The position numbers and the translations under genes are program-made. DNA of 64,000 bases from an uncultured Spirochaetota bacterium (GTDB lineage: Bacteria > Spirochaetota > Spirochaetia > SZUA-6 > Fen-1364). The notes under the pieces are model-generated. The model was given only the letters and a program-made list of their open reading frames with translations, did no database searches and was not told where the DNA came from. The DNA is taken from the NCBI GenBank assembly GCA_963781885.1, contig CAWAHW010000002.1, positions 1,248,001 to 1,312,000 on the forward strand, written 5' to 3'. Within the stretch, counting starts at the first letter, position 1; each line of letters begins with the position of its first letter. Of this stretch, positions 1 through 64,000 are shown in pieces.

Positions 1-131
1 GTGTGCAAGGTTTGGGGTGTGAGCGGCCTTCTTTTCATGCCGTCCCCGCGGAAGCGAACGTAGAAGCGATGCTGATTCTTTCTTTTTGTCCGTCTGGTGT
101 AGATCGAATAGGGACGCTGAGACCTTTCCAT
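1..131 (-). CDS. Partial ORF running off the window edge; resembles the N-terminal arm of a spirochete tyrosine integrase
   Basis: Translated by hand (not in the ORF track): MERSQRPYSIYTRRTKRKNQHRFYVRFRGDG... Strong RBS AAGGAGGAG (135-143). Lies just downstream of the tRNA-Gly 3' end. Catalytic domain not visible. Confidence 0.45.
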   Translation of the reverse strand, partial: MERSQRPYSIYTRRTKRKNQHRFYVRFRGDGMKRRPLTPQTLH

Positions 132-163
132 AAGCTCCTCCTTGCCCCCGGGGGGTGCCATTT

Positions 164-187
164 CTCAGTGTGACACTCAGGGTGACA
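164..187. repeat. 12-bp tandem direct repeat, possible integrase arm-type site
   Basis: CTCAGTGTGACA (164-175) followed by CTCAGGGTGACA (176-187), between the tRNA 3' end and the integrase-like ORF. Confidence 0.45.
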
Positions 188-223
188 CCTTGATGCTTGA
201 TGGAAAGTCCGTTTTCGGTTTCG

Positions 224-294
224 AGCGCCCGACGAGAGTCGAACTCGTAGCTCCAGCTTGGAAGGCTGGGGTATTACCGTTATACGACGGGCGC
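224..294 (-). tRNA. tRNA-Gly (TCC), CCA not encoded
   Basis: Reverse complement folds into a cloverleaf: acceptor GCGCCCG/CGGGCGC, anticodon arm CCAGC-CTTCCAA-GCTGG, T loop TTCGACT. Confidence 0.95.
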
Positions 295-442
295 GTGACG
301 CAAAATGTATCAGCGGTGTCTGCAATCGTCAAGGCAGTCGGGCTCTTCGGCTCGGCCGGGCGCGCCCTGAGGCTCGCGCGCATTGCACCTTTGGTGGACG
401 CCGGGCTATCATGCAGGGGGTCAGCCAAAGGAAGGACGGCGC

Positions 443-715
443 ATGGCAACACGAGGCGAGGTTTTCTCATCAAAGGCTTCGACGCCGAAAAGGACATATT
501 TTTTCAACGTCAAGGAGACCCGCACGGGCGACGTGTTCCTGAACATCGTTGAGAGCAAGCAGGTGAAGACGCCGCCAGGCACCCAGTCGACGCGCATGGC
601 ATCCACCGCCGGAGACGATCAGTTCGAGCGCCGATCCGTGATCGTGTTCAAGGAGGACCTTTCCGTCTTTCTGGAAGGCTTTGGCGCGGCGGTGAAATTC
701 ATCAAGGGGAAGTGA
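443..715 (+). CDS. PUR-domain (DUF3276-like) single-stranded nucleic acid binding protein
   Basis: MATRGEVFS...KRTYFFNVKETRTGDVFLNIVESK...RRSVIVFKEDL is the bacterial PUR repeat pattern; RBS AAGGAAGGA upstream of ATG 443. Confidence 0.8.
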   Translation: MATRGEVFSSKASTPKRTYFFNVKETRTGDVFLNIVESKQVKTPPGTQSTRMASTAGDDQFERRSVIVFKEDLSVFLEGFGAAVKFIKGK

Positions 716-1256
716 CCTTGAAGGTCCGCCGCTGGATCATGGACGGGCCTCTTTCAATGATGATGCGGCGGTGTTCGGCGGTCGGGTACCCCTTGTGCTT
801 TTCGAACATGTACGCCGGCTCCCGCGGAGCGTAGCTTTCCATCCAGGCATCGCGCGCCGTTTTCGCCAGGATGGAGGCGGCCATGATCGAATGCACGGTC
901 GCGTCGCCCTTGATGATGGCCATGGAAGGGATGCCGCAGCAGGGGCAGTAGATGCCGTCTACGAGGAGACGGTCGGGCCGCACGGGGAGCGCCTCCACCG
1001 CCCGCCGCATGGCCAGGAGCGACGCCTGGAGGATGTTCAGCTCGTCGATTTCTTCGTTCGACGCCCACCCGACGCCCCACGCAACGGCCTGCGCCTTGAT
1101 CACGATTTCGGCTTCCTGCCGGCGGGCGGCCGTGAGGACCTTGGAGTCTGCCAGGATTTCGACGGGGAAATCTGCCGGCAGGATCACCGCCCCGGCTGTC
1201 ACCGGACCGGCCAGCGGACCGCGCCCCGCTTCATCCACGCCGCAGACAAGCTCCAC
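702..1256 (-). CDS. rnhB: Ribonuclease HII
   Basis: GVDEAGRGPLAGPV, DSK, VDG, KGDA, AASILAK and KHKGYPT motifs. Confidence 0.97.
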   Translation of the reverse strand: MELVCGVDEAGRGPLAGPVTAGAVILPADFPVEILADSKVLTAARRQEAEIVIKAQAVAWGVGWASNEEIDELNILQASLLAMRRAVEALPVRPDRLLVDGIYCPCCGIPSMAIIKGDATVHSIMAASILAKTARDAWMESYAPREPAYMFEKHKGYPTAEHRRIIIERGPSMIQRRTFKVTSP

Positions 1257-1301
1257 GATCGCGCCCCCCTCCCCATGCCGGCGTCGCCCGGGCGGTCCGC
1301 C

Positions 1302-1331
1302 TTGACCTCACCCTCTAATGGGTGTTAACTT
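1302..1331 (+). promoter_or_regulatory. Sigma70-type promoter of smc
   Basis: TTGACC-17/18 bp-TTAACT/TAACTT; the spacer holds an inverted repeat CACCC-N6-GGGTG. Confidence 0.45.
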
Positions 1332-1368
1332 CGGTGGCCATAGTAGCGCAGATTAACTGGGAGCGGAA

Positions 1369-4182
1369 GTGTTCTTAAAGACCCTGGAGATCTTCGGATT
1401 CAAATCATTCGCGGACAAGGTTCGTATCGAGTTCACCGACGGCGTGGCGGCTCTGCTCGGGCCGAACGGCTGCGGCAAGAGCAATGTGGTGGACGCCATG
1501 AAGTGGGTGCTCGGCGAGCAGTCCTCGAAGTCGCTGCGCGCGGAGAACATGGTCGACGTCATTTTCGCCGGCTCAGAAACCCGCAAGCCCCTGGGGGTCG
1601 CCGAGGTGACGCTCCTTGTATCGAACCAGGACGAAGTTCTGCCCCTCAACCTCCCCGAGGTTTCCATTCGCCGGCGGCTGTACCGCTCGGGCGAGAGCGA
1701 GTATTTCCTCAACAACAACCCGGTGAAGCTCCGCGACATTCGCGAGCTTTTTTTCGACACCGGCATCGGAAAGTCCGCCTACTCCATCATGGAGCAGGGA
1801 AAGATCGACCAGCTCCTCTCCACGAAGCCGGAGGAGCGGCGGATCGTCTTCGAGGAAGCCGCCGGCATCACGCGCTTTCGGGTGCGCGGCCAGGAGGCGG
1901 AGCGCAAGCTCGAGAAGACCGAAGAGAACATGCGCCACGTCGAGGGCATCCTCGACGAGGTGAAACGCAGCTATACCTCCCTCAAGGCGCAGGCGGAAAA
2001 GGCCGAAGCATACCGCACGTTGAAGGAGCAGATCTTCGAGGTGGAGCTTTCCATCCAGCTCCTCCGTCTGAAGGGGCTCCTCGAGGACAAGAAAAAGAGG
2101 GAAGCACGGCTCTCCGACAAGGAGAAGAATCGCGGCGAGATTGCGCGCGCCATCGCGGGGGTGAATGAAACGATCGCGCGCGAGGCGGACCTCGTGAACG
2201 CGATGGAGTCGCAGCTCGTGGAGTCGCACAAGAAGCTCTACCAGCTCGACATGGAGAAGAGCACCCGCGACAGCCAGATCCACATGTACCGCGAGCGCAT
2301 CACGGAGCTGGAGCGCGGCATCGAAGCGAACACGCTGCGCCAGCAGAACATCCAGCGCAAGATGGAGGAGATGGACGGGGAGGTCGCGCGGAAGAACGAG
2401 GGGCTGGGAGAGCTCACCGCGCGCATTGCCGAGACAGAGAAGAACATCGCCGCTTTTATCGCCGACGTCGAGGGGTTCAGCGAGCGCGTGCGCGCCAACG
2501 ACGCGGAAACACGCGCGAACGGGGAGAAGATACAGGGCAGTGAGGCGGCGATTGAAGACCTGAGGGTCCAGCTCCGCGCCATCACGGAGGACATCGTCAC
2601 GCAGCTGGACGCGCGGCTGAAAGAGATGGGCTATTCGGCAGCGGAACGCCGGTCCGTCGAAGAGTCCATCGCCGAAGCGCTCCAGGGGCTCCGCATCCAG
2701 ATCACGGGCAAGGTGACGATGCTGGAGGACGCATCGCACGTGGACTCCACCGCAAAGCCCCTCCGCGACAAGCTTGTCCAGAGCACCCTCGCGATGCTGA
2801 AGGAATCGCTGGAGAAGCTCACGACGCTGGAAGGCCTCTTCCAGAGGTCCCGCGCTTTCGCGCCATCCTTTCTCGACGAGTTCCTGGCGCCGGAAGGCAT
2901 CATCACCCGCAAGCGGGAGATCGACGAGCGCATCAACGACAGCGCCGCCACGATCGCGCGGCTGCGGCAGCGCAATGAAGAGCTCGCGAAGGAGAATGCG
3001 GGGCTGCGCCAGAAGATCGAAGAGTACCGCAGCACGCTGGAGAATCTCCGCGTCGACCTTGCGCGGCAGCAGACGCAGCGCACCGGCGTGGAGCAGGAGA
3101 TCGCCCGGTTGGGCCGCGAGCGCACCGAGCAGGAAGCGCTCCTCCGCGACGTCGGGGTGGAGATCGCCGACACCCGCACCCGTGTGAAGGAGACGCAGGA
3201 GAAGGCCACCCTCGCGGAAGGCGAACGGCGGCGCATCGAAGAGGACGAAAAGAGCGCCCGCGCCGCTCTGTCGGGGCTGGAAGGGGAGATCGCCAGCCGC
3301 AACAAGGAGCTTTCCACCCGCGAAGAGGAGCTGAAGCAGAAGAACGGTCTCCTGGGAAAGGCGCAGTCGGAGATCGAGAAGATGCAGATCGAGGTGACGG
3401 AGATCCGCACCGAGATCAAGGACCTGCACGCGAACTTCGCCGAGCGCTTCTCCCGCGACCTCTCGGAGTATGAGACGAGGATCCCCGATCTCCAGCCCAA
3501 CCACGATCTTCGGCCGCGCCTCGCGGAGCTGCGGGAGGAGATGCGCAAGCTCGGGCAGATCAACCTCATGGCCCCGGAGGAGTTCGCCGAGGTCAAGGAT
3601 CGCTTCGACTTCCTCACGGGGCAGCTCGGCGACCTCGTGCACGCCCGCGAGGACCTGAAGCGCGTGACGACGGAGATCCGCACGGAGTCCACCGAGCTTT
3701 TCCTCGACACCTACAACAAGATCAAGAAAAACTTTCACACGGTCTTCCGCCGCCTGTTCGGCGGAGGCCGCGCGGAGCTGCGGCTGGAAAACCCCGATGC
3801 GCCGCTCGAATCGGGTATCGAGGTCTTCGCGCAGCCGCCGGGCAAGAAGCTGGAGAACATCAACCTCCTCTCGGGCGGCGAGCGCTCCCTCACGGGCGTC
3901 TCGCTTCTCTTCGCCATTTACATGGTGAAGCCGTCGCCGTTCTGTCTCCTGGACGAGATCGACGCCGCGCTGGATGAGGAGAACGTGGGCCGGCTCGCCA
4001 ACCTGCTGCGGGAGTTTTCCAATCATTCGCAGTTCATCGTCATCACCCATAACAAGCGCACGGTGGCCGGTGCCGATGTGCTGTACGGCGTGACCATGGA
4101 AGAGTCGGGTATCTCGAAGCTCGTCGCGATCCGGCTGGAGAGCAGGGAGAAGAGTGAAGCTGCCCCGGCTGCCGCGCCCTGA
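1369..4182 (+). CDS. smc: Chromosome segregation SMC family ATPase, short form (937 aa)
   Basis: GFKSF, Walker A GPNGCGKSN, signature LSGGE, Walker B LLDEIDAALD, ITH motif, long coiled coils. Confidence 0.95.
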   Translation: MFLKTLEIFGFKSFADKVRIEFTDGVAALLGPNGCGKSNVVDAMKWVLGEQSSKSLRAENMVDVIFAGSETRKPLGVAEVTLLVSNQDEVLPLNLPEVSIRRRLYRSGESEYFLNNNPVKLRDIRELFFDTGIGKSAYSIMEQGKIDQLLSTKPEERRIVFEEAAGITRFRVRGQEAERKLEKTEENMRHVEGILDEVKRSYTSLKAQAEKAEAYRTLKEQIFEVELSIQLLRLKGLLEDKKKREARLSDKEKNRGEIARAIAGVNETIAREADLVNAMESQLVESHKKLYQLDMEKSTRDSQIHMYRERITELERGIEANTLRQQNIQRKMEEMDGEVARKNEGLGELTARIAETEKNIAAFIADVEGFSERVRANDAETRANGEKIQGSEAAIEDLRVQLRAITEDIVTQLDARLKEMGYSAAERRSVEESIAEALQGLRIQITGKVTMLEDASHVDSTAKPLRDKLVQSTLAMLKESLEKLTTLEGLFQRSRAFAPSFLDEFLAPEGIITRKREIDERINDSAATIARLRQRNEELAKENAGLRQKIEEYRSTLENLRVDLARQQTQRTGVEQEIARLGRERTEQEALLRDVGVEIADTRTRVKETQEKATLAEGERRRIEEDEKSARAALSGLEGEIASRNKELSTREEELKQKNGLLGKAQSEIEKMQIEVTEIRTEIKDLHANFAERFSRDLSEYETRIPDLQPNHDLRPRLAELREEMRKLGQINLMAPEEFAEVKDRFDFLTGQLGDLVHAREDLKRVTTEIRTESTELFLDTYNKIKKNFHTVFRRLFGGGRAELRLENPDAPLESGIEVFAQPPGKKLENINLLSGGERSLTGVSLLFAIYMVKPSPFCLLDEIDAALDEENVGRLANLLREFSNHSQFIVITHNKRTVAGADVLYGVTMEESGISKLVAIRLESREKSEAAPAAAP

Positions 4183-4531
4183 GATCCTCATCATCGCGGG
4201 GACGGCGTTCCTGGCATTCGTCATCACCCTCGCGGTTCTCGCGTCGCACGCGCATGCGGTCTCCGTGGCGGCCCTGCAGGAGAGACAGCGAGCCGCCCCG
4301 CGGCCGCTGCTGAGCGCCGACGAGCTGGAGATCACCCCCGAGGACTACATGGTTCCCGACCTCTCGCCGACGGACCCGGGGCCGCAGTACGTGCCCTATC
4401 GGCCCCGGCTTCCGAAGTGGAACCAGGAGCTCGTCCAGAAGTATTGGGTGGACCCGCGCGAGATCGTGAAGGAGGTCGTCGGGTCCATCAACGATCGGAA
4501 CATGGAGCAGCTTTTCCAGAGCGTGCCCTAG
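4154..4531 (+). CDS. Hypothetical single-pass membrane protein
   Basis: N-terminal hydrophobic segment; overlaps the smc 3' end. Confidence 0.7.
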   Translation: MKLPRLPRPEILIIAGTAFLAFVITLAVLASHAHAVSVAALQERQRAAPRPLLSADELEITPEDYMVPDLSPTDPGPQYVPYRPRLPKWNQELVQKYWVDPREIVKEVVGSINDRNMEQLFQSVP

Positions 4532-4617
4532 GTATATACTTGCGTGGCCCGACGGCGTCCGAGGGAACGCGGTCGGCCCACGTGATTGGCGCTTCGGTTT
4601 TTCTGGGAGGGGAACCG

Positions 4618-6291
4618 ATGATGAGGAAGGCCTCTTTCTTTCCTGTCGCGGTCGTCATGTGCTTCCTGCTGGGCTGCGCCACATCGCCGCCGCCCGCGGT
4701 TCTCACCATTGAGATGTACGATTCGAAAGCCGCCGTTGCCCCGGCGGCGCAGAATCCCGTCCTGCCTATCCCTGATCCACCTGCTGCCGATGAGCCTGTC
4801 GCGCCACCAGCACCGGTCGTCGCGTCCACCCCGGCGCCCCCGGTGGACCTTCCCGCCACCGCGGCCGGCCCGGCACCTGTGGCGCAGGCGCCGCTTCCTG
4901 TCCCGGTGGACTTCGGCTTCCTGACGCCGCCGCAGCCTCGTGCACGCGCGGCATTCGCACTCGCCGCGCCCGTTGCGCCGGCCGTGGGGGCTTTGGTGAC
5001 TCCCAGGACCGGCGCGACGAATCCGACCTTGACCGGGGCGCCCGCGGCGGCTGGAGGCACGTCGGCGGCAGCGCAAAAGCCCAAACCGGCGGCGTCGACT
5101 CCCGTATCGGGTGGCCTTTCAGCAGCCGCTTCCGGCGGCACCACTGCTTCCATCCCCTCGCTGCCTGGTACGTCGAACCCGGTGACCACGTCCGGCGGCA
5201 GGAGCTCGGCGGCTGGCTCCGGCAACACGACGGCGGGCGCGGGACAGCAGGGAAGCTCCGGCGCCGCATCAACGGGCAGCGGGGGCGGCGCGCAGGGGTC
5301 GGCGCCGGGAACGGCAACGCCGAGTGCAGCCGCCGCGCCGGGGGCGACAGGCGGCGGGCAGGGAAGCTACGGCCGGCTGCGCGAGATCTATGCCCGGCAA
5401 GGAGACGAGCTGCAGATAGGCCTGGACGGCATCGGATTCCTCTTCCTCGGCTTCCCCGATGCGGTCCAGCAGGGAGACGGCATGTCTTTCAAGGCCAAGG
5501 AAACGCGCAACGACAAGACGTGGTTCACATTCAAGGCCTTGAAGATGGGTACCTACGACCTCGATTTTCTCCAGCAGGACAACACGACCGGGAAATCGGC
5601 AAAGGAAACCGTCAGGGTGCACGTCGTCTCGGACCAGGACTTCAACGCCGCCGTGGGGCAGCAGCAGGGGCTCGATGCCGCGGGCAGCGGGACCGTGGAA
5701 ACGGGAGATCCGGCCTTCGCGGAGCGCCTGACGAGCCTGGGATCCTACGAGGCGGCGATCGCCGAGCTCCTCAAGGGGTACAAGGACGGAAACCCCGCGC
5801 GGAACGATCAGATCGCTTCCCTCTACATGCGCCTGGGCAGCTACGATGCAGCGGCCAAGTACTACGACAAGAATCTTGCGCCGCAGAACGCCTATACGCA
5901 GAGCGCGGTGCTCGGGCTGGTGAAGGTGGCCGTGGCACAGAAGGACCAGCAGGGGCTCATGAGCGTGCTCAAGCAGTTTCTCGCGATCAACGATCCGTCG
6001 ATGGAAGAGCCGCTGATCTCGGCGGCGCGGCTGGAAAAGAGCAATGGGGAGGCAGGCGTCGGACTCGATCTCGCCGCGGAATATGCGCGCCGATTCCCGA
6101 CAGGCACCTGGATCGATGAGGCCGAGTTCCTGATGGCGCAGCTCCTGGAGGCGGACTCGCAGTTCCGCGATCTTGCCCGCGCACGCGCCCTTTACCGCGA
6201 CATTCTCACGACCTATCCAGAGAGTCGTTTTGCAGACGACGCGCGACAGAGGCTGTTGTACATCGAAAGCCATTTTTTCCAGGTCCGGTGA
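4618..6291 (+). CDS. Lipoprotein with Pro/Ala/Gly-rich linker and C-terminal TPR (BamD/CpoB-like) domain
   Basis: GGAGG RBS, lipobox FLLGC, long low-complexity region, TPR-like helices ending ...ILTTYPESRFADDARQRL. Confidence 0.75.
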   Translation: MMRKASFFPVAVVMCFLLGCATSPPPAVLTIEMYDSKAAVAPAAQNPVLPIPDPPAADEPVAPPAPVVASTPAPPVDLPATAAGPAPVAQAPLPVPVDFGFLTPPQPRARAAFALAAPVAPAVGALVTPRTGATNPTLTGAPAAAGGTSAAAQKPKPAASTPVSGGLSAAASGGTTASIPSLPGTSNPVTTSGGRSSAAGSGNTTAGAGQQGSSGAASTGSGGGAQGSAPGTATPSAAAAPGATGGGQGSYGRLREIYARQGDELQIGLDGIGFLFLGFPDAVQQGDGMSFKAKETRNDKTWFTFKALKMGTYDLDFLQQDNTTGKSAKETVRVHVVSDQDFNAAVGQQQGLDAAGSGTVETGDPAFAERLTSLGSYEAAIAELLKGYKDGNPARNDQIASLYMRLGSYDAAAKYYDKNLAPQNAYTQSAVLGLVKVAVAQKDQQGLMSVLKQFLAINDPSMEEPLISAARLEKSNGEAGVGLDLAAEYARRFPTGTWIDEAEFLMAQLLEADSQFRDLARARALYRDILTTYPESRFADDARQRLLYIESHFFQVR

Positions 6292-6364
6292 CGCGGGGAC
6301 CCGTGAGAAGATCGGCGGATTTCTGGTAGTCCCGCGCCGCGCGGCCTGATATACTCCGCTCCTC

Positions 6365-7546
6365 ATGACGCGACCACTTGCGTGCTGCTCGATTTTTCTC
6401 TGCGCGTGCATTCTCTTCTCCTGCACGACGACCACCCGGGTGCGGGAGACGGGGCCCGTGCGCATCGGCATATACGGCGACCTCAGCTCGACCGGCGCGC
6501 GCGACGGCAACGATGCGTTGAAAGGTGCGGAGGTGCGTGTCGAAGACATCAACGACGCGGGCGGTATCGGCGGGAGGCCCATCGAGCTCTATCCGATCGA
6601 CGTCAAGCAGAGCCCCACGGAAGCGGTCAAGGCGTACACGGCGCTCGTGCAGGAAGACGGCGTCTGCGCCGTGATCGGGTCCACCGTCGCGAACGCGGGG
6701 CTCGCGGTCAGCCCCGTCGCCGATCTCTCGAAGGTGCCGCTCGTCTCGCTTTCCATCGACGACCTGGTGACGAGCCCCGACCTCAAGCCCGATCACCCCG
6801 AGCATCCGGGGACCGTGCGGCCGTTTGCCTTCCTCATCCAGCCCAGCGCGGTGCAGCTGGCTTCAGCCCTGGCCTCCTACGCCGCGGGCAATTTCCTGGT
6901 CACGCGCTATGCAACGTTGTCGGATCCGGCGAACAAGGTGTCCGTCATGCAGGCGCGGGCATTCGAAACGGCCATTTCCAAAGCGGGCAAGGTCGTGGCA
7001 GCATCGCTGTCGTTCGAAGGGGATTTTGCGGCTCTCCTTCCCCGGCTTCGGGACGCCGACGTGGAGGCCCTCTTCGTCTGTGGATCGCAGGAGATGGATC
7101 TCGCCGTCGCGCGCGCGGCACAGGCCGTTTCCTATCGCTCGCTCGTCCTCGGCAACCAGGCGTGGGCGGCGCCGTTCCTGGACAAGGCGGGGGCCGGGCT
7201 TACGGATGTGTGGTTTTGCGCAGGCGTTGCCCCTGATGATGCGGGCGTTGTGGACCTGAGGGCGAGATTCAAGGCCCGTTTCGACGATGAGCCGCGGCCT
7301 GCGGCGGTGCCAGGGTGGGACGCAATCGGTCTTATCGCTGCGGCCGTCCGAAAGGCCGGCTCGTCAAACCCGCAGAAGGTGCGGGATGCGCTGGAGCAGA
7401 CGCTGGGATACAAAGGCCTGACGGGGCAGATCGACATGGATAGAAAGACCCACAAGCCGCTGCAGCTTCCCGTGGCGATCATGCGAATCGTGAGCGGGGC
7501 CTATATGAGCGTGCAGACGCGCTACATTCCGGGGCCGACGAAGTAG
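6365..7546 (+). CDS. ABC transporter substrate-binding lipoprotein (LivJ/LivK-like), no cognate permease nearby
   Basis: Lipobox LFSC; VRIGIYGDLS, INDAGGIGGRPIEL and YKGLTGQIDMD patterns of type 1 periplasmic binding proteins. Confidence 0.85.
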   Translation: MTRPLACCSIFLCACILFSCTTTTRVRETGPVRIGIYGDLSSTGARDGNDALKGAEVRVEDINDAGGIGGRPIELYPIDVKQSPTEAVKAYTALVQEDGVCAVIGSTVANAGLAVSPVADLSKVPLVSLSIDDLVTSPDLKPDHPEHPGTVRPFAFLIQPSAVQLASALASYAAGNFLVTRYATLSDPANKVSVMQARAFETAISKAGKVVAASLSFEGDFAALLPRLRDADVEALFVCGSQEMDLAVARAAQAVSYRSLVLGNQAWAAPFLDKAGAGLTDVWFCAGVAPDDAGVVDLRARFKARFDDEPRPAAVPGWDAIGLIAAAVRKAGSSNPQKVRDALEQTLGYKGLTGQIDMDRKTHKPLQLPVAIMRIVSGAYMSVQTRYIPGPTK

Positions 7547-7571
7547 AAGCTCCTGAACGCATGGCTGGGCG

Positions 7572-8041
7572 AATGCCACCGGGCACGGTGGCCGCAAATG
7601 CCACGGCGTACCGTGGCCGCAAATGCCACGGCGTACCGTGGCCGGTGTGGCTGCGCGAATGCCACCGGGTACGGTGGCCGCAAATGCCACCGGGTACGGT
7701 GGCCGCAAATGCCACGGCGTACCGTGGCCGCAAATGCCACGGCGTACCGTGGCCGCAAATGCCACGGCGTACCGTGGCCGCAAATGCCACGGCGTACCGT
7801 GGCCGCAAATGCCACGGCGTACCGTGGCCGCAAATGCCACGGCGTACCGTGGCCGCAAATGCCACGGCGTACCGTGGCCGCAAATGCCACGGCGTACCGT
7901 GGCCGGTGTGGCTGCGCGAATGCCACCGGGTATGGTGGCCGCAAATGCCACGGCGTACCGTGGCCGCAAATGCCACCGGGTACGGTGGCCGCAAATGCCA
8001 CCGGGTACGGTGGCCGCAAATGCCACGGCGTACCGTGGCCG
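7572..8041. repeat. Tandem array of 18 x 25-bp palindromic hairpin units in two alleles
   Basis: Unit A AAT-GCCACGG-CGTA-CCGTGGC-CGCA (12 copies); unit B AAT-GCCACCG-GGTA-CGGTGGC-CGCA (6 copies, two of them variants). A 13-bp linker GTGTGGCTGCGCG occurs at 7645-7657 and 7906-7918. Confidence 0.97.
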
Positions 8042-8052
8042 GTGTGGCCGGC

Positions 8053-8083
8053 TTGACATGTACCCAGGGGATCGGTATATGTT
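8053..8083 (+). promoter_or_regulatory. Sigma70-type promoter of the ffh operon
   Basis: Perfect TTGACA at 8053-8058; TATATG/TATGTT at 8076-8083. Confidence 0.55.
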
Positions 8084-8116
8084 CGTACGTCTTACACTTA
8101 CGAAGAACGGGTACGA

Positions 8117-9448
8117 ATGCTTGACAGATTGAGCGGCAAGCTTGGCGATCTGATGCGACAGATCGGCGGCAAGGCGCATATCTCCGAAAAAAACATCCAG
8201 GACGCGATCAACGAGGTCAAGATCGCCCTCCTCGAGGCAGACGTCAACCTGCGGGTCGTGCGCCGGTTCGTCAATCAGGCCACGGAGGAAGCGCTCGGGG
8301 AGAAGGTCCTCCGGTCGGTCTCCCCAGGCCAGCAGTTCGTCAAGCTCCTGTACGACAAGATGGTGGCGCTGCTCGGCGGGGAAAACCAGGGGCTTGCGCT
8401 GAAGGGACCCGATACGCAGTCGGTGATCCTGCTCGCGGGGCTCCAGGGCTCGGGCAAGACCACGACTGCGGCAAAGCTTGCGCTTCGCCTGAAAGGGCAG
8501 GGAAGGCGGCCGCTCCTGGTCGCCGCCGACCTCGTGCGCCCTGCCGCCGTGCAGCAGCTCGTCGTGCTGGGGGAGAAGGCCGGCGTCGAGGTCCATCACG
8601 AGGAGGTGACGGACCCCGTCCAGGTGGTGCGGGGCGCGTTGAGCCGTGCGCGCAAGGAACAGTTCGACACGGTCATCGTCGACACGTCGGGCCGGCTCCA
8701 GGCCGACGAGGCGCTCATGGCGGAGCTGGTGCGCATACGCGACGCGGCCAGTCCCGTGGAGGTGCTGCTCGTGGCGGACGCGATGACCGGGCAGAATGCC
8801 GTGGACATCGCGCGCGAGTTCGACGCAAAGGTGACGCTCACGGGCGTCATCCTCACGAAGTTCGATTCCGACACGCGCGGCGGCGCGGCCCTTTCCGTGA
8901 AGAGCATCACCGGAAAGCCCGTCAAGTTCGTGGGCGTCGGGGAGAAGCTCGACGGGCTGGAGGCGTTCCATCCCGCGCGGATCGCGTCGCGCATCCTCGG
9001 CATGGGCGACGTCGTGAGCCTGGTGGAGAAGGCGCAGGCAACGATGGAGCAGGGCGAGGCGGAGCGGCTCCAGGACAAGCTCGCGTCGGAGACGTTCACG
9101 CTGGAGGACATGCTCGACCAGTACCGCCGGATGCGGAAGATGGGAAGCATCCAGTCCATCGTGGAGATGATCCCCGGGCTCAAGGGCTCGGGCGCGGAGG
9201 ACAAGATCGACGAGCAGGGGATGAAGCGGGAAGAGGCCATCATCCTCTCCATGACGCGGGCGGAGCGCCGGAACTACCGGATCATCGGCCCGAAGCGCCG
9301 TACACGCATCGCGCGGGGCAGCGGGACCTCCGTCTTCGAGGTGAACAGGTTCTTGAAAAAATTCGAGAAGACGTGTCTGATGATGAAGAAGATGTCGAAG
9401 AACTCGAAATACCAGGCTCAGGTGCTGTCGCAGCTCGGCGGCTCATAG
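8117..9448 (+). CDS. ffh: Signal recognition particle protein
   Basis: GLQGSGKTT, DTSGR, TKFDSDTRGG, RILGMGD and a Met-rich M domain. Confidence 0.98.
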   Translation: MLDRLSGKLGDLMRQIGGKAHISEKNIQDAINEVKIALLEADVNLRVVRRFVNQATEEALGEKVLRSVSPGQQFVKLLYDKMVALLGGENQGLALKGPDTQSVILLAGLQGSGKTTTAAKLALRLKGQGRRPLLVAADLVRPAAVQQLVVLGEKAGVEVHHEEVTDPVQVVRGALSRARKEQFDTVIVDTSGRLQADEALMAELVRIRDAASPVEVLLVADAMTGQNAVDIAREFDAKVTLTGVILTKFDSDTRGGAALSVKSITGKPVKFVGVGEKLDGLEAFHPARIASRILGMGDVVSLVEKAQATMEQGEAERLQDKLASETFTLEDMLDQYRRMRKMGSIQSIVEMIPGLKGSGAEDKIDEQGMKREEAIILSMTRAERRNYRIIGPKRRTRIARGSGTSVFEVNRFLKKFEKTCLMMKKMSKNSKYQAQVLSQLGGS

Positions 9449-9524
9449 CCAGGGAATGCCGCCAGGAGCGGCAGCGAGGGCGAGGGCGAGCGAGGCCAGG
9501 GAATGCCGTCAGGAACGGCGGCGA
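9448..9524 (+). repeat. Two imperfect direct repeats (47-bp period), each with a CAGGA-loop hairpin
   Basis: GCCAGGGAAT-GCCGC-CAGGA-GCGGC at 9448 and GCCAGGGAAT-GCCGT-CAGGA-ACGGC at 9495. Confidence 0.8.
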
Positions 9525-9571
9525 CGGCCGCAAGCGAGCCCTGCTCAGTAGAAAGATCAAGGAGGACGCCA

Positions 9572-9823
9572 GTGAGCGTGCGCATCAGGCTGAAGAGATT
9601 CGGGACAAAGAAACGCCCCTTTTACAGGATCGTGGTGATGGACTCCCGCACACCGCGCGACGGCCGTGTGCTGGAAGAGATCGGCCTGTACCATCCCATC
9701 GAGAAGCCGGAGAAACAGGTCTCCGTCGATGAAGCAAAGGTCAAGGACTGGATCGCGCGCGGAGCGACCCCGTCGAACACGGTGAAGCAGCTCCTCAGCC
9801 GCAAGCCCGTGGGCGCCGCATAG
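9572..9823 (+). CDS. rpsP: 30S ribosomal protein S16
   Basis: VRIRLKRFGTKKRPFYRIVVMDSRTPRDGR; AAGGAGG RBS before GTG 9572. Confidence 0.97.
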   Translation: MSVRIRLKRFGTKKRPFYRIVVMDSRTPRDGRVLEEIGLYHPIEKPEKQVSVDEAKVKDWIARGATPSNTVKQLLSRKPVGAA

Positions 9824-9846
9824 GACAACCGCGGAAGGAGAGTTCC

Positions 9847-10080
9847 GTGGAAAAGGACCTGGTCGAATACATCGCAAAGACCCTTGTCGACGACCCGTCG
9901 GGCGTGAGCGTGAACGTGATCGAGGGGGAGAAATCCACGATCCTCGAGTTGAAGGTCGCCGACAACGACATTGGAAAGGTAATCGGGAAGCACGGCCGGA
10001 TCGCCAAGGCGGTCCGCACCCTCCTGAGCGCTGCCTCCACCCGGTCGGGCAAGAGGGTGGTGCTCGAAATCCTGGACTGA
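9847..10080 (+). CDS. khpA: KH domain RNA-binding protein (KhpA/YlqC)
   Basis: DIGKVIGKHGRIAKAVR motif; conserved position between rpsP and rimM. Confidence 0.9.
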   Translation: MEKDLVEYIAKTLVDDPSGVSVNVIEGEKSTILELKVADNDIGKVIGKHGRIAKAVRTLLSAASTRSGKRVVLEILD

Positions 10081-10093
10081 AAGCCCGTTCCAC

Positions 10094-10600
10094 GTGGATC
10101 AGCAGCTTCTTGCCGTCGGCGTCGTCACCGGGACGCATGGCGTCACGGGAGAGCTGAAGATCAGGAGCTTCTCCGGCGAGGTATCACACTTGCTGGGGCT
10201 GCGCGAAGCGCTGTTCAGGAAGGCCGGCGCGGAGAAGCGGATGCATATCGCCTCTTCGCGGCCGCAACCGGCGGGCATCATCGCCAAGGTGGAGGGGCTG
10301 GAAAGCCCGGAGGCGGCGAAGCGTTTCGTGGGCTGGGAGGTGTGGGTTCCCCGCACACTTGCCGCGCCGCTGGCTTCCGGTGAATACTACGCATCGGACC
10401 TGTGCCGGTGCAGGCTCTGGTTCGGGGATCAGGAGGTCGGCGAGGTGCGCTCCGTCTGGGACGGGGGACCCGCCCAGCTCCTGGAGATCCGCGCAAAGGA
10501 TGGAAGGACGATCCTCGTCCCCTTCACGGATCACTTCATTGCAGAGGTGGACCCGGCGGCGGGGCGGATGGTGCTGAGAGAGGATGAGATCCTCCGATGA
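10094..10600 (+). CDS. rimM: Ribosome maturation factor RimM
   Basis: GTHGVTGELKI, GEYYASDL and ILVPF motifs. Confidence 0.93.
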   Translation: MDQQLLAVGVVTGTHGVTGELKIRSFSGEVSHLLGLREALFRKAGAEKRMHIASSRPQPAGIIAKVEGLESPEAAKRFVGWEVWVPRTLAAPLASGEYYASDLCRCRLWFGDQEVGEVRSVWDGGPAQLLEIRAKDGRTILVPFTDHFIAEVDPAAGRMVLREDEILR

Positions 10601-11346
10601 CCATTACGATCCTTACCCTTTTCCCGGATCTCTTTTCGGGATATCTGGGAAGCTCCATCCTGGCCCGCGCAATCGCGCGCGACCAGGTGGCAGTGAAGGC
10701 GGTGGATATTCGCGCCTTCGCGACGGACAGGCACCATGTCTGTGACGATGCCGCCTACGGCGGCGGTCCCGGCATGGTGATGAAGCCGGAACCGATCGCG
10801 CTGGCCATCGAGGCCGTGTGCGTGCCGGGCCAGAGGGTGGTGTACCTGACGCCGGCGGGTCGGAGATTCACGCAGGGGACGGCGGAAGAGCTTGCCCGTG
10901 AGCCGGGCTTCATCCTGCTGTGCGGGAGGTATGAAGGGATCGATCAGAGGGTCATCGACGCGTTCGTGACCGACGAGCTCTCAATCGGGGACTACGTGCT
11001 CTCCGGCGGGGAGGTGGCGGCCATGGCGGTCGTCGACGCGGTGGTCCGCTTGGTGCCGGGCGTGATCACGGGGGAATCGCTCGAGGAGGAGAGCTTCGCA
11101 CAAGGGCTCCTGGAGTATCCCCACTATACGAGACCGGAGGATTTTCGCGGCCGACGCGTGCCGGACATCCTCCTCTCGGGGCACCACGAGAAGATCCGCC
11201 GGTGGCGGCTTCGCAAAAGCATCGAGAAGACGATGGAGAATCGCCCCGAGCTGCTGGATTCACCGGCGCTACCGGATGACGTGCGGGACCTCGCGGCGGA
11301 GATCATGAGAGAAGGAGACGGCCATGGACGTGATGAAGGCTCTTGA
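10597..11346 (+). CDS. trmD: tRNA (guanine37-N1)-methyltransferase
   Basis: [39 protein letters not shown]. Confidence 0.98.
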
Positions 11347-11746
11347 AGCGGAGCAGATGAAGGAGAACGCGGAAAACTTCCGCATCGGCGATACCGTCAA
11401 GGTGCACTACAAGATCATCGAGGGCAAGACCGAGCGCGTGCAGGTCTTCGAAGGCATCGTGATCGCCATGAAGCGCGACGGCCTGCGGAAGACCTTCACC
11501 GTGCGCAAGATCAGCTACGGCGTGGGCGTCGAAAGAATATTCCCCCTCAACTCGCCGAAGATCGCGAAGATCGTGCGCGTGCGGGAAGGGCGCATCCGCC
11601 GCTCCAAGCTGTACTACCTGCGCGGCAGGTCGGGAAAGGCCGCCAAGGTCCAGGAGCTCATCCATCGCCGACGCGAGAAGGTGCCCGAGACGGGGATTGC
11701 CGAAGTCGCGGAGGCGAGCGCGGGCGAGACGGCGGAGACCACCTGA
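11324..11746 (+). CDS. rplS: 50S ribosomal protein L19
   Basis: [35 protein letters not shown]. Confidence 0.98.
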
Positions 11747-11785
11747 GCAGGTGCGGCTGCGCGGACCTCTCCGCATGAGGCATCC

Positions 11786-12782
11786 ATGATCCCGACCCCT
11801 GTCGGGGGCAGCATTCACGTCGCCGCGGGGACCCAGACGGCGTTGCGTCACGGGGACATGGTTGTCCTGCACGTGATCAAACGCCTCGAGGGCGACAAGT
11901 GGGCCGTCGGCATCGGCGGACGGGTGTACCCCGCGGTTTCGCGCCTGGCGCTGGAGACGGGAGCCACGCTGCGGGCGCGCGTCGACATCTCCCCCGGAAA
12001 GCTCACTCTCACCGTCTCCGAGATCGTTGAAGATGCCGTGATGGCCGCCCTGCAGGGCCAGGGCATGCCGGGCACGGAGGCGGAGCTCGCCATCGCACGG
12101 GCGCTCGCCCGGACCGGGCTGCCCATCCACGCACAGACCATACAGAAGATACGGCAGCTCCTGTCCCGCGAAGGCGTCGACCTGAAGAACGGCGCGCGGG
12201 CCGCCGCGACGCTCGTCGACAAGGGTTTCGACCCGGGAAGCGACGCGGCGCGCACCCTCCTGCCGGTGCTGGGATTCGGCCAGAAGGGCGGCGGGGACCC
12301 GCGTCGGTACAAGCGCAAGCCCCTTCCGCAGTCGGCGAAGGCGGTGCGCGGCTTTGTCGACGGCCTTGCCACCGATCCGGCAGAATCCCCCACCACGCTC
12401 CAGGCGTACAATCACATCCGGGGGAGAACGGAGTCGTGGATCGTCCTGCCGTTCTCATTCTCGGCCGACCGGGGGCGCGACGATTTCCGGCACGCTGAAG
12501 ATCCTCTACGACCCGTACAAGGCGGAGGCGCGCGCGATGACGCTCTGCACGCCGGGGGTCAGTTTCCACCTCCCGCTCTCCGGCAAGAAGCGCGCGCTCG
12601 CCGTTTACTGCGACACACCGGCAAAGATGCATGCCGTCCGGGGAGGTCTGGACAGCTTGAAGTCAAAAATCCATAACATGGGTTTGGAAGTTGACGATAC
12701 TATAAAAGAAGGGGACGGATTCGACGGCTTCTCCCCTGTCGCGGAGGGGGAAACCCTCCCGAGCGTGGACACAGTGGGGTAG
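11786..12782 (+). pseudogene. FliK/YlqG-like protein split by an apparent +1 frameshift (probably a sequencing error)
   Basis: ORFs 11786-12676 and 12354-12782 join if one G of GGGGG (12471-12475) is removed, giving FSADRGATISGTLKILY. Position before a FlhB-like gene matches the YlqG/YlqH arrangement. Confidence 0.6.
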
Positions 12783-12784
12783 GA

Positions 12785-13042
12785 ATGGCGCAGGTGGACA
12801 GGGCGGTCGCCCTGCAATACAACGATGATCTCCCGGCTCCCCTCGTGGTCGCGGCAGGCATGGGGGCCACGGCCCAGGCCATCGCGCGGATCGCGCGGGA
12901 GGCAGGCGTGCCACTGGTCGTGAATGAGGCGGTCGCGGACTCCCTTCTGCAGCTCGACGTCGGCACGCTCATCCCGGAGAACCTGTACGCGGTCATCGCG
13001 GAGATCCTCGTCTTCGTGTCCGGCCTGGATGCCTCCCAATGA
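12785..13042 (+). CDS. FlhB C-terminal-like protein (EscU/YscU family, FlhX/YlqH type)
   Basis: AVALQY...[11 protein letters not shown]...A.EAGVP...[13 protein letters not shown]. Confidence 0.9.
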
Positions 13043-14217
13043 AAAACATCAAGACCAGCGATCTGCGGGACGGCATGAAGTTCGACAAGCCCGTTTTCAT
13101 GGACGGGGAAAACGTCTTCGTTCCCGCCGGCGTGCCCATCCGGCAGAAGGACATCGAGAGGCTTCTGCGGTGGGAGATCACGGAGGTGCGCACGGACGGC
13201 GCGCCCGTATCCGATGCGCCCCGCAGCGTGGAATTGAGCATTGACCTCGCGACGTTCAAAGATCTTCCGGCAGGGGACAAGAGCGCCTTCGATGCGTACC
13301 TGCGCGCCATCGACGAATATGAGCACATCATGAACAGCGTGGCCACGGGAGAGGAGATCGACCGCGCGAAGGTCGATGCCACCGTGAACCTGCTTCTGGA
13401 AAAGATAAAAGACGGCAAGAACGACATGATCCAGCTCATCCTCATGGGCGGCAGGATGGAGCGGAAGATCGCGGCGGGCGTCATCAACGTGACGATCCTG
13501 TCGACCATCATGGGCACGGTATTGAAAATGACCAGCCACCGGCTGATCCAGCTCGCCACCGGCGCGCTCCTCCACGATACGGGCATGGTGAAGGTTCCCA
13601 AGGCCATCCTGAAAAAGAAGGAGAAGCTCACCCCGGACGAGGTGAACCAGATCCGCACGCACCCCATCCACTCGTACAAGGTCATCTCCAAGGAGCTGAA
13701 ATACCCCGAGGACATCGGGGTGATCGCCCTCCAGCACCACGAGCGCTGGGACGGCAACGGCTATCCGCGCAAGCTGCGCGGCGAAGACATCAACCTGGCG
13801 GCGCGCATCGTCGCCGTCGCCGACGCTTACATCTCCATGATCAACAACCGGCCGCATCGCAACTCCATGATCGGTTACAGCGCGATGAAGAACCTGCTGA
13901 ACGACAACGGGCGGCATTTCGACCCCAAGATCCTCAAGGCCTTCCTGGAGAGCATGGGCATCTATCCCATCGGCAGCATCGTGCAGCTGAATACCTCGGC
14001 CATCGGCAGGGTGGTGGAAAGCCACCCCGAAGCGCCGCTGCGGCCGGCCGTCGAGCTCATCATCGACGAATACGGCAATCAGCTCAGCGAGCGCGAGGTC
14101 GTCGACCTGCTCACGAAGAAGGGCACGTTCATCGTCAAGGCGGTGGATCCGAAGTCACTGGCGCCCGCCACGGGTGTCCCGGCGTCGGGAAAGCCTCCCG
14201 CGGAGCGCAACGCGTGA
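13039..14217 (+). CDS. HD-GYP domain cyclic dinucleotide phosphodiesterase
   Basis: [32 protein letters not shown]. Confidence 0.92.
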
Positions 14218-14591
14218 GCGGGGTTGCCTCGACGCGTCGGAAAGGCGCGCGCGGCGAAGAAGCTGCCGCTGCGTACCTCGCGGCGCAGGGATGGGTCGTG
14301 CGGGACCGCAATTACCGCACGCGCCGCGGCGAGATCGACATCGTGGCGACGCGCGACGACCTGCTCGCGTTCGTCGAGGTGAAGGCCTGGGGGTCGCTCC
14401 CGCGCGACGAGCTGGGCCGCGCGGTGAACGGCCGCAAGCGGGCGCGCATCACGGGTGCCGCGCGCTGCTATGTCGCCGAAAGGCCGGATCTTGCCGACCG
14501 GCACATGCGTTTCAACGTCGTCTTCATCGACACGCGAAGCGGCGGGATCGAGCTGATTCCCGGCGCGTGGAGCGGGGAGGGGATCGACTGA
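14214..14591 (+). CDS. YraN (UPF0102) family protein
   Basis: [12 protein letters not shown]...[14 protein letters not shown]...FVEVK. Confidence 0.92.
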
Positions 14592-14728
14592 TGGTGCGGA
14601 TTGCCAAGAAGACCGACCCCAAGAAGCTCGCGGAGCTGAAGATCAAGATACACGACGAGGAGTATCTCCTGCAGGCGATCCAGAAGATCGCCCAGGATCT
14701 CACACGCAATCTCGAGCACGGGGAGTAG
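14591..14728 (+). CDS. 45-aa small protein with an FlgM C-terminus-like pattern
   Basis: ATG overlaps the yraN stop (TGATG), GGAGG RBS; sequence [45 protein letters not shown]. Confidence 0.7.
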   Translation: MVRIAKKTDPKKLAELKIKIHDEEYLLQAIQKIAQDLTRNLEHGE

Positions 14729-14731
14729 CGC

Positions 14732-15265
14732 ATGAGCTCGCGCAGCTTCAGACGCCGCAGCAATCGACGCCGCCACAAGGCCGGGGGCCCGCAGGACGGC
14801 CAGAGCCCGAAGCCGCAGGGCGAACCGGCCGAACGGCCCGCGAATCCGAGACGCCCCCCGCAGCACGCCGGTCCGCCGCGGGCAGGCGGGCAGCAGCGGG
14901 ACGGACGCAGAGGCCGCGGCGCACCGGGCCGGCCGCCGGAAGCGCAGAGGCCGCAGGAGCCCGCGATCCCCATCGTCTATCCCGATTGCCCCATCTGCGG
15001 CAAGCAGGTGCGGGACCTGCCTTCAGCGCTCACGCACCGCGTGACGCGCCAGCCGGCCCACTTTGATTGCATCGTGCAGGAGCTGCGGGACACGAATGAG
15101 ATCGCCCCGCAGGAGAAGATATGCTACCTGGGCGGCGGCAGCTTCGGCATCCTGGAGTTCCGGGCGTCGGGCGGCCCCGGACACTTCGTCATCAAGAAGC
15201 GCATCCAGTATGAGGAGAAGGAAGCGCAACAGGAGTGGAAGAAGCCGCTCCAGGTGTCGTGGTAG
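14732..15265 (+). CDS. Hypothetical protein with Arg/Gly/Pro-rich N-terminus and CxxC...HxxC zinc-finger-like domain
   Basis: CPICG and HFDC motifs; tightly packed in the operon. Confidence 0.75.
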   Translation: MSSRSFRRRSNRRRHKAGGPQDGQSPKPQGEPAERPANPRRPPQHAGPPRAGGQQRDGRRGRGAPGRPPEAQRPQEPAIPIVYPDCPICGKQVRDLPSALTHRVTRQPAHFDCIVQELRDTNEIAPQEKICYLGGGSFGILEFRASGGPGHFVIKKRIQYEEKEAQQEWKKPLQVSW

Positions 15266-15269
15266 GAAG

Positions 15270-15815
15270 ATGTCGCTGAAATTCGCCCTCCTCGGGCTGC
15301 TCGCGGAGAGCCCCAAGTACGGTTACGAGATCAAGAGACGATTCGATGGCGCGCTGGGAAACGTCTGGTCGGTATCCTACGGCCAGCTCTACCCGACGCT
15401 CCGCCGGCTCTCGGAGCAGGGCTGGGTCACGAAGAAGACCGAGCCCGGCAAAAAGGCTGCGGAGAAAAACATCTACTCGATCACGGAGAAGGGACGCAAG
15501 AAGCTGGACGAATGGCTTCTGAAGCCGCTCCGCAGCACCTACAAGGTGAAAGACGAGTTCACGCTCCGCTTCCTCTTTTTCAGCAAGCTGTCACCGGAGA
15601 GTGTCCTGGATTACCTCAAGGGCCAGCAAAAAAAGACGGTCCTGCAGCGGGAGAGTTTCCAACGCACCCTTGTTTCGCTTCGCGACGAGCTCGATTTCTT
15701 TCTCCAGGCGATCATCCGCAAGGGCATCATCCACCTTGAAGCCGAGAATCAGTGGCTGGAGGAAGTGATCGATGACATCCGGAGGACCACCGCCGGGCGG
15801 AAAAGCCCCGGGTAG
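15270..15815 (+). CDS. PadR family transcriptional regulator
   Basis: LLGLLAESPKYGYEI, SYGQLYPTLRRL, YSITEKG. Confidence 0.93.
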   Translation: MSLKFALLGLLAESPKYGYEIKRRFDGALGNVWSVSYGQLYPTLRRLSEQGWVTKKTEPGKKAAEKNIYSITEKGRKKLDEWLLKPLRSTYKVKDEFTLRFLFFSKLSPESVLDYLKGQQKKTVLQRESFQRTLVSLRDELDFFLQAIIRKGIIHLEAENQWLEEVIDDIRRTTAGRKSPG

Positions 15816-15838
15816 CCGCGCCGCCAACCCTGCCGCTA

Positions 15839-16627
15839 CTACTGCGGCGTCTTCAGCTCGTCGAGAACCTGGAGCGCCTTTGTCTTCACCGTCCGCAGAT
15901 AATTGCCCTGCGCGATCTTCACCAGGAGGGTGAACGCGGCCGGATCCTTCAGGCCGCCCGGCGACTTGTTGCCGATCTTTTCTATTGCAAGGCATAGCGC
16001 GTAGCCGAAATTGTTGTCCGGCTTCTGCGGGTCTTCCTGCCCGTAGGCGAAGACCAGAGCGTCAATCACTTCGTTGTTGGGATTCTTGCCGATGACGCCC
16101 AGCGCGTACGCCGCTTCCGCCTTCACGACCGGCTCTTCATCGATGAGGAGGACGCGGGTAAGGGCGTCTTTTGCCTGGTCCGTCCCGAGCCTGCCCAGCA
16201 TGTTCGCCGCGCGCCGCCGAACCTCGGGGTAGTTGTTCACAAGGTGCCCGGCCTGCCGCGTCGTGCGGGCGGAGCCCTCCAGCGCGAGGTACTCCAGCAC
16301 GAACTCCACCTGCTGATCCTGGCCCTTGTACGAACCGTCGCTCACCTTCTTGTCCAGGTCGTCCAGGGCGTTCATCTTCATATCGTAGTCGTCAGAGAAA
16401 GCCTTTTCACGCAGGATCTGGAACTCGACGCTCTGGAGGAAGAGCTGCTCAATCGTGATTTCCTTGTTCTGGCTCGCCGCGGGGGCCGACGCCGCCGTGG
16501 AGGAGGCCGTGGATGCCTGCTGGGCGGAAAGCGCGAATGCAAGACCGAAGAACAGCACCGACGCGCAGACGATCGTCCGCAAGTAAAGGATGCGCTTGGC
16601 CGAGTGACTGCTACCGCTCATCATCAT
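15839..16627 (-). CDS. HEAT-repeat protein with signal peptide
   Basis: PEVRRRAANMLGRLG and PVVKAEAAYALGVIG repeats; start position approximate. Confidence 0.8.
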   Translation of the reverse strand: MMMSGSSHSAKRILYLRTIVCASVLFFGLAFALSAQQASTASSTAASAPAASQNKEITIEQLFLQSVEFQILREKAFSDDYDMKMNALDDLDKKVSDGSYKGQDQQVEFVLEYLALEGSARTTRQAGHLVNNYPEVRRRAANMLGRLGTDQAKDALTRVLLIDEEPVVKAEAAYALGVIGKNPNNEVIDALVFAYGQEDPQKPDNNFGYALCLAIEKIGNKSPGGLKDPAAFTLLVKIAQGNYLRTVKTKALQVLDELKTPQ

Positions 16628-16649
16628 GTTTCTGCTCCCGTTGTTCCTG

Positions 16650-17234
16650 TCAGTCTGTTCCGGTCGGCCGCAGACCAACCTTCCAACGCCCCTCTTCGTG
16701 CACAAGATAGTAGAGGATGACGGAGGTTCCCTGGATCTGCGTCAATGCCTTCACGTGGGTGGCGTCGACAAATTGTATCTCGCTCAGCGTCGCCTGGAGG
16801 TGGCTCTTGACGACGACATTATCGAAATAGTCCTTCAAATCCTTCAGGACGATTCCGTTCTTCTTGAGCACCCCCGCGTTCGACGCATCCTGGAGCGACT
16901 TCGGGCTGCCCGTCACCTGCACGTAGTCCGCGGTGAGATATCCCAGCCAGCTGTCATAGTCTCCCGCGGCGATCAGCTTCGTAAGGGCGTCGATCGTCGC
17001 CTGCACTTCGTCGAAGGTCTTCTTGTACAGCTCCTGGGTGGCGACGAACTCCGGCTGCCCGCCTGCGGCGGGAGCAACGTTTCCCGTGGGTTGGCTCTGC
17101 GGCGTGACCGCCGCGGCCTGCTGCTGGCTCGTGTCAGGCGTGGGCGTCGGGTTCTGCGGCGGTTTCGTGGCGCACGCCGCGAGACACAGCACAACCAGAA
17201 GGAGCACGCCGCGAGGTCGTCCACCCGGATTCAT
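16650..17234 (-). CDS. Hypothetical lipoprotein
   Basis: Lipobox LAAC followed by a Pro/Thr/Gln linker. Confidence 0.75.
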   Translation of the reverse strand: MNPGGRPRGVLLLVVLCLAACATKPPQNPTPTPDTSQQQAAAVTPQSQPTGNVAPAAGGQPEFVATQELYKKTFDEVQATIDALTKLIAAGDYDSWLGYLTADYVQVTGSPKSLQDASNAGVLKKNGIVLKDLKDYFDNVVVKSHLQATLSEIQFVDATHVKALTQIQGTSVILYYLVHEEGRWKVGLRPTGTD

Positions 17235-17242
17235 TACCTTCA

Positions 17243-17312
17243 ATTCTATTCTCCGGCATGGTCTTTGTCAAAGATTTTTCCCTTGCCAATGGCGGCGAAG
17301 CTCGGCTATTGT
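17243..17312. promoter_or_regulatory. Divergent sigma70 promoters, both probably leaderless
   Basis: Minus strand: TTGACA(17271-17266)-17-TAGAAT(17248-17243)-8-ATG. Plus strand: TTGCCA(17283-17288)-18-TATTGT(17307-17312)-7-ATG. Confidence 0.65.
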
Positions 17313-17319
17313 GGGTGCC

Positions 17320-17844
17320 ATGTTCAAGGTGCTCCTGCCCGGCACGTACGATCCGCCGACAAACGGCCACCTCAATATCCTCCGCAGGGCCTCGCGCCTC
17401 TTCGAGGCCGTCCAGGTGGTCATCGCGGTCAACCCGTCGAAGATTTACCTGTTCAGCGCGGAGGAGCGCCTTGCGATGATGACGGAGATGGCCGCGGGTC
17501 TGCAGAATGTCACCGTCTCCACGTGGAACGGGCTGATCGTGGACTTCGCGGACAGGGTCGGCATTCACGTCATCGTCCGTGGCGTGCGCGCCCTCGCCGA
17601 TTTCGATTACGAGTTCGAGCTCTCGCTCATGAACAGGTCCCTCAATCCGCGCATTGAGACCATTTTTCTGCCCACGGACCAGAAGTATTCCGTCATAAGA
17701 TCGTCCGCGATCAAGGATATTGCAGGCTTTGGCGGCGACATCTCGGGTATGGTGCCTCCAAACGTGGCAAAAGCGCTGAAGGAAAAGCTCGGAAGCCGCG
17801 CAGCGCAGTCCGCGGCAGGGGTCGAGGAGACCCGGGCGCCTTGA
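17320..17844 (+). CDS. coaD: Pantetheine-phosphate adenylyltransferase
   Basis: PGTYDPPTNGHLNI, IVRGVRALADFDYE, IRSSAIK. Confidence 0.95.
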   Translation: MFKVLLPGTYDPPTNGHLNILRRASRLFEAVQVVIAVNPSKIYLFSAEERLAMMTEMAAGLQNVTVSTWNGLIVDFADRVGIHVIVRGVRALADFDYEFELSLMNRSLNPRIETIFLPTDQKYSVIRSSAIKDIAGFGGDISGMVPPNVAKALKEKLGSRAAQSAAGVEETRAP

Positions 17845-17869
17845 CATTCAAGGGTCGATGGTGTAGCTT
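17841..17869 (+). promoter_or_regulatory. Sigma70 promoter of rpmF-acpP-rnc
   Basis: TTGACA-17 bp-TAGCTT. Confidence 0.6.
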
Positions 17870-17912
17870 AACCTGACTTTATCAAATCAATATACTTTCG
17901 AGGTGACGTGAA

Positions 17913-18101
17913 ATGGCTCTGCCAAAAAGAAGAATATCGAGGGCGAGGGGAAGGAAACGCCGCACGGCGAACATGAGATTGGCCGTGCCCACCCTCGTTG
18001 AATGCAGCAACTGCGGAAACAGGATCATGCCGCACCGCGTGTGCCCGAAATGCGGGCATTACAGGGGCCGGCAGATCCTGAAGCCCGAGGAAATATCCTG
18101 A
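17913..18101 (+). CDS. rpmF: 50S ribosomal protein L32 (zinc-binding form)
   Basis: MALPKRRIS...CSNCG...PHRVCPKCGHY. Confidence 0.97.
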   Translation: MALPKRRISRARGRKRRTANMRLAVPTLVECSNCGNRIMPHRVCPKCGHYRGRQILKPEEIS

Positions 18102-18174
18102 CCGCGATGTGTGATCGCTCCCAGCGAACACCCCCCCGCTGCCTTACTATTTTTTCAACAGGAGGTTGAACGGT

Positions 18175-18414
18175 ATGGACGAGCTTTTTGAGAAAATGAA
18201 GAAACTCATCGCCGATCGCTTGGAGATCGACGAATCGAAGATCACACTCGACTCATCTTTCCGCCAGGACCTCGGGGCCGACAGCCTTGACACGTACGAG
18301 CTCGTGTACGCGATCGAGGAGGAGCTCGGCATCAGCATTCCGGATGAAAAGGCAAACGAGTTCGAAACGGTCCGCGACGCTCTGGAATACATCCGCTCTC
18401 AGGTAAAGAAATAG
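18175..18414 (+). CDS. acpP: Acyl carrier protein
   Basis: DLGADSLD motif, acidic composition, GGAGG RBS. Confidence 0.96.
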   Translation: MDELFEKMKKLIADRLEIDESKITLDSSFRQDLGADSLDTYELVYAIEEELGISIPDEKANEFETVRDALEYIRSQVKK

Positions 18415-18420
18415 CAGGTT

Positions 18421-19242
18421 TTGTTCACGAATATCCGGCGTTCACACGCTGCGCTTTCACCTGAACGAAAGAAGGAGCTCCAGCTCTTCGAGCGGCATGC
18501 AAAGATCCGCTTTCGGCGGCTGGAGTTCCTGAATCAGGCGTTCTCGCATCGTTCCTTCGCGCATGAGCTGGGAGAGCTCGGGGAGAACAACGAGCGGTTG
18601 GAGTTTCTCGGGGACTCCGTGCTCGGTCTCGTCGTCGCGGAATATGTCTACCAGACCCTTCCCGATCAGCCGGAGGGCGAGCTTGCGCGCATCAAGAGCT
18701 TCGTCGTCTCGGAAGCGAGCCTTTCAGAGATCGCCCGCGGGCTTCGGGTCGACAATTTCATCCTGATCGGCAAGGGTGAGGAATACTCGGGAGGCCGGTC
18801 GAAGAAGACCATCCTCGCCGACTGCCTGGAAGCCATCATCGGCGCCTATTACCTGGACTCGGGGTTTCCCGCTGCACAGAAATTCGTGCACATGATGCTC
18901 ATCCCGGAGATCAACAAGGTCCTGGAGAACCGGCACGCGAAAGACTACAAGACGCTTCTGCAAGAGCACGTGCAGAAGAAGATGAAAACGTATCCCAAGT
19001 ACCGCGTCGTCCAGAAGACGGGCCCGGACCATGACAAGACATTCTGGATCGAGGTGCACGTCGGCGACAAATCGTTCGGGGCGGGAAAAGGAAAAAACAA
19101 AAAGGAAGCGGAACAGGAGGCGGCGCGCCTGGCCTTTGAGGCCATGAACGTGCCGGAGAGACCCGTCCGCGCCGCAAAGACCCCTCCGGCCAATCGCGCC
19201 TCAAACCCGGCCCGCACGGACGGACCCGCCCGCAGAGGTTAG
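18421..19242 (+). CDS. rnc: Ribonuclease III
   Basis: NERLEFLGDSVLG signature; dsRBD ending GKGKNKKEAEQEAA. Confidence 0.98.
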   Translation: MFTNIRRSHAALSPERKKELQLFERHAKIRFRRLEFLNQAFSHRSFAHELGELGENNERLEFLGDSVLGLVVAEYVYQTLPDQPEGELARIKSFVVSEASLSEIARGLRVDNFILIGKGEEYSGGRSKKTILADCLEAIIGAYYLDSGFPAAQKFVHMMLIPEINKVLENRHAKDYKTLLQEHVQKKMKTYPKYRVVQKTGPDHDKTFWIEVHVGDKSFGAGKGKNKKEAEQEAARLAFEAMNVPERPVRAAKTPPANRASNPARTDGPARRG

Positions 19243-20597
19243 GTTCCTCCGAGTCTCTCCTTCAGCAGCCTTTGCGCAATCTGGAGCAGTTTCCCGCGTT
19301 CGTTCAGGCTCGGATCCTCCAGCACCGCCTGCAGAAGCTCCTTCAGGATGATTCCCACTCTCGGGCCCGCCGCGACACCGAGGCTCTCCATGAGGTCGCT
19401 GCCGTTGACGGCAAGACGCGAAACGGTGAATGCCTGGCCTGCTTCCTTCACCGCCTTGACGCGCCGCGCGAATTGCGCGAGCCCCTCGGGGAAGTGCTCC
19501 GCGTTCTCGGGGCACATGCCGATCTGGTCTGCCCTCCGCAGGGCCATCAGGTCGTCGATGGCCGGCTCGCCGACGCGTGCGATCAGCCTGCGCACGGCCG
19601 CATCCGACCATTCTTCCTGGTAGTTGAACATGTGGTGCGCCACCAAGTGGACGACGTCCTTGATCATGGCGTTCGGCAGCTTCAAGCGCAGGAGGATGTC
19701 CCGGGTCATGTCCGCGGACACCGTCTCGTGGCCGTAGAAGGTGGGCCGGCCGTCGGGCGCCGCGGCGAGCGTCCACGGCTTGCCGACGTCGTGGAGGAGG
19801 GCCGCCAGGCGAAGGACGGGCGACTCTCCGGGGGCCGCGTCGCAGGCCGCGAGGGAATGGATGAAGACGTCGTGGCAGTGATACCGGCCCTGCTGCATGC
19901 CGACGCCCTCGAGCAGCTCGGGAAGCACGACGCCCAGGATGCCCGTCTCCTTCATGAGCAGGAGCCCCGCGGACGGCGTGGGTGACGCGAGTATCTTCAG
20001 AAGCTCGTCGCGCACGCGCTCGGCCGAAACTTTCGCAAGGACGTCCAGCGTGCCCGGGATCGCTTTCCGCGTCGCCTCCTCCACGCTGAACTCCAGTTGG
20101 GCGGCGAACCGACAGGCGCGCAGCGGGCGCAACCCGTCCTCGCGGAAGCGCGCCGTCGGATCCCCGATGGCGCGGATGACCCTGCGGTCGATGTCCGCGC
20201 GTCCGTCGTGGGGATCGTTCATGCTGCGCCCGATGAGGTCGAAGGCAATGGCGTTGATCGTGAAATCCCGGCGCGCGAGGTCGGCTTCCAGGGACGGGGT
20301 GAAGACGACCGCGTCGGGACGACGGCCGTCGCTGTAGTCCGCGTCCGTGCGGAACGTGGTGACCTCGAATGTCGTGCCGCGGAAATGGACGGTCACCGTC
20401 CCGTGCTTGATGCCGGTGGGGATCACGCGCGCGAAAAGCGGAACGACCTGCGTCGGGAGCGCATCCGTGGCCACGTCGAGGTCGGTGTGGGGCCTGCCCA
20501 TGAGGATATCGCGAACGGCGCCGCCCACGAGGTGGCACTGGAAGCCGTGCTCCTTGAACACCGCGGCAAAATCGTAGGCAACCCGGGGGACGCGCAT
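19239..20597 (-). CDS. cca: Class II tRNA nucleotidyltransferase with HD domain
   Basis: VGGAVRD..DLDVAT, DLARRDFTINAIA, FREDGLRPLRA, LLHDVGK; start set just after a TTGACA-18-GATACT promoter. Confidence 0.9.
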   Translation of the reverse strand: MRVPRVAYDFAAVFKEHGFQCHLVGGAVRDILMGRPHTDLDVATDALPTQVVPLFARVIPTGIKHGTVTVHFRGTTFEVTTFRTDADYSDGRRPDAVVFTPSLEADLARRDFTINAIAFDLIGRSMNDPHDGRADIDRRVIRAIGDPTARFREDGLRPLRACRFAAQLEFSVEEATRKAIPGTLDVLAKVSAERVRDELLKILASPTPSAGLLLMKETGILGVVLPELLEGVGMQQGRYHCHDVFIHSLAACDAAPGESPVLRLAALLHDVGKPWTLAAAPDGRPTFYGHETVSADMTRDILLRLKLPNAMIKDVVHLVAHHMFNYQEEWSDAAVRRLIARVGEPAIDDLMALRRADQIGMCPENAEHFPEGLAQFARRVKAVKEAGQAFTVSRLAVNGSDLMESLGVAAGPRVGIILKELLQAVLEDPSLNERGKLLQIAQRLLKERLGGT

Positions 20598-20701
20598 GAC
20601 GGGGTGAGTATCTGCGGTGGCGCGCTGCCCTGTCAACAAAGACGGCGCACGGTTCATGCAGACCTGAGCCGGCGCCATGGCGGCGCGCGGGACGCGCTGA
20701 G

Positions 20702-20731
20702 AAAAAAAGCCGCCCTCATCCGGGCGGCTTT
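20702..20731 (-). terminator. Rho-independent terminator of the flagellin gene
   Basis: Minus strand AAAGCCGCCC-GGATGA-GGGCGGC-TTTTTTT. Confidence 0.85.
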
Positions 20732-20747
20732 GATCCGTTCAGTGCCT

Positions 20748-21620
20748 TTACTTGAAGAGCTGCAGGATGGACTGCGGTTTCGTGTTCGCCTGGGCGAGCA
20801 TTGCCGTGGAGGACTGCACGAGGATCTGGTCCTTCACGAACTCCACCATCTGGGCCGCCATGTCGGTGTCCCTGATCTGGGACTCGGCCGCCTGGAGGTT
20901 TTCCGCGCCGATGGAGAGACCCTTCATCGCGTACTCGAGCCGGTTCTGGTAGGCGCCGAGGTCCGCGCGCTGCTTGTTCACCAGGCGCAGGGCGTTGTCG
21001 AGCACGCCGATCGCCGCGTTGGCCCTGTCCGGCGAGGACAGCGAAATGAACGTCGCCGTGGACGGCCGGCCGTTCGCTCCCTGCACGCCGAGGCCCTGCG
21101 CGGTCATGGTCCCGATGATGACCTGGACGCGCTGGTCCATGTTCGCGCCGATCTGCAGCCACATGCTCGCGGTGACGGCATTTTCACCCGTCGCCTTGGC
21201 GAACCTGCCGGTGAGCATGTTCATGCCGTTGAACTGGGCGTGGGAGGCGATCCGGTTGATCTCGCTCACCAGCTGGGAGACCTCGACCTGGATCTGCATG
21301 CGGTCCTCGTTGGAGTAGATCCCGTTTGCCGCCTGCACGGAGAGCTCGCGGAGACGCTGCAGGATATCCTGGCTTTCCTGGAGATATCCCTCCGCTGTCT
21401 GGATGAAGGAAATGCCGTTCTCCGAGTTCGTTTCCGCCATGCGAAGGCCGCGGATCTGCGACCTCATCTTCTCCGACACGGCCAGACCGGATGCATCGTC
21501 GCCGGCCCGGTTGATGCGCTCGCCCGAGCTGAGCTTCTCCATGTCCTTGTCCGACGCAATGTTGTTGAACTTCAGGTTGCGCTCGGTGAAGATGGCAGAC
21601 ATGTTGTGATTGATGATCAT
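20748..21620 (-). CDS. flaB: Flagellin (periplasmic flagellar core protein)
   Basis: MIINHNMSA...[32 protein letters not shown]...[13 protein letters not shown]...AMLAQAN; short spirochete type. Confidence 0.97.
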
Positions 21621-21624
21621 CTCA

Positions 21625-21673
21625 TCCTCCTTGAATGTGTGTCCCGGACTTCCCTGTCCGGGCCGATCCTGTC
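21625..21673 (-). promoter_or_regulatory. CsrA-type GGA sites in the flaB leader
   Basis: Hairpin CCCGGAC-AGGGAA-GTCCGGG (21662-21643), an upstream ACAGGA, and SD AAGGAGGA. Confidence 0.7.
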
Positions 21674-21717
21674 ACCGCAGGGCGGGACCCGCGCCAGTGG
21701 CGACATTCCATATTCAA

Positions 21718-21744
21718 TGCTCGGACGAATCCAAAAGTGCTTGA
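21718..21744 (-). promoter_or_regulatory. Sigma28 (FliA)-type promoter of flaB
   Basis: TCAA-N15-TCCGAGCA, compared with consensus TAAA-N15-GCCGATAA. Confidence 0.6.
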
Positions 21745-21792
21745 GGGATTTCGTTTCTTGAACGCGGCGGCGGAAATCGCTACTCTGCGGGC

Positions 21793-22449
21793 ATGCCGGA
21801 TGCTGCGCGGGAAGGAGACGACGGAGCGGCGCGGGGCCTGCTCGTCATCGGCGGGAGCGGGCCGTCGCCGTCCGTTCTCCGCTCGTGCGCGCGCGGCGTG
21901 CGGATGGTCGTAGCCGCCGATTCCGGTCTGGACCACTGCATCGCGGCGGAGGTCACGCCCGACCTTGTCGTCGGCGACATGGATTCCCTTTCCGACCGCG
22001 CCCTGCTCTCGCGGTTTCCGGCAGAGCGCGTCATTGCCTTTTCGCACGACAAGGATGAGACGGACACGGAGATCGGCGTGCGGCTTCTCTTCCAGAAAGG
22101 GTGCCGGCTCATCACCATTGCCGGCGGGGGAGGGGGGAGACTCGATCACCTCCTGGGCGTCGCGGCGCTCTTCGAGCGGGATCCGGCCCCGTCGCGCTGG
22201 GTGACCGACCGCGAAGACCTGCTGCTCGTGGAAGGTGAGGCCGTGTTCAGCGGGTGGCGGGGAAGCACCGTCTCCGTCTTTCCCGTCGGCGCGCGCGCCG
22301 GCGAGATGCATTCCGACGGGCTCCAATGGCCGCTGGACGGCCTGGAGTTTCGACGCGGCTTCGCGGGCATCAGCAACAGGGCCGTCGCCGATACGGTGCG
22401 CATTTCCGTGGGCGAGGGAAAGCTTCTCGTGATACACTTTCTTCCGTAG
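21793..22449 (+). CDS. thiN: Thiamine diphosphokinase
   Basis: AADSGLDH, VVGDMDS, KDETDTE, GGRLDH, GLQWPL, GISN. Confidence 0.93.
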   Translation: MPDAAREGDDGAARGLLVIGGSGPSPSVLRSCARGVRMVVAADSGLDHCIAAEVTPDLVVGDMDSLSDRALLSRFPAERVIAFSHDKDETDTEIGVRLLFQKGCRLITIAGGGGGRLDHLLGVAALFERDPAPSRWVTDREDLLLVEGEAVFSGWRGSTVSVFPVGARAGEMHSDGLQWPLDGLEFRRGFAGISNRAVADTVRISVGEGKLLVIHFLP

Positions 22450-22452
22450 GAA

Positions 22453-24234
22453 ATGATGAGAATGGAGAAGAGCCGGCTGGAAGAGCTCTCCAAAGAGCTC
22501 CCGGAAAAGGAAAGAAAGGAGCTTCTCGAGCGCATCGGTCGCCGCATGGAGCAGGAGGAGGGCGAAGATCCCGTCCCCGTCGAGCTCCAGCAGGACGAGC
22601 GCGACAAGATCATCGCCTTCGAGCTGAAGAAGGCAAGTGCCTGGGTGCGCTTCCAGCTCTGGCTGCGGACGCTCATGAGCGGAAAGCCCCGCAAGGAGGT
22701 CTTCCTCGACATCCGGCTGCGCATGCTGAAAAGCCATATCCGCGCGCTCTCTCCCGGCATCACAGGTTTTGAAACACGCGACCTCTCGGTCAAATTCGCC
22801 CGCAAGCTCTTTGACCTCTATGTGAAGGTCCAGGCAGTGGCCGGGATTTACCACGCGCTGGCCTCCGACAAGGCGGTCCGGGGCGCCGCCTACGCCTGGT
22901 ACGTCGAGCAACGCTGGGAGCATGCGAAAAAGGGCCTGGACGAGTTCATCCGCACGGAGGAAATGGAGGAGATTTTTGCCCAGACCGGACAGACGGATGA
23001 GATCAAGAAGAAGCTGTCCCTCCGTCTGAACGATTACGTGCATGCACTGCCCGAAAGCTTCCTCCTCCAGCTCGAGGCGGAGGCGAAGCTGCACCTTTCC
23101 CTGGGTCGGCTGGTGGCATTCCCTTTCGCGACGTTCTTCCGCTACTTCAATTTCCTCCTGGCCGACTCCACGGAGCCTCACGCCCCGTCCTTTGAAGCCG
23201 CCCCGGTCATGCTCACCCTCGATCTCATGGAGAAGCTGCACGTCACCTTCGGCCTTTTTGACGCGAGCGCGCCAGATTATCTCTATGCGGAAGAGCCCAT
23301 CTCCTGCTACTTCGCGTTGCGCGCGGGGGTGAAGCCAGGCGTCGAAGAGGCGGCCAAGCACGACGAGGAGTTGGGCAGGCTGCGCGGGGACATCATGGCC
23401 ATCGTGCACGAGATCGACGCCTTCGAGTCATCCATCCCGCTGCTCGATCTCCTGCGCTATTTCCGCCGTGACCCGTGGTTCCAGCTCGTCGTCAACGCGC
23501 CGCGGCTGTATCTGCGGAGCATGTATTTTTCCACGCTCAAAGCGCGCTTCGGGCAGGAGCTGGAGGAGCAGTTGGGCGGCGTGAAAGAGAGGGTGATCGC
23601 GCGGAAGGTCCAGGAGGTGCTCAAGGGCCAGAAGATGCTGGACTTCACCTGGTACAGGGAGAACCCCGATTTCGATTTCCGCAAGCTCGGGTTGTCCTAC
23701 TTTTCCTGCATCCGCAGTCTCACGCTCGTCTACAACTACCTCCTCCAGCAGTTCAAGGGCGCCGTCCAGGAGGCGGCGGGGCTCGTGGCCTCCACCGTGC
23801 TCGCCAACAACCGCATCATGCAAAGCCGGCTCACGCAGAATATTTCAGGGTTGGAGGACCTGGAGGCGCGCATCGTGCTTTTCGACCGCGCCCTCTCCCC
23901 GGACGAGGAGGACGGCAAGCAACTGGGCAAGTTCCGTTTCAATCTGGCAACGGACCTGCTGTTGCAGAAGAGCTACCGCGCCTTCATCAGCCAGAAGGAT
24001 CGCGACGCGCGGGACCTCATCGAAAAGGGGCGCGAGTACCTGGGCGCCATCCGCAAGACATTCGACGAGATACGGACGAGCACGTTCGACAACACCCGCT
24101 CGCTGCTGAAGACGCTCCACATGTATCGGGGCCGCAACCAGACCCTCGGGCAGATCCTCAACGCGCGGTCGGAGAATGTCGGGGTTTTCCTGAAGCTGCT
24201 CGATCAGCTTCTGGAGCTTGAAAAAGGCTCCTGA
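22453..24234 (+). CDS. Conserved helical hypothetical protein (possibly DUF5312-like)
   Basis: 593-aa ORF with native codon style; family assignment is from memory only. Confidence 0.7.
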   Translation: MMRMEKSRLEELSKELPEKERKELLERIGRRMEQEEGEDPVPVELQQDERDKIIAFELKKASAWVRFQLWLRTLMSGKPRKEVFLDIRLRMLKSHIRALSPGITGFETRDLSVKFARKLFDLYVKVQAVAGIYHALASDKAVRGAAYAWYVEQRWEHAKKGLDEFIRTEEMEEIFAQTGQTDEIKKKLSLRLNDYVHALPESFLLQLEAEAKLHLSLGRLVAFPFATFFRYFNFLLADSTEPHAPSFEAAPVMLTLDLMEKLHVTFGLFDASAPDYLYAEEPISCYFALRAGVKPGVEEAAKHDEELGRLRGDIMAIVHEIDAFESSIPLLDLLRYFRRDPWFQLVVNAPRLYLRSMYFSTLKARFGQELEEQLGGVKERVIARKVQEVLKGQKMLDFTWYRENPDFDFRKLGLSYFSCIRSLTLVYNYLLQQFKGAVQEAAGLVASTVLANNRIMQSRLTQNISGLEDLEARIVLFDRALSPDEEDGKQLGKFRFNLATDLLLQKSYRAFISQKDRDARDLIEKGREYLGAIRKTFDEIRTSTFDNTRSLLKTLHMYRGRNQTLGQILNARSENVGVFLKLLDQLLELEKGS

Positions 24235-24713
24235 GCGATGATGGCGGAGAGACGCCGGGCGGTTTCCCGCGGGTCCTCCACCAGCACGCGCTTTCCGGCG
24301 ATCAGGTCGGCGATGCCTGTCTCCCGCGGGTAGCGCGGGATGATGTGCAGGTGCAGATGATTGATCGACGCCCCTGCCGCGGCGCCCATGTTGAAGCCGA
24401 TATTGTACGCGTGGGGCGCGCACGCCCGGTCCAGGATGCCGAGGAGCCAGCGCTGCAGGGCGGCGAGCTCGCTCTCCTCTTCCCGGGTGAGCTCGCGGAT
24501 GTCCTCCACGTGGCGGCAGGGATAGATCATGAGATGACCCGGGTTGTACGGGTAGAGATTCACGGAGGCAACGAATTGCTCGTCGCGCCAGATGCTCAGG
24601 TCCACGACGTCCGGGCTGCGGTCACGCGCAAGACAGAGGATGCACCCCGCGGGGTGGCGTCCCTTCACGTAGGACATCTTGTCGAAATTGAAGAAATACC
24701 CGCTGTCGCCCAT
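24204..24713 (-). CDS. HIT family hydrolase (FHIT/Ap4A type)
   Basis: CILC, NLYPYNPGHLMI, AGASINHLHLHIIPR. Confidence 0.93.
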   Translation of the reverse strand: MGDSGYFFNFDKMSYVKGRHPAGCILCLARDRSPDVVDLSIWRDEQFVASVNLYPYNPGHLMIYPCRHVEDIRELTREEESELAALQRWLLGILDRACAPHAYNIGFNMGAAAGASINHLHLHIIPRYPRETGIADLIAGKRVLVEDPRETARRLSAIIAQEPFSSSRS

Positions 24714-24757
24714 GTCTCTTTGTGGTTCGTCCCCGGCCGAACGATGATCGCGCGCGC

Positions 24758-25093
24758 ATGAAAGGGTACAGGTTTCTCTCCCGGGTGTCCAGTTTCACCG
24801 GTCGCGCGGTCGTCTTCTTCTTCCTCCTCTCGGTTCTTTTTTTCTTCTTCTACATGCTGGGCAATTACCAGGATTTCCTGGATTCGACGCAAATGCTTCT
24901 CCTCTTTCTCCTGCGCATCTCCCTCTCCCTGGAGCTCGTGACGGGGGTGTGGCTTGGGGGGCTCCTTGTCTACCGCAATGCGCGCGAGCATCGCCCGCTG
25001 GTCGTCCGCTGGATCCTCCTTATCCTCTCCCTCATCATCTGCGGTGTCCTTCTCACCGCTCTGCGATTCGTGCAGCAATGGCTGCGCCCTTGA
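24758..25093 (+). CDS. Small membrane protein (3 TM)
   Basis: Three hydrophobic segments; YMLGNYQDFLDSTQ loop. Confidence 0.75.
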   Translation: MKGYRFLSRVSSFTGRAVVFFFLLSVLFFFFYMLGNYQDFLDSTQMLLLFLLRISLSLELVTGVWLGGLLVYRNAREHRPLVVRWILLILSLIICGVLLTALRFVQQWLRP

Positions 25094-25114
25094 AAACCCG
25101 TTATACTCACACGC

Positions 25115-26257
25115 ATGACCCCCTTCAGCCTCGAGATGCCCGCGGCAATTCACTTCGGCAACGGTGCGCTTGAGAAGCTGCCTCACGTGATTGACGGCTT
25201 CGGCGGCCGGGTCCTGCTGGTCGCCGGTTCGGGGTGGTCGTCAGGACCGGGAGGGGAGGCGGCCATCACCGGCAGGCTGGGAAAATGCGTCGTTCATCGC
25301 GTCACCTGTCGCTCCATGGAGCCGACAACCGAGTCGCTGGAGGCAATCGCCCTGTCTGCTGCGGGATTCGGCCCTGACGTCATCCTGGCGGTGGGTGGCG
25401 GGTCGGTCATGGATACCGCGAAGGCGCTTTCCGCACTGCTCCGCTATCCCGGTCCGGCCGAGCGCTTCCTCGAGGGTCTGGAAGGCTCCTGCCCGATCCC
25501 GGGGCCCTGTCTGCCCTGGGTCGCCGTTCCGACCACCGCGGGGACGGGAGCCGAGGCGACAAAAAACGCGGTGGTACGCGCCCTCCGGCTGGGAGTGAAG
25601 CGCAGCATGCGCTCGGCTCATCTCCTGGCACGCGCAGTCATCGTGGACCCCACGCTCACGCTGTCCCTGCCGGCGCGCGTCACCGGCACGTCGGGCCTGG
25701 ATGCGCTCACGCAGCTTGTGGAATCCTATGTCAGCAGGACAAGCACTCCATTCGTGCAGGCCCTCGTGGAGGGCGCATTCCCTGCGATGCTCCATGCCCT
25801 GCAGGGGCTTGCCGACAATCCAGATGACGTCGACCTCCGTTCGGCCGCAAGCTACGGCGCGCTTGTGAGCGGCATCGCGCTCGCCAATGCGGGGCTCGGC
25901 GCGGCGCACGGTTTTGCCGCCGCGATCGGAGGCATGTACGATGTCCCCCATGGACTTGCGTGCGCGGTGCTTCTCCCGCATGTGCTGGAGGCGAACGCGA
26001 CGATCATCGAGGACCGCGTCGCCCATCTTGCGGGCAACCTGTGCGACGCTTCCAGGGGCACGGCGGTCGCCTGGCTTGCCGGGGTGGTCAGATCGATGCT
26101 CGGGGCCTACGGGCTTCCCCAGACGCTGAGAGATTTCCATATCGATCCCGCGTCGATCCCCGAGCTTGCGGAAAGGTCATCCGGCTCCAGCATGCGGGGA
26201 AATCCCCGGGAAATCGGCATGGAGGAGAGGATCGAAATCCTCTCAGCCGTGATATAG
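25115..26257 (+). CDS. Iron-containing alcohol dehydrogenase
   Basis: GGGSVMDTAK, PTTAGTGAEAT, DALTQLVE, LGAAHG, PHG. Confidence 0.93.
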   Translation: MTPFSLEMPAAIHFGNGALEKLPHVIDGFGGRVLLVAGSGWSSGPGGEAAITGRLGKCVVHRVTCRSMEPTTESLEAIALSAAGFGPDVILAVGGGSVMDTAKALSALLRYPGPAERFLEGLEGSCPIPGPCLPWVAVPTTAGTGAEATKNAVVRALRLGVKRSMRSAHLLARAVIVDPTLTLSLPARVTGTSGLDALTQLVESYVSRTSTPFVQALVEGAFPAMLHALQGLADNPDDVDLRSAASYGALVSGIALANAGLGAAHGFAAAIGGMYDVPHGLACAVLLPHVLEANATIIEDRVAHLAGNLCDASRGTAVAWLAGVVRSMLGAYGLPQTLRDFHIDPASIPELAERSSGSSMRGNPREIGMEERIEILSAVI

Positions 26258-26261
26258 GTCG

Positions 26262-26317
26262 GCCACGGTACACCGTGGCTGGGTCTGCCACGGTACACCG
26301 TGGCTGGGTCTGCCACG
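26262..26317. repeat. Second locus of the GCCACGG hairpin repeat (2 full units plus a partial third, 25-bp period)
   Basis: GCCACGG-TACA-CCGTGGC-TGGGTCT at 26262 and 26287; partial GCCACG at 26312. Confidence 0.9.
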
Positions 26318-26364
26318 CGACGTCCCTTGGTGGACGGTCGCGGCATGACGCGAAGGAGTATCGA

Positions 26365-26730
26365 ATGACAAGAGCCGTCCGCGGCGCCATACAGGTCGAG
26401 TCCAATAGTGCCGCGCTGATCGAGCAGGCAACCGCACGGCTGATCGCGCGTATGCGGGACGCCAATGCAATTGCCGAGAATTTCATCGTGAGCATCATTT
26501 TCTCCCTGACGGCGGACCTCACCGCCGCGAATCCTGCTACGGCGCTTCGCCGGCATGGCTACGTGGAGACTCCCCTGTTCTGCACGCAGGAGGCCCAGGT
26601 CGACAGCGGCATGCCGCGCATGCTTCGCGTGCTTCTTACCTTCGAATCGCTGGAGCACCGCCGTCTGGTTCCCATCTACCTCGATGGCGCCGAATCGCTG
26701 CGGCCGGACCTGCAGGGCGAAAGCGGGTGA
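26365..26730 (+). CDS. aroH: Chorismate mutase, AroH class
   Basis: RAVRGAIQV, SIIFSLTADLTAANPATALR, PLFCTQE, YLDGAESLRPDL; AAGGAG RBS. Confidence 0.92.
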   Translation: MTRAVRGAIQVESNSAALIEQATARLIARMRDANAIAENFIVSIIFSLTADLTAANPATALRRHGYVETPLFCTQEAQVDSGMPRMLRVLLTFESLEHRRLVPIYLDGAESLRPDLQGESG

Positions 26731-28317
26731 AAAGCGGTCTTTCCATCTGGCATGTCGCGCGGGAATACGCGGGCATTGCAGAAGCCGGTGGCGTGAAGGA
26801 CGTCGTCCGCGGGCTGGCCGAGGCGCTTGCGCGCACCGGCGCCTCCGCCAGCGTCGTGCTGCCCCTGTATGGATTCATGTCGGACGATCTTCGTCGCGCG
26901 CCGGTCGTTACGACATTCGAGCTCTCCCTTCCCGACCAGGACCAGGAGAACCGTTTTTTTACCGAAGAGGTCGCCATCCGGATGGCCATGCTCGACGGCG
27001 TCCGCCTCCTCCTCGTCGACGCCCCGCGCTTTTCCGCGGCCCGTGACGTCTACGTCCATACGGACAGGGACGAGGAGGAGAATCTCTGGCGCAAAAGGGG
27101 CACGGGGCACTGGGACTTTCACCAGAAGAATCTCCTCCTGCAACGGTCGGCCCTGGAGACCGCCGTTGCGCTCGGGGAAAAGCCCGATGTCTTTCATTGC
27201 CATGACGGGCATACCGCATTTCTGCCCGGCGCTCCTGCGTGAAGATCCACGCTATGCACGCGCGCTGCCGTCAAGCTCCTCCGTCCTCACGATCCATAAT
27301 GCCGGCGCGGGCTATCACCAGGAGGTCTGGGACCTGCACTTCTGCCATTTGCTCACGGGTCTTGACCCCGAGGTGCTCGAAAAAGGCATTCTGGGAGGCA
27401 GGGTGGATCCGCTCCTCCTTGCCGGCTCATATGCGCCCCTGGTCACCGTATCCGAGCAGTACGCGCTCGAATTGCTGGACGGCCAGGACATTCAGGAAAA
27501 TGGCGGCCTGGGGGCGGCGTTGCGAGCAAAAGGCATCGCCCTGACAGGCATCACCAACGGCATCGATCCCGTCCCCTACGATCCCCGGCCCGTGCCGGGT
27601 CCTGTTCCCTTCAGCTTCGATCCTTCAGTCGGCGAGCTTGCCGGGAAGAGGAAATGCCGCGAGTTGCTGGGAAAGACTCTGGGCAATCCCGCGGCAGTCG
27701 GGGGCAGGGGGCCTTTGTATGTCTTCGTCGGCCGTCTCACGGGACAGAAAGGCATCGACGTCCTCATCCGCGCGCTCCAGGGCCTTGTCCGGGGGGAGCC
27801 GTCGCGGCATTTTGTCGTCCTCGGCCGCGGAGAGAAAGAGCTGGAGGCGATGCTGTCGTCCCTGGCCGACGAGTCGCTGAGCGCCGGCAGGTTGACGTTT
27901 CTGTCGCGCTACGACCCCAGGCTGGCCTCCCTCATTAATGCCGCAAGCGATTTCTTCCTGATCCCGTCGGCCTTCGAGCCGTGCGGCCTCACGGATTTCA
28001 TCGCGCAACTCATGGGAAGCATTCCCGTCGTCCACCGGGTGGGCGGTCTCCACAAGGTCCGCGACGGGGAGACGGGATTCTCCTATGACGCGCACACTTC
28101 CGCGGCGCTGGCGGAAGCAGTGGAGCGCACGACGCGTCTTTACTTCCAGTCGCAGGACGTCCTGGACAGGATCCGCAGGACGGCTTTTGCGGAAATTTTC
28201 GCCCTGCACACCTGGGACAGGGTGCTTGCGGATTCCTACCTGCCTCTCTACCAGTCTCTTCGGGAGGATGCCGTCCGCGGCGCGCCGCGGCGCGGGGAAG
28301 CATGGACGCAGAGATAA
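26727..28317 (+). pseudogene. glgA: Glycogen/starch synthase (GT5) with an apparent +1 frameshift (probably a sequencing error)
   Basis: HCHDGHT, TIHN, TVSEQYA, GITNGID, GRLTGQKG, PSAFEPCGL. The two frames join if one C of CCC (27225-27227) is removed. Confidence 0.85.
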
Positions 28318-29102
28318 GCCTCAAGACCTCCGTCGACGTCGCGCGCATCCGCCGCGCCTGCCGCGTCGTGGAAAAATGCTTCCATTACCTTGCCCCGTGC
28401 GTGCGTGCGGGCATCTCCACGGAAGAGCTGGAAAGGCTCGCGGGAAGATTTCTCGACGCGCAGGGCGCCCAGGCAGCCTTGCGAGGCTTCCGCGGCTTCC
28501 CCGGCTGCATCTGCACGTCCGTCAACAACGTGGCCGCGCATGGCATCCCGACGAATCGGTTGCTGGAGCCGGGTGACGTGCTCAGCATCGACATCACGGC
28601 GAGCGTCGACGGCTGGCACGGCGATGCCGCCTGGACATATCTCGTGGGAGACGCGGACCCGGACAGGCGCAGGCTGATCCGGGGGGCATGGGCGGCGACC
28701 CTCGCCGGCATCCGCGCCGCGGTGGCCGGCAATCACATCGGCGACGTGGGCGCGGCGATCCAGGAGGCCGCGCGGAGGCACGGCTGCTCCGTGATCGAGG
28801 ACTACGTCGGACACGGCATCGGCCGCGTCATGCACGAGGACCCCATGGTGCCGAACTTCGGCTCACCTGACACGGGGCCGCGCATCGTGCCCGGCATGGT
28901 GTTCACCATCGAGCCCATCCTTACCCTCGGCAAGGCCGACGTGCACGTCTCCAGCGACGGGTGGACTCTCGTAACGAGCGACGGAAGCCTCTCCGCCCAG
29001 TTCGAGCATACGATCGCCGTTTTCCGCGACTACACGGAGGTGCTCACCTTCGCCAACCGTGATCTTTTCACCTTCACCGAGCTCCCGCCTTCTCTGGTAT
29101 AG
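28302..29102 (+). CDS. map: Type I methionine aminopeptidase
   Basis: CTSVNNVAAHGIP, GWHGD, GHGIGRVMHE, FTIEP, SAQFEHT. Confidence 0.96.
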   Translation: MDAEISLKTSVDVARIRRACRVVEKCFHYLAPCVRAGISTEELERLAGRFLDAQGAQAALRGFRGFPGCICTSVNNVAAHGIPTNRLLEPGDVLSIDITASVDGWHGDAAWTYLVGDADPDRRRLIRGAWAATLAGIRAAVAGNHIGDVGAAIQEAARRHGCSVIEDYVGHGIGRVMHEDPMVPNFGSPDTGPRIVPGMVFTIEPILTLGKADVHVSSDGWTLVTSDGSLSAQFEHTIAVFRDYTEVLTFANRDLFTFTELPPSLV

Positions 29103-29173
29103 CGTCGGAAAAGCTTTGCGGTCTTCATGCAGAATTAACCATTTGCTCGTATATTCTGGCTAGGGATGGCACC

Positions 29174-29656
29174 ATGATCAAAATTCTGTGTCTCTGCGTT
29201 CACAATTCGGCGCGCAGTCAAATGGCGGAAGAGTATGTCCGCAAGCTCGGCGGTGACATCATCGAGGTGGAAAGCGCCGGCCTGGATCCGGGCGAGCTGA
29301 ACCCCTATGTCGTGCGCGCGCTCCGTGAAGAGGGGATCGATATTTCCGGCAAGAAGACGCAATCGGTTTTCGATCTTTCGCGTGGGGGCCGCTCGTATCG
29401 CTACGTCATCACCGTCTGCTCCAAGGACGCAGCCGAACGCTGCCCGGTATTTCCCGGCAGGTCGGAGCGCCTGCACTGGCCGTTTCCTGACCCCTCGATC
29501 TTCCAGGGCACGGACGACCAGATCATGGCACAGGTGCGTGAGGTGCGGGATTCCATCAAGGCGCGGGTCCGGGCATTCGTCGCCGACGTCCGCGCCGCGG
29601 CCGAAAGCTCCTCAGCCGGGCGCCGGCGAAGCATCCATGCGCCGCTTGACAGCTGA
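29174..29656 (+). CDS. arsC: Arsenate reductase ArsC / low-molecular-weight PTP family
   Basis: CVHNSARSQMAE P-loop, TVC...ERCPVFPG, HWPFPDP. Confidence 0.88.
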   Translation: MIKILCLCVHNSARSQMAEEYVRKLGGDIIEVESAGLDPGELNPYVVRALREEGIDISGKKTQSVFDLSRGGRSYRYVITVCSKDAAERCPVFPGRSERLHWPFPDPSIFQGTDDQIMAQVREVRDSIKARVRAFVADVRAAAESSSAGRRRSIHAPLDS

Positions 29657-29674
29657 AAAAGCGGCAAGTACTGT
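29646..29674 (+). promoter_or_regulatory. Sigma70 promoter of tRNA-Thr
   Basis: TTGACA-17 bp-TACTGT. A second TTGACA at 29845 precedes tRNA-Tyr. Confidence 0.6.
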
Positions 29675-29744
29675 TTCGCCATACGACGCGACGGGGGATG
29701 AATCCGCGACAGTCGAATAAAGCGATACCTCGCAGGGATTTAAC

Positions 29745-29817
29745 GCCACCTTAGCTCAACTGGCAGAGCACGTGATTTGTAATCTCGAGGTTCTCGGTTC
29801 AAGTCCGAGAGGTGGCT
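29745..29817 (+). tRNA. tRNA-Thr (TGT), CCA not encoded
   Basis: Acceptor GCCACCT/AGGTGGC, anticodon loop TTTGTAA, T loop TTCAAGT; one T:T mismatch in the anticodon stem. Confidence 0.93.
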
Positions 29818-29976
29818 TTCGCCCATGCCGCGGCGCGTGGCTACTTGACAGAGGCGACCCGTTTTCATTATGAAATGAGGGCTCTTTGTCTTGCATAAAG
29901 TCCTTGAAAGCGGCCTCCCGCCGTCTGCTCTGCGGTCGGCTGCCGGCCTTCGGTTTTGCGCTTCGCGCAAAACCTT

Positions 29977-30058
29977 GGGGAGATTCCCGAGTGGTCAAAG
30001 GGGGCAGACTGTAAATCTGTTGGCTACGCCTTCGAAGGTTCGAATCCTTCTCTCCCCA
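29977..30058 (+). tRNA. tRNA-Tyr (GTA), CCA not encoded
   Basis: Acceptor GGGGAGA/TCTCCCC, anticodon arm GCAGA-CTGTAAA-TCTGT, long variable arm, T loop TTCGAAT. Confidence 0.96.
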
Positions 30059-30060
30059 GG

Positions 30061-30091
30061 AGCCTTCTTCCCCGAGGGAAGAAGGCTTTTT
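30061..30091 (+). terminator. Rho-independent terminator after tRNA-Tyr
   Basis: AGCCTTCTTCCC-CGA-GGGAAGAAGGCT-TTTT. Confidence 0.8.
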
Positions 30092-30119
30092 CTTCGCCAG
30101 CGGCCCGATGGGAGATAGG

Positions 30120-30635
30120 ATGGAAAAGCCCGACGGTTTCGCGCGCGGCGGCCTCCGATTCGAATGCACCCGCTGCTCGCAGTGCTGCCGGTACACGCCG
30201 GGGTACGTCTTTCTCTCCCCTGCGGACGTCACGACTCTCGCCCGCCGGCATGGGCTCGGGCGTGACGATTTCCTCTCCCGCTACTGTCGCGCGGTCGACT
30301 TCGGGCTCAGCCGACGCTACAGCCTCAAGGAAAAACCCAATCTCGATTGCATATTCTGGGAAAACGGGGGATGCTCGGTGTATGTGGCAAGACCTCTGCA
30401 ATGCCGCAGCTTCCCGTTCTGGAGCGCGCTCGTCACCTCGCAGGCCGAATGGGAAAACCAGGCACGGCTGTGCCCCGGGATGGGCAAGGGGCCTCTGCAC
30501 CCGTGGGGCGAGATAAAGGAATGGCTCGAGCGGCGTTTCCAGGAAGGGTTCCTCGAAGCCGATGGAGAAGAGCAGGAGAATGAAGGTCATTTTCTGGGGC
30601 GTGCGCGGTTCTCTTCCGACCCCACTGACGCCTGA
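30120..30635 (+). CDS. YkgJ family (CxxCxxCC) cysteine cluster protein
   Basis: FECTRCSQCC, CIFW..GGCSVYVARPLQCRSFPFW, CPGMG. Confidence 0.9.
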   Translation: MEKPDGFARGGLRFECTRCSQCCRYTPGYVFLSPADVTTLARRHGLGRDDFLSRYCRAVDFGLSRRYSLKEKPNLDCIFWENGGCSVYVARPLQCRSFPFWSALVTSQAEWENQARLCPGMGKGPLHPWGEIKEWLERRFQEGFLEADGEEQENEGHFLGRARFSSDPTDA

Positions 30636-31521
30636 GCAGGTCAGGGGCAAGATCGCTGCGGTCGTCCAGCGCATCAGGCCCGGCGACCTTGAAAGCCAGA
30701 AAAGCCGGGAGCTCTTCCTCGCCGGCCTGCCGCCGTACCTTTTCGGCACGACGGGCGGCAATACGACCTGTCTGGAGGTGCGCACCGACGATGACCGGAT
30801 CATCATCATCGATGGGGGCACCGGTCTTCGGGACCTCGGCGTTTCGCTCCTGAAGAAGCGCGATCCAAGCACGGATTTCCCCATTTTCTTCACCCATTTC
30901 CACTGGGACCACCTTCAGGGAATTCCGTTTTTCGGTCCTGCCTGGATCAAAGGCAACCGCATCACCTTCGCAAGCCCCTTTCCGTCGATCGAGCGCACCA
31001 TCCGCGGGCAGATGAAGCCCCCGTATTTCCCCGTCACGATGGACGCGATGCAGGCGGAGATTCGTTTCGCTTATCTCCAGGGCGAAAGCGTGCGCGTGGG
31101 CTCGGCCGAGATACGCTGGAAACGGATGAATCATCCCGGCGGCTCGTTCGCCTACAAGATCATGGATGGCGGCAAGAGCGTCGTCTTCGCCACGGATTCG
31201 GAGGTCACCGACCGCGAGTTCCAGCAGAGGGAGGAGAACCGCGCCTTTTTCGAATCGGCAGACATCCTCATCCTCGATTCCCAGTACACCCTGGAGGAAT
31301 CCTTTTCCAAGTTCGACTTCGGCCATACCGCCTATACCATGGCCGTGAATCTCGCGATGGAGTGGAAAGTGAAGACGCTCGTTCTTTTCCACCACGAACC
31401 GCAATACGACGACCGCAAGCTCTTCGGGCTTGCCCGCAGCGCCGCCTGGCACAAGGAACAGCTCGGCAACGGCGCGCTGGACATCAGGACTGCCCAGGAA
31501 GGGCTGGAGCTCTCCCCGTGA
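30580..31521 (+). CDS. MBL-fold metallo-hydrolase
   Basis: WGVRGS, GGNTTC, DGGTG, THFHWDHLQG, NHPGG, LFHHEP. Confidence 0.92.
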   Translation: MKVIFWGVRGSLPTPLTPEQVRGKIAAVVQRIRPGDLESQKSRELFLAGLPPYLFGTTGGNTTCLEVRTDDDRIIIIDGGTGLRDLGVSLLKKRDPSTDFPIFFTHFHWDHLQGIPFFGPAWIKGNRITFASPFPSIERTIRGQMKPPYFPVTMDAMQAEIRFAYLQGESVRVGSAEIRWKRMNHPGGSFAYKIMDGGKSVVFATDSEVTDREFQQREENRAFFESADILILDSQYTLEESFSKFDFGHTAYTMAVNLAMEWKVKTLVLFHHEPQYDDRKLFGLARSAAWHKEQLGNGALDIRTAQEGLELSP

Positions 31522-31700
31522 CCGGGGTCGTTCTCTCCGATCGGGAGCAGGAAGAGATCTATATCCTTCTCAAGCCCCGCGAAGATGCACTTCCCGAGCC
31601 GCTCGAAGAGGTCCTGCGAAGGATCGAGAAGGCCCTCTTCGAGCGGCTTACAATTGAAGAAATCGAGGCGTTGGCAGCCCGCTTCGACGAAGGGCGTTGA
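31518..31700 (+). CDS. Small acidic hypothetical protein (60 aa)
   Basis: GTGA overlap with the upstream stop, GGAG RBS, helical sequence ending LFERLTIEEIE. Confidence 0.6.
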   Translation: MTGVVLSDREQEEIYILLKPREDALPEPLEEVLRRIEKALFERLTIEEIEALAARFDEGR

Positions 31701-31747
31701 TTTCCTTTTCTGGCAGGGCTATTTTGAAGTATGGCTGGGAGGTTGGA

Positions 31748-34700
31748 ATGACAAAATACTCGCGTCATGCAGTGGTCGCCGTTCTCTTTCTATTCGCTGC
31801 AGGGGCCGCAGCGTCGGCGGACAGCAGCTTTCTTGACTACACATCGCCACAATTCCTTTCCAGCGGGGAGGAATCGGCCACCGCGGAAATACCCGCGGGA
31901 ACCATTCTCAACCCAGCCATCTCCGCCGACAGGCAAAGAGTCACCTTCGATGCATCCTACATCGCGTTGACCCAGCTCACGCCTTTCGATTGGGGCGGGA
32001 ATGTCGTGAACCTTGGCCTTACGTGGCCCACCCGCGTGGGGGTGCTCACGGGCATCGCGCGATTCGCGAACGCGGGTTTCACTGGCCTGAACTGGGGAAC
32101 TCTCGGGGCCCTGAACGTGTCATTTTCAAAGGATCTCTTCCCCGAGCTGTACATCGGCGCGGGCCTCGGATTCGAGTTTGGAAGCGACTGGGGGCTCGGG
32201 CTTGACCTGGGCTTCGTGAACGTCGTGGGCAACCTCGGCTTCCTCAAGGACTTCCGATGGGGCGGCGTCATCCGCAACATGGGAAAGCCGTACCTGTATG
32301 GCACGCCCACGGGATCGCTCGGCGATCCCCCACCGTTCACGCCGGCCGTCGGTGCAAGCTTCGACGTCGTAAAGACGGACCAGCTCGTGCTTGGGTTTGC
32401 CCCGGACATCAGCTTCCCGGCATTCCAGGACGTGCGGTTCAACCTGGGCATGAGCTTCTCCGTTGCCGACCTCTTCTTCCTGACGGCGTCGTACAACTTC
32501 GATCTTCGGGAGACGTTGGGCATTGAGACCGCGCGCTCCCTGCCCATTGCATTCGGCATGTCCCTCAAGCTGAACGGCCTGGGCGCAAAGAAGGCGGCAG
32601 AAGCCGGCAGCCAGGACGTCACGGAAGTGAACACGTCGATTGCCGCCGCGCCTCTCCAGGGCGGGGTCTGGGGATTCGGCATGGGAGCGAACGTCCCGCT
32701 GGGCGTCCGCAATGTCACGCCGCCGTCGATCACCATCGATACGCAGGGGGAAAAGTACATCTCTCCCAACTTCGACGGCATCAAGGACAACCTGGACCTC
32801 GCGATCTCCATCACGGACAAGAGGTACGTCAAGGGCTACAGCTTCGTGGTCACCGATTCCACGGGCGCGGTCGTGAGGACGATCCAGAACAAGGAGGACC
32901 GGCCGGAGAACGTCGATTTCAAGAACATCATCGCCCGCCTGGCGTACGTAAAGACGGGGATCACCGTGCCCCCCTCTCTCCAGTGGGACGGCAAGTCCGA
33001 CGCCGGCACCGTCGTTCCCGACGGCACCTACCACTACCACCTGGAGGCCTGGGACGACAACAACAACCACGCAACGAGTCCCGAAGGGACCGTGGTTGTT
33101 GACACCACGCCGCCGTCGGTGAGCGTGACGGCGCCCTATCTCATCTTCTCCCCCGACGGGGACGGCAACAAGGACACCCTTCCGCTCCAGCAGACGGGTT
33201 CGGCGGAGGATGCGTGGACGGGGACGGTGCGGAACATCGCGGGGGACGTCGTGCGGACGTTCACCTGGAAGGACGGCGCTCCCCAGAGCCTCGAATGGGA
33301 CGGCAAGACGGATGCGGGAGCGCTCGCTCCGGACGGCGTGTACAGCTATCACGTCACCGCGACCGACCGCGCCGGCAACACGGGCAGCGCGCAGCTTGAC
33401 AACATCATCATCGATACGCGGCCCACACCGGTGCAGATCGCGATCGATCTGTCCTACTTCTCCCCGAATGGCGACGGCGTGAAGGACACGGTGACTTTCT
33501 CCCTCCAGGTGCCCGTGGCCACCGGCATCGAAAGCTGGAGCCTCGCCATCGCCGACGACAAAGGCGTCACGCACCGGACCTTCTCCGGCACGATCACCAT
33601 TCCGGCAACGGTGGCGTGGGACGGCAAGGACGATGCGGGAAATGCCCTCCCCGAGGGCGCCTATGTCGGGACACTCGCGGTGAGCTATGTGAATGGGAAA
33701 AATCCCCACGCCGCCTCGCCGTCCGTCACGATCGACGTCACCGCGCCGCGCGCGGCGGCAAAGGCGGAATACGACGTGTTCTCGCCGAACGGGGACGGCA
33801 ACAAGGACACCGTGACGATCTTCCAGGACACCTCTGAAGAGCTGTTCTGGACCGGGACGATGCGCAATTCCGACGGCAAGGACGTGAAGACGAACGTCTG
33901 GCGCGGCCGGGCCGACGACAAGTGGGTATGGGATGGCAAGAGCGACGACGGCACGCTCCTTCCGGACGGGCTGTACGTCTACACGCTTGCCTCGACGGAT
34001 CGCGCGGGGAATACCGGGACCTCGGCGCCGATCAACATCCGCATCGACACGGAGGCGACCCCGGTCCGCGTGTCCGCCGATCCGCCCTACTTCTCGCCCA
34101 ACGGTGACGGGGTCAAGGACAAGGTGCGCCTCATCCCCTCCCTCCGTGTGACGACAGGAGTGGATAGCTGGACCTTCCTCGTGAAGGACGCGGCGGGGAA
34201 CACCGTGCGGACATTCAGCGGCCGCGGCAAGGCACCCGACGAAACGACGTGGGACGGCATCGACGATGCCGGGAAACACGCCCCCGACGGGCAGTACACG
34301 GCCACCCTCGCGGTGAACTATGTCAATGGCAACACGCCGAAGGCCGACAGCAACCCCTTCTTCATCGACACCCATACGCCGCAGATCGACGTCTCCTCCG
34401 ACGCGCTGCTCTTCTCCCCCACGCCGGACAGCAAGCTTTCCGCGGTGACCGTCAAGCAGTCGGGTAGCGATGAAGACCTGTGGGAGGGTGAAATCCGGGG
34501 CGCCGACGGCAAGCGCATCCGCGGCTGGTTCTGGAAAGGAAAGCCGGCCGACTTCACGTGGGACGGCAAGGACGACAATGGCAACCTCATGCCGGACGGA
34601 TACTATACCTACGTCGTCAAGGCGCAGAGCAAAGGCGGGAACACGACCACCAAGCAGCTCAGCGGCATCCAGATCGACACGCGGCCGACGCCCGTCTACG

Positions 34701-35743
34701 TGACGGCGAGCTCCAACGGCTTCTCGCCGAACGGCGACGGCTTCCTGGACAACATCTCCTTCACGATCCTGACGTCGGTGAAGGACGGAGTGAAGTCGTG
34801 GTCGCTCTCAATGGTCGAAGCGACAGCCGGAGAACAGAAGAGCTTTGCAGGAGCCGCACCCGTGCCCGCCTCCATGACCTGGGACGGCAAGGACAAGGGC
34901 GGCATCAACACCGCCCCCGACGGGCTGTATACGGCGGTCCTGACGGTGGAATACCTCAAGGGCAATGTGGCAACGGCGAAGTCGACGCCCTTCCGCCTGG
35001 GGGTGACATCACCCAAGGTCGACCTCACGCTCCAGGGGCTGCCGTTCTCTCCGGACAACGACGGCGTCAACGACGAGCTCACCATCGCGCTGAAGGTGGA
35101 CGACCCGGTGCCCATCGACAGCTGGGGCATCACGATCAATGACCCTGAAGGCCATCCCTTCACGAGCTTCAACGGCAAGGGCGCGCCGTCGGAGAATATC
35201 ATCTGGAACGGCCTGTCCAGCGCGGGAGAGCTCGTTCAGTCCGCCGAAGACTATTCCCTGCAGTTCACGATAAAGGACGAGCTGGGCAACGCGACGACGG
35301 TACAGAAGACAATCCCTGTCGATATCCTGGTGATCAAAGACGGGGACCAGTACAAGGTGAGGATTGCCAGCATCACCTTCCAGGCGGACACTCCGGACTA
35401 TGTCCATGTGGATTCCGACAAAGCCCAGAAGAACTCCGACACCATCAAGCGGCTGGCGGAGATCTTCAAGAAATATGCCAAATACAAGATCCAGATCGAG
35501 GGGCACGCGAACCTGGTGAACTGGAACAATCCCGCAAAAGCCAAGATCGAGCAGGAGCAGGAGCTGTTGCCGCTGTCCAAGGCGCGCGCGGACGCCATCC
35601 GCATGGCCTTGATCGCGCAGGGAATAGACCCGGCCCGCATCACCACGGTGGGCATCGGCGCGGCGAAGCCCCTCGTGCCTTTCTCCGACCAGGACAATAT
35701 CTGGAAGAACCGGAGGGTGGAGTTTGTCCTCATCCGACAGTAG
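31748..35743 (+). CDS. Large exported protein: barrel-like N-terminal domain, 8 FlgD/CHU_C-like Ig repeats, C-terminal OmpA domain
   Basis: Signal peptide; NPA motif and amphipathic beta strands; 8 repeats of FSPNGDGxKD...WDGK...DGxY; IEGHAN...LSKARA...NRRVEF. Promoter TTGATT-17-TATTTT at 31697-31725. Confidence 0.88.
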   Translation: MTKYSRHAVVAVLFLFAAGAAASADSSFLDYTSPQFLSSGEESATAEIPAGTILNPAISADRQRVTFDASYIALTQLTPFDWGGNVVNLGLTWPTRVGVLTGIARFANAGFTGLNWGTLGALNVSFSKDLFPELYIGAGLGFEFGSDWGLGLDLGFVNVVGNLGFLKDFRWGGVIRNMGKPYLYGTPTGSLGDPPPFTPAVGASFDVVKTDQLVLGFAPDISFPAFQDVRFNLGMSFSVADLFFLTASYNFDLRETLGIETARSLPIAFGMSLKLNGLGAKKAAEAGSQDVTEVNTSIAAAPLQGGVWGFGMGANVPLGVRNVTPPSITIDTQGEKYISPNFDGIKDNLDLAISITDKRYVKGYSFVVTDSTGAVVRTIQNKEDRPENVDFKNIIARLAYVKTGITVPPSLQWDGKSDAGTVVPDGTYHYHLEAWDDNNNHATSPEGTVVVDTTPPSVSVTAPYLIFSPDGDGNKDTLPLQQTGSAEDAWTGTVRNIAGDVVRTFTWKDGAPQSLEWDGKTDAGALAPDGVYSYHVTATDRAGNTGSAQLDNIIIDTRPTPVQIAIDLSYFSPNGDGVKDTVTFSLQVPVATGIESWSLAIADDKGVTHRTFSGTITIPATVAWDGKDDAGNALPEGAYVGTLAVSYVNGKNPHAASPSVTIDVTAPRAAAKAEYDVFSPNGDGNKDTVTIFQDTSEELFWTGTMRNSDGKDVKTNVWRGRADDKWVWDGKSDDGTLLPDGLYVYTLASTDRAGNTGTSAPINIRIDTEATPVRVSADPPYFSPNGDGVKDKVRLIPSLRVTTGVDSWTFLVKDAAGNTVRTFSGRGKAPDETTWDGIDDAGKHAPDGQYTATLAVNYVNGNTPKADSNPFFIDTHTPQIDVSSDALLFSPTPDSKLSAVTVKQSGSDEDLWEGEIRGADGKRIRGWFWKGKPADFTWDGKDDNGNLMPDGYYTYVVKAQSKGGNTTTKQLSGIQIDTRPTPVYVTASSNGFSPNGDGFLDNISFTILTSVKDGVKSWSLSMVEATAGEQKSFAGAAPVPASMTWDGKDKGGINTAPDGLYTAVLTVEYLKGNVATAKSTPFRLGVTSPKVDLTLQGLPFSPDNDGVNDELTIALKVDDPVPIDSWGITINDPEGHPFTSFNGKGAPSENIIWNGLSSAGELVQSAEDYSLQFTIKDELGNATTVQKTIPVDILVIKDGDQYKVRIASITFQADTPDYVHVDSDKAQKNSDTIKRLAEIFKKYAKYKIQIEGHANLVNWNNPAKAKIEQEQELLPLSKARADAIRMALIAQGIDPARITTVGIGAAKPLVPFSDQDNIWKNRRVEFVLIRQ

Positions 35744-36815
35744 CGCCCCGCCCCCGCAGGCGGGGCTTCCGCCCGCCGAGGCGCCAAGACGCACCGGAAG
35801 GTCCCGCCGACGACTGTACGTCGTCGGCGGGACCGTTCTAGGGGTCGTCCTGGTGGCAGCTGCGGTCTTTCTTTTCATGAACTCAAGCCCCGGCGCGGGC
35901 CCTGACAGCCGCGTCTTTACCATCGGCCGGGGGGAGAACCTGTCCGGCATCAGCCGGGACCTGAAGAGCCAGGGTTTCATCCGCTCGGCGCCCCTCCTTG
36001 GAGCCATCGGACGGCTGCTGGGCACGCAAGGCGTGTTCAAGGCAGGCTCTTACACCATTCCGCGGCACGCGACGATGTTTTCCATCCATAACCTGCTTGT
36101 CCGGGGCTCGCGTACGATAGAGAAGGTGACGATTCCTGAAGGCTGGACGTCGGGCAAGATCGCCCGGCATCTTGAGGCCCTGGGCATCTGCACGGCGGCG
36201 GACTTCCTGGCCGCCATCAGGTCACCGGCCCTCCTGGCGCGCTACGGTGTGACCGGCGGCACGATGGAGGGGTATCTTTTTCCCGACACGTATTTCGTGC
36301 CCAAGCCGTTTCCCGCCGATTCGCTCGTTGACGTGATGGCAGGCACCTTTTTCACGAATCTGGCAAAGATCGAGCCGGGTTGGAAGGAAAAGGGCCCCAA
36401 GGGCATGCACGACACGGTGATCCTTGCGTCGATCGTGGAGCGGGAATATCAGGTTGACGAGGAGGCGCCGGTGATCGCATCGGTGTTCAACAACAGGCTG
36501 GCGCGGAACATTGGGCTTGAATCATGTGCCACGCTTGAATATATTATCACGGAGATCCAGCAAAAGGCACACCCGGAGTATATTACTCTTGATGATGAGA
36601 AGATCGACTCACCGTACAATACGTACAAGTGGGCAGGTTTGCCCCCCGGGCCGATCTCGAATCCCGGCAGAACCGCATTGGAGGCTGCATTCCACCCGGC
36701 GCGCACCGATTACCTGTACTTCGTCCTCATGGACCCGCAGGCGGGGCGGCACTTTTTCTCGCGGAACCTGAACGAGCACAACCAGGCGAAGTACCTCTAT
36801 CTGAAGAAACCGTAG
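35724..36815 (+). CDS. mltG: Endolytic transglycosylase MltG
   Basis: VTIPEGW, EGYLFPDTY, LASIVERE, SPYNTY..GLPPGPISNPG; start uncertain. Confidence 0.95.
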   Translation: MSSSDSSAPPPQAGLPPAEAPRRTGRSRRRLYVVGGTVLGVVLVAAAVFLFMNSSPGAGPDSRVFTIGRGENLSGISRDLKSQGFIRSAPLLGAIGRLLGTQGVFKAGSYTIPRHATMFSIHNLLVRGSRTIEKVTIPEGWTSGKIARHLEALGICTAADFLAAIRSPALLARYGVTGGTMEGYLFPDTYFVPKPFPADSLVDVMAGTFFTNLAKIEPGWKEKGPKGMHDTVILASIVEREYQVDEEAPVIASVFNNRLARNIGLESCATLEYIITEIQQKAHPEYITLDDEKIDSPYNTYKWAGLPPGPISNPGRTALEAAFHPARTDYLYFVLMDPQAGRHFFSRNLNEHNQAKYLYLKKP

Positions 36816-36819
36816 GGGT

Positions 36820-38628
36820 ATGAGGATACCAGAGAGCACGCTCTCGGAGATACGGGATCGCGTCGACATCGCGGAGGTGGTGGGAGAGCACGTCGCGCTG
36901 CAGCGCAAGGGGGGACGCTACTGGGGGCTGTGCCCGTTTCACCAGGAGAAATCGCCCTCCTTCACTGTGACGCCGGACAAGGGGGTGTTCTACTGCTTCG
37001 GCTGCCACAAGGGCGGCACGGTTTTCGACTTCGTCATGGAGGTCGAAAAGATCGACTGGCGGGACGCCGTGGAAGTCCTTGCGAAAAAGGCGGGGATCGA
37101 GATACCGCATGAGGAGGAGGATCAGGGCGGGGTCAAGCGGGATACGTTCTTCGAGCTCTATCGGAGGGTCGCCGGCAGCTTCCATTGGCTCCTGCTCGCG
37201 CCTGCCGGGGAGAGCGCGTTGCGATACCTGCGGCAGAGGGGCGTGAGCGCGGAGACGATGGAGTCCTTTCAGCTCGGATACGCGCCGCCCGATCGGGAAT
37301 GGCTTTTCAAGTTCCTGACCTCGAAAAGCTATTCACCGGAGTTTCTCGCCAGGATCGGGCTTTTCATGGATACGGCGCGGGGAAAGGGATCGCTCTTCGC
37401 GGACCGCATCATGTTCCCGATCAGCAATGCGCGCGGAGAGATACTGGCATTCGGAGGGAGGTCACTCGGCGATGCCCAGCCGAAATACCTGAACTCCCCC
37501 GAGACTGCCTATTTTCGCAAAGGGGAGAATCTCTTCGGGATGGACAAGGCCGCAGCGGCCATTCGTGCGGCCGGTGTCGCCATCGTCGTGGAAGGGTACA
37601 TGGACGTGATGGCGATGCATCAGGCGGGGTGGGCAAATTGCGTGGCGCCGCTGGGCACGGCGCTCACGGAGAGGCAGGTGCGCCTGCTTCGGCGTTATGC
37701 CTCCCGCGTGCTGCTGCTTTTCGACGGCGACGCGGCGGGACAGAAGGCGAGCGAACGCGCCATTGAGATGCTCGAGCGCCAGGACCTTTTTGTCCAGGTC
37801 GTCGAGCTCCCCGGCGGGCAGGATCCCGCCGATTTTGTGCAAAAAGGGGAGGTCCCGCAGCTGCGCGCTATCGTGGAAAAGCCTCACGACAGCTTTCCGT
37901 GGCTCCTGGGAAAGGCCCTGGAGGGACGGGACAGAAACCGGGCGGAAGAGAGGGAAGGCATCCGTGATCGCCTTTTCCCTTTCATCGCGGCCCCGGCGTC
38001 CCAGCTCCGCAAGGACGGCTACCTGACCCAGCTCGCGGAAAGCCTTGCCGCGGACGTGCAGGTCGTGAGGGACGATTTTGCGGCCTGGCAGGGCCGCGGC
38101 AGGTTCGGCGGCCATCGGCCTGGCCGGGCCGAGCAGGAGACGGAGGAACGGAGCATCGAAACGCGCCGGCTGCGCCAGGGGGCGATGTCCACGGACCTTT
38201 TTCTCATGCTCGCGGTCGCGGCCAACCAGGCGCTCTTCCAGGAGGTGCGCAAGGGGGGCATTGGGCTTTCCGACCTCGAAGACGAGAGGGCACGGACCCT
38301 CTTCGTCGCGTTGGAAGAGGCGTTTCGGGCGGACGAGCAGGGTTTTGAGGCGGTCTGCGAAAGGATCGAGGACGCCGACCTGCGGGACCTCGCGATCCGC
38401 AAGGTCTCGAGCGGAGAGTTTGAGTTGAATCAGGAGCGGATGGTGTCGGACGGCGTCAAGCGCATCAGACGGCGGACGCTCGAGAAGAAGGCAGACCTGC
38501 TGATGGCGGAGATGCGCAAGGCGGACCGGGAAGGCTGCGACGCGGTCCGGATGGAAGAGCTCCTGACGGAAAAAAAGTACCTTGACGGCGAGCTTGAAAG
38601 ACTGAAAACGGGGGCGGCACGGGCTTGA
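36820..38628 (+). CDS. dnaG: DNA primase
   Basis: [37 protein letters not shown]. Confidence 0.98.
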
Positions 38629-40493
38629 AAACCAAGAACGGATTGACACACAAACAGGTGACGCAGAAAAAAGGTCTCCCGGCGCGGCCGGCGGCCGCGC
38701 AGACGGCGTCGAAACCGGCGCGTCCGGCAAAACACGCAAGACCGGTGCGGTCCGCGGCCGGCGTCGTGCCCGTCGTCGCCCTTCGGGACGACCCGGCCAT
38801 GAAGAAGCTCCTCGCGTATGCCAAGGGCAAGAAGAGCGTGAGCTATGACGAGGTGAACGATTTTCTTCCCGATGCGATCGTGAACTCGGACCGCATTGAA
38901 GAGGTGATCGCGCTCCTCTCCAAGCACAACATCAAGCTGGCCGAAGAGGAGATCAGCCTCGAGCTGGAGGAAGAGAAACCGGTCAAGGACCGCAAGAAGC
39001 TCATCTACAGCGACAAGGAGTCCTCCGTCGACGACCCCATCCGTCTCTACCTCCGGGAGATCGGCAAGGAGAACCTGCTCACCGCGGAGCAGGAGGTGGA
39101 GCTCTCCAAGGCGATGGAGTCCGGTGAAAACATCATCAAGACGGTGATCAGGGACTCCGGCGTGCTTGCGCGCGAATTCCTCCGCCTTGGGCTGCGTGCA
39201 TCCTCCACCCGCGATCCGAGGGAGATGAACCTGAGCAAGAAGGAGGCCACCGAGTACCTCGCGGAGACGCGCAAGCTCGGCGCCTACTACAAGGAGCCGT
39301 TCCGCGACCACCTCGCCGGCGTGAAGCGCTACATGGAGATGAAGCGCCAGACGGAATCGGAAGGCGGGGACATCTTCGAGGAATCCTTCGTGGAGAAGCG
39401 CAAGGACGTGACGGATTCCCTGAAGAAGGTGGAGCTGCGCCCCGAGGACATCTCCGCCATTGCGGAACGCCTCATCGCCGTCGCCCGCCGGATCCGCTCC
39501 ATCGAGAAGGAGATCGGCCGGGTGGAAAAGAGGCTGCACGTCGCCTCGTCACGCGAGATGAAGGTGCTCGTGAAGAAGATCGCCTCTCCCGCGGAGCGCG
39601 AGCGGCTGGAGAAGACCGTCGGCATGGGCCTCGACCGCGCGCGCGAGCTGCTGCGCATCCACCAGACGAGCGAAAAAAAGCTCCAGCGCTACGAGACGGT
39701 GTTTGAGAACAAGATAGAGGACATACTGGCCATGGCGGACGAGATCGACCGCGGCCGCATCATGATGAAGGAGGCCAAGGATCGGCTGATCAAGGCCAAC
39801 CTGCGGCTCGTCGTGAGCATCGCCAAGAAGTACACCAACCGGGGCCTGCACTTCTTCGACCTCGTCCAGGAAGGCAACATCGGCCTCATCAAGGCCGTGG
39901 AAAAATTCGAATACCGCAAGGGCTACAAGTTCTCCACGTACGCCACCTGGTGGATCCGTCAGGCCATCACGCGGTCCATCTCCGACCAGGCGCGCACCAT
40001 CCGGGTGCCCGTCCACATGATCGAGCAGATCAACAAGGTGATGCGGGAATCGCGCCAGCTCATGCAGGTGCTCGGCCGCGAGCCGACGGACGACGAGGTG
40101 GCGGAGAAGCTGGGCTGGGCCACGACGCGCGTGAAGGCGGTGAAGAGCGTTGCCCGCGAGCCGATCTCACTGGAGACCCCCATCGGCGAGGAGGAGGACA
40201 GCCTCCTTGGCGATTTCATCGAGGACAAGGAGGTCGAAAGCCCCTCCAATATGACGGCATTCCGCCTGCTCCAAGAGCAGCTGGAGGCAGTGCTCACCAC
40301 CCTGCCGCCGCGCGAGCAGGAGGTGTTGAAGATGCGCTTCGGCCTGGAGGACGGCTATTCCCTGACACTGGAAGAGGTGGGGTTGTATTTCAACGTCACG
40401 CGGGAGAGGATCCGCCAGATCGAGGCGAAAGCGCTGCGGCGGCTTCGCCATCCGACGCGGAGCCGGCGATTGAAAGACTATCTGGAACATTAG
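38625..40493 (+). CDS. rpoD: Primary sigma factor
   Basis: [50 protein letters not shown]; start uncertain. Confidence 0.98.
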
Positions 40494-40506
40494 AGAGGGA
40501 GAAAAA

Positions 40507-41325
40507 ATGGCACGCACGGTCTACGACAAACTGAGGGCGCTGCAGGACGTCCTTTCCAAGAAGTTCGAGGTGGAGAGGGAAATCCAGGAGATCCCCAAGT
40601 CCCTGGCCACGAAAACGGAGCTGCTGAACCGCCTGAAGAAGTCCTTCATGGACAAGAGCGCCACGCACCAGGCAGCCGGCGCGCGCGTGCAGGACATCGG
40701 CCAGAAGCTGTCCGAGGCGGAGCAGGAGCGGGAAAAGTCCGAGGGCCAGATGGACGTCATCAAGACGCAGCGGGAATATGAGGCCCTGGACAAGGAGATC
40801 AAGGACGCCACGGAGAAGGAGCAGAGCCTTCGCAAGGAGCTCCAGCGCGAGCAGGCCGCCATTGAAGAGCTCAAGAACGTCCTCGACAAGGAAGAGCTCC
40901 TCATCAGCAAGCAGGAAGAGGACGTGAAGGAAGAGCAGTCCAAGATCAAGGTGAAGATCAAGGAGAAGAACGCGGAGCTCAAGAAGCTCCAGGGGGAGGA
41001 GAAGAAGATCACCCCGGGGCTGGAGGAGGACATCCTCTTCAAGTTCGAGCGCATCATCAAGAGCAAAGCGGGTCTCGGCATCGTCTCCCTCACCAAGGGC
41101 GTCTGCACCGGCTGCTACATGATCCTTCCCCCCCAGTTTGTAAACACCGTGCGGCTGGGAGAACGGGTCGAGTTCTGCCCCTATTGCAGCCGCATCCTTT
41201 TCTACCAGGAGGACGAGGAAGGGGAATCCCTGGAGACGGCCGTCGTCGACGAGGACGCCGAGGAGGACGAGGAAGAAGAGGAAGAGGAGGAGGAGTCCGA
41301 CGACGGGGAGGAAGAGGAGCTGTAG
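40507..41325 (+). CDS. Coiled-coil plus C4 zinc ribbon protein (DUF164 type) with acidic tail
   Basis: CTGCYMILPPQ...CPYCSRIL; poly-Glu C-terminus. Confidence 0.9.
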   Translation: MARTVYDKLRALQDVLSKKFEVEREIQEIPKSLATKTELLNRLKKSFMDKSATHQAAGARVQDIGQKLSEAEQEREKSEGQMDVIKTQREYEALDKEIKDATEKEQSLRKELQREQAAIEELKNVLDKEELLISKQEEDVKEEQSKIKVKIKEKNAELKKLQGEEKKITPGLEEDILFKFERIIKSKAGLGIVSLTKGVCTGCYMILPPQFVNTVRLGERVEFCPYCSRILFYQEDEEGESLETAVVDEDAEEDEEEEEEEEESDDGEEEEL

Positions 41326-41392
41326 AACGGGCCGGTCCGCCGTCGCAGGCTCACGGGTTGCATAATGTCGGCATTCAGCCGATAGTATGCAC

Positions 41393-41823
41393 GGGCAGGT
41401 CAGGTCATCGCCCGTGCGTGTCCGCGAGGGTGCGCGCGGGAGGAAAGTCCGGGCTCCAGAGAGCAGAACGCCGGGCAATGCCCGGGACAGCGGTTGCGGG
41501 TTTGGCCCGCTTCCGATGGACAGAGAGCGCCACAGAAAACACACCCCCTCATCGCGTCGTCACCGGCGCGTGAGAGCGGCGGGTGCGCCGACAGGCGCGG
41601 CCGAGGCGAGGGAAGGGTGAAAAGGCGGGGTAAGAGCCCACCGCCTCTCCGGCAACGGGAGGGCATGGCAAGCCTCGTTCGGAGCAAAGCCAAGCAGCAG
41701 GAGGGTTGCTCGCCCGCCCGGCGCATGCCCGGGATCCTGCGGGTAGGCTGCACGAGGGCCCGGGCGACCGCGGCCCCGAGAGAGATGATGACCCTCGACA
41801 GAACCCGGCTTATCGATCTGCCC
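41393..41823 (+). ncRNA. rnpB: RNase P RNA (type A)
   Basis: GAGGAAAGTCCGGGCTCC, GAGAGCGCCACAGAAAA, AGGGTGAAA.GG..GGGTAAGAGC, ACAGAACCCGGCTTA; P1 ends GGGCAGGTC/GATCTGCCC followed by a T run. Confidence 0.95.
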
Positions 41824-41885
41824 TTTTTTTCGACTGGCCGCCGATTCCGCCGGACGCGGAGGGGTGCGGTCGCATCGACGAGGAA

Positions 41886-42836
41886 ATGATAAGAGATTTC
41901 GACCACTATCAATCGGGGCAGAGAGGAAAGCGGCTTCGCACCATCCTCATTCCGACATTGTCCGTCATTGTCGTGCTCGCCGTTGTGCTCCTGATCGTGC
42001 TGGGGGTGCCCGCCCGGCTCTTCGGCAGCGGCGGCCAACGGCAGGCGCCGGGAAAGCTCCCCGATCTCTTCCGGGCGCAGAAGTACGACGACGTCATCAC
42101 GGCGTCAAACGCCGTGCTTGTCGGTGACCCCCTGAATGCGGTGGCTTTGTCCTACAAGGGCTTCGCGAGCTTCTACAAGTCCAACTCCCAGGACGCCACG
42201 GAAGAGAAGATGCCGTCCCTGGACCAGGCCATTGTCGCCCTCCGCCGCGCGCGCCTCGCCGGCGCTCCCTTCGGCGGCGAGATCGACTACGTCCTCGCAA
42301 AGGCCTACTTCAACAAGGGCAAGTACTACTACGACCTCTCCATCTCCAGCATGCAAAGCTCCATTGCCAAGGGCTACGTCCAGAAGGACACCTACGAGTA
42401 CATGGGCCAGGCGTACAGCCAGCTCGGCGACAATGACAAGGCGATGGAGAACTTCCTCATCGCCCTGAAGGATGACACCGGCGACCTGCTGCTCTTGACA
42501 ATCGGGCAAACTTATTACCAGATGAAGAGGACGAGCGACGCGATCGATTACCTGCTGCGGACCCTGAACAAGACCGAAGACAAGGACATCGAGGAGCGCG
42601 CGCGATTTCTTCTCGGGGGGATCTACCTGGACACGGCCGAGCTGTTCAAGGCGGAGGAGCAGTTTGCGGCGATCGTGAAAATCGACCCGCAGTCTGCCGA
42701 CGCGCATTACGATCTCGGCGAGGTCTACGCGAAGATGAACGACCCGGTGAAGGCGCGGGCGGAGTGGCGCAATGCCCTGATCATCGACCCGACCCACTAC
42801 GGCGCGAAACTTCGCTATTACGCCCCGAAGAGGTAG
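41886..42836 (+). CDS. Membrane-anchored TPR protein
   Basis: One TM segment followed by several TPRs (e.g. [12 protein letters not shown]...ARAEWRNAL). Confidence 0.88.
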
Positions 42837-42880
42837 CATCGTACCGCGGGAGACCGCGATTTGAAAGGAAGGGATCCCGA

Positions 42881-43918
42881 ATGGCCTGGGACAGGATGTT
42901 TGAAGCGTTTTCCTCGGACCTTGGCATCGACCTGGGAACGTGCAGCACGCTCGTGCATGCCCGAGGGAAAGGCATCGTGCTCTGCGAGCCTTCCGTCGTC
43001 GCGATGGAGCGGGGAACGAAGAAGGTCGTCGCGGTCGGCACCGAGGCGAAAAAGATGCTCTGGAAGACGCCGGGGGACATCATTGCCCTGCGGCCGATGC
43101 GCGACGGGGTGATCGCGGACTTCGAAGCCACGGAGAAGATGCTCCGCTACTTCATCGAGAAGGTCATCGCGCGCCGCTGGTTCGTGAAGCCGCGCATGGT
43201 CATCGGGGTGCCCACGTGCATTACGGAGGTGGAAAAGCGCGCGGTGCGCGACTCTGCCGAGCAGGCGGGTGCGCGGGACGTCTACCTCATCCAGGAGTCC
43301 ATGGCAGCCGCCATCGGGGCCAATATCCCCATCCTGGAGCCGGCGGGCCACATGATCTGCGACATCGGCGGCGGCACGACGGAAATCTCCGTGATCTCCC
43401 TGGGCGGCATGGTCGTCACGAACGCCATCCGCGTCGGCGGGGACGAGTTCGACGAAGCCATCATCAAGCACGTGCGCAACGTCCACAACCTCATCATCGG
43501 GGAGTCAACGGCGGAAAACGTGAAGATCACCATCGGCAATGCGGCGGCGGACAAGAAGATCGAAAAGATCGAGATCAAGGGCACCGACGCGATCACCGGG
43601 CTGCCGCGAAAGCTGGAGATGGATTCCGTGGAGGTCCGCGAGGCCCTCCAGGAGCCGATCAACACCGTCATTGAAGAGATCAAGAAGACCCTCGGCCAGA
43701 CCCCGCCCGAGCTCGCGGCGGACATCGTGGAGAGGGGCATCGTGATGACCGGCGGCGGCTCCCTCCTCAAGGGATTCCCGAAGCTCATCGCGAAAGAGAC
43801 CGGCGTGCCGGTCATCCTCGCGGAAAACCCCCTTCTCTGCGTGGCACTCGGCGCCGGCAAGTTTCTCGAAAGTCTCGTGAAGGAAAAGAACTCCAAGTAC
43901 TTCAACGTAAAGACCTGA
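42881..43918 (+). CDS. mreB: Rod shape-determining protein MreB
   Basis: [27 protein letters not shown]. Confidence 0.98.
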
Positions 43919-43921
43919 TCC

Positions 43922-44797
43922 ATGCCCGGCCTCTTCGAAAGCTTCTTTTCGCGGCACCGGAAAGGGGCCACACTCGCAGGGCTCGTTCTCGTCTCGCTCG
44001 TCTGTCTCCTCATCTCCAACAGGACGATCGTCGTAAAGCCGAAGGAGATCGGCCTGTCGGTGGGCGGCTTTTTCCAGAAGGGATTCACCGGCTTCTTCAA
44101 CTGGTTCGGCGACACGGCGGGATCGATCCGCCAGCTGCGCGTGGCGCGGGAAGAGCTGGCTGCCGCGGAGGCGCGCCTCCAGGACATGGACCAGGAGACG
44201 CGGGAGAACCTGGAGCTGAAGCGGCAGAACGCCGCGCTGCAGGCGCAGCTTGATTTTGCGCAGACCCTGCCCCCCGAGCGCATCGCGGCGGAGGTCACCG
44301 CGCGCGACACGGACAACCTCTTTTCCACCCTCACCATCAACAAGGGAACGCGCCAGGGCGTGAAGAAAGGGATGCCGGTGGTCGCCTGGCAGGGCGACAT
44401 CGAGGGCCTGGTCGGCAAGGTGCTCGCGGTCGGGCCGGGCTCTTCCGAGATCCTCCCCCTGTACGACCCGCAGTGCATCGTCTCGTCGCGGGTCGACACC
44501 ACCCGGGACGAGGGGCTGGTGTCCGGGCAGGGACAGGATCGGGGGACTCTCGTGATGCGGTACGTGAAAAAGATCGCCAAGGACAAGATCTCCTACGGCG
44601 ATCTGGTCGTGAGCTCGGGCCTGGGAGGGCTCTATCCGAAGGGCATCAACGTGGGCCGCATCCGCGAGATCTCGGCCCCGGCCTACGAGACATCCCTCGT
44701 CCTCCAGGTGGAGCCCATCATCACCTTCGAGCGCCTGGAATACGTCTTCCTTCTCCTGCCTGCCTCCGAGGCGGCACCCGCGGAGGCCACGCCGTGA
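43922..44797 (+). CDS. mreC: Rod shape-determining protein MreC
   Basis: TM, coiled coil, INKG..QGVKKGMPV, SSGLGGLYPKG. Confidence 0.95.
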   Translation: MPGLFESFFSRHRKGATLAGLVLVSLVCLLISNRTIVVKPKEIGLSVGGFFQKGFTGFFNWFGDTAGSIRQLRVAREELAAAEARLQDMDQETRENLELKRQNAALQAQLDFAQTLPPERIAAEVTARDTDNLFSTLTINKGTRQGVKKGMPVVAWQGDIEGLVGKVLAVGPGSSEILPLYDPQCIVSSRVDTTRDEGLVSGQGQDRGTLVMRYVKKIAKDKISYGDLVVSSGLGGLYPKGINVGRIREISAPAYETSLVLQVEPIITFERLEYVFLLLPASEAAPAEATP

Positions 44798-45309
44798 ACA
44801 GGGACCTGCGCACGATCGTCACCACCGTGATCGTGCTTGTGGTCTGCATCCTCCTCCAGAGCACGCTCCTCACGAAGATCGCCATCCGCGGCGTTCGTCC
44901 CGACCTGGCGATGCTCGTGCTCATCTTCGTTTCCATGCGGAGAGGCTCGATGGTCGGCCAGATCTCGGGCTTCGCGTCGGGCTTCCTCGAGGACCTGATG
45001 AATGTCTCGCCGCTGGGCTTCCATTCGCTCCTTCGCGCGGTCATCGGCTACCTCTACGGCCTGCTCTCCGGCAACGTGTTCATCGATCCCTTCCTCATGC
45101 CGATCATCCTCGCCGTCGTGGCGACCATCCTCAAGGGAATCCTCTCGGGCATCGTTTCCGCCCTGTTCGGGATCGCGGCCTCGGGCTTCATCACCTTCAC
45201 GGGCCGGATCTGGATCGAGGTCGGGTACAATGGCGTCATCGCACCCTTCCTCTTCGCGCTGCTCAACCTCTTCAAGGTCTTCAAGCAGGCAGATAAAGAG
45301 AGCGGCTGA
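44794..45309 (+). CDS. mreD: Rod shape-determining protein MreD
   Basis: Hydrophobic protein with PDL and GF..GFLEDL..SPLG motifs; position between mreC and mrdA. Confidence 0.92.
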   Translation: MNRDLRTIVTTVIVLVVCILLQSTLLTKIAIRGVRPDLAMLVLIFVSMRRGSMVGQISGFASGFLEDLMNVSPLGFHSLLRAVIGYLYGLLSGNVFIDPFLMPIILAVVATILKGILSGIVSALFGIAASGFITFTGRIWIEVGYNGVIAPFLFALLNLFKVFKQADKESG

Positions 45310-47165
45310 TGGAGTACGGCGAACGCCAGCAGAGGCGGCGCTTCGTTTTTCTCATGGGGCTTTTTGTCGGGGGCCTGGGAATACTCGCCCTCTACATCTT
45401 CTGGCTGCAGATCGTGCGCGGCGGGGAGTTCACCCAGCGGGCGCGCGACGTCTCCGAGCGCGAGACGGTGCTGCCGGCCCAGAGGGGCGAGATCTTCGAC
45501 CGCGCCGCCGACGACCCCCTGGTCTTCAACGTGGATTCCTTCTCCGTCGACATCGCACCGGGCGAAGTGGCCTCCGCGAATCTGCCGGGGCTCTTCGAGC
45601 GGCTGGCAAAAATACTTTCCATCTCGGTGGATGACATCGCGCAGAAGATACCGCCGCGCACCTACCGGCAGTTCCAGCCCATCGAGGTGAAGGGCGGCGT
45701 GACGCTTTCCACGATCTCGCAAATCGCCGAGCACCTGGAAGACTTCAAGGGCGTGAGCTGGTTCAACAAGCCCATCCGCAGCTACGTGGACGCGGAGAGC
45801 TTCGCGCACGTCATCGGCTATGTCGGCGACATCACGCGCGACGAGCTTCAGGTGCTGTACAACAGGAATTACGCGCCCGGCACCTCGTTGGGAAAGACGG
45901 GGGTGGAAAAGCAGTACGACGACATCCTCCGCGGGAAGGATGGGAAGCGTTTCCGGGTCGTCGACGTGAAGGAGAAGGGCGTCACCGGCGCGGAGGAAAA
46001 GATCGAGCCGCCGACGCCGGGAAAGAACGTCGTGCTCACCATCGACCGGCGGATCCAGAAGCTGGCCCAGGAGGCCCTTGGCCCGCGCAATGGCTCGGTC
46101 GTTGTGCTTCGCCCCTCCACCGGTGAGATCCTCGCCCTGGTGAGCTATCCCTCGTTCGATGCCAACCGTTTCTACGCGGCCGACAGCACGGCATACATCA
46201 ACTCTCTCTCCACGAGCCCCTCGTCGCCCTTCCTCGACCGCGCGATCCAGTCCGCCTATCCTCCCGGCTCCACCTTCAAGGTCGTGATGACCACGGCAAT
46301 CGTGGCAGATGGCACCATTCCCCTGACCCAATCCGTCCTCTGCACGGGAAAGTTCCCCCTCGGCGACCGCGTCTTCAACTGCTGGCTCACGACCGGTCAC
46401 GGCTACGAGGACCTCTACGGCGGGCTTGCCCAGTCCTGCGACGTGTACTTCTATACCATGGGCAACAGGCTGGGACCGGACAAGATCATCGACGAGGCGC
46501 ATGATTTCCAGCTTGGCTCGGCCTCCGGCATCGACCTGCCGGGTGAGAACGCGGGCCTGATGCCCACGCCGGACTGGAAGGACAAGGTCAAGCACAAGCA
46601 GTGGGTCGGAGGGGATACGCTGAACATCAGCATCGGCCAGGGCGACGTCTCGATCACCCCCCTTCAGCTCGCGGACGTCGTGGCCATGGTCGTGAACGAA
46701 GGCGTCATCTACAAGCCGCACGTGCTCTTGAAGACCGTCGATCCGCAGACGAACCAGGAAACGGTGCAGCCGCGCGAGATCCTCCACCAGTCGTCGCTTG
46801 GCCGCCAGGTTTTCCAGACCGTGCAGCAGGCGATGCGCGGCGTCATCACGGTCGGCACCGCGGGGCCCGCGATCACCGAGCGGGTGGTCGACATCGCCGG
46901 CAAGACCGGCACGGCGCAGGTCGTTGCCGGCGTCACGAAGAAGCTGTGGCATTCCTGGTTCGTGGCATATGGGCCGTATCAGACGGACAATCCGGATGAC
47001 CAGGTGGTCGTGGCGGTCATGGTGGAGGCGTCCGACAACTGGGAATGGTGGGCCCCGCACGCGGCCAACTTCATCTTCCAGGGCATCTTCGCGCACCAGG
47101 ATTTCCAGGAGGCGCTCACGACGCTCCAGCCGTGGACGAAACCGGTGAAAGGGGCCATCGATTGA
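45309..47165 (+). CDS. mrdA: Penicillin-binding protein 2
   Basis: RGEIFDR, PGSTFK (SxxK), SCD (SxN/D), KTGT. Confidence 0.96.
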   Translation: MEYGERQQRRRFVFLMGLFVGGLGILALYIFWLQIVRGGEFTQRARDVSERETVLPAQRGEIFDRAADDPLVFNVDSFSVDIAPGEVASANLPGLFERLAKILSISVDDIAQKIPPRTYRQFQPIEVKGGVTLSTISQIAEHLEDFKGVSWFNKPIRSYVDAESFAHVIGYVGDITRDELQVLYNRNYAPGTSLGKTGVEKQYDDILRGKDGKRFRVVDVKEKGVTGAEEKIEPPTPGKNVVLTIDRRIQKLAQEALGPRNGSVVVLRPSTGEILALVSYPSFDANRFYAADSTAYINSLSTSPSSPFLDRAIQSAYPPGSTFKVVMTTAIVADGTIPLTQSVLCTGKFPLGDRVFNCWLTTGHGYEDLYGGLAQSCDVYFYTMGNRLGPDKIIDEAHDFQLGSASGIDLPGENAGLMPTPDWKDKVKHKQWVGGDTLNISIGQGDVSITPLQLADVVAMVVNEGVIYKPHVLLKTVDPQTNQETVQPREILHQSSLGRQVFQTVQQAMRGVITVGTAGPAITERVVDIAGKTGTAQVVAGVTKKLWHSWFVAYGPYQTDNPDDQVVVAVMVEASDNWEWWAPHAANFIFQGIFAHQDFQEALTTLQPWTKPVKGAID

Positions 47166-48472
47166 AGCGGATTTCCTTTGCCGCGTTCGATTTCGTTCTC
47201 TTCGGCGCCGTCATGATCCTCATGGGCATCGGCATCCTCTTCATCTATTCGAGCGGCGTCAACGCGAACGGCGTCCTCGTCTCCCGCGAGTTCATACGCC
47301 AGATCGTCTGGTGCCTCACGGGCATCGTCCTGCTCGTGATATTCGCCTTCCTGAGCTACACGACGCTCCGCATGCTGTCCCTGTACGTCTACGCCGGCGG
47401 CCTGCTCCTTCTCCTCATCACGCTCGTCATCGGCCGGCAGGTCAATGGGGCCCGCTCCTGGCTGGGGTTCGCCGAGATCGGAATCCAGCCCGCGGAGTTC
47501 ATGAAGATCGCCTTCATCCTTTTCCTCGCGACGTATTTCACGGGCATCGGCAACGGCATCCGGGAGCTCCCGCGATTCCTGCTCGGGCTCGTGATCCTTT
47601 TCGTTCCGATCGCCTTGACGCTGATGCAGCCGGACATGGGTGAAGCCCTCGCGTTCGTGCCTATCTTCATCCTCATGGCCTACATCGCGGGCGCGCAGGT
47701 CCGTCACCTCTTGTTCATCCTCATCGTGGGGTTCATCGCCTTCGTGCTTGCGGCCGTGCCCACGCTCCATGCCCGATCCGGCGCCACCGGCACGACATTC
47801 CTCTCCGTTATCGCCGACCCCGACATCCTGAAGTACCTGATCCTTGCCGGCGCGGTGGTCGTCGGTCTTGCGCTTCTGGGATGGCGATCGTTCCGTCAGC
47901 GCTACTTTTTCTGGATCGCCTGGACCGGCGGCCTGCTGGTGCTCGCGGGCGTGCTTTCACTCGGCCTGCGTCTCGCGCTGAAGGACTACCAGATCATGCG
48001 GCTGGTCATATTCGTGAATCCGCGTCTCGACCCGCAGGGCGCCGGCTGGAACATCATCCAGTCGGTCACGGCGATCGGCTCCGGCGGCCTCCATGGGAAG
48101 GGATGGCTGCACGGAACGCAGAGCCACTACCAGTTTCTTCCCCAGCAGAGCACGGACTTCATCTTCAGCATCCTCGCCGAGGAGTGGGGCTTTCTCGGCG
48201 CGCTCCTTGTCTTCGGCCTTTTCGTCGTCATCCTCCTGCGCGGGATCAGCATCGTCTGGGCTTCGCGGGAGGATTATGCCATGCTCGTGGGCACGGGCAT
48301 CCTCGCGATGATCTTCTTCCACGTGCTCGTCAATATCGGCATGGCAACCGGCATCATGCCCGTCACGGGCATCCCGCTGATGTTCCTTTCCTACGGCGGT
48401 TCCTCGCTGTGGACCGGCCTGATCGGCGTTGGCGTGCTTATGAACATCAGCCGTCGTCGGCTGCGCTATTAG
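47162..48472 (+). CDS. rodA: Rod shape-determining protein RodA
   Basis: GARSW, QPAEFMK, QPDMG, TDFIFS..AEEWG, PVTGIPL..SYGGSS. Confidence 0.96.
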   Translation: MKRISFAAFDFVLFGAVMILMGIGILFIYSSGVNANGVLVSREFIRQIVWCLTGIVLLVIFAFLSYTTLRMLSLYVYAGGLLLLLITLVIGRQVNGARSWLGFAEIGIQPAEFMKIAFILFLATYFTGIGNGIRELPRFLLGLVILFVPIALTLMQPDMGEALAFVPIFILMAYIAGAQVRHLLFILIVGFIAFVLAAVPTLHARSGATGTTFLSVIADPDILKYLILAGAVVVGLALLGWRSFRQRYFFWIAWTGGLLVLAGVLSLGLRLALKDYQIMRLVIFVNPRLDPQGAGWNIIQSVTAIGSGGLHGKGWLHGTQSHYQFLPQQSTDFIFSILAEEWGFLGALLVFGLFVVILLRGISIVWASREDYAMLVGTGILAMIFFHVLVNIGMATGIMPVTGIPLMFLSYGGSSLWTGLIGVGVLMNISRRRLRY

Positions 48473-48478
48473 GGCCGC

Positions 48479-50767
48479 ATGAGCCGCCCGGACCTCTCTG
48501 CCATCCTCCGCCGGGTCGAAAAGCCGGGCCGCTACGTCGGCGGAGAAATAGGTTCCATCGTCAAGACGGATGCGGCGCTCCGCGTCGTGCTTTCCTATCC
48601 CGACCTCTATGAAATAGGCATGTCCAATGCCGCCGTGAAGATCCTCTACGCAGGGCTGAACGCGGTGCCGGGCGTTTCCTGCGAGCGCGTCTTCGCCCCC
48701 GCTCCCGATTTCGAGGCGGCGCTGCGCGCGGCAGGGCTGCCGCTCTGCTCCCTGGAAACGGGGCGGCCCGTCGCAGAGTTCGACATCGTGGCTTTCTCTT
48801 TCGGCTACGAGCTTACGCTCACGAATCTGCTCGCCATCCTCGACACGGGGGGCATCACGCTGGAGCGGCGGAGCCGCGGCCCGCACGAGCCGATTGTCCT
48901 GCTCGGAGGACCCGCCGCGACGAACCCGGCGCCGCTGGGACGGTTTGTCGACGCGGTGTTCATCGGCGAGGCGGAAGGCTGGCTGGAAAATGCCTTCGGC
49001 GCCATGGCGCGGATGAAGGCGAAAGGCGCGGGACGGGACGAGCTTCTTTCCCTGCTGCGTGACGATCCTTCCATCTGGCACCCGGACAGGAAGGGCGTCG
49101 TACGCCGGGCGTACTGGCGAGGCTTCTCCGACGCCCCCGCGCAGGCTGCCTTTCCCGTGCCGAGCCTGCGGGTCGTGCAGGACCACGGCACCGTGGAGAT
49201 CATGCGGGGTTGTCCGAACGCGTGTCGGTTCTGCCATGCCACGGTCCTCTACAGGCCGGGCCGGCTCAAGAATGCATCCATCATCCGGGACGAAGTGCGG
49301 ACCCTCGTGGAGGAGGCAGGGTATCGGCAGATCACCCTGTCGTCTCTTTCTTCAGGGGATTTCCGCGACATCCATGGGCTCGTCCGCGATCTGAATGCCG
49401 CCTACGCCGCACGAAAGGTCTCCTTCTCGCTGCCCTCGCTCAGGGTGGATTCGCTGAGCCTTGCGCTCTTGAAAGAGATCTCGGAGGTGCGAAAGAGCGG
49501 GCTCACCTTCGCGGTGGAAACGGCGCGTCCCGAATGGCAGAAAGAGGTGCGGAAGCTCGTCACTCTGCAGAAAGTGATTGGCCTGCTGCAAGAGGCGCGC
49601 GCGCAGGGATGGAAGGCGGCGAAGTTCTATTTCATGGTCGGGCTGCCGCCTTCATTCGACGAGGACGAGGCAACGCCGATCGTCGAATTCCTCCGTGCCG
49701 TCCGCGAGGCCACCCGCATGAGCCTCAACGTGAATGTCGCCGCGTTCATCCCCAAGCCGCACACCCCCTGGGAGCGCGAGGCGCAGCTCGACGAGGTGCG
49801 CGCGCTGGATCGCATCATGGCCGTGAAAAAAGGTCTTGCCGGCGAAGGCTTCAAGATCGGCTATCACGCGCCTGTCCTTTCACTCCTGGAGGGCATCGTC
49901 TCCCGGGGCGCCGAAAGGGCAGGGGACCTCGTGCTGGACGCCTACCGGCGCGGCGCGCGCCTGGATGCGTGGGAAGAGCACATCAAGCTGGACGTATGGC
50001 GGGAGGCGATTGCAGCGGCAGGCTGGGACCCGATCGGCGAAACGTGCAGACCGCGCACGCGGGAGGAATCCCTCCCCTGGGAATCGATCTCCCTCGGCCT
50101 GTCCACGAGCGTGGTCGCGGAGGGGCCCCTGGCGCCTGCACCTGTTGCCGACAAGGGCAAGCCTGCGATCGAAGTTGCCACCCCGTCACAGGCGACGACC
50201 GGGACACGCGTCATTTTCAGCTACACAAAAAGCGGCCCGGCGGTCTACATCGCGCATCTCGACCTGATGACCGTCTTCGAGCGGGCCGTGGCGCGCGCGG
50301 GATACGCCGCCCGGTTTACGGAAGGCTACAACCCCAAGCCCCGGCTGGAGTTTGCCAATCCGCTCAGTCTCGGGCTGGGCTCGGACGAGGAGATCGCGGC
50401 AATCGACCTGCACGATTTCGACACGGGTGACGCCTTCAGGACGCGGCTGAATCAGAGCCTCCCGGAGGGCGTCCGCATCACGCGCGCGGAGACCATGGCC
50501 CCCGTCCTCCTGGGCGCGCGGCGGCGCTCGCTCATGGCGCTGTACGGGGGCTCGGACTTCGACGTCGTCGATGCGTCCGGAGGCGCGCGAAAGCTGCGCC
50601 TGCCGTCGACAGGGCCGTCCATCCGCAAGGCACTGGAGGCGGAGGGCACGTGGGAGAGCGCGGTCGCGCGGCGGACGGCGACGTGGGCCGTCGATGCGAA
50701 AGGCGCGCCGGTGAGCTACTTCGCGGCGCTCGCGGCATCCCCAGCGGGCAACGTCGAATCTTCCTGA
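48479..50767 (+). CDS. Radical SAM protein (TIGR03960-like) fused to a DUF2344/TIGR03936-like domain
   Basis: VEKPGRYVGGE, YPDLYEIGMSN, CPNACRFC, FIPKPHTPW; C-terminal YIAHLDL...FTEGYNPKPRLEFANPL. Confidence 0.9.
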   Translation: MSRPDLSAILRRVEKPGRYVGGEIGSIVKTDAALRVVLSYPDLYEIGMSNAAVKILYAGLNAVPGVSCERVFAPAPDFEAALRAAGLPLCSLETGRPVAEFDIVAFSFGYELTLTNLLAILDTGGITLERRSRGPHEPIVLLGGPAATNPAPLGRFVDAVFIGEAEGWLENAFGAMARMKAKGAGRDELLSLLRDDPSIWHPDRKGVVRRAYWRGFSDAPAQAAFPVPSLRVVQDHGTVEIMRGCPNACRFCHATVLYRPGRLKNASIIRDEVRTLVEEAGYRQITLSSLSSGDFRDIHGLVRDLNAAYAARKVSFSLPSLRVDSLSLALLKEISEVRKSGLTFAVETARPEWQKEVRKLVTLQKVIGLLQEARAQGWKAAKFYFMVGLPPSFDEDEATPIVEFLRAVREATRMSLNVNVAAFIPKPHTPWEREAQLDEVRALDRIMAVKKGLAGEGFKIGYHAPVLSLLEGIVSRGAERAGDLVLDAYRRGARLDAWEEHIKLDVWREAIAAAGWDPIGETCRPRTREESLPWESISLGLSTSVVAEGPLAPAPVADKGKPAIEVATPSQATTGTRVIFSYTKSGPAVYIAHLDLMTVFERAVARAGYAARFTEGYNPKPRLEFANPLSLGLGSDEEIAAIDLHDFDTGDAFRTRLNQSLPEGVRITRAETMAPVLLGARRRSLMALYGGSDFDVVDASGGARKLRLPSTGPSIRKALEAEGTWESAVARRTATWAVDAKGAPVSYFAALAASPAGNVESS

Positions 50768-51555
50768 GACTTCACGTCATTCCAGAGACTGTCCATGAGC
50801 GCAAGGCCTGCCTCCGCCGGTGTCAGGCCCCGCGCCGCACACCGTTTTTCCACCTCGCGGAAGCGGCGGTCGAACTTCGCGTTGGTGCGGTGAAGGGCGG
50901 TCTCGGGGGAGACCTTCAGCAGCCGCGCCAGGTTCACGACGGAAAAGAGAAGGTCGCCCACCTCCTCTTCGACCTTTCGCTCGTCAGGGCCTGCAAGCGC
51001 TTCCCGCAGCTCGCGAAGCTCCTCATCGATCTTCTCCCACACCGGCGCGGGCTCCGACCAGTCGAAGCCGACCTTGGCCGCCTTTTTTTGGAGCTGGAGG
51101 GACCTTTCCAGCGGCGGAAGCGACGCGGGCACCCGGTCCAGCGCCGAGACCGGCGCGGGCTCTCCACGGGATGCCTTTTCGTGCGCCTTGATGGCGTCCC
51201 ACTGCGCGAGGACCTCGCCGACGCTCTTCGCCGCGGAGGTGCCGAAGACGTGGGGATGGCGTCGGATGAGCTTGTCGGAAATATGGGCGAGCGTGGAGCT
51301 CACCGAAAAGGAGCCTTCCTGCTCCTTCATCCACGCCATCATCGTCACCAGCAGGTACAGATCGCCCAGCTCCTCTTCCATGTTCGCATCGTCGCCGTTG
51401 TCGATGGCGCTGATGCATTCCCACGCCTCTTCGAGAAGGCTGGACCGGAGGGTGCGCGGGCTCTGCTCCCTGTCCCAGGGGCAGCCGTCGGGGGCGCGCA
51501 GGCGCTGGATGATCGAAAAAAGCCTCTCGAAAGAGGCCGCTGTTTCGCTTGACAT
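50716..51555 (-). CDS. mazG: Nucleoside triphosphate pyrophosphohydrolase MazG
   Basis: LRAPDGCPWDREQ, EELGDL, KLIRRHPHVF, EEVGDLLF; start set after a TTGACA-17-GACACT promoter. Confidence 0.96.
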   Translation of the reverse strand: MSSETAASFERLFSIIQRLRAPDGCPWDREQSPRTLRSSLLEEAWECISAIDNGDDANMEEELGDLYLLVTMMAWMKEQEGSFSVSSTLAHISDKLIRRHPHVFGTSAAKSVGEVLAQWDAIKAHEKASRGEPAPVSALDRVPASLPPLERSLQLQKKAAKVGFDWSEPAPVWEKIDEELRELREALAGPDERKVEEEVGDLLFSVVNLARLLKVSPETALHRTNAKFDRRFREVEKRCAARGLTPAEAGLALMDSLWNDVKSQEDSTLPAGDAASAAK

Positions 51556-51614
51556 CGGCGCCAGTGTCGACGGCGTGCGCGGTCGTGTCAAGGATTGAAT
51601 GAACGTCGTCCCCG

Positions 51615-52769
51615 CTACGACTTGTCGCCGTGTGCGAGCGCGGACAGCGCGTGCACCAGGGCGTCGACGGTCTTCACCCCGAGTGGTTTCTCATTCACGG
51701 TCACGGTCGGCGCGTCGGAGCAAAGCCCCCGGCAGGGGACGAGCTCCAGGGAAAACAGCCCGTCCGGTGTCGTCTCCCCGTCGACGATGCGCAGCTCTTT
51801 CGCAATCGCCTCAAGGAACTCGACGGCCCCCTTGCGCGTGCAGTTTTCCCCGCGGCAGAGCGCGATGCGGTAGCGGGCCGGAGGATCCATGCGAAAAACA
51901 GGGTAGAAAGACGCCGTCTCCAGCACGCTTTCCCGGCTGATATTGAGGAAATCGGAGATGTGGCCGATGGAGTCGCGCGACAGGTAGCCGAAGGCCTTCT
52001 GCGTGTCTTCCAGGATCTGGACCAGGGATTCCCGTTTGGGCTGGAAGCGGGCGAGGATCTCGATGAGCTTCTGCGGCGGATTCTGGCGCGTCGCCGCGGC
52101 CGTCGTGCTGTCGCCGCTCTTTCGGCGCTTGAGGTAGTGCGACAGGATCGCCAGACCCATGGCGATGTTCTCATTGCGCACGATCACGTCGGAGGGCACG
52201 GCGAGCTGCGTGGGTGAGAAGTTCCAGATCGCCTTGATGCCGAGCGACACGATGCGGCCCGCCACCGACTGCGCCGCGTCCTTGGGGACGCAGACGATCG
52301 CGATGCCGACGTCGAAGCTGCGCACGACCCTCTGGAGCGACTCCATCGGCAGGATGGTGAAGGCGCCGAGCACGCTCCCCGTGCGGGCGGGGTCGTTGTC
52401 GAAGATGGCCACGAGGCGCAGGCCGTACTGCGCAAGACCCGGGTACTGGCTGAGCGCTGAGCCCAGCCGGCCGGCGCCGATCAGGATGGCCGTGTTCTCA
52501 TAGTTGATGCCGAGGAACTCCTCGATTGCCTTCTTGAGACCGAGTATCGAGTAGCCCGCCTTCGGCTTGCCCTTGTAGCCGATGAGGGAGACGTCCTTGC
52601 GCACCTGCGTGTCGTCGATGCGGAAGAACTGGGCGAGGTGCCGGGAGGAGACGTACGCCTCGCCCCGCGCCTGCATCTCGGCGAGGATCTGGTGGTAGAG
52701 CGGGATGCGCCGGAGCGTCTGCTCCGGGATGGGATGCTCCAGCGCCTCCAGGTGCGTCCCGTCGTCCAC
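51615..52769 (-). CDS. rex: Redox-sensing repressor Rex fused to a NuoE/HydC-like [2Fe-2S] domain
   Basis: IPEQTLRRIPLY, VSS..LA...TQVRKD, GAGRLGSAL, IWNFSP; then TQKAFGYL, ASFYPVF, CRGENC...CRGLCSDAP. Confidence 0.88.
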   Translation of the reverse strand: MDDGTHLEALEHPIPEQTLRRIPLYHQILAEMQARGEAYVSSRHLAQFFRIDDTQVRKDVSLIGYKGKPKAGYSILGLKKAIEEFLGINYENTAILIGAGRLGSALSQYPGLAQYGLRLVAIFDNDPARTGSVLGAFTILPMESLQRVVRSFDVGIAIVCVPKDAAQSVAGRIVSLGIKAIWNFSPTQLAVPSDVIVRNENIAMGLAILSHYLKRRKSGDSTTAAATRQNPPQKLIEILARFQPKRESLVQILEDTQKAFGYLSRDSIGHISDFLNISRESVLETASFYPVFRMDPPARYRIALCRGENCTRKGAVEFLEAIAKELRIVDGETTPDGLFSLELVPCRGLCSDAPTVTVNEKPLGVKTVDALVHALSALAHGDKS

Positions 52770-52776
52770 GGGCCGG

Positions 52777-54009
52777 CTACTTCGTGCTGACACTCTGAAG
52801 CTGTTCCTGGAGGGTGAGGCTCTGTTTGGCGGTTTTGATGTTGTCCGCCGCGGGCTGGTACTTCGGATCGAGCTGCAGCACCTGCTGCCAGAGTGAGATG
52901 GCCTTTGCCAGGTTGCCGTTGGCGAACTCCTCCACCCCCTGCAGGTACAGCGCATCCGCCTGCTGCACGCGCACCGCGCGACCGGAATCGCCGAGGATGA
53001 ATTTCGCCTGGACGCTGAACTGGTCGAGTGGGTTGAGTGAAGCGGCCAGATCGAGGTTGTAGTTCATCGTCAAGGCAAGGGTACCGAGGGTCAGCGCGGC
53101 GCCGATACTGATCCGGGGAGCATCCGCCTTCCAGAGCATGCCGCCCTGGATCGAGAGGAAATCCGTAATGGAGACGGTTGTGCCGGTTGCCAGGCTCCAA
53201 AGCTCCGCGGCCGGCTCCCACGAGAAGTTGAACGGATAGTTGAAATCAACGGCGACCGTCCAGGGCCGCAGCGGCGTCCACGAGAATCCAGCGGTCGCCA
53301 TCTTGGGGAGCACCTCATCGGGAAGGGTGGAGACGCCGACGTTCTTCACCACCAGGCCAAGGGAGAAGTTTTTTGTACGCGAATTGTAGAACTTCAGGAA
53401 GTTGAAGCTGGTCTGGGCGCCGACGTCGCCCATGAAGGCCATGGCCGACTGTCCGACCGAAAATATCGGCGGGATGCTGCGGTAGGCGATCTTCAGGTTC
53501 GCGCCCAGCGCAATGCCGTAGAAGTAATAACTGGAGAAGAAGTTGTAGGACATGTTCAACGTGGCGACCGTCTCCGATACATAGTCGCTTGCAACCGTCG
53601 ATCCCCAATCCCCGAACTGCGTGAAGGGGACATAGAGGAACTTGCCCCCGAAACCGATGCCCAGGTCGTTGAAACGCATTGTATAAACGACGCCCTCGAG
53701 ATTGGAATCCGCGATCCAGGCGTGGTGATAGAGGGCAAGCTCTGAGCTGTCCAGCAGGGAGCTCGCGGCCGGGTTCGAATCGATGAACCCGGCATCCCTG
53801 GCCATCGCGGCGTAGGCTGTTCCCATTCCCTCCGACAGGCCGCCGAGGGGAACAAGCAGGGTGGGAAAGGATGTCAACCCCGTGTTCATGTCCTTGAACT
53901 GGTCGAGAAAATCGGTCAATCCTGAATAGAGGTCGGCGCCGGTCGCCCAGACGGTGATAGACTGGAGGGTGAGAAGAAGGAAAATGGTGATCACCCTGCG
54001 TCGCAACAT
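52777..54009 (-). CDS. UPF0164/FadL-like outer-membrane protein with C-terminal TPR
   Basis: Signal peptide, GG..EGMG.AY.A...D...NPA motif, amphipathic beta strands, TPR LYLQGV...AISLWQQVLQLDPKY. Confidence 0.85.
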   Translation of the reverse strand: MLRRRVITIFLLLTLQSITVWATGADLYSGLTDFLDQFKDMNTGLTSFPTLLVPLGGLSEGMGTAYAAMARDAGFIDSNPAASSLLDSSELALYHHAWIADSNLEGVVYTMRFNDLGIGFGGKFLYVPFTQFGDWGSTVASDYVSETVATLNMSYNFFSSYYFYGIALGANLKIAYRSIPPIFSVGQSAMAFMGDVGAQTSFNFLKFYNSRTKNFSLGLVVKNVGVSTLPDEVLPKMATAGFSWTPLRPWTVAVDFNYPFNFSWEPAAELWSLATGTTVSITDFLSIQGGMLWKADAPRISIGAALTLGTLALTMNYNLDLAASLNPLDQFSVQAKFILGDSGRAVRVQQADALYLQGVEEFANGNLAKAISLWQQVLQLDPKYQPAADNIKTAKQSLTLQEQLQSVSTK

Positions 54010-54095
54010 GACTGCCTACAATTATATCTCGGAAGGGAGGGTTAATCCATAGAGCCGGGGGCTGACCGCGGCAGCCATTTCGCCGATACTATGAA

Positions 54096-57000
54096 GTGTG
54101 GGGTTCCGTGCGGACGCATAGCCTGAAATCCCGAGCGCTGTTTCTCTGCCTGGCACTCGCCCTGGGAGGAGCGTCGCCTCTGTACGCCGGCGGGCAGCCG
54201 GAGTCGCGTCTTAGCCAGGCGGAACAACTCATCCAGCAGCATAAATATGCCGATGCGCTGAAGCTCCTGGCAACAATCCAGAGGGAGAACCCCGAGCTCA
54301 TCGATGAGACCTCCCGGCTCATGGCGCAGGTCATGGCCGTAACCCAGAGCTACAACAAGTTGCTCACCCAGCTCCAGGCGGCGCGGGTCGCGGGTGATGT
54401 GCCGGCGATGGAAAAACTCGTGCCCCAGCTCCAGAAGATCGATCCCAGCCGGACCCCGGAAGTGGCAAAGTCGACGGGCCTCCTCGTCGGATTCCTCAAC
54501 CTCATGAACGGGGCGAAAGCGCTTCTTGCCGCCGGAAAACCGGCCGATGCGCTTGCACAGTACCTCCTTCCCCTCAGCGACCCGGCCCGCGCCGGCTTCC
54601 AGCTTCCCGAAAAGGAGTTCGAGGCGGAGGGCCACGGCCCGCTGATCGTCGCCACCGTGGCCCAGGACGTCGCCCGCACCCTCGCAACAGCGAATGCGGC
54701 GTTGAAGTCCGCGAGCGACATGGCGGCGGTCCCGACAAAGCTTGCCGCCTTTCTCAGCAACTCCCTGTCCGCGGACAGCCCGCCTGCATTCGATGCCCTG
54801 ACCGCTCCGCTCGCCACCTGTGCGGAGGCCGAGGGATCGGCGCGCGCCCTGGCGGCCTCCCTGCAGGACGTGATGCTCGCGCTGCGCAAGGAATCGGGCA
54901 CGAATAGCGATTCGCCGTATCTGCAGTATCTTGTCTGGCTCTGCAACGGACGCGACGGGACCCAGGAGGGGATCGTCAATTGCCTGCAGCAGCTCTGGCA
55001 GGAAAGCGCCCGGGCGGCAGCGGAATCCGTCGCGAAAAATGCCGGCCAGTCATTCGACGCGGCGCGTGCGCGCTACGCGGCAGGCGCCCTGGATGAGGCG
55101 GAAACGGCTTTGAAGAATGCGGCGATCCGCAACCTGCTTTCGGTCAAGGCGGCGGCGCTGGCCTCGGCGGCCCTGAAGACCTCGGCGGCTTCCGGGTGGG
55201 GGATGTCGCCGGACGATACGACGCGCGCCGCGGCCCTTGCCGCGCAGGTCTCCATGGCGCAGGAGGCGGTGGCGGAGGCCGGGGCCTACCTGCTCCTGAT
55301 CGGCTACCGACGAGACTTTGCCGCGCTGCCGACCGTGAGCTCCGATGCGCCCATCGATGCGTCGAAATCGGCTGCCGAGGTGAGTCGCCTCACCGCGGCG
55401 CGCGGCGCGATCGGCGCGCGCATCGACGACTCCGCAGCCCAGGCGAAGCTCTGGAACGCACGCGCCGCCGACTGGGAAGCCAAAGCGACGGCGGGCGCGG
55501 CATCCCCGCAGGCGGCGCCGTCTGCGCGCGGCGTGGCTGTGCTTTTCGATTCGTTCGTCACCGACGATCTGCAGACGCGGGACGTCTCCTATGCGCTGCG
55601 CGTCGCCGCAATTGGCGGGAACACATTCCCGTCGCGCCTGGCCGCGGCCATCCAGCAGCGCATGAAGGGGCTGGACCTGCGGGATGGAACCGTAAATGGT
55701 GAGGTGCCAAAAGTCAGCGCGCAGGTGGAAAAGCATCCCGACCAGGCAGTGCCGGTCCTCGATGCCGCGAGCGCCAGTCTCGATTCCCTCATCGCGGACA
55801 TCAACGCGCAGGAGCAGCAGCTCCAGGCGGAAAAGCCGTGGGTGACGTCCAGCCCGGGCTATGAGGCGCTTTTCAACGGGAACTCAGCCCGGCCCGGCGA
55901 CAACCAGCTTCTGGCCTCTGCGCGGGATGAGCGGGCCAATCTCGACAGCGACAAGGCCGCGGCGCTCACCCAGATCGACGACGCGGCGCTCGCGAGCCGG
56001 GAAGGGGACAACTGGTTCAACCAGGCGCAGGCGGCGCTTGCGAAGCGCGATCCGGACGGCGCCGAGTCCTTCCTGGAAAAGGCGGCAAGCAGCTACACCA
56101 AGTCGCTGGCGGAGGCATTCTCCGATCACGCCGCGACCCGCACGACCAACGACCAAGACGACATGGCCGCAGGGATCGTGAAGCTGCGCAGCGCGATCGC
56201 GGTCGCCAATGCGCAGAAGGCGATCGCGGCAGTCAACCAGCTCCTTGCCGCGAAGGATTTCCTCGGCGCAAGCGACGCGCTCGATGCCGCGGCCCGCGAC
56301 TGGGGGCAGAGCCAGAGTGAAACCTACCCGCCCTTCGATAGCCTGCGGCAGAACATCCAGAACGCCGTGGAGCTGAGCCAGGGACGCGACATCTCCTCCC
56401 TGGATCCCAAGGCCGATATCGTGAACGGCTTCATCAAAAGCGCCCAGGACAACCTGGCCGCCGGAAAGCTCACGGCGGCGACGCAGAACGTCAACGACGC
56501 GCTTGCCGTGGCCCCCAACTATGGGACGGCAAAGGTCCTGAAGCTCCTGATCCAGAAGCAGACGAACCCCGTGAAATTCCAGGCGGATGCCGCGTCGCAG
56601 ATGGCCCTCTACACGAGCATGGCAAAATCCGCGGTTTCGGAGGATCAGCGGACAGCCTACAACGCGCTCCTGGACTACTCGAAGCTGGATCCCGAAATTC
56701 GCGACCCAGCTTGCCCCGACGATCCTGGAGCTGGAATACCAGCTCAATCTCGTCCGCAGGCCGCCCACGCCCGCCCAGATCGGCCAGTCGAATGCGCTCG
56801 TCGCCCAGGCAAATGTGCGCCAGCAGCAGGGCGCACCGGATGCCTACCAGGCGGCGCTCGACCTTCTGAAACAGGCCATCCAGGTGGACCCGGACAATGC
56901 CGCGGCGAGCACGCTCTACGGCCAGATCGTGCAGAGGAGGGACGCGGCCGCGCCGGTCACGCTGTCGCCGGCAGACGCGGTGAAATACGCCCAGGCGCGG

Positions 57001-57135
57001 GACCTCGCCAACAGCGGCTCGTACCAGAATGCCTATGACCTGGTCATGGAGGTCTGGAAGACGCCGCGCAACCAAGGCTATGCTTCGCTGAAGCTTCTGA
57101 AGAAGAAGCTCGAGGTCCTCCTCAACCTGTCATGA
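54096..57135 (+). pseudogene. Large exported alpha-helical/TPR-like protein with an apparent +1 frameshift near the C-terminus (probably a sequencing error)
   Basis: Signal peptide and Ala-rich helices. The frames join if one C of CCC (56691-56693) is removed (KLDPKFATQL); the restored stop overlaps the next ATG (ATGA). Confidence 0.75.
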
Positions 57136-60100
57136 GAAGTCGCAACCCGTTTCGGCTGACGATCGCCTGCGCGCTCTTTCTCGCCTCCACGGCCGCCCTG
57201 GGGGCACAGACCATCTATTTCGATTTTCCCACCGTCTTTGTGCCGCAGAATGTGCGCTCCTCCAGCTCCGCGGCCGGCACGTCCCTCATGGCGCTCGCCT
57301 GGCAGGAGATCAAGCCGAAATCGGCCGCCGACGTGACCTCAGGCGACATCTACCTGTCGATCGCCGTTTCCCGCGACGGGATTGCATGGAAGAGCCATGA
57401 ACGATTCTTCGGGCCGATCCCCTATACGGGCGTCGCGGCGGGCAACCAGCCGACCGTCTATTCCATGGTGGTCGATGCAAAGGACCGCATCCTGGTGGCG
57501 GTGAGCGCCACCGACCGGGAGACCCTGATCCTGCAATCCACGGACGCGGGGGCGAGCTTTCAGCAGGTGCAGCGGGTCACGGCAAAAGCCTCCACCGTCG
57601 CACCCGCCCTTTTCGTCACGAAAGACTCCGGCTTCATGCTGCTGATCTCCCAGGGGACCGCGGACGCGGCGGCAAGCTCGTCCCAGTCAAATGGTGAAAC
57701 CGCGGTGGGCTCCGCGTCCCTGGAGTGGAGCTCGTCGCGTGACGGGCGCGCGTGGACCGAGCTTGCACCCTTCGTCTCGCCGGCAGACAAGCTCTCTGCC
57801 ACGCAGCTCCAGCCTGCGCACGCCGTGTTCCAGGGCCGCAACTACGTCGTCTTCGAGTCCCTGACCGCGCGCACCGAGGCGACAACCACCTGGCAGCTCT
57901 ACGTGAAGTCGAGCTCCGACAACGGAGCAACGTGGGGCGCTGCCGTACCGATCACGACGCAGCAGGGGTTGTTCGGAAAAGACGCGCTGAGCTTCAACAA
58001 CGAAAGGCCGCGCGTGGAGTCCATCGGGTCGCAGATGGCACTGGTATGGGAACGGGCAGGCTACGGCAGCAACAGGCCCCAGATCTGGACGCTCTTGCTG
58101 GACGCCAATGGCGCGCCGGTGGGCAGCCCGGAAATCGTTGCGCCCGCAACGCCCAGCAGGTTTGCCCGGGTGCTCATGCTCCGGGGTCAGGAGCGCATCA
58201 TCTTTGCCGACAGCTCCAAGGGGACTTCCCGCATCGCACTCGCGCAGAAGGAGGGCAAGAGCTGGTCGACGCAGCCGCTCAACAACACGGACGTCGTCGA
58301 TGCAATCTTCCCCCATGCCCTTGTGATGCGCGACCTGCTCTACATCTTCTGGGAGAACCAGGCCCAGTCGCAGAATGCGTCGGCCCTCATCCAGCTCCGG
58401 CCCCTCACCGCCGTGGGCGCCCCGGTCGTGAAGCCCGTGGATTTCGTGCCCGGGCAGCCTACGAACAGGGATACCATCACGGTGAGCTGGACCGAGCCGC
58501 AGCCGCCCGACCCGTCGGGCATCAAGGAATACCGCACGACCTGGAGCTACGGTGACGGCCGCACGGCCGTGGAGAAGGAGCGCCAGACCGTCTCGGCGCT
58601 CACTACCGTGGGCAAGCCGCTTTTCTCCACGCGCAAAGTGGACAAGGACGGCACCTGGATTTTTTCCATCGTGGCGGTCGACCTTGCGGGCAACGTGTCG
58701 CAGGCGCCGGCCACCGTCTCGTTCGTCCGGGATGCCACGCCTCCCCGGCCCGTAAGCTTCGAGGCGCGTGCGGGCGATGGATCCATCCTCCTGAGCGCCC
58801 CGGCAGAGCCGCCGGACAAGCGCGACCAGAACGCGTATGAGATCGGCGCAAACACCTTCACCCTGCGATGGATGCCCGCGGCGGGCGACACCGACATCGA
58901 CGGCTACACCTACAACCTGCAGCCGGGATGGAGCACGCTGGACGAGTACAAACAGTCGCAGGTCCCGCTCCTGAGCCCCCCCACCCGCAAGGTCACGCAG
59001 GCGACGGACCTGCCATTCAACAATCGGGATGATGGGGTCTACGTGCTCACCGTGCAGGCAATCGACAGGGCGGGCAATTTCAGCCCCCCCTCCACGGTGG
59101 CGGTGGCCCTGAGTCACTACCAGGTTGTCACGCGCGTGGATCTTGTCACGGCAGTGCGGGACGCGGTGCTGGGAACGGTGACGCTCACGATCAACGGCCG
59201 TGGCTTCACCGAGAACGGACCCATCCGCAAGATCTACCTGGATCGCGGCCATGCAAAGCCGCCATTCGACATGGACTTCGATCCGGTGACGCCGATCCGC
59301 GTCTCTGACCGGCAGATCACCGGCATCATGCTCGATCAGAACAGGGACTCCGGCTCGTATCGCGTGGGTTTGCTGCAAGACAGGCCAACCGGGCAGCAGG
59401 TGCTCTATTTCACGCCCGGCGCCGTCATCGATTTTGCCTCGCCGGGGACCGTGAAGATCGGCAACTTCCAGGTGCCGCTCCCGCGATGGTTCCTCGGGCC
59501 GTCCCCGACCGTCGTCCTGTCCTTCGATTCGCTTCTCGTCGTGCTCGTCGTGGCCTTGCTCGGCGTCCTCGCGTTTCTCGCCATCCGCAAGATCGCGGCC
59601 CTCGCGCAGGAGGGGGCGGCGGTGAGGACAGAGGTCCTTGCCCTCCTGGAGGGCAGGCCGAATGCGCGCTGGGAAGAAAGGAAAAAGCAGATGCAGGCTC
59701 TCAAGCGCAGAGGCATCGGTCTCCGATTGAAGTTCACCCTCCTCATGGTGATCCTCGTTTTCATCATCGTCCTCGGCGTGTCGATCCCGCTCGGCGTCCA
59801 GATGGTGAACACGCAGAGAAGGTCTCTCGCCGCCGACGTGCAGAGCAAGGCGAACATCCTCCTCGGAGCTCTGGCGACGAGCGCGGAGACGCAGTTCCGT
59901 GCGCAGGACCAGGGTTTTTTTGCCGCCGCGGACATCCCCGCCCTGAGCGCGACGATGCCGCAGGCCGAATACACCACCATCACCGGTCCGGACGTGAACT
60001 TCCGGCCCACCGACCCCAAGGACTTCGTCTGGGCGAGCAACCAGAAGAAGTTCGCCGACGAGCTCGCATCCGGGTCATTCGGCATCGCGCGCGAGCAGGT

Positions 60101-61931
60101 GAACGATGACCTTGCCCGAAAGATCGTGCCCGATCTCCAGAAGAAGATCGACGCGGACCTTGCGGCGAACCTGTCTCCGGCCATCGACGAGTACCGCGCC
60201 CTGCGGGGCCAGCGTGACGCGCTCACGGGAAAGACCGACCAGGCATCCAAGGACAAGCTTGCGGCGCTCACGACGCAGCTTGCGGCCAAGAGCAAGGAGA
60301 TCGACGCGCAGGCGCGGGCCGCGTATGAGAAGGCCGGGACGCTGGAAGCGTGGAACCCGGGCGCACGGCTGCGCGCGACGTATCTCTTCTACATGCCCGT
60401 CGTCTATTACAACCGCGCCGCCAATATCGCCGACACGACCTTCTACCAGGGAATGGTGCGTCTCCAGGTCAACACGTCCACGATCAACACGCAGATCGAT
60501 GATGCACGAAATGCCATTCTGCGGACCGCGGGGCTCATCGCCCTCCTGGCCATCGTCCTGGGCGTCCTGGGAGCGATCATTCTGGCGAACATCACCGTCA
60601 CACCCATCCGGCGGCTTGCGCGGGGAGTCGCGGTGATCCGCGACACCGAAGACAAGGAAGAGCTGAAGGACCATTCCATCGAAGTCGGCACGCGCGACGA
60701 GATCGGGCTGCTTGCCGACACGGTGAACGAGATGACCCGGGGCCTCGTGAAGGCTGCGGCGGCGAACAAGGAGCTGCTGCTGGGCAAGGATATCCAGAAG
60801 ATGTTCCTCCCCCTGGAAAAGGACGCGAACAACAGGGTCGGCACCACGGCGGGCGAGGAGTCCGATTCCGTGGAGATCTACGGTTACTACGAAGGGGCGA
60901 AGGGGGTCTCGGGGGACTACTTCGACTTCAAGAAGCTCGACAAGACGCATTACGCCATGATTAAGTGCGACGTCGCGGGCAAGGGCGTCCCCGCCGCCCT
61001 CATCATGGTGGAGGTGGCGACGCTCTTCATCAGCTATTTCCGTGACTGGCTGAAGAGGCAGGACAACATCACAAAGCTCGCCGACCCGATCGCCAAGAAG
61101 CGCGCGCTCGTCGAGGCGGACCGCATCGACCCCCTGGTCTACACGATCAACGACATGCTGGAAGAGCGCGGTTTCAAGGGAAGATTCGCCGCGCTCACGG
61201 TCTGCATCTTCAACTCCGTCACGGGAGTGGCGAATGTCTGCAACGCCGGGGACAACATCATGCACGTCTTTGATGCCGGAAAGCACAAGATGACCCAGGT
61301 GCGGCTCCCCGACGCCCCCGCGGCAGGGGTCTTTCCCTCGATGCTCGTGGAGATGAAGTCGGGATTCCAGCAGGTCCAGCACAGGCTGGCAAAAGGAGAC
61401 GCGCTGTTCCTCTTCACGGACGGTTTCGAAGAGGCAAAGCGCTCGTTCCGAAACGGGGGTGGCGAGATCATTGCCTGCGACGCGCCCGAGGTGAAGGACG
61501 GCGAGCCGCACGGGAATACGCACACGAAGGGCCAGACATCGGAGGAGTTCGGCATCGGCCGCATCGAGGCCATCGTCGCCGCGGTATTCGCCCGTGAGCG
61601 TTATCAGCTCGTGCGTCATCACCTGCCCGCGGCGGAGGCGCTCGATTTCGATTTCTCCAGCTGCGGCGGAACCGTCAAGGACGCCGTGCTGGCTCTCGTC
61701 TCGGTGGAGAAGGTTTTCCGCCTGATACCGGACGCAACCCTCGGCGCCGGCAACAAGATCGTCGTCGATGGGAAGGTCGATGTATTCCTCAAGGCGCATT
61801 TCGCGCAGTACGCGTCGTACTTTGCGCATCGCGTGGAAGGGCCCTCCGACGCGGCGGCGGTCACCTTCTCTCATTTGAAGGAAGACGAGCAATACGACGA
61901 TCTCACCATCCTCGTTCTGAAAAAGAAGTAA
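57132..61931 (+). CDS. Membrane sensor: Asp-box propeller, Ig/FN3-like domains, 3 TM, HAMP, SpoIIE/PP2C phosphatase
   Basis: Asp boxes SRDGIAW, STDAGASF, SRDGRAW, SSDNGATW; HAMP TRDEIGLLADTVNEM; PP2C motifs VSGDYFD, DVAGKGVPAA, FTDGFEE, DDLTILV. Confidence 0.9.
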   Translation: MRSRNPFRLTIACALFLASTAALGAQTIYFDFPTVFVPQNVRSSSSAAGTSLMALAWQEIKPKSAADVTSGDIYLSIAVSRDGIAWKSHERFFGPIPYTGVAAGNQPTVYSMVVDAKDRILVAVSATDRETLILQSTDAGASFQQVQRVTAKASTVAPALFVTKDSGFMLLISQGTADAAASSSQSNGETAVGSASLEWSSSRDGRAWTELAPFVSPADKLSATQLQPAHAVFQGRNYVVFESLTARTEATTTWQLYVKSSSDNGATWGAAVPITTQQGLFGKDALSFNNERPRVESIGSQMALVWERAGYGSNRPQIWTLLLDANGAPVGSPEIVAPATPSRFARVLMLRGQERIIFADSSKGTSRIALAQKEGKSWSTQPLNNTDVVDAIFPHALVMRDLLYIFWENQAQSQNASALIQLRPLTAVGAPVVKPVDFVPGQPTNRDTITVSWTEPQPPDPSGIKEYRTTWSYGDGRTAVEKERQTVSALTTVGKPLFSTRKVDKDGTWIFSIVAVDLAGNVSQAPATVSFVRDATPPRPVSFEARAGDGSILLSAPAEPPDKRDQNAYEIGANTFTLRWMPAAGDTDIDGYTYNLQPGWSTLDEYKQSQVPLLSPPTRKVTQATDLPFNNRDDGVYVLTVQAIDRAGNFSPPSTVAVALSHYQVVTRVDLVTAVRDAVLGTVTLTINGRGFTENGPIRKIYLDRGHAKPPFDMDFDPVTPIRVSDRQITGIMLDQNRDSGSYRVGLLQDRPTGQQVLYFTPGAVIDFASPGTVKIGNFQVPLPRWFLGPSPTVVLSFDSLLVVLVVALLGVLAFLAIRKIAALAQEGAAVRTEVLALLEGRPNARWEERKKQMQALKRRGIGLRLKFTLLMVILVFIIVLGVSIPLGVQMVNTQRRSLAADVQSKANILLGALATSAETQFRAQDQGFFAAADIPALSATMPQAEYTTITGPDVNFRPTDPKDFVWASNQKKFADELASGSFGIAREQVNDDLARKIVPDLQKKIDADLAANLSPAIDEYRALRGQRDALTGKTDQASKDKLAALTTQLAAKSKEIDAQARAAYEKAGTLEAWNPGARLRATYLFYMPVVYYNRAANIADTTFYQGMVRLQVNTSTINTQIDDARNAILRTAGLIALLAIVLGVLGAIILANITVTPIRRLARGVAVIRDTEDKEELKDHSIEVGTRDEIGLLADTVNEMTRGLVKAAAANKELLLGKDIQKMFLPLEKDANNRVGTTAGEESDSVEIYGYYEGAKGVSGDYFDFKKLDKTHYAMIKCDVAGKGVPAALIMVEVATLFISYFRDWLKRQDNITKLADPIAKKRALVEADRIDPLVYTINDMLEERGFKGRFAALTVCIFNSVTGVANVCNAGDNIMHVFDAGKHKMTQVRLPDAPAAGVFPSMLVEMKSGFQQVQHRLAKGDALFLFTDGFEEAKRSFRNGGGEIIACDAPEVKDGEPHGNTHTKGQTSEEFGIGRIEAIVAAVFARERYQLVRHHLPAAEALDFDFSSCGGTVKDAVLALVSVEKVFRLIPDATLGAGNKIVVDGKVDVFLKAHFAQYASYFAHRVEGPSDAAAVTFSHLKEDEQYDDLTILVLKKK

Positions 61932-61961
61932 ATTGCCGATAGGGGAGTGGGCGGGAGAGAC

Positions 61962-63140
61962 ATGAAACGACACATACTTGCAGCGACGTTCGCCGTTCTT
62001 TTCTGCGCGGCGGCATTCGGCCAGGCGGGCACGGTTTCCCTTCAGAACCAGGAGGACGCGACATTCTACTATGTCGTCGACCCGCCGGATCTCGGAAACC
62101 TCACGGCGGACAGTCCGCTCCTGGAATCGAAGGTTGCGGACTTTTTTGCAGCCGACGGTGACACATCAGGCTTCATGGCGCTTGCGCCCCAGGCTGAGGC
62201 GTCGCTCGACAATCTCACGCCAGGGACCCACCTCCTGGTGGGCTTTTTCGCTCAGCAGGACCAGGACCAGTTTCCTGTCCGCGTGCTTTCCTTGCAGGTG
62301 GACGGCTCAACGGGCGAGCGCTTCTACGCGCTTTTCGCAGACTCGCCGCAGCTCACCGTTCCGCGGGGGGTCGGTCGCCTGACGGCCTTTGCGTCGGGAG
62401 GAGCGCAAGGAGGCACAACCGCCGCTGCTGCACCTGCCGGAGCCGCCTCTTCTGCCCCGGCGGACACGGCAGCCGCCACTTCCGCGGCCGCGTCTTCCGC
62501 AGCAGGGTCCGTCCCCGCACAGGGCGCGGTTGCCGCATCGGCTCCCGCAACGACTTCCGCATCGGCGACGCCTGCCGCCGCACCGGCGGGTGAGTCTCCG
62601 CTGCCGGCCATCGCATCGTTTGCGGCCAGTTATGCTCCAGATTATTTCACTCGGGAACAGAAAGAAGGGGCATTCGATGTTCTTCCCATCGCCCAGTCGC
62701 GGGCGTGGTCTCTTACCGGCACGGAGGTCACACAGCTTTCCGGCGCGCTGGACGCAAAGGCGCTACGGCTTTTGCTCACCGTTCCGGCCGGCTTTTCCGA
62801 GAACGTCTCCTATTTCTTCTACGTCTTCCCCACGCGGGAGGCCGGCAAGGAGAATGCCCTCACACTGGAGATACAGCCGCGCGCAAACGGCAATCGAGGC
62901 GCATGCCTGCTCTGGGAAAAGGGCGTCGATACACCAAAACTGATCGGCATGGTGAGCACGGGACAAGACAGTGTGGAGCTCGATATCGGGGCTGACCAGT
63001 TCGCATCGGCCATCCTCGCAAAGGCAGGGGACTCCGCGACCATCGACTTCACCGCGGGCTGGTTCGACAGGGCCCTGGGGACGTGGGAAGAGTTCTACTA
63101 CGGGACTTTTCCAGTCGCGGCCATTCCCGCTAGAGGTTGA
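61962..63140 (+). CDS. Exported hypothetical protein, two domains joined by an Ala/Ser-rich linker
   Basis: Signal peptide ending AAFG; GGAG RBS. Confidence 0.75.
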   Translation: MKRHILAATFAVLFCAAAFGQAGTVSLQNQEDATFYYVVDPPDLGNLTADSPLLESKVADFFAADGDTSGFMALAPQAEASLDNLTPGTHLLVGFFAQQDQDQFPVRVLSLQVDGSTGERFYALFADSPQLTVPRGVGRLTAFASGGAQGGTTAAAAPAGAASSAPADTAAATSAAASSAAGSVPAQGAVAASAPATTSASATPAAAPAGESPLPAIASFAASYAPDYFTREQKEGAFDVLPIAQSRAWSLTGTEVTQLSGALDAKALRLLLTVPAGFSENVSYFFYVFPTREAGKENALTLEIQPRANGNRGACLLWEKGVDTPKLIGMVSTGQDSVELDIGADQFASAILAKAGDSATIDFTAGWFDRALGTWEEFYYGTFPVAAIPARG

Positions 63141-64000
63141 AACGGATCAGGAGCACGTCGCCGTCCTTGACCGGGTAATCCTTTCCCTCCAGCCGCAGCT
63201 TGTTTGCCTTTTTTGCGCCGGCGAAGTCTCCGGCGTCGAGCACGTCCTGCCAGCCGGCAACCTCGGCGCGGATGAATCCTTTTGCGAGGTCTGAATGGAT
63301 CTCGGCGGCAGCGCCCACCGCGGTGGTGCCGCTCCTGATGCTCCATGCCTTGCACTCGTCCTCGCCGACGGTGAAGAAGCTGACGAGGTGCAGCGTGGCG
63401 TAGACGTGGCGGAGGAAACGATTCCGCGCCGGCTCGTCCAGCCCCAGATCTTGTAGAAACGCCTTCTGGTCGGCGGCGGGAAGCTGGGCGATCTCCATTT
63501 CCATGTCGCCGCGCATCTCGAACACGTCGATGCCGGCGGCCTTTGCCTCGGTCACCATGTCGTCATACGCACTGGATTTTTCACCGGTGTTCAGCACGAC
63601 AAAGAAGGGCTTTGCGGTGAGGAAGCCGAATCCCGCGAACAGCTTCTGATCTTCCGGCGGTATGAAGCCGGCCCCCAGAGGCGTCCCGGCGCCCAGCTTC
63701 TCCACGATGGACTGGAGAATCTTGTATTCCCGGCTGTCGCGCTTGGCCTCCTTGTCGAGCCTCGTCAGGCGTTTTTCAGCGACTTCGTAATCGCCGAAAA
63801 CCAGCGAGTCCATCACCTTGCGCAGCTCGCGCAGGGGCGTGGCGTCCTTGAAGGCGGGAAGCACGGAGTCGTTCTGGAACGCGCGGATCACGACCGTCAC
63901 CGCATCGGCGCGGCGCACGTCCGCAAGGCTCGCGGGGGTGATGCCGCCGTCGTCGCCGTGCTCCAGGGGAAGATCCTTGAATACCACCGACGCATGCGTG
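63130..64000 (-). CDS. ychF: YchF family ATPase (5' end outside the window)
   Basis: GFLTAKP, FFTVGEDECKAW, AAEIHSDLAKGFIRAEV, RLEGKDYPVKDGD..IRFN. Confidence 0.93.
   Translation of the reverse strand, partial: THASVVFKDLPLEHGDDGGITPASLADVRRADAVTVVIRAFQNDSVLPAFKDATPLRELRKVMDSLVFGDYEVAEKRLTRLDKEAKRDSREYKILQSIVEKLGAGTPLGAGFIPPEDQKLFAGFGFLTAKPFFVVLNTGEKSSAYDDMVTEAKAAGIDVFEMRGDMEMEIAQLPAADQKAFLQDLGLDEPARNRFLRHVYATLHLVSFFTVGEDECKAWSIRSGTTAVGAAAEIHSDLAKGFIRAEVAGWQDVLDAGDFAGAKKANKLRLEGKDYPVKDGDVLLIRFNL

What the first reader, a model, noticed from the sequence alone, without database searches (positions are those of the whole stretch)
7559..8052. Two-allele hairpin array with compensatory covariation and higher-order blocks, abutting the ffh promoter
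Seen: 18 units, each an 18-bp hairpin plus a 7-nt spacer. Allele A (GCCACGG-CGTA-CCGTGGC) and allele B (GCCACCG-GGTA-CGGTGGC) differ by a G-C to C-G swap that keeps the pairing. The only other variants are a loop change (unit 1) and a G.T wobble (unit 14), so no variant breaks the stem on the + strand. The order is BAA / BBAAAAAAAA / BABBA. Blocks are separated by GTGTGGCTGCGCG, with degenerate versions at both ends, and every block starts with B and ends with A. The array ends 11 bp before a perfect TTGACA. Inference: the palindrome is under selection, so slippage alone does not explain it. Candidate roles are a REP/BIME-like element propagated by an HUH (RAYT) nuclease, a multivalent protein-binding array, a repeated-hairpin RNA sponge, or a length-variable modulator of the ffh-rplS operon. 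It is not CRISPR: there are no unique spacers and no cas genes in the window.
Basis: partly seen in the sequence, partly recalled or inferred. Interest (0 to 1): 0.82.

Follow-up and report, generated by a model that had tools for sequence, protein, structure and literature searches.

The report
REP-like tandem hairpin repeat array
This is the longest copy of a short hairpin-forming DNA repeat scattered between the genes of one genus of uncultured spirochaetes; it resembles the known REP elements but is arranged head to tail, and no gene for the usual REP transposase was found.

Summary
Window 7559-8052 carries 18 head-to-tail units of an 18-bp hairpin, with two stem alleles, in the order BAA/BBAAAAAAAA/BABBA.

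It is not a device special to ffh. It is the largest of about 74 intergenic loci in this 4.6-Mb genome. The unit is RAAT + 7-bp stem + NNTA loop + short tail. Each locus has its own loop dinucleotide and spacer.

The family is found in all 20 other genomes searched from this genus. It is at background level in 20 genomes of other genera in the order and in 400 other Spirochaetota genomes.

Stems covary at three of seven pairs. Relatives with the same flanking genes and the same TTGACA promoter carry 5-6 units, 2 units or none.

No RAYT gene was found in the 21 genus genomes. The Y1 genes present are ordinary IS200 copies. 158 of 162 neighbouring units are head to tail, unlike REP/BIME.

Unexplained features: whole units nested at one fixed loop position, a 4-nt spacing to TTGAC, and a sense-strand bias of 25:8.

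Verdict: a new, RAYT-less, tandem variant of REP-like repeats. Any function is unproven.

The parts
7559..8052 (+). Whole array: 18 head-to-tail hairpin units in three blocks, the largest array of the family in this genome
7559..7574 (+). Degenerate separator and first RAAT tag (GCATGGCTGGGCGAAT) that opens block 1
7575..7642 (+). Block 1: units 1-3 (B with loop GGCA, then A, A)
7643..7660 (+). Separator CGGTGTGGCTGCGCGAAT. It reads as CGG, then TGTGGC (an arm-like remnant of the kind left by nested units elsewhere), then a spacer and the RAAT tag
7661..7903 (+). Block 2: units 4-13 (B, B, then A x8), period 25
7904..7921 (+). Second separator, identical to the first
7922..8039 (+). Block 3: units 14-18 (B with a G.T wobble at 7922-7939, then A, B, B, A)
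8040..8052 (+). Terminal remnant CGGTGTGGCCGGC. It is shared with the orthologous array of relative L014, where the 5' half of the outer hairpin is still present
8053..8081 (+). Putative ffh promoter, TTGACA-N17-TATATG. It is conserved in relatives with and without an array. It is not part of the repeat
   Evidence: not called by the consensus scan
6365..7546 (+). Upstream gene: periplasmic solute-binding protein (Peripla_BP_6). The array lies 28 nt after its stop codon, in the sense orientation
8117..9448 (+). ffh (SRP54_N, SRP54 GTPase and SRP_SPB domains)
26257..26317 (-). Second, small array of the same family in the window: 2 units plus a partial one, GCCACGG-TGTA-CCGTGGC on the minus strand, with no AAT tag
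9455..9519 (+). Two units of the sister subfamily (AAT + 5-bp stem + CAGGA loop), starting 7 nt after the ffh stop codon

Best explanation
The array is one locus, the largest, of a genus-restricted family of REP-like non-coding hairpin repeats.

The unit is about 25 nt. It has a 5' RAAT tag, a 7-bp G+C-rich stem, a 4-nt loop NNTA and a 2-6-nt tail (usually CGC or CGG).

Shown here:
- The family is dispersed over about 74 almost wholly intergenic loci.
- Each locus has its own loop dinucleotide and spacer.
- Units stand head to tail.
- Unit number differs between species at orthologous loci.
- Stems stay complementary through double changes.

Inferred:
- A founder unit is placed in non-coding DNA by an unknown insertion process that depends on single-stranded DNA or on the hairpin.
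- The locus then grows, shrinks and is homogenised by whole units, through replication slippage or unequal recombination. The block structure here (B...A + CGGTGTGGC separator, three times) would be a higher-order duplication of a nested founder that is still visible in relative L014.
- Complementarity is kept either by selection for the hairpin or by hairpin-templated correction.

At this locus the array fills the gap between the stop codon of a solute-binding-protein gene and a pre-existing ffh promoter. The ffh promoter does not need it.

If transcribed, it would form up to 18 stem-loops on the 3' tail of the upstream mRNA. These have no U-tract, so they are not classical terminators. Any stabilising or insulating effect is a side effect or at most a secondary use, and is untested.
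For: Family and dispersal:
- 153 exact motif hits in 55 clusters on all 7 contigs.
- 186 perfect hairpins of the form N4-CNG-NNTA-CNG-N4, of which 154 are preceded by AAT.
- 74 loci: 40 single units and 34 arrays of 2-16 units.

Locus-specific loops and spacers, periods 23-36 with a mode of 25 (58 of 158 head-to-tail neighbours).

Head to tail: 158 of 162 neighbour pairs; 1 mixed locus of 74.

Genus restriction:
- The relaxed motif is in 20 of 20 congeneric genomes, 1-97 copies each, against 168 in this genome.
- It occurs at most once in each of 20 genomes of other genera of the family and order.
- It occurs at most twice in each of 400 other genomes of the phylum, which is the level of the reversed control pattern.
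- It has 0 matches in viral contigs.

Turnover at orthologous loci:
- ffh locus: 18 units here, 5-6 in L014, 2 of another subtype in L018, none in L015 or L017, with the promoter kept in all.
- C7:145679: 4 units against 1. C2:798804: 1 unit against at least 4. C7:105123: 3 units against 1.
- C4:649005: 3 units against 1.5. The rRNA spacer array is absent in G014.

Covariation: 95.9% of cells paired against 84.8% in shuffles; three of seven pairs change on both sides; pair 6 shows GC, CG, UA and AU.

A discrete insertable unit: 7 of the 11 candidate nested structures found in G000, plus 1 in L014, have RAAT-hairpin-CGG (CAG in one) sitting exactly between the loop's TAC and the last 6 nt of the outer 3' arm, which still complements the outer 5' arm with 0-1 mismatch.

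Not coding, not a known RNA, not a terminator: the period of 25 is not a multiple of 3 and the array is absent in relatives; Rfam gives only a sub-threshold radC hit, 25.1 bits against a gathering score of 40; no U-tract terminator was found.
Against: - No enzyme was identified. No RAYT was found in the genus. No gene is flanked by inverted units except a glycosyltransferase gene and flagellar genes. IS200 end hairpins do not pick out the arrays in a BLAST of the genome. Y1 gene counts do not follow unit counts across genomes: G002 has 60 units and 0 Y1, G016 has 1 unit and 2 Y1, G023 has 0 units and 5 Y1.
- No insertion was caught between near-identical strains. The best metagenome relatives with long alignments are at most 88% identical. 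Mobility is therefore inferred, not shown.
- The strict nested pattern occurs only in G000 (3 copies) and G005 (4 copies) of 41 genomes. The nested copies may descend from a few composite founders rather than from many independent insertions.
- Three features hint at function or strong positional constraint rather than neutral junk:
  1. A sense bias between co-directional genes of 25:8, binomial p = 0.0046 (based on my own rough gene calls).
  2. TTGAC within 30 nt 3' of 11 of 74 loci, against a 2.6% background, p = 3.7e-6.
  3. Across the genus, a gap of exactly 4 nt between hairpin and TTGAC in 23 of 54 cases.
- Some loci are occupied in species that are only about 86-88% identical.
Confidence: 0.7

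Rival explanations
1. A selected RNA-level element. The hairpin stack is kept in the sense orientation in transcribed spacers (3' tails, intercistronic gaps, 5' leaders, the rRNA spacer). There it would protect upstream mRNA from 3' exonucleases or tune read-through, as described for some REPs.
For: - Sense bias of 25:8 between co-directional genes, with no link to GC skew.
- Arrays lie in places that must be transcribed: between a stop codon and the next ribosome-binding site (C2:502162), between a promoter and a ribosome-binding site (C7:105123), and in the 16S-tRNA spacer.
- In the antisense orientation each hairpin would be followed by AUUU, which is terminator-like. That could explain why this orientation is avoided.
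- Stems covary.
Against: - Relatives with the same genes lack the array.
- Unit number ranges from 0 to 18 at one locus.
- 15% of tagged units carry a stem mismatch.
- The sister subfamily shows no orientation bias, 9:9.
- No expression data exist.
- The gene calls behind the 25:8 count are my own rough ones.
Confidence: 0.2
2. A DNA-level platform at promoters. The palindromes (or extruded hairpins) bind a genus-specific protein just upstream of the -35 hexamer and insulate or modulate the promoter, here that of ffh.
For: - TTGAC is enriched 3' of arrays: 11 of 74 loci against a 2.6% background.
- A fixed 4-nt gap in 23 of 54 promoter-proximal copies across 16 genomes.
- Divergent intergenic regions hold 28 of 74 loci, against 573 of 2424 genome-wide.
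Against: - Most loci (63 of 74) have no TTGAC within 30 nt 3' of the array. Many abut ribosome-binding sites or stop codons instead.
- The promoter is intact without the array in relatives.
- Perfect compensatory changes fit base pairing better than recognition of half-sites by a dimer.
- The one-sided AAT tag and NNTA loop make the unit asymmetric.
- No candidate protein was found.
Confidence: 0.08
3. An assembly artefact: the tandem array was inflated or mis-ordered by the assembler.
For: No read or contig bridging the array could be obtained. Copy number in 25-nt tandem repeats is error-prone.
Against: - Short contigs from an independent public run match the left flank at 7165-7569 with 0-1 differences. 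55-nt pieces match inside the array with 0-2 differences.
- The same family, with arrays of up to 9 units, is present at dozens of other loci and in all congeneric genomes searched.
- An orthologous array sits at the same site in L014.
Confidence: 0.03
4. A repeated-hairpin RNA sponge that titrates an RNA-binding protein, in the manner of CsrB or RsmZ.
For: - The layout is many near-identical stem-loops in a row.
- The sister subfamily has CAGGA loops, which resemble CsrA sites (my recollection of the CsrA motif).
- A csrA gene is present.
Against: - Loops of this array are NNTA, with the two free bases differing between loci, so there is no conserved loop motif beyond TA.
- There is no dedicated promoter or terminator around the arrays.
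- Arrays are scattered in mRNA spacers rather than forming one or two sRNA genes.
- The sister subfamily also carries CAGCA loops (12 against 34 CAGGA).
Confidence: 0.03

Closest known systems
REP / BIME elements with RAYT transposases (gammaproteobacteria; Nunvar 2010, PMC2817692, passages read; Di Nocera 2013, PMC3733652, abstract, passages and sections 6 and 14 read)
   Same: - Short (20-40 bp) G+C-rich extragenic palindromes in about 10^2 copies.
- An unpaired conserved tag at the 5' foot.
- Clustered.
- Species- or genus-specific.
- Palindromy kept through complementary changes.
- Variable between relatives.
   Different: - The tag is RAAT(G), not GTAG.
- Neighbours are head to tail in 158 of 162 pairs. 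REPs form head-to-head or tail-to-tail dimers or alternating BIMEs; head-to-tail dimers are called negligible for CGTC repeats in PMC3733652.
- Spacers are only 6-18 nt.
- No RAYT was found in any of the 21 genus genomes searched.
CGTC-tagged REPs (Di Nocera 2013, PMC3733652, section 6 read)
   Same: A REP super-family with no dedicated transposase. It is reported from five phyla including Spirochaetes, with 4-5-nt loops and short unpaired tails.
   Different: Those elements have a CGTC tag, 8-9-bp stems that begin with A-T pairs, and mostly head-to-head dimers. Here the tag is AAT, the stem is 7 bp and all G+C apart from one A-T pair, and units stand in tandem.
Tandem REP arrays of Pseudomonas fluorescens SBW25 (Bertels and Rainey 2011, PMC3116915, passages read)
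   Same: Ordered tandem arrays of REPs of up to 12 units. REPINs are also seen inserted into or next to existing ones.
   Different: Spacing there is 72 and 112 bp and two REP groups alternate. RAYT genes are present next to clusters. Here the period is about 25 bp, one unit type is repeated, and no RAYT was found.
End hairpins of IS200/IS605 elements and their mini-derivatives
   Same: A G+C-rich hairpin with conserved bases 5' of its foot. IS200 copies exist in this genome, with end stems CCACCGCC that share CCACCG with allele B.
   Different: A BLAST of the IS ends against the genome does not find the arrays above chance 12-13-mers. IS200 presence does not follow unit abundance.
CRISPR arrays
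   Same: Regularly spaced palindromic direct repeats.
   Different: The 'spacers' are 7 nt long and identical to each other. There are no unique spacers. The family sits at about 74 loci. True CRISPR-like repeats of another sequence appear to lie elsewhere in the genome (not followed up).

Membership tests
REP (repetitive extragenic palindrome) in the broad sense | Short (20-40 bp) G+C-rich imperfect palindrome, many copies, extragenic | tested here: met
   An 18-bp hairpin within a unit of about 25 nt. 186 perfect copies at 74 loci. After masking, the rough gene calls place nearly all of them between genes.
REP, GTAG or CGTC super-families (PMC3733652) | Unpaired GTAG or CGTC tag at one end | tested here: not met
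   154 of 186 units are preceded by AAT, as RAAT followed by the G of the stem. Neither strand of the units parsed carries a GTAG or CGTC tag.
REP/RAYT system (REPtron) | A RAYT gene (NF047646) in the genome, flanked by two inverted REPs | tested here: not met
   Best RAYT scores are 38.3 and 35 bits against a cut-off of 80, and the same proteins score 150.6 and 147.1 bits as IS200. No other hit in the genome. 0 of 21 genus genomes at E <= 1e-10. The only genes between inverted units are a glycosyltransferase gene and flagellar genes. Caveats: the genome is 92.55% complete and 16 kb are withheld.
BIME | Regularly spaced REPs in alternating orientation | tested here: not met
   158 head-to-tail, 4 head-to-head and 0 tail-to-tail among 162 neighbour pairs.
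CRISPR | Unique spacers of about 30 nt between the repeats | tested here: not met
   Spacers are the 7-nt CGCAAAT, repeated.
Intrinsic terminator | G+C-rich hairpin followed by a U-tract | tested here: not met
   0 terminator-like sites in 7300-8300 on either strand. On the sense strand each hairpin is followed by CGCAAAT.
Known RNA family (Rfam 15) | A match at or above a family's gathering score | tested here: not met
   Only radC RNA on the minus strand, 25.1 bits against 40, E = 0.056.
Mini-element derived from IS200/IS605 | Ends that match the hairpins of a resident IS200/IS605 copy | tested here: inconclusive
   The stems share CCACCG. However, no array appears among the top non-self hits of the IS ends.

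The most novel reading that the evidence does not exclude
The 25-nt unit is a minimal mobile element of a new kind. It would be copied into single-stranded or hairpin DNA at defined positions: after TAC in the loop of another unit, and one base 5' of TTGAC promoter hexamers. The enzyme would be a host or unrecognised one that is not a RAYT. Insertion into its own loop would be what builds the head-to-tail arrays. On this reading the conserved RAAT tag and the TA(C) of the loop are the recognition and cleavage signals.
Probability: 0.15. Interest if true: 0.75.

Novelty: new variant of a known kind. Interest (0 to 1): 0.5.

Why it matters
REP-type repeats are known mainly from Proteobacteria, and their spread is tied to RAYT transposases.

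Here a whole genus of uncultured Spirochaetota carries a comparable hairpin family with a different tag, a strictly head-to-tail tandem layout and no RAYT gene found. That reopens the question of how such repeats arise and spread when no dedicated transposase is present.

Two features give concrete handles on that question: whole units nested at one fixed loop position, and the 4-nt spacing to -35 hexamers.

There are also practical consequences.
- The arrays are likely break points in short-read assemblies. Several matches lie within 50 nt of contig ends.
- They create spurious long ORFs.
- They could serve as strain markers.

For ffh itself the finding is a caution. The array beside its promoter is a passenger of a genome-wide family, not evidence of special regulation.

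Tried and rejected
- **RAYT or another HUH enzyme.** PF01797 finds 5 Y1 genes. Four sit in identical 577-bp elements and one is divergent. Both types score as the IS200 equivalog, not as RAYT. NF047646 finds nothing else in the genome and nothing in the genus. Y2_Tnp has no hit, but that search's control rang nowhere, so it says nothing. The TnpB-type zinc ribbon has no hit.
- **An IS110-family element in 8 copies**. None of the eight copies has a family unit in the 70 nt shown at its left boundary; the right-hand junctions were not reached, because the boundary was cut short by the copy that runs into withheld bases.
- **IS200 ends as the source of the units.** By eye, CCACCG is shared. BLAST of the ends does not recover the arrays. 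Rejected as unsupported.
- **A replication-strand explanation of orientation.** GC skew is weak and arrays split 23:21 and 15:15.
- **Promoter-terminator coupling** as in the preprint 10.64898/2026.08.19.745784 (abstract and section 5 read). There the termination site lies about 10 bp upstream of the start site. Here the hairpins lie upstream of the -35 hexamer and have no U-tract. It does not fit.
- **A protein-coding reading of the long ORFs across the array**. Rejected because the period is 25 and the segment is absent in relatives.
- **A uniquely folded RNA.** The minimum free energy is -299.4 kcal/mol against -273.5 +/- 7.0 in shuffles, z = -3.7. Identical arms also pair across units, so the fold adds little.
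- **Expression.** No RNA holder was listed among the public runs.
- **Read support.** Contigs from two DNA runs were laid on the region. None bridges the array.
- **Exact filled and empty sites in near-identical strains.** 80 metagenome loci were fetched. 41 of them hit G000. None is above 94% identical, and long alignments are at most 88% identical.
- **Literature.** Three full-text searches listed no paper that describes AAT-tagged head-to-tail hairpin arrays in Spirochaetota. The library is limited and supplements are closed, so this is not proof that it is unpublished.
Full report
**Observation.** Window 7559-8052 was read directly. It holds 18 units of an 18-bp hairpin with a 7-nt spacer.

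Seventeen units fit GCCACSG-N4-CSGTGGC. The window has 19 matches in all, against 0.00 expected in 100 shuffles. The other two matches lie at 26262 and 26287. The 18th unit, at 7922-7939, has a G.T wobble.

Parsing gives the order B* A A | B B A x8 | B(wobble) A B B A. The separators CGGTGTGGCTGCGCGAAT lie at 7643-7660 and 7904-7921, with degenerate copies at both ends. TRF reports period 25 with up to 98% matches.

TTGACA is at 8053-8058. That is 13 nt after the last hairpin, or 4 nt after the terminal arm remnant, rather than 11 bp. The flanking genes are a Peripla_BP_6 solute-binding protein and Ffh.

**It is a family, not a single device.** In the genome that holds the window (4.64 Mb, 7 contigs, 63% G+C) the exact motif occurs 153 times in 55 clusters.

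A wider definition asks for any perfect 7-bp stem ending in CNG, with loop NNTA. It gives 186 units. The stems are GCCACGG (118), GCCACCG (22), GACGCGG (13), GTCACGG (6), GCCACTG (4), GCCGCGG (4) and rarer ones. 154 of the 186 are preceded by AAT.

The units fall into 74 loci: 40 singles and 34 arrays. The window's array is the largest.

Every array has its own loop dinucleotide and its own spacer. Arrays therefore grow locally from a founder unit. Neighbouring units are head to tail in 158 of 162 pairs, and the commonest period is 25.

A sister subfamily has the same AAT tag and similar basal stems, but a 5-bp stem and a CAGGA or CAGCA loop. It has 50 units at 32 loci. Two of these units lie 7 nt after the ffh stop codon.

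**Where the units lie.** I made rough gene calls of my own, based on GC3. With these, nearly all loci are intergenic. Apparent 'inside gene' cases are ORFs that run on through the arrays.

Between co-directional genes the tagged strand is the sense strand in 25 cases and the antisense strand in 8 (binomial p = 0.0046). There is no relation to GC skew, which is weak in this genome.

Arrays occur in every kind of non-coding spacer:
- after stop codons;
- between a stop codon and the next ribosome-binding site;
- between a promoter and a ribosome-binding site;
- in the 16S-tRNA spacer of an rRNA operon;
- immediately upstream of -35 hexamers.

The last case is more than chance. TTGAC lies within 30 nt 3' of 11 of 74 loci, against 2.6% of random intergenic positions (p = 3.7e-6), and on the other side in only 3 of 74.

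Across 21 genomes of the genus, TACCGTGGC-N(0-16)-TTGAC occurs 54 times, against 8 for the reversed control pattern. The gap is exactly 4 nt in 23 of the 54.

**Stems.** I took 45 distinct units from the window and fetched loci. They were chosen by their 5' half only, so pairing did not bias the choice.

On these units, 95.9% of cells pair, against 84.8% in shuffles. 28 cells differ from the commonest pair on both sides, against 5.3 expected. In both cases 0 of 500 shuffles reach the observed value. Sliding the partner by 1-3 columns destroys the signal.

Pair 2 shows CG, AU and UA. Pair 4 shows AU and GC. Pair 6 shows all four Watson-Crick pairs.

The orthologous ffh array of relative L014 uses GCCACTG/CAGTGGC where this genome uses G-C or C-G.

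Stem-breaking variants do exist. 27 of 181 AAT-tagged units have one mismatch, and 5 of those are G.T. A 5'-arm-defined set gives 154 perfect units, 32 with one mismatch and 5 with two.

Covariation shows that the arms pair, or are copied from one another, in vivo. It does not by itself show selection. Template switching within quasi-palindromes gives the same pattern. That mechanism is recalled from the literature and was not tested here.

**Nested units.** In 7 of the 11 candidate places found in this genome, and in L014, a complete RAAT-hairpin-CGG unit (CAG in one; 25 nt) sits exactly between the TAC of another unit's loop and the remaining 6 nt of that unit's 3' arm. That remainder still complements the outer 5' arm with 0-1 mismatch.

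The window's separators and its terminal CGGTGTGGC are of this form: CGG followed by an arm-like remnant. In L014 the outer 5' half (AAATGCCACTGGGTAC) is still present in front of the last unit.

This explains the 'higher-order blocks'. They are duplicates of a nested founder.

The strict nested pattern was found only in G000 (3 copies) and G005 (4 copies) of 41 genomes. It may therefore descend from a few composite founders rather than from many independent insertions.

**Distribution and turnover.** Record titles of the closest ffh loci place the organism among uncultured Spirochaetota.

The relaxed motif AATGNCNCNGNNTACNGNGNC has 168 copies here and 1-97 copies in all 20 congeneric genomes. 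It occurs at most once in each of 20 genomes of other genera of the family and order. It occurs at most twice in each of 400 other genomes of the phylum, which is the level of the reversed control. It has no match in viral contigs. Counts in short-read MAGs are lower bounds, because several matches touch contig ends.

At the ffh locus, L015 and L017 keep the same upstream gene and the same promoter with no array. L014 has 5-6 units and L018 has 2 units of the sister type.

Other orthologous loci differ in the same way: 4 against 1, 1 against at least 4, 3 against 1, and 3 against 1.5 units. The rRNA-spacer array is absent in G014.

**Enzyme.** The five Y1 genes are IS200 copies. They score 150.6 and 147.1 bits as the IS200 equivalog, and 38.3 and 35 bits for RAYT against a cut-off of 80.

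RAYT-like genes do occur in other families of the order, but in 0 of the 21 genomes of this genus.

Y1 counts do not follow unit counts. IS ends do not retrieve the arrays. No transposase gene lies between inverted units.

The genome is 92.55% complete and 16 kb are withheld, so a gene could have been missed.

**Comparison with what is known.** The family meets the broad definition of REPs. It fails the features that define the described super-families and the REP/RAYT system:
- the tag is AAT, not GTAG or CGTC;
- there is no RAYT;
- units are in head-to-tail tandem arrays with spacers of 6-18 nt, instead of head-to-head or tail-to-tail dimers or alternating BIMEs.

The sources for these comparisons are PMC3733652 (abstract, passages and sections 6 and 14 read) and PMC2817692 (passages read).

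Tandem REP arrays exist in P. fluorescens SBW25, but with 72 and 112-bp spacing and with RAYTs present (PMC3116915, passages read).

The array is not CRISPR, not a terminator and not a known Rfam family.

**Verdict.** The REP-like reading is right in kind. The RAYT, BIME and ffh-regulator readings are not supported.

The array is best seen as the largest local amplification of a genus-specific, RAYT-less, tandem hairpin repeat. The insertion mechanism is unknown.

The fixed nesting site, the fixed spacing to TTGAC and the sense bias are real and unexplained. They keep open both a new insertion mechanism and a secondary role at the RNA or promoter level.

Noticed in passing
window 9455-9519: Two units of a sister subfamily start 7 nt after the ffh stop codon: AAT + GCCGC/GCCGT stem + CAGGA loop. 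Genome-wide there are 50 such units at 32 loci (34 CAGGA loops, 12 CAGCA), with no orientation bias (9:9).
   Followed up: partly
G000:C4:639326-639460 (locus L105 about 3237-3467): Six tandem 24-nt units of the CAGGA subfamily, plus a nested hairpin, lie in the spacer between a tRNA and the 16S gene of an rRNA operon, in the sense orientation. The orthologous spacer of G014 has no such units. The rRNA genes themselves are about 95% identical between these species.
   Followed up: partly
G000:C4:176690-176848: A csrA gene is present (84.9 bits). The CAGGA-loop hairpins look like CsrA sites (my recollection of the motif), but nothing was tested.
   Followed up: no
window 26257-26317: A second small array of the same family lies on the minus strand: 2 units plus a partial one, loop TGTA, spacer AGACCCA, and no AAT tag.
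   Followed up: partly
G000:C2:1128940, C2:1141082, C4:799806, C6:11014 and C5:309402 (loci L001-L005): Four copies of a 577-bp IS200 element, three of them identical and one about 99.4% identical, and one divergent copy. Each carries only tnpA. The end hairpins are CCACCGCC-TAT-GGCGGTGG and CCACC(G/T)CC-TC(A/T)-GG(C/A)GGTGG.
   Followed up: yes
G000: eight places, e.g. C3:73314, C4:285473, C7:156088: An IS110-family element of about 1.6 kb in 8 near-identical copies. In six of the eight copies the left flank carries GTCAA(A/G) or GACAAG (the complement of TTGAC-like -35 hexamers) about 17-20 nt from the junction. This suggests insertion into promoters.
   Followed up: partly
G000:C7:36941 and TRF rows with periods 65-67 and 131-135: A repeat GTTTCAATCCACGCGCCCGCGCGGGGCGCAC, and 416 hairpins preceded by TCCA, suggest true CRISPR arrays elsewhere in the genome.
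   Followed up: no
G000:C2:626171-626313: A 6-unit array ends 12 nt before TTGACA. A sequence that looks like the start of a tRNA gene follows (GGGCCGCTAGCTCAGTTGGTAGAGCAG); this was judged by eye and not scanned.
   Followed up: no
window 7922-7939 and L014:3860-3884: The same rare variant, C to T at the first base of the 3' arm (GGGTAT), occurs in unit 14 here and in one unit of the orthologous array of L014. It could be shared ancestry or a recurrent change.
   Followed up: no
G000:C4, next to 160662: The 16 kb of withheld bases (N) begin right beside one IS110 copy. Three hairpin arrays lie within the next 8 kb (162187, 164537, 168077).
   Followed up: no
G000, e.g. C2:725606-725761, C2:1359540-1359640, C2:1410092-1410228: Other tandem repeats of 23-27-nt period with hairpin potential but no NNTA loop (for example ACCGGCCGCGAGCCTGCGGCATTCTCT, 5.8 copies). 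They may be further subfamilies with the ATT/AAT tag.
   Followed up: no
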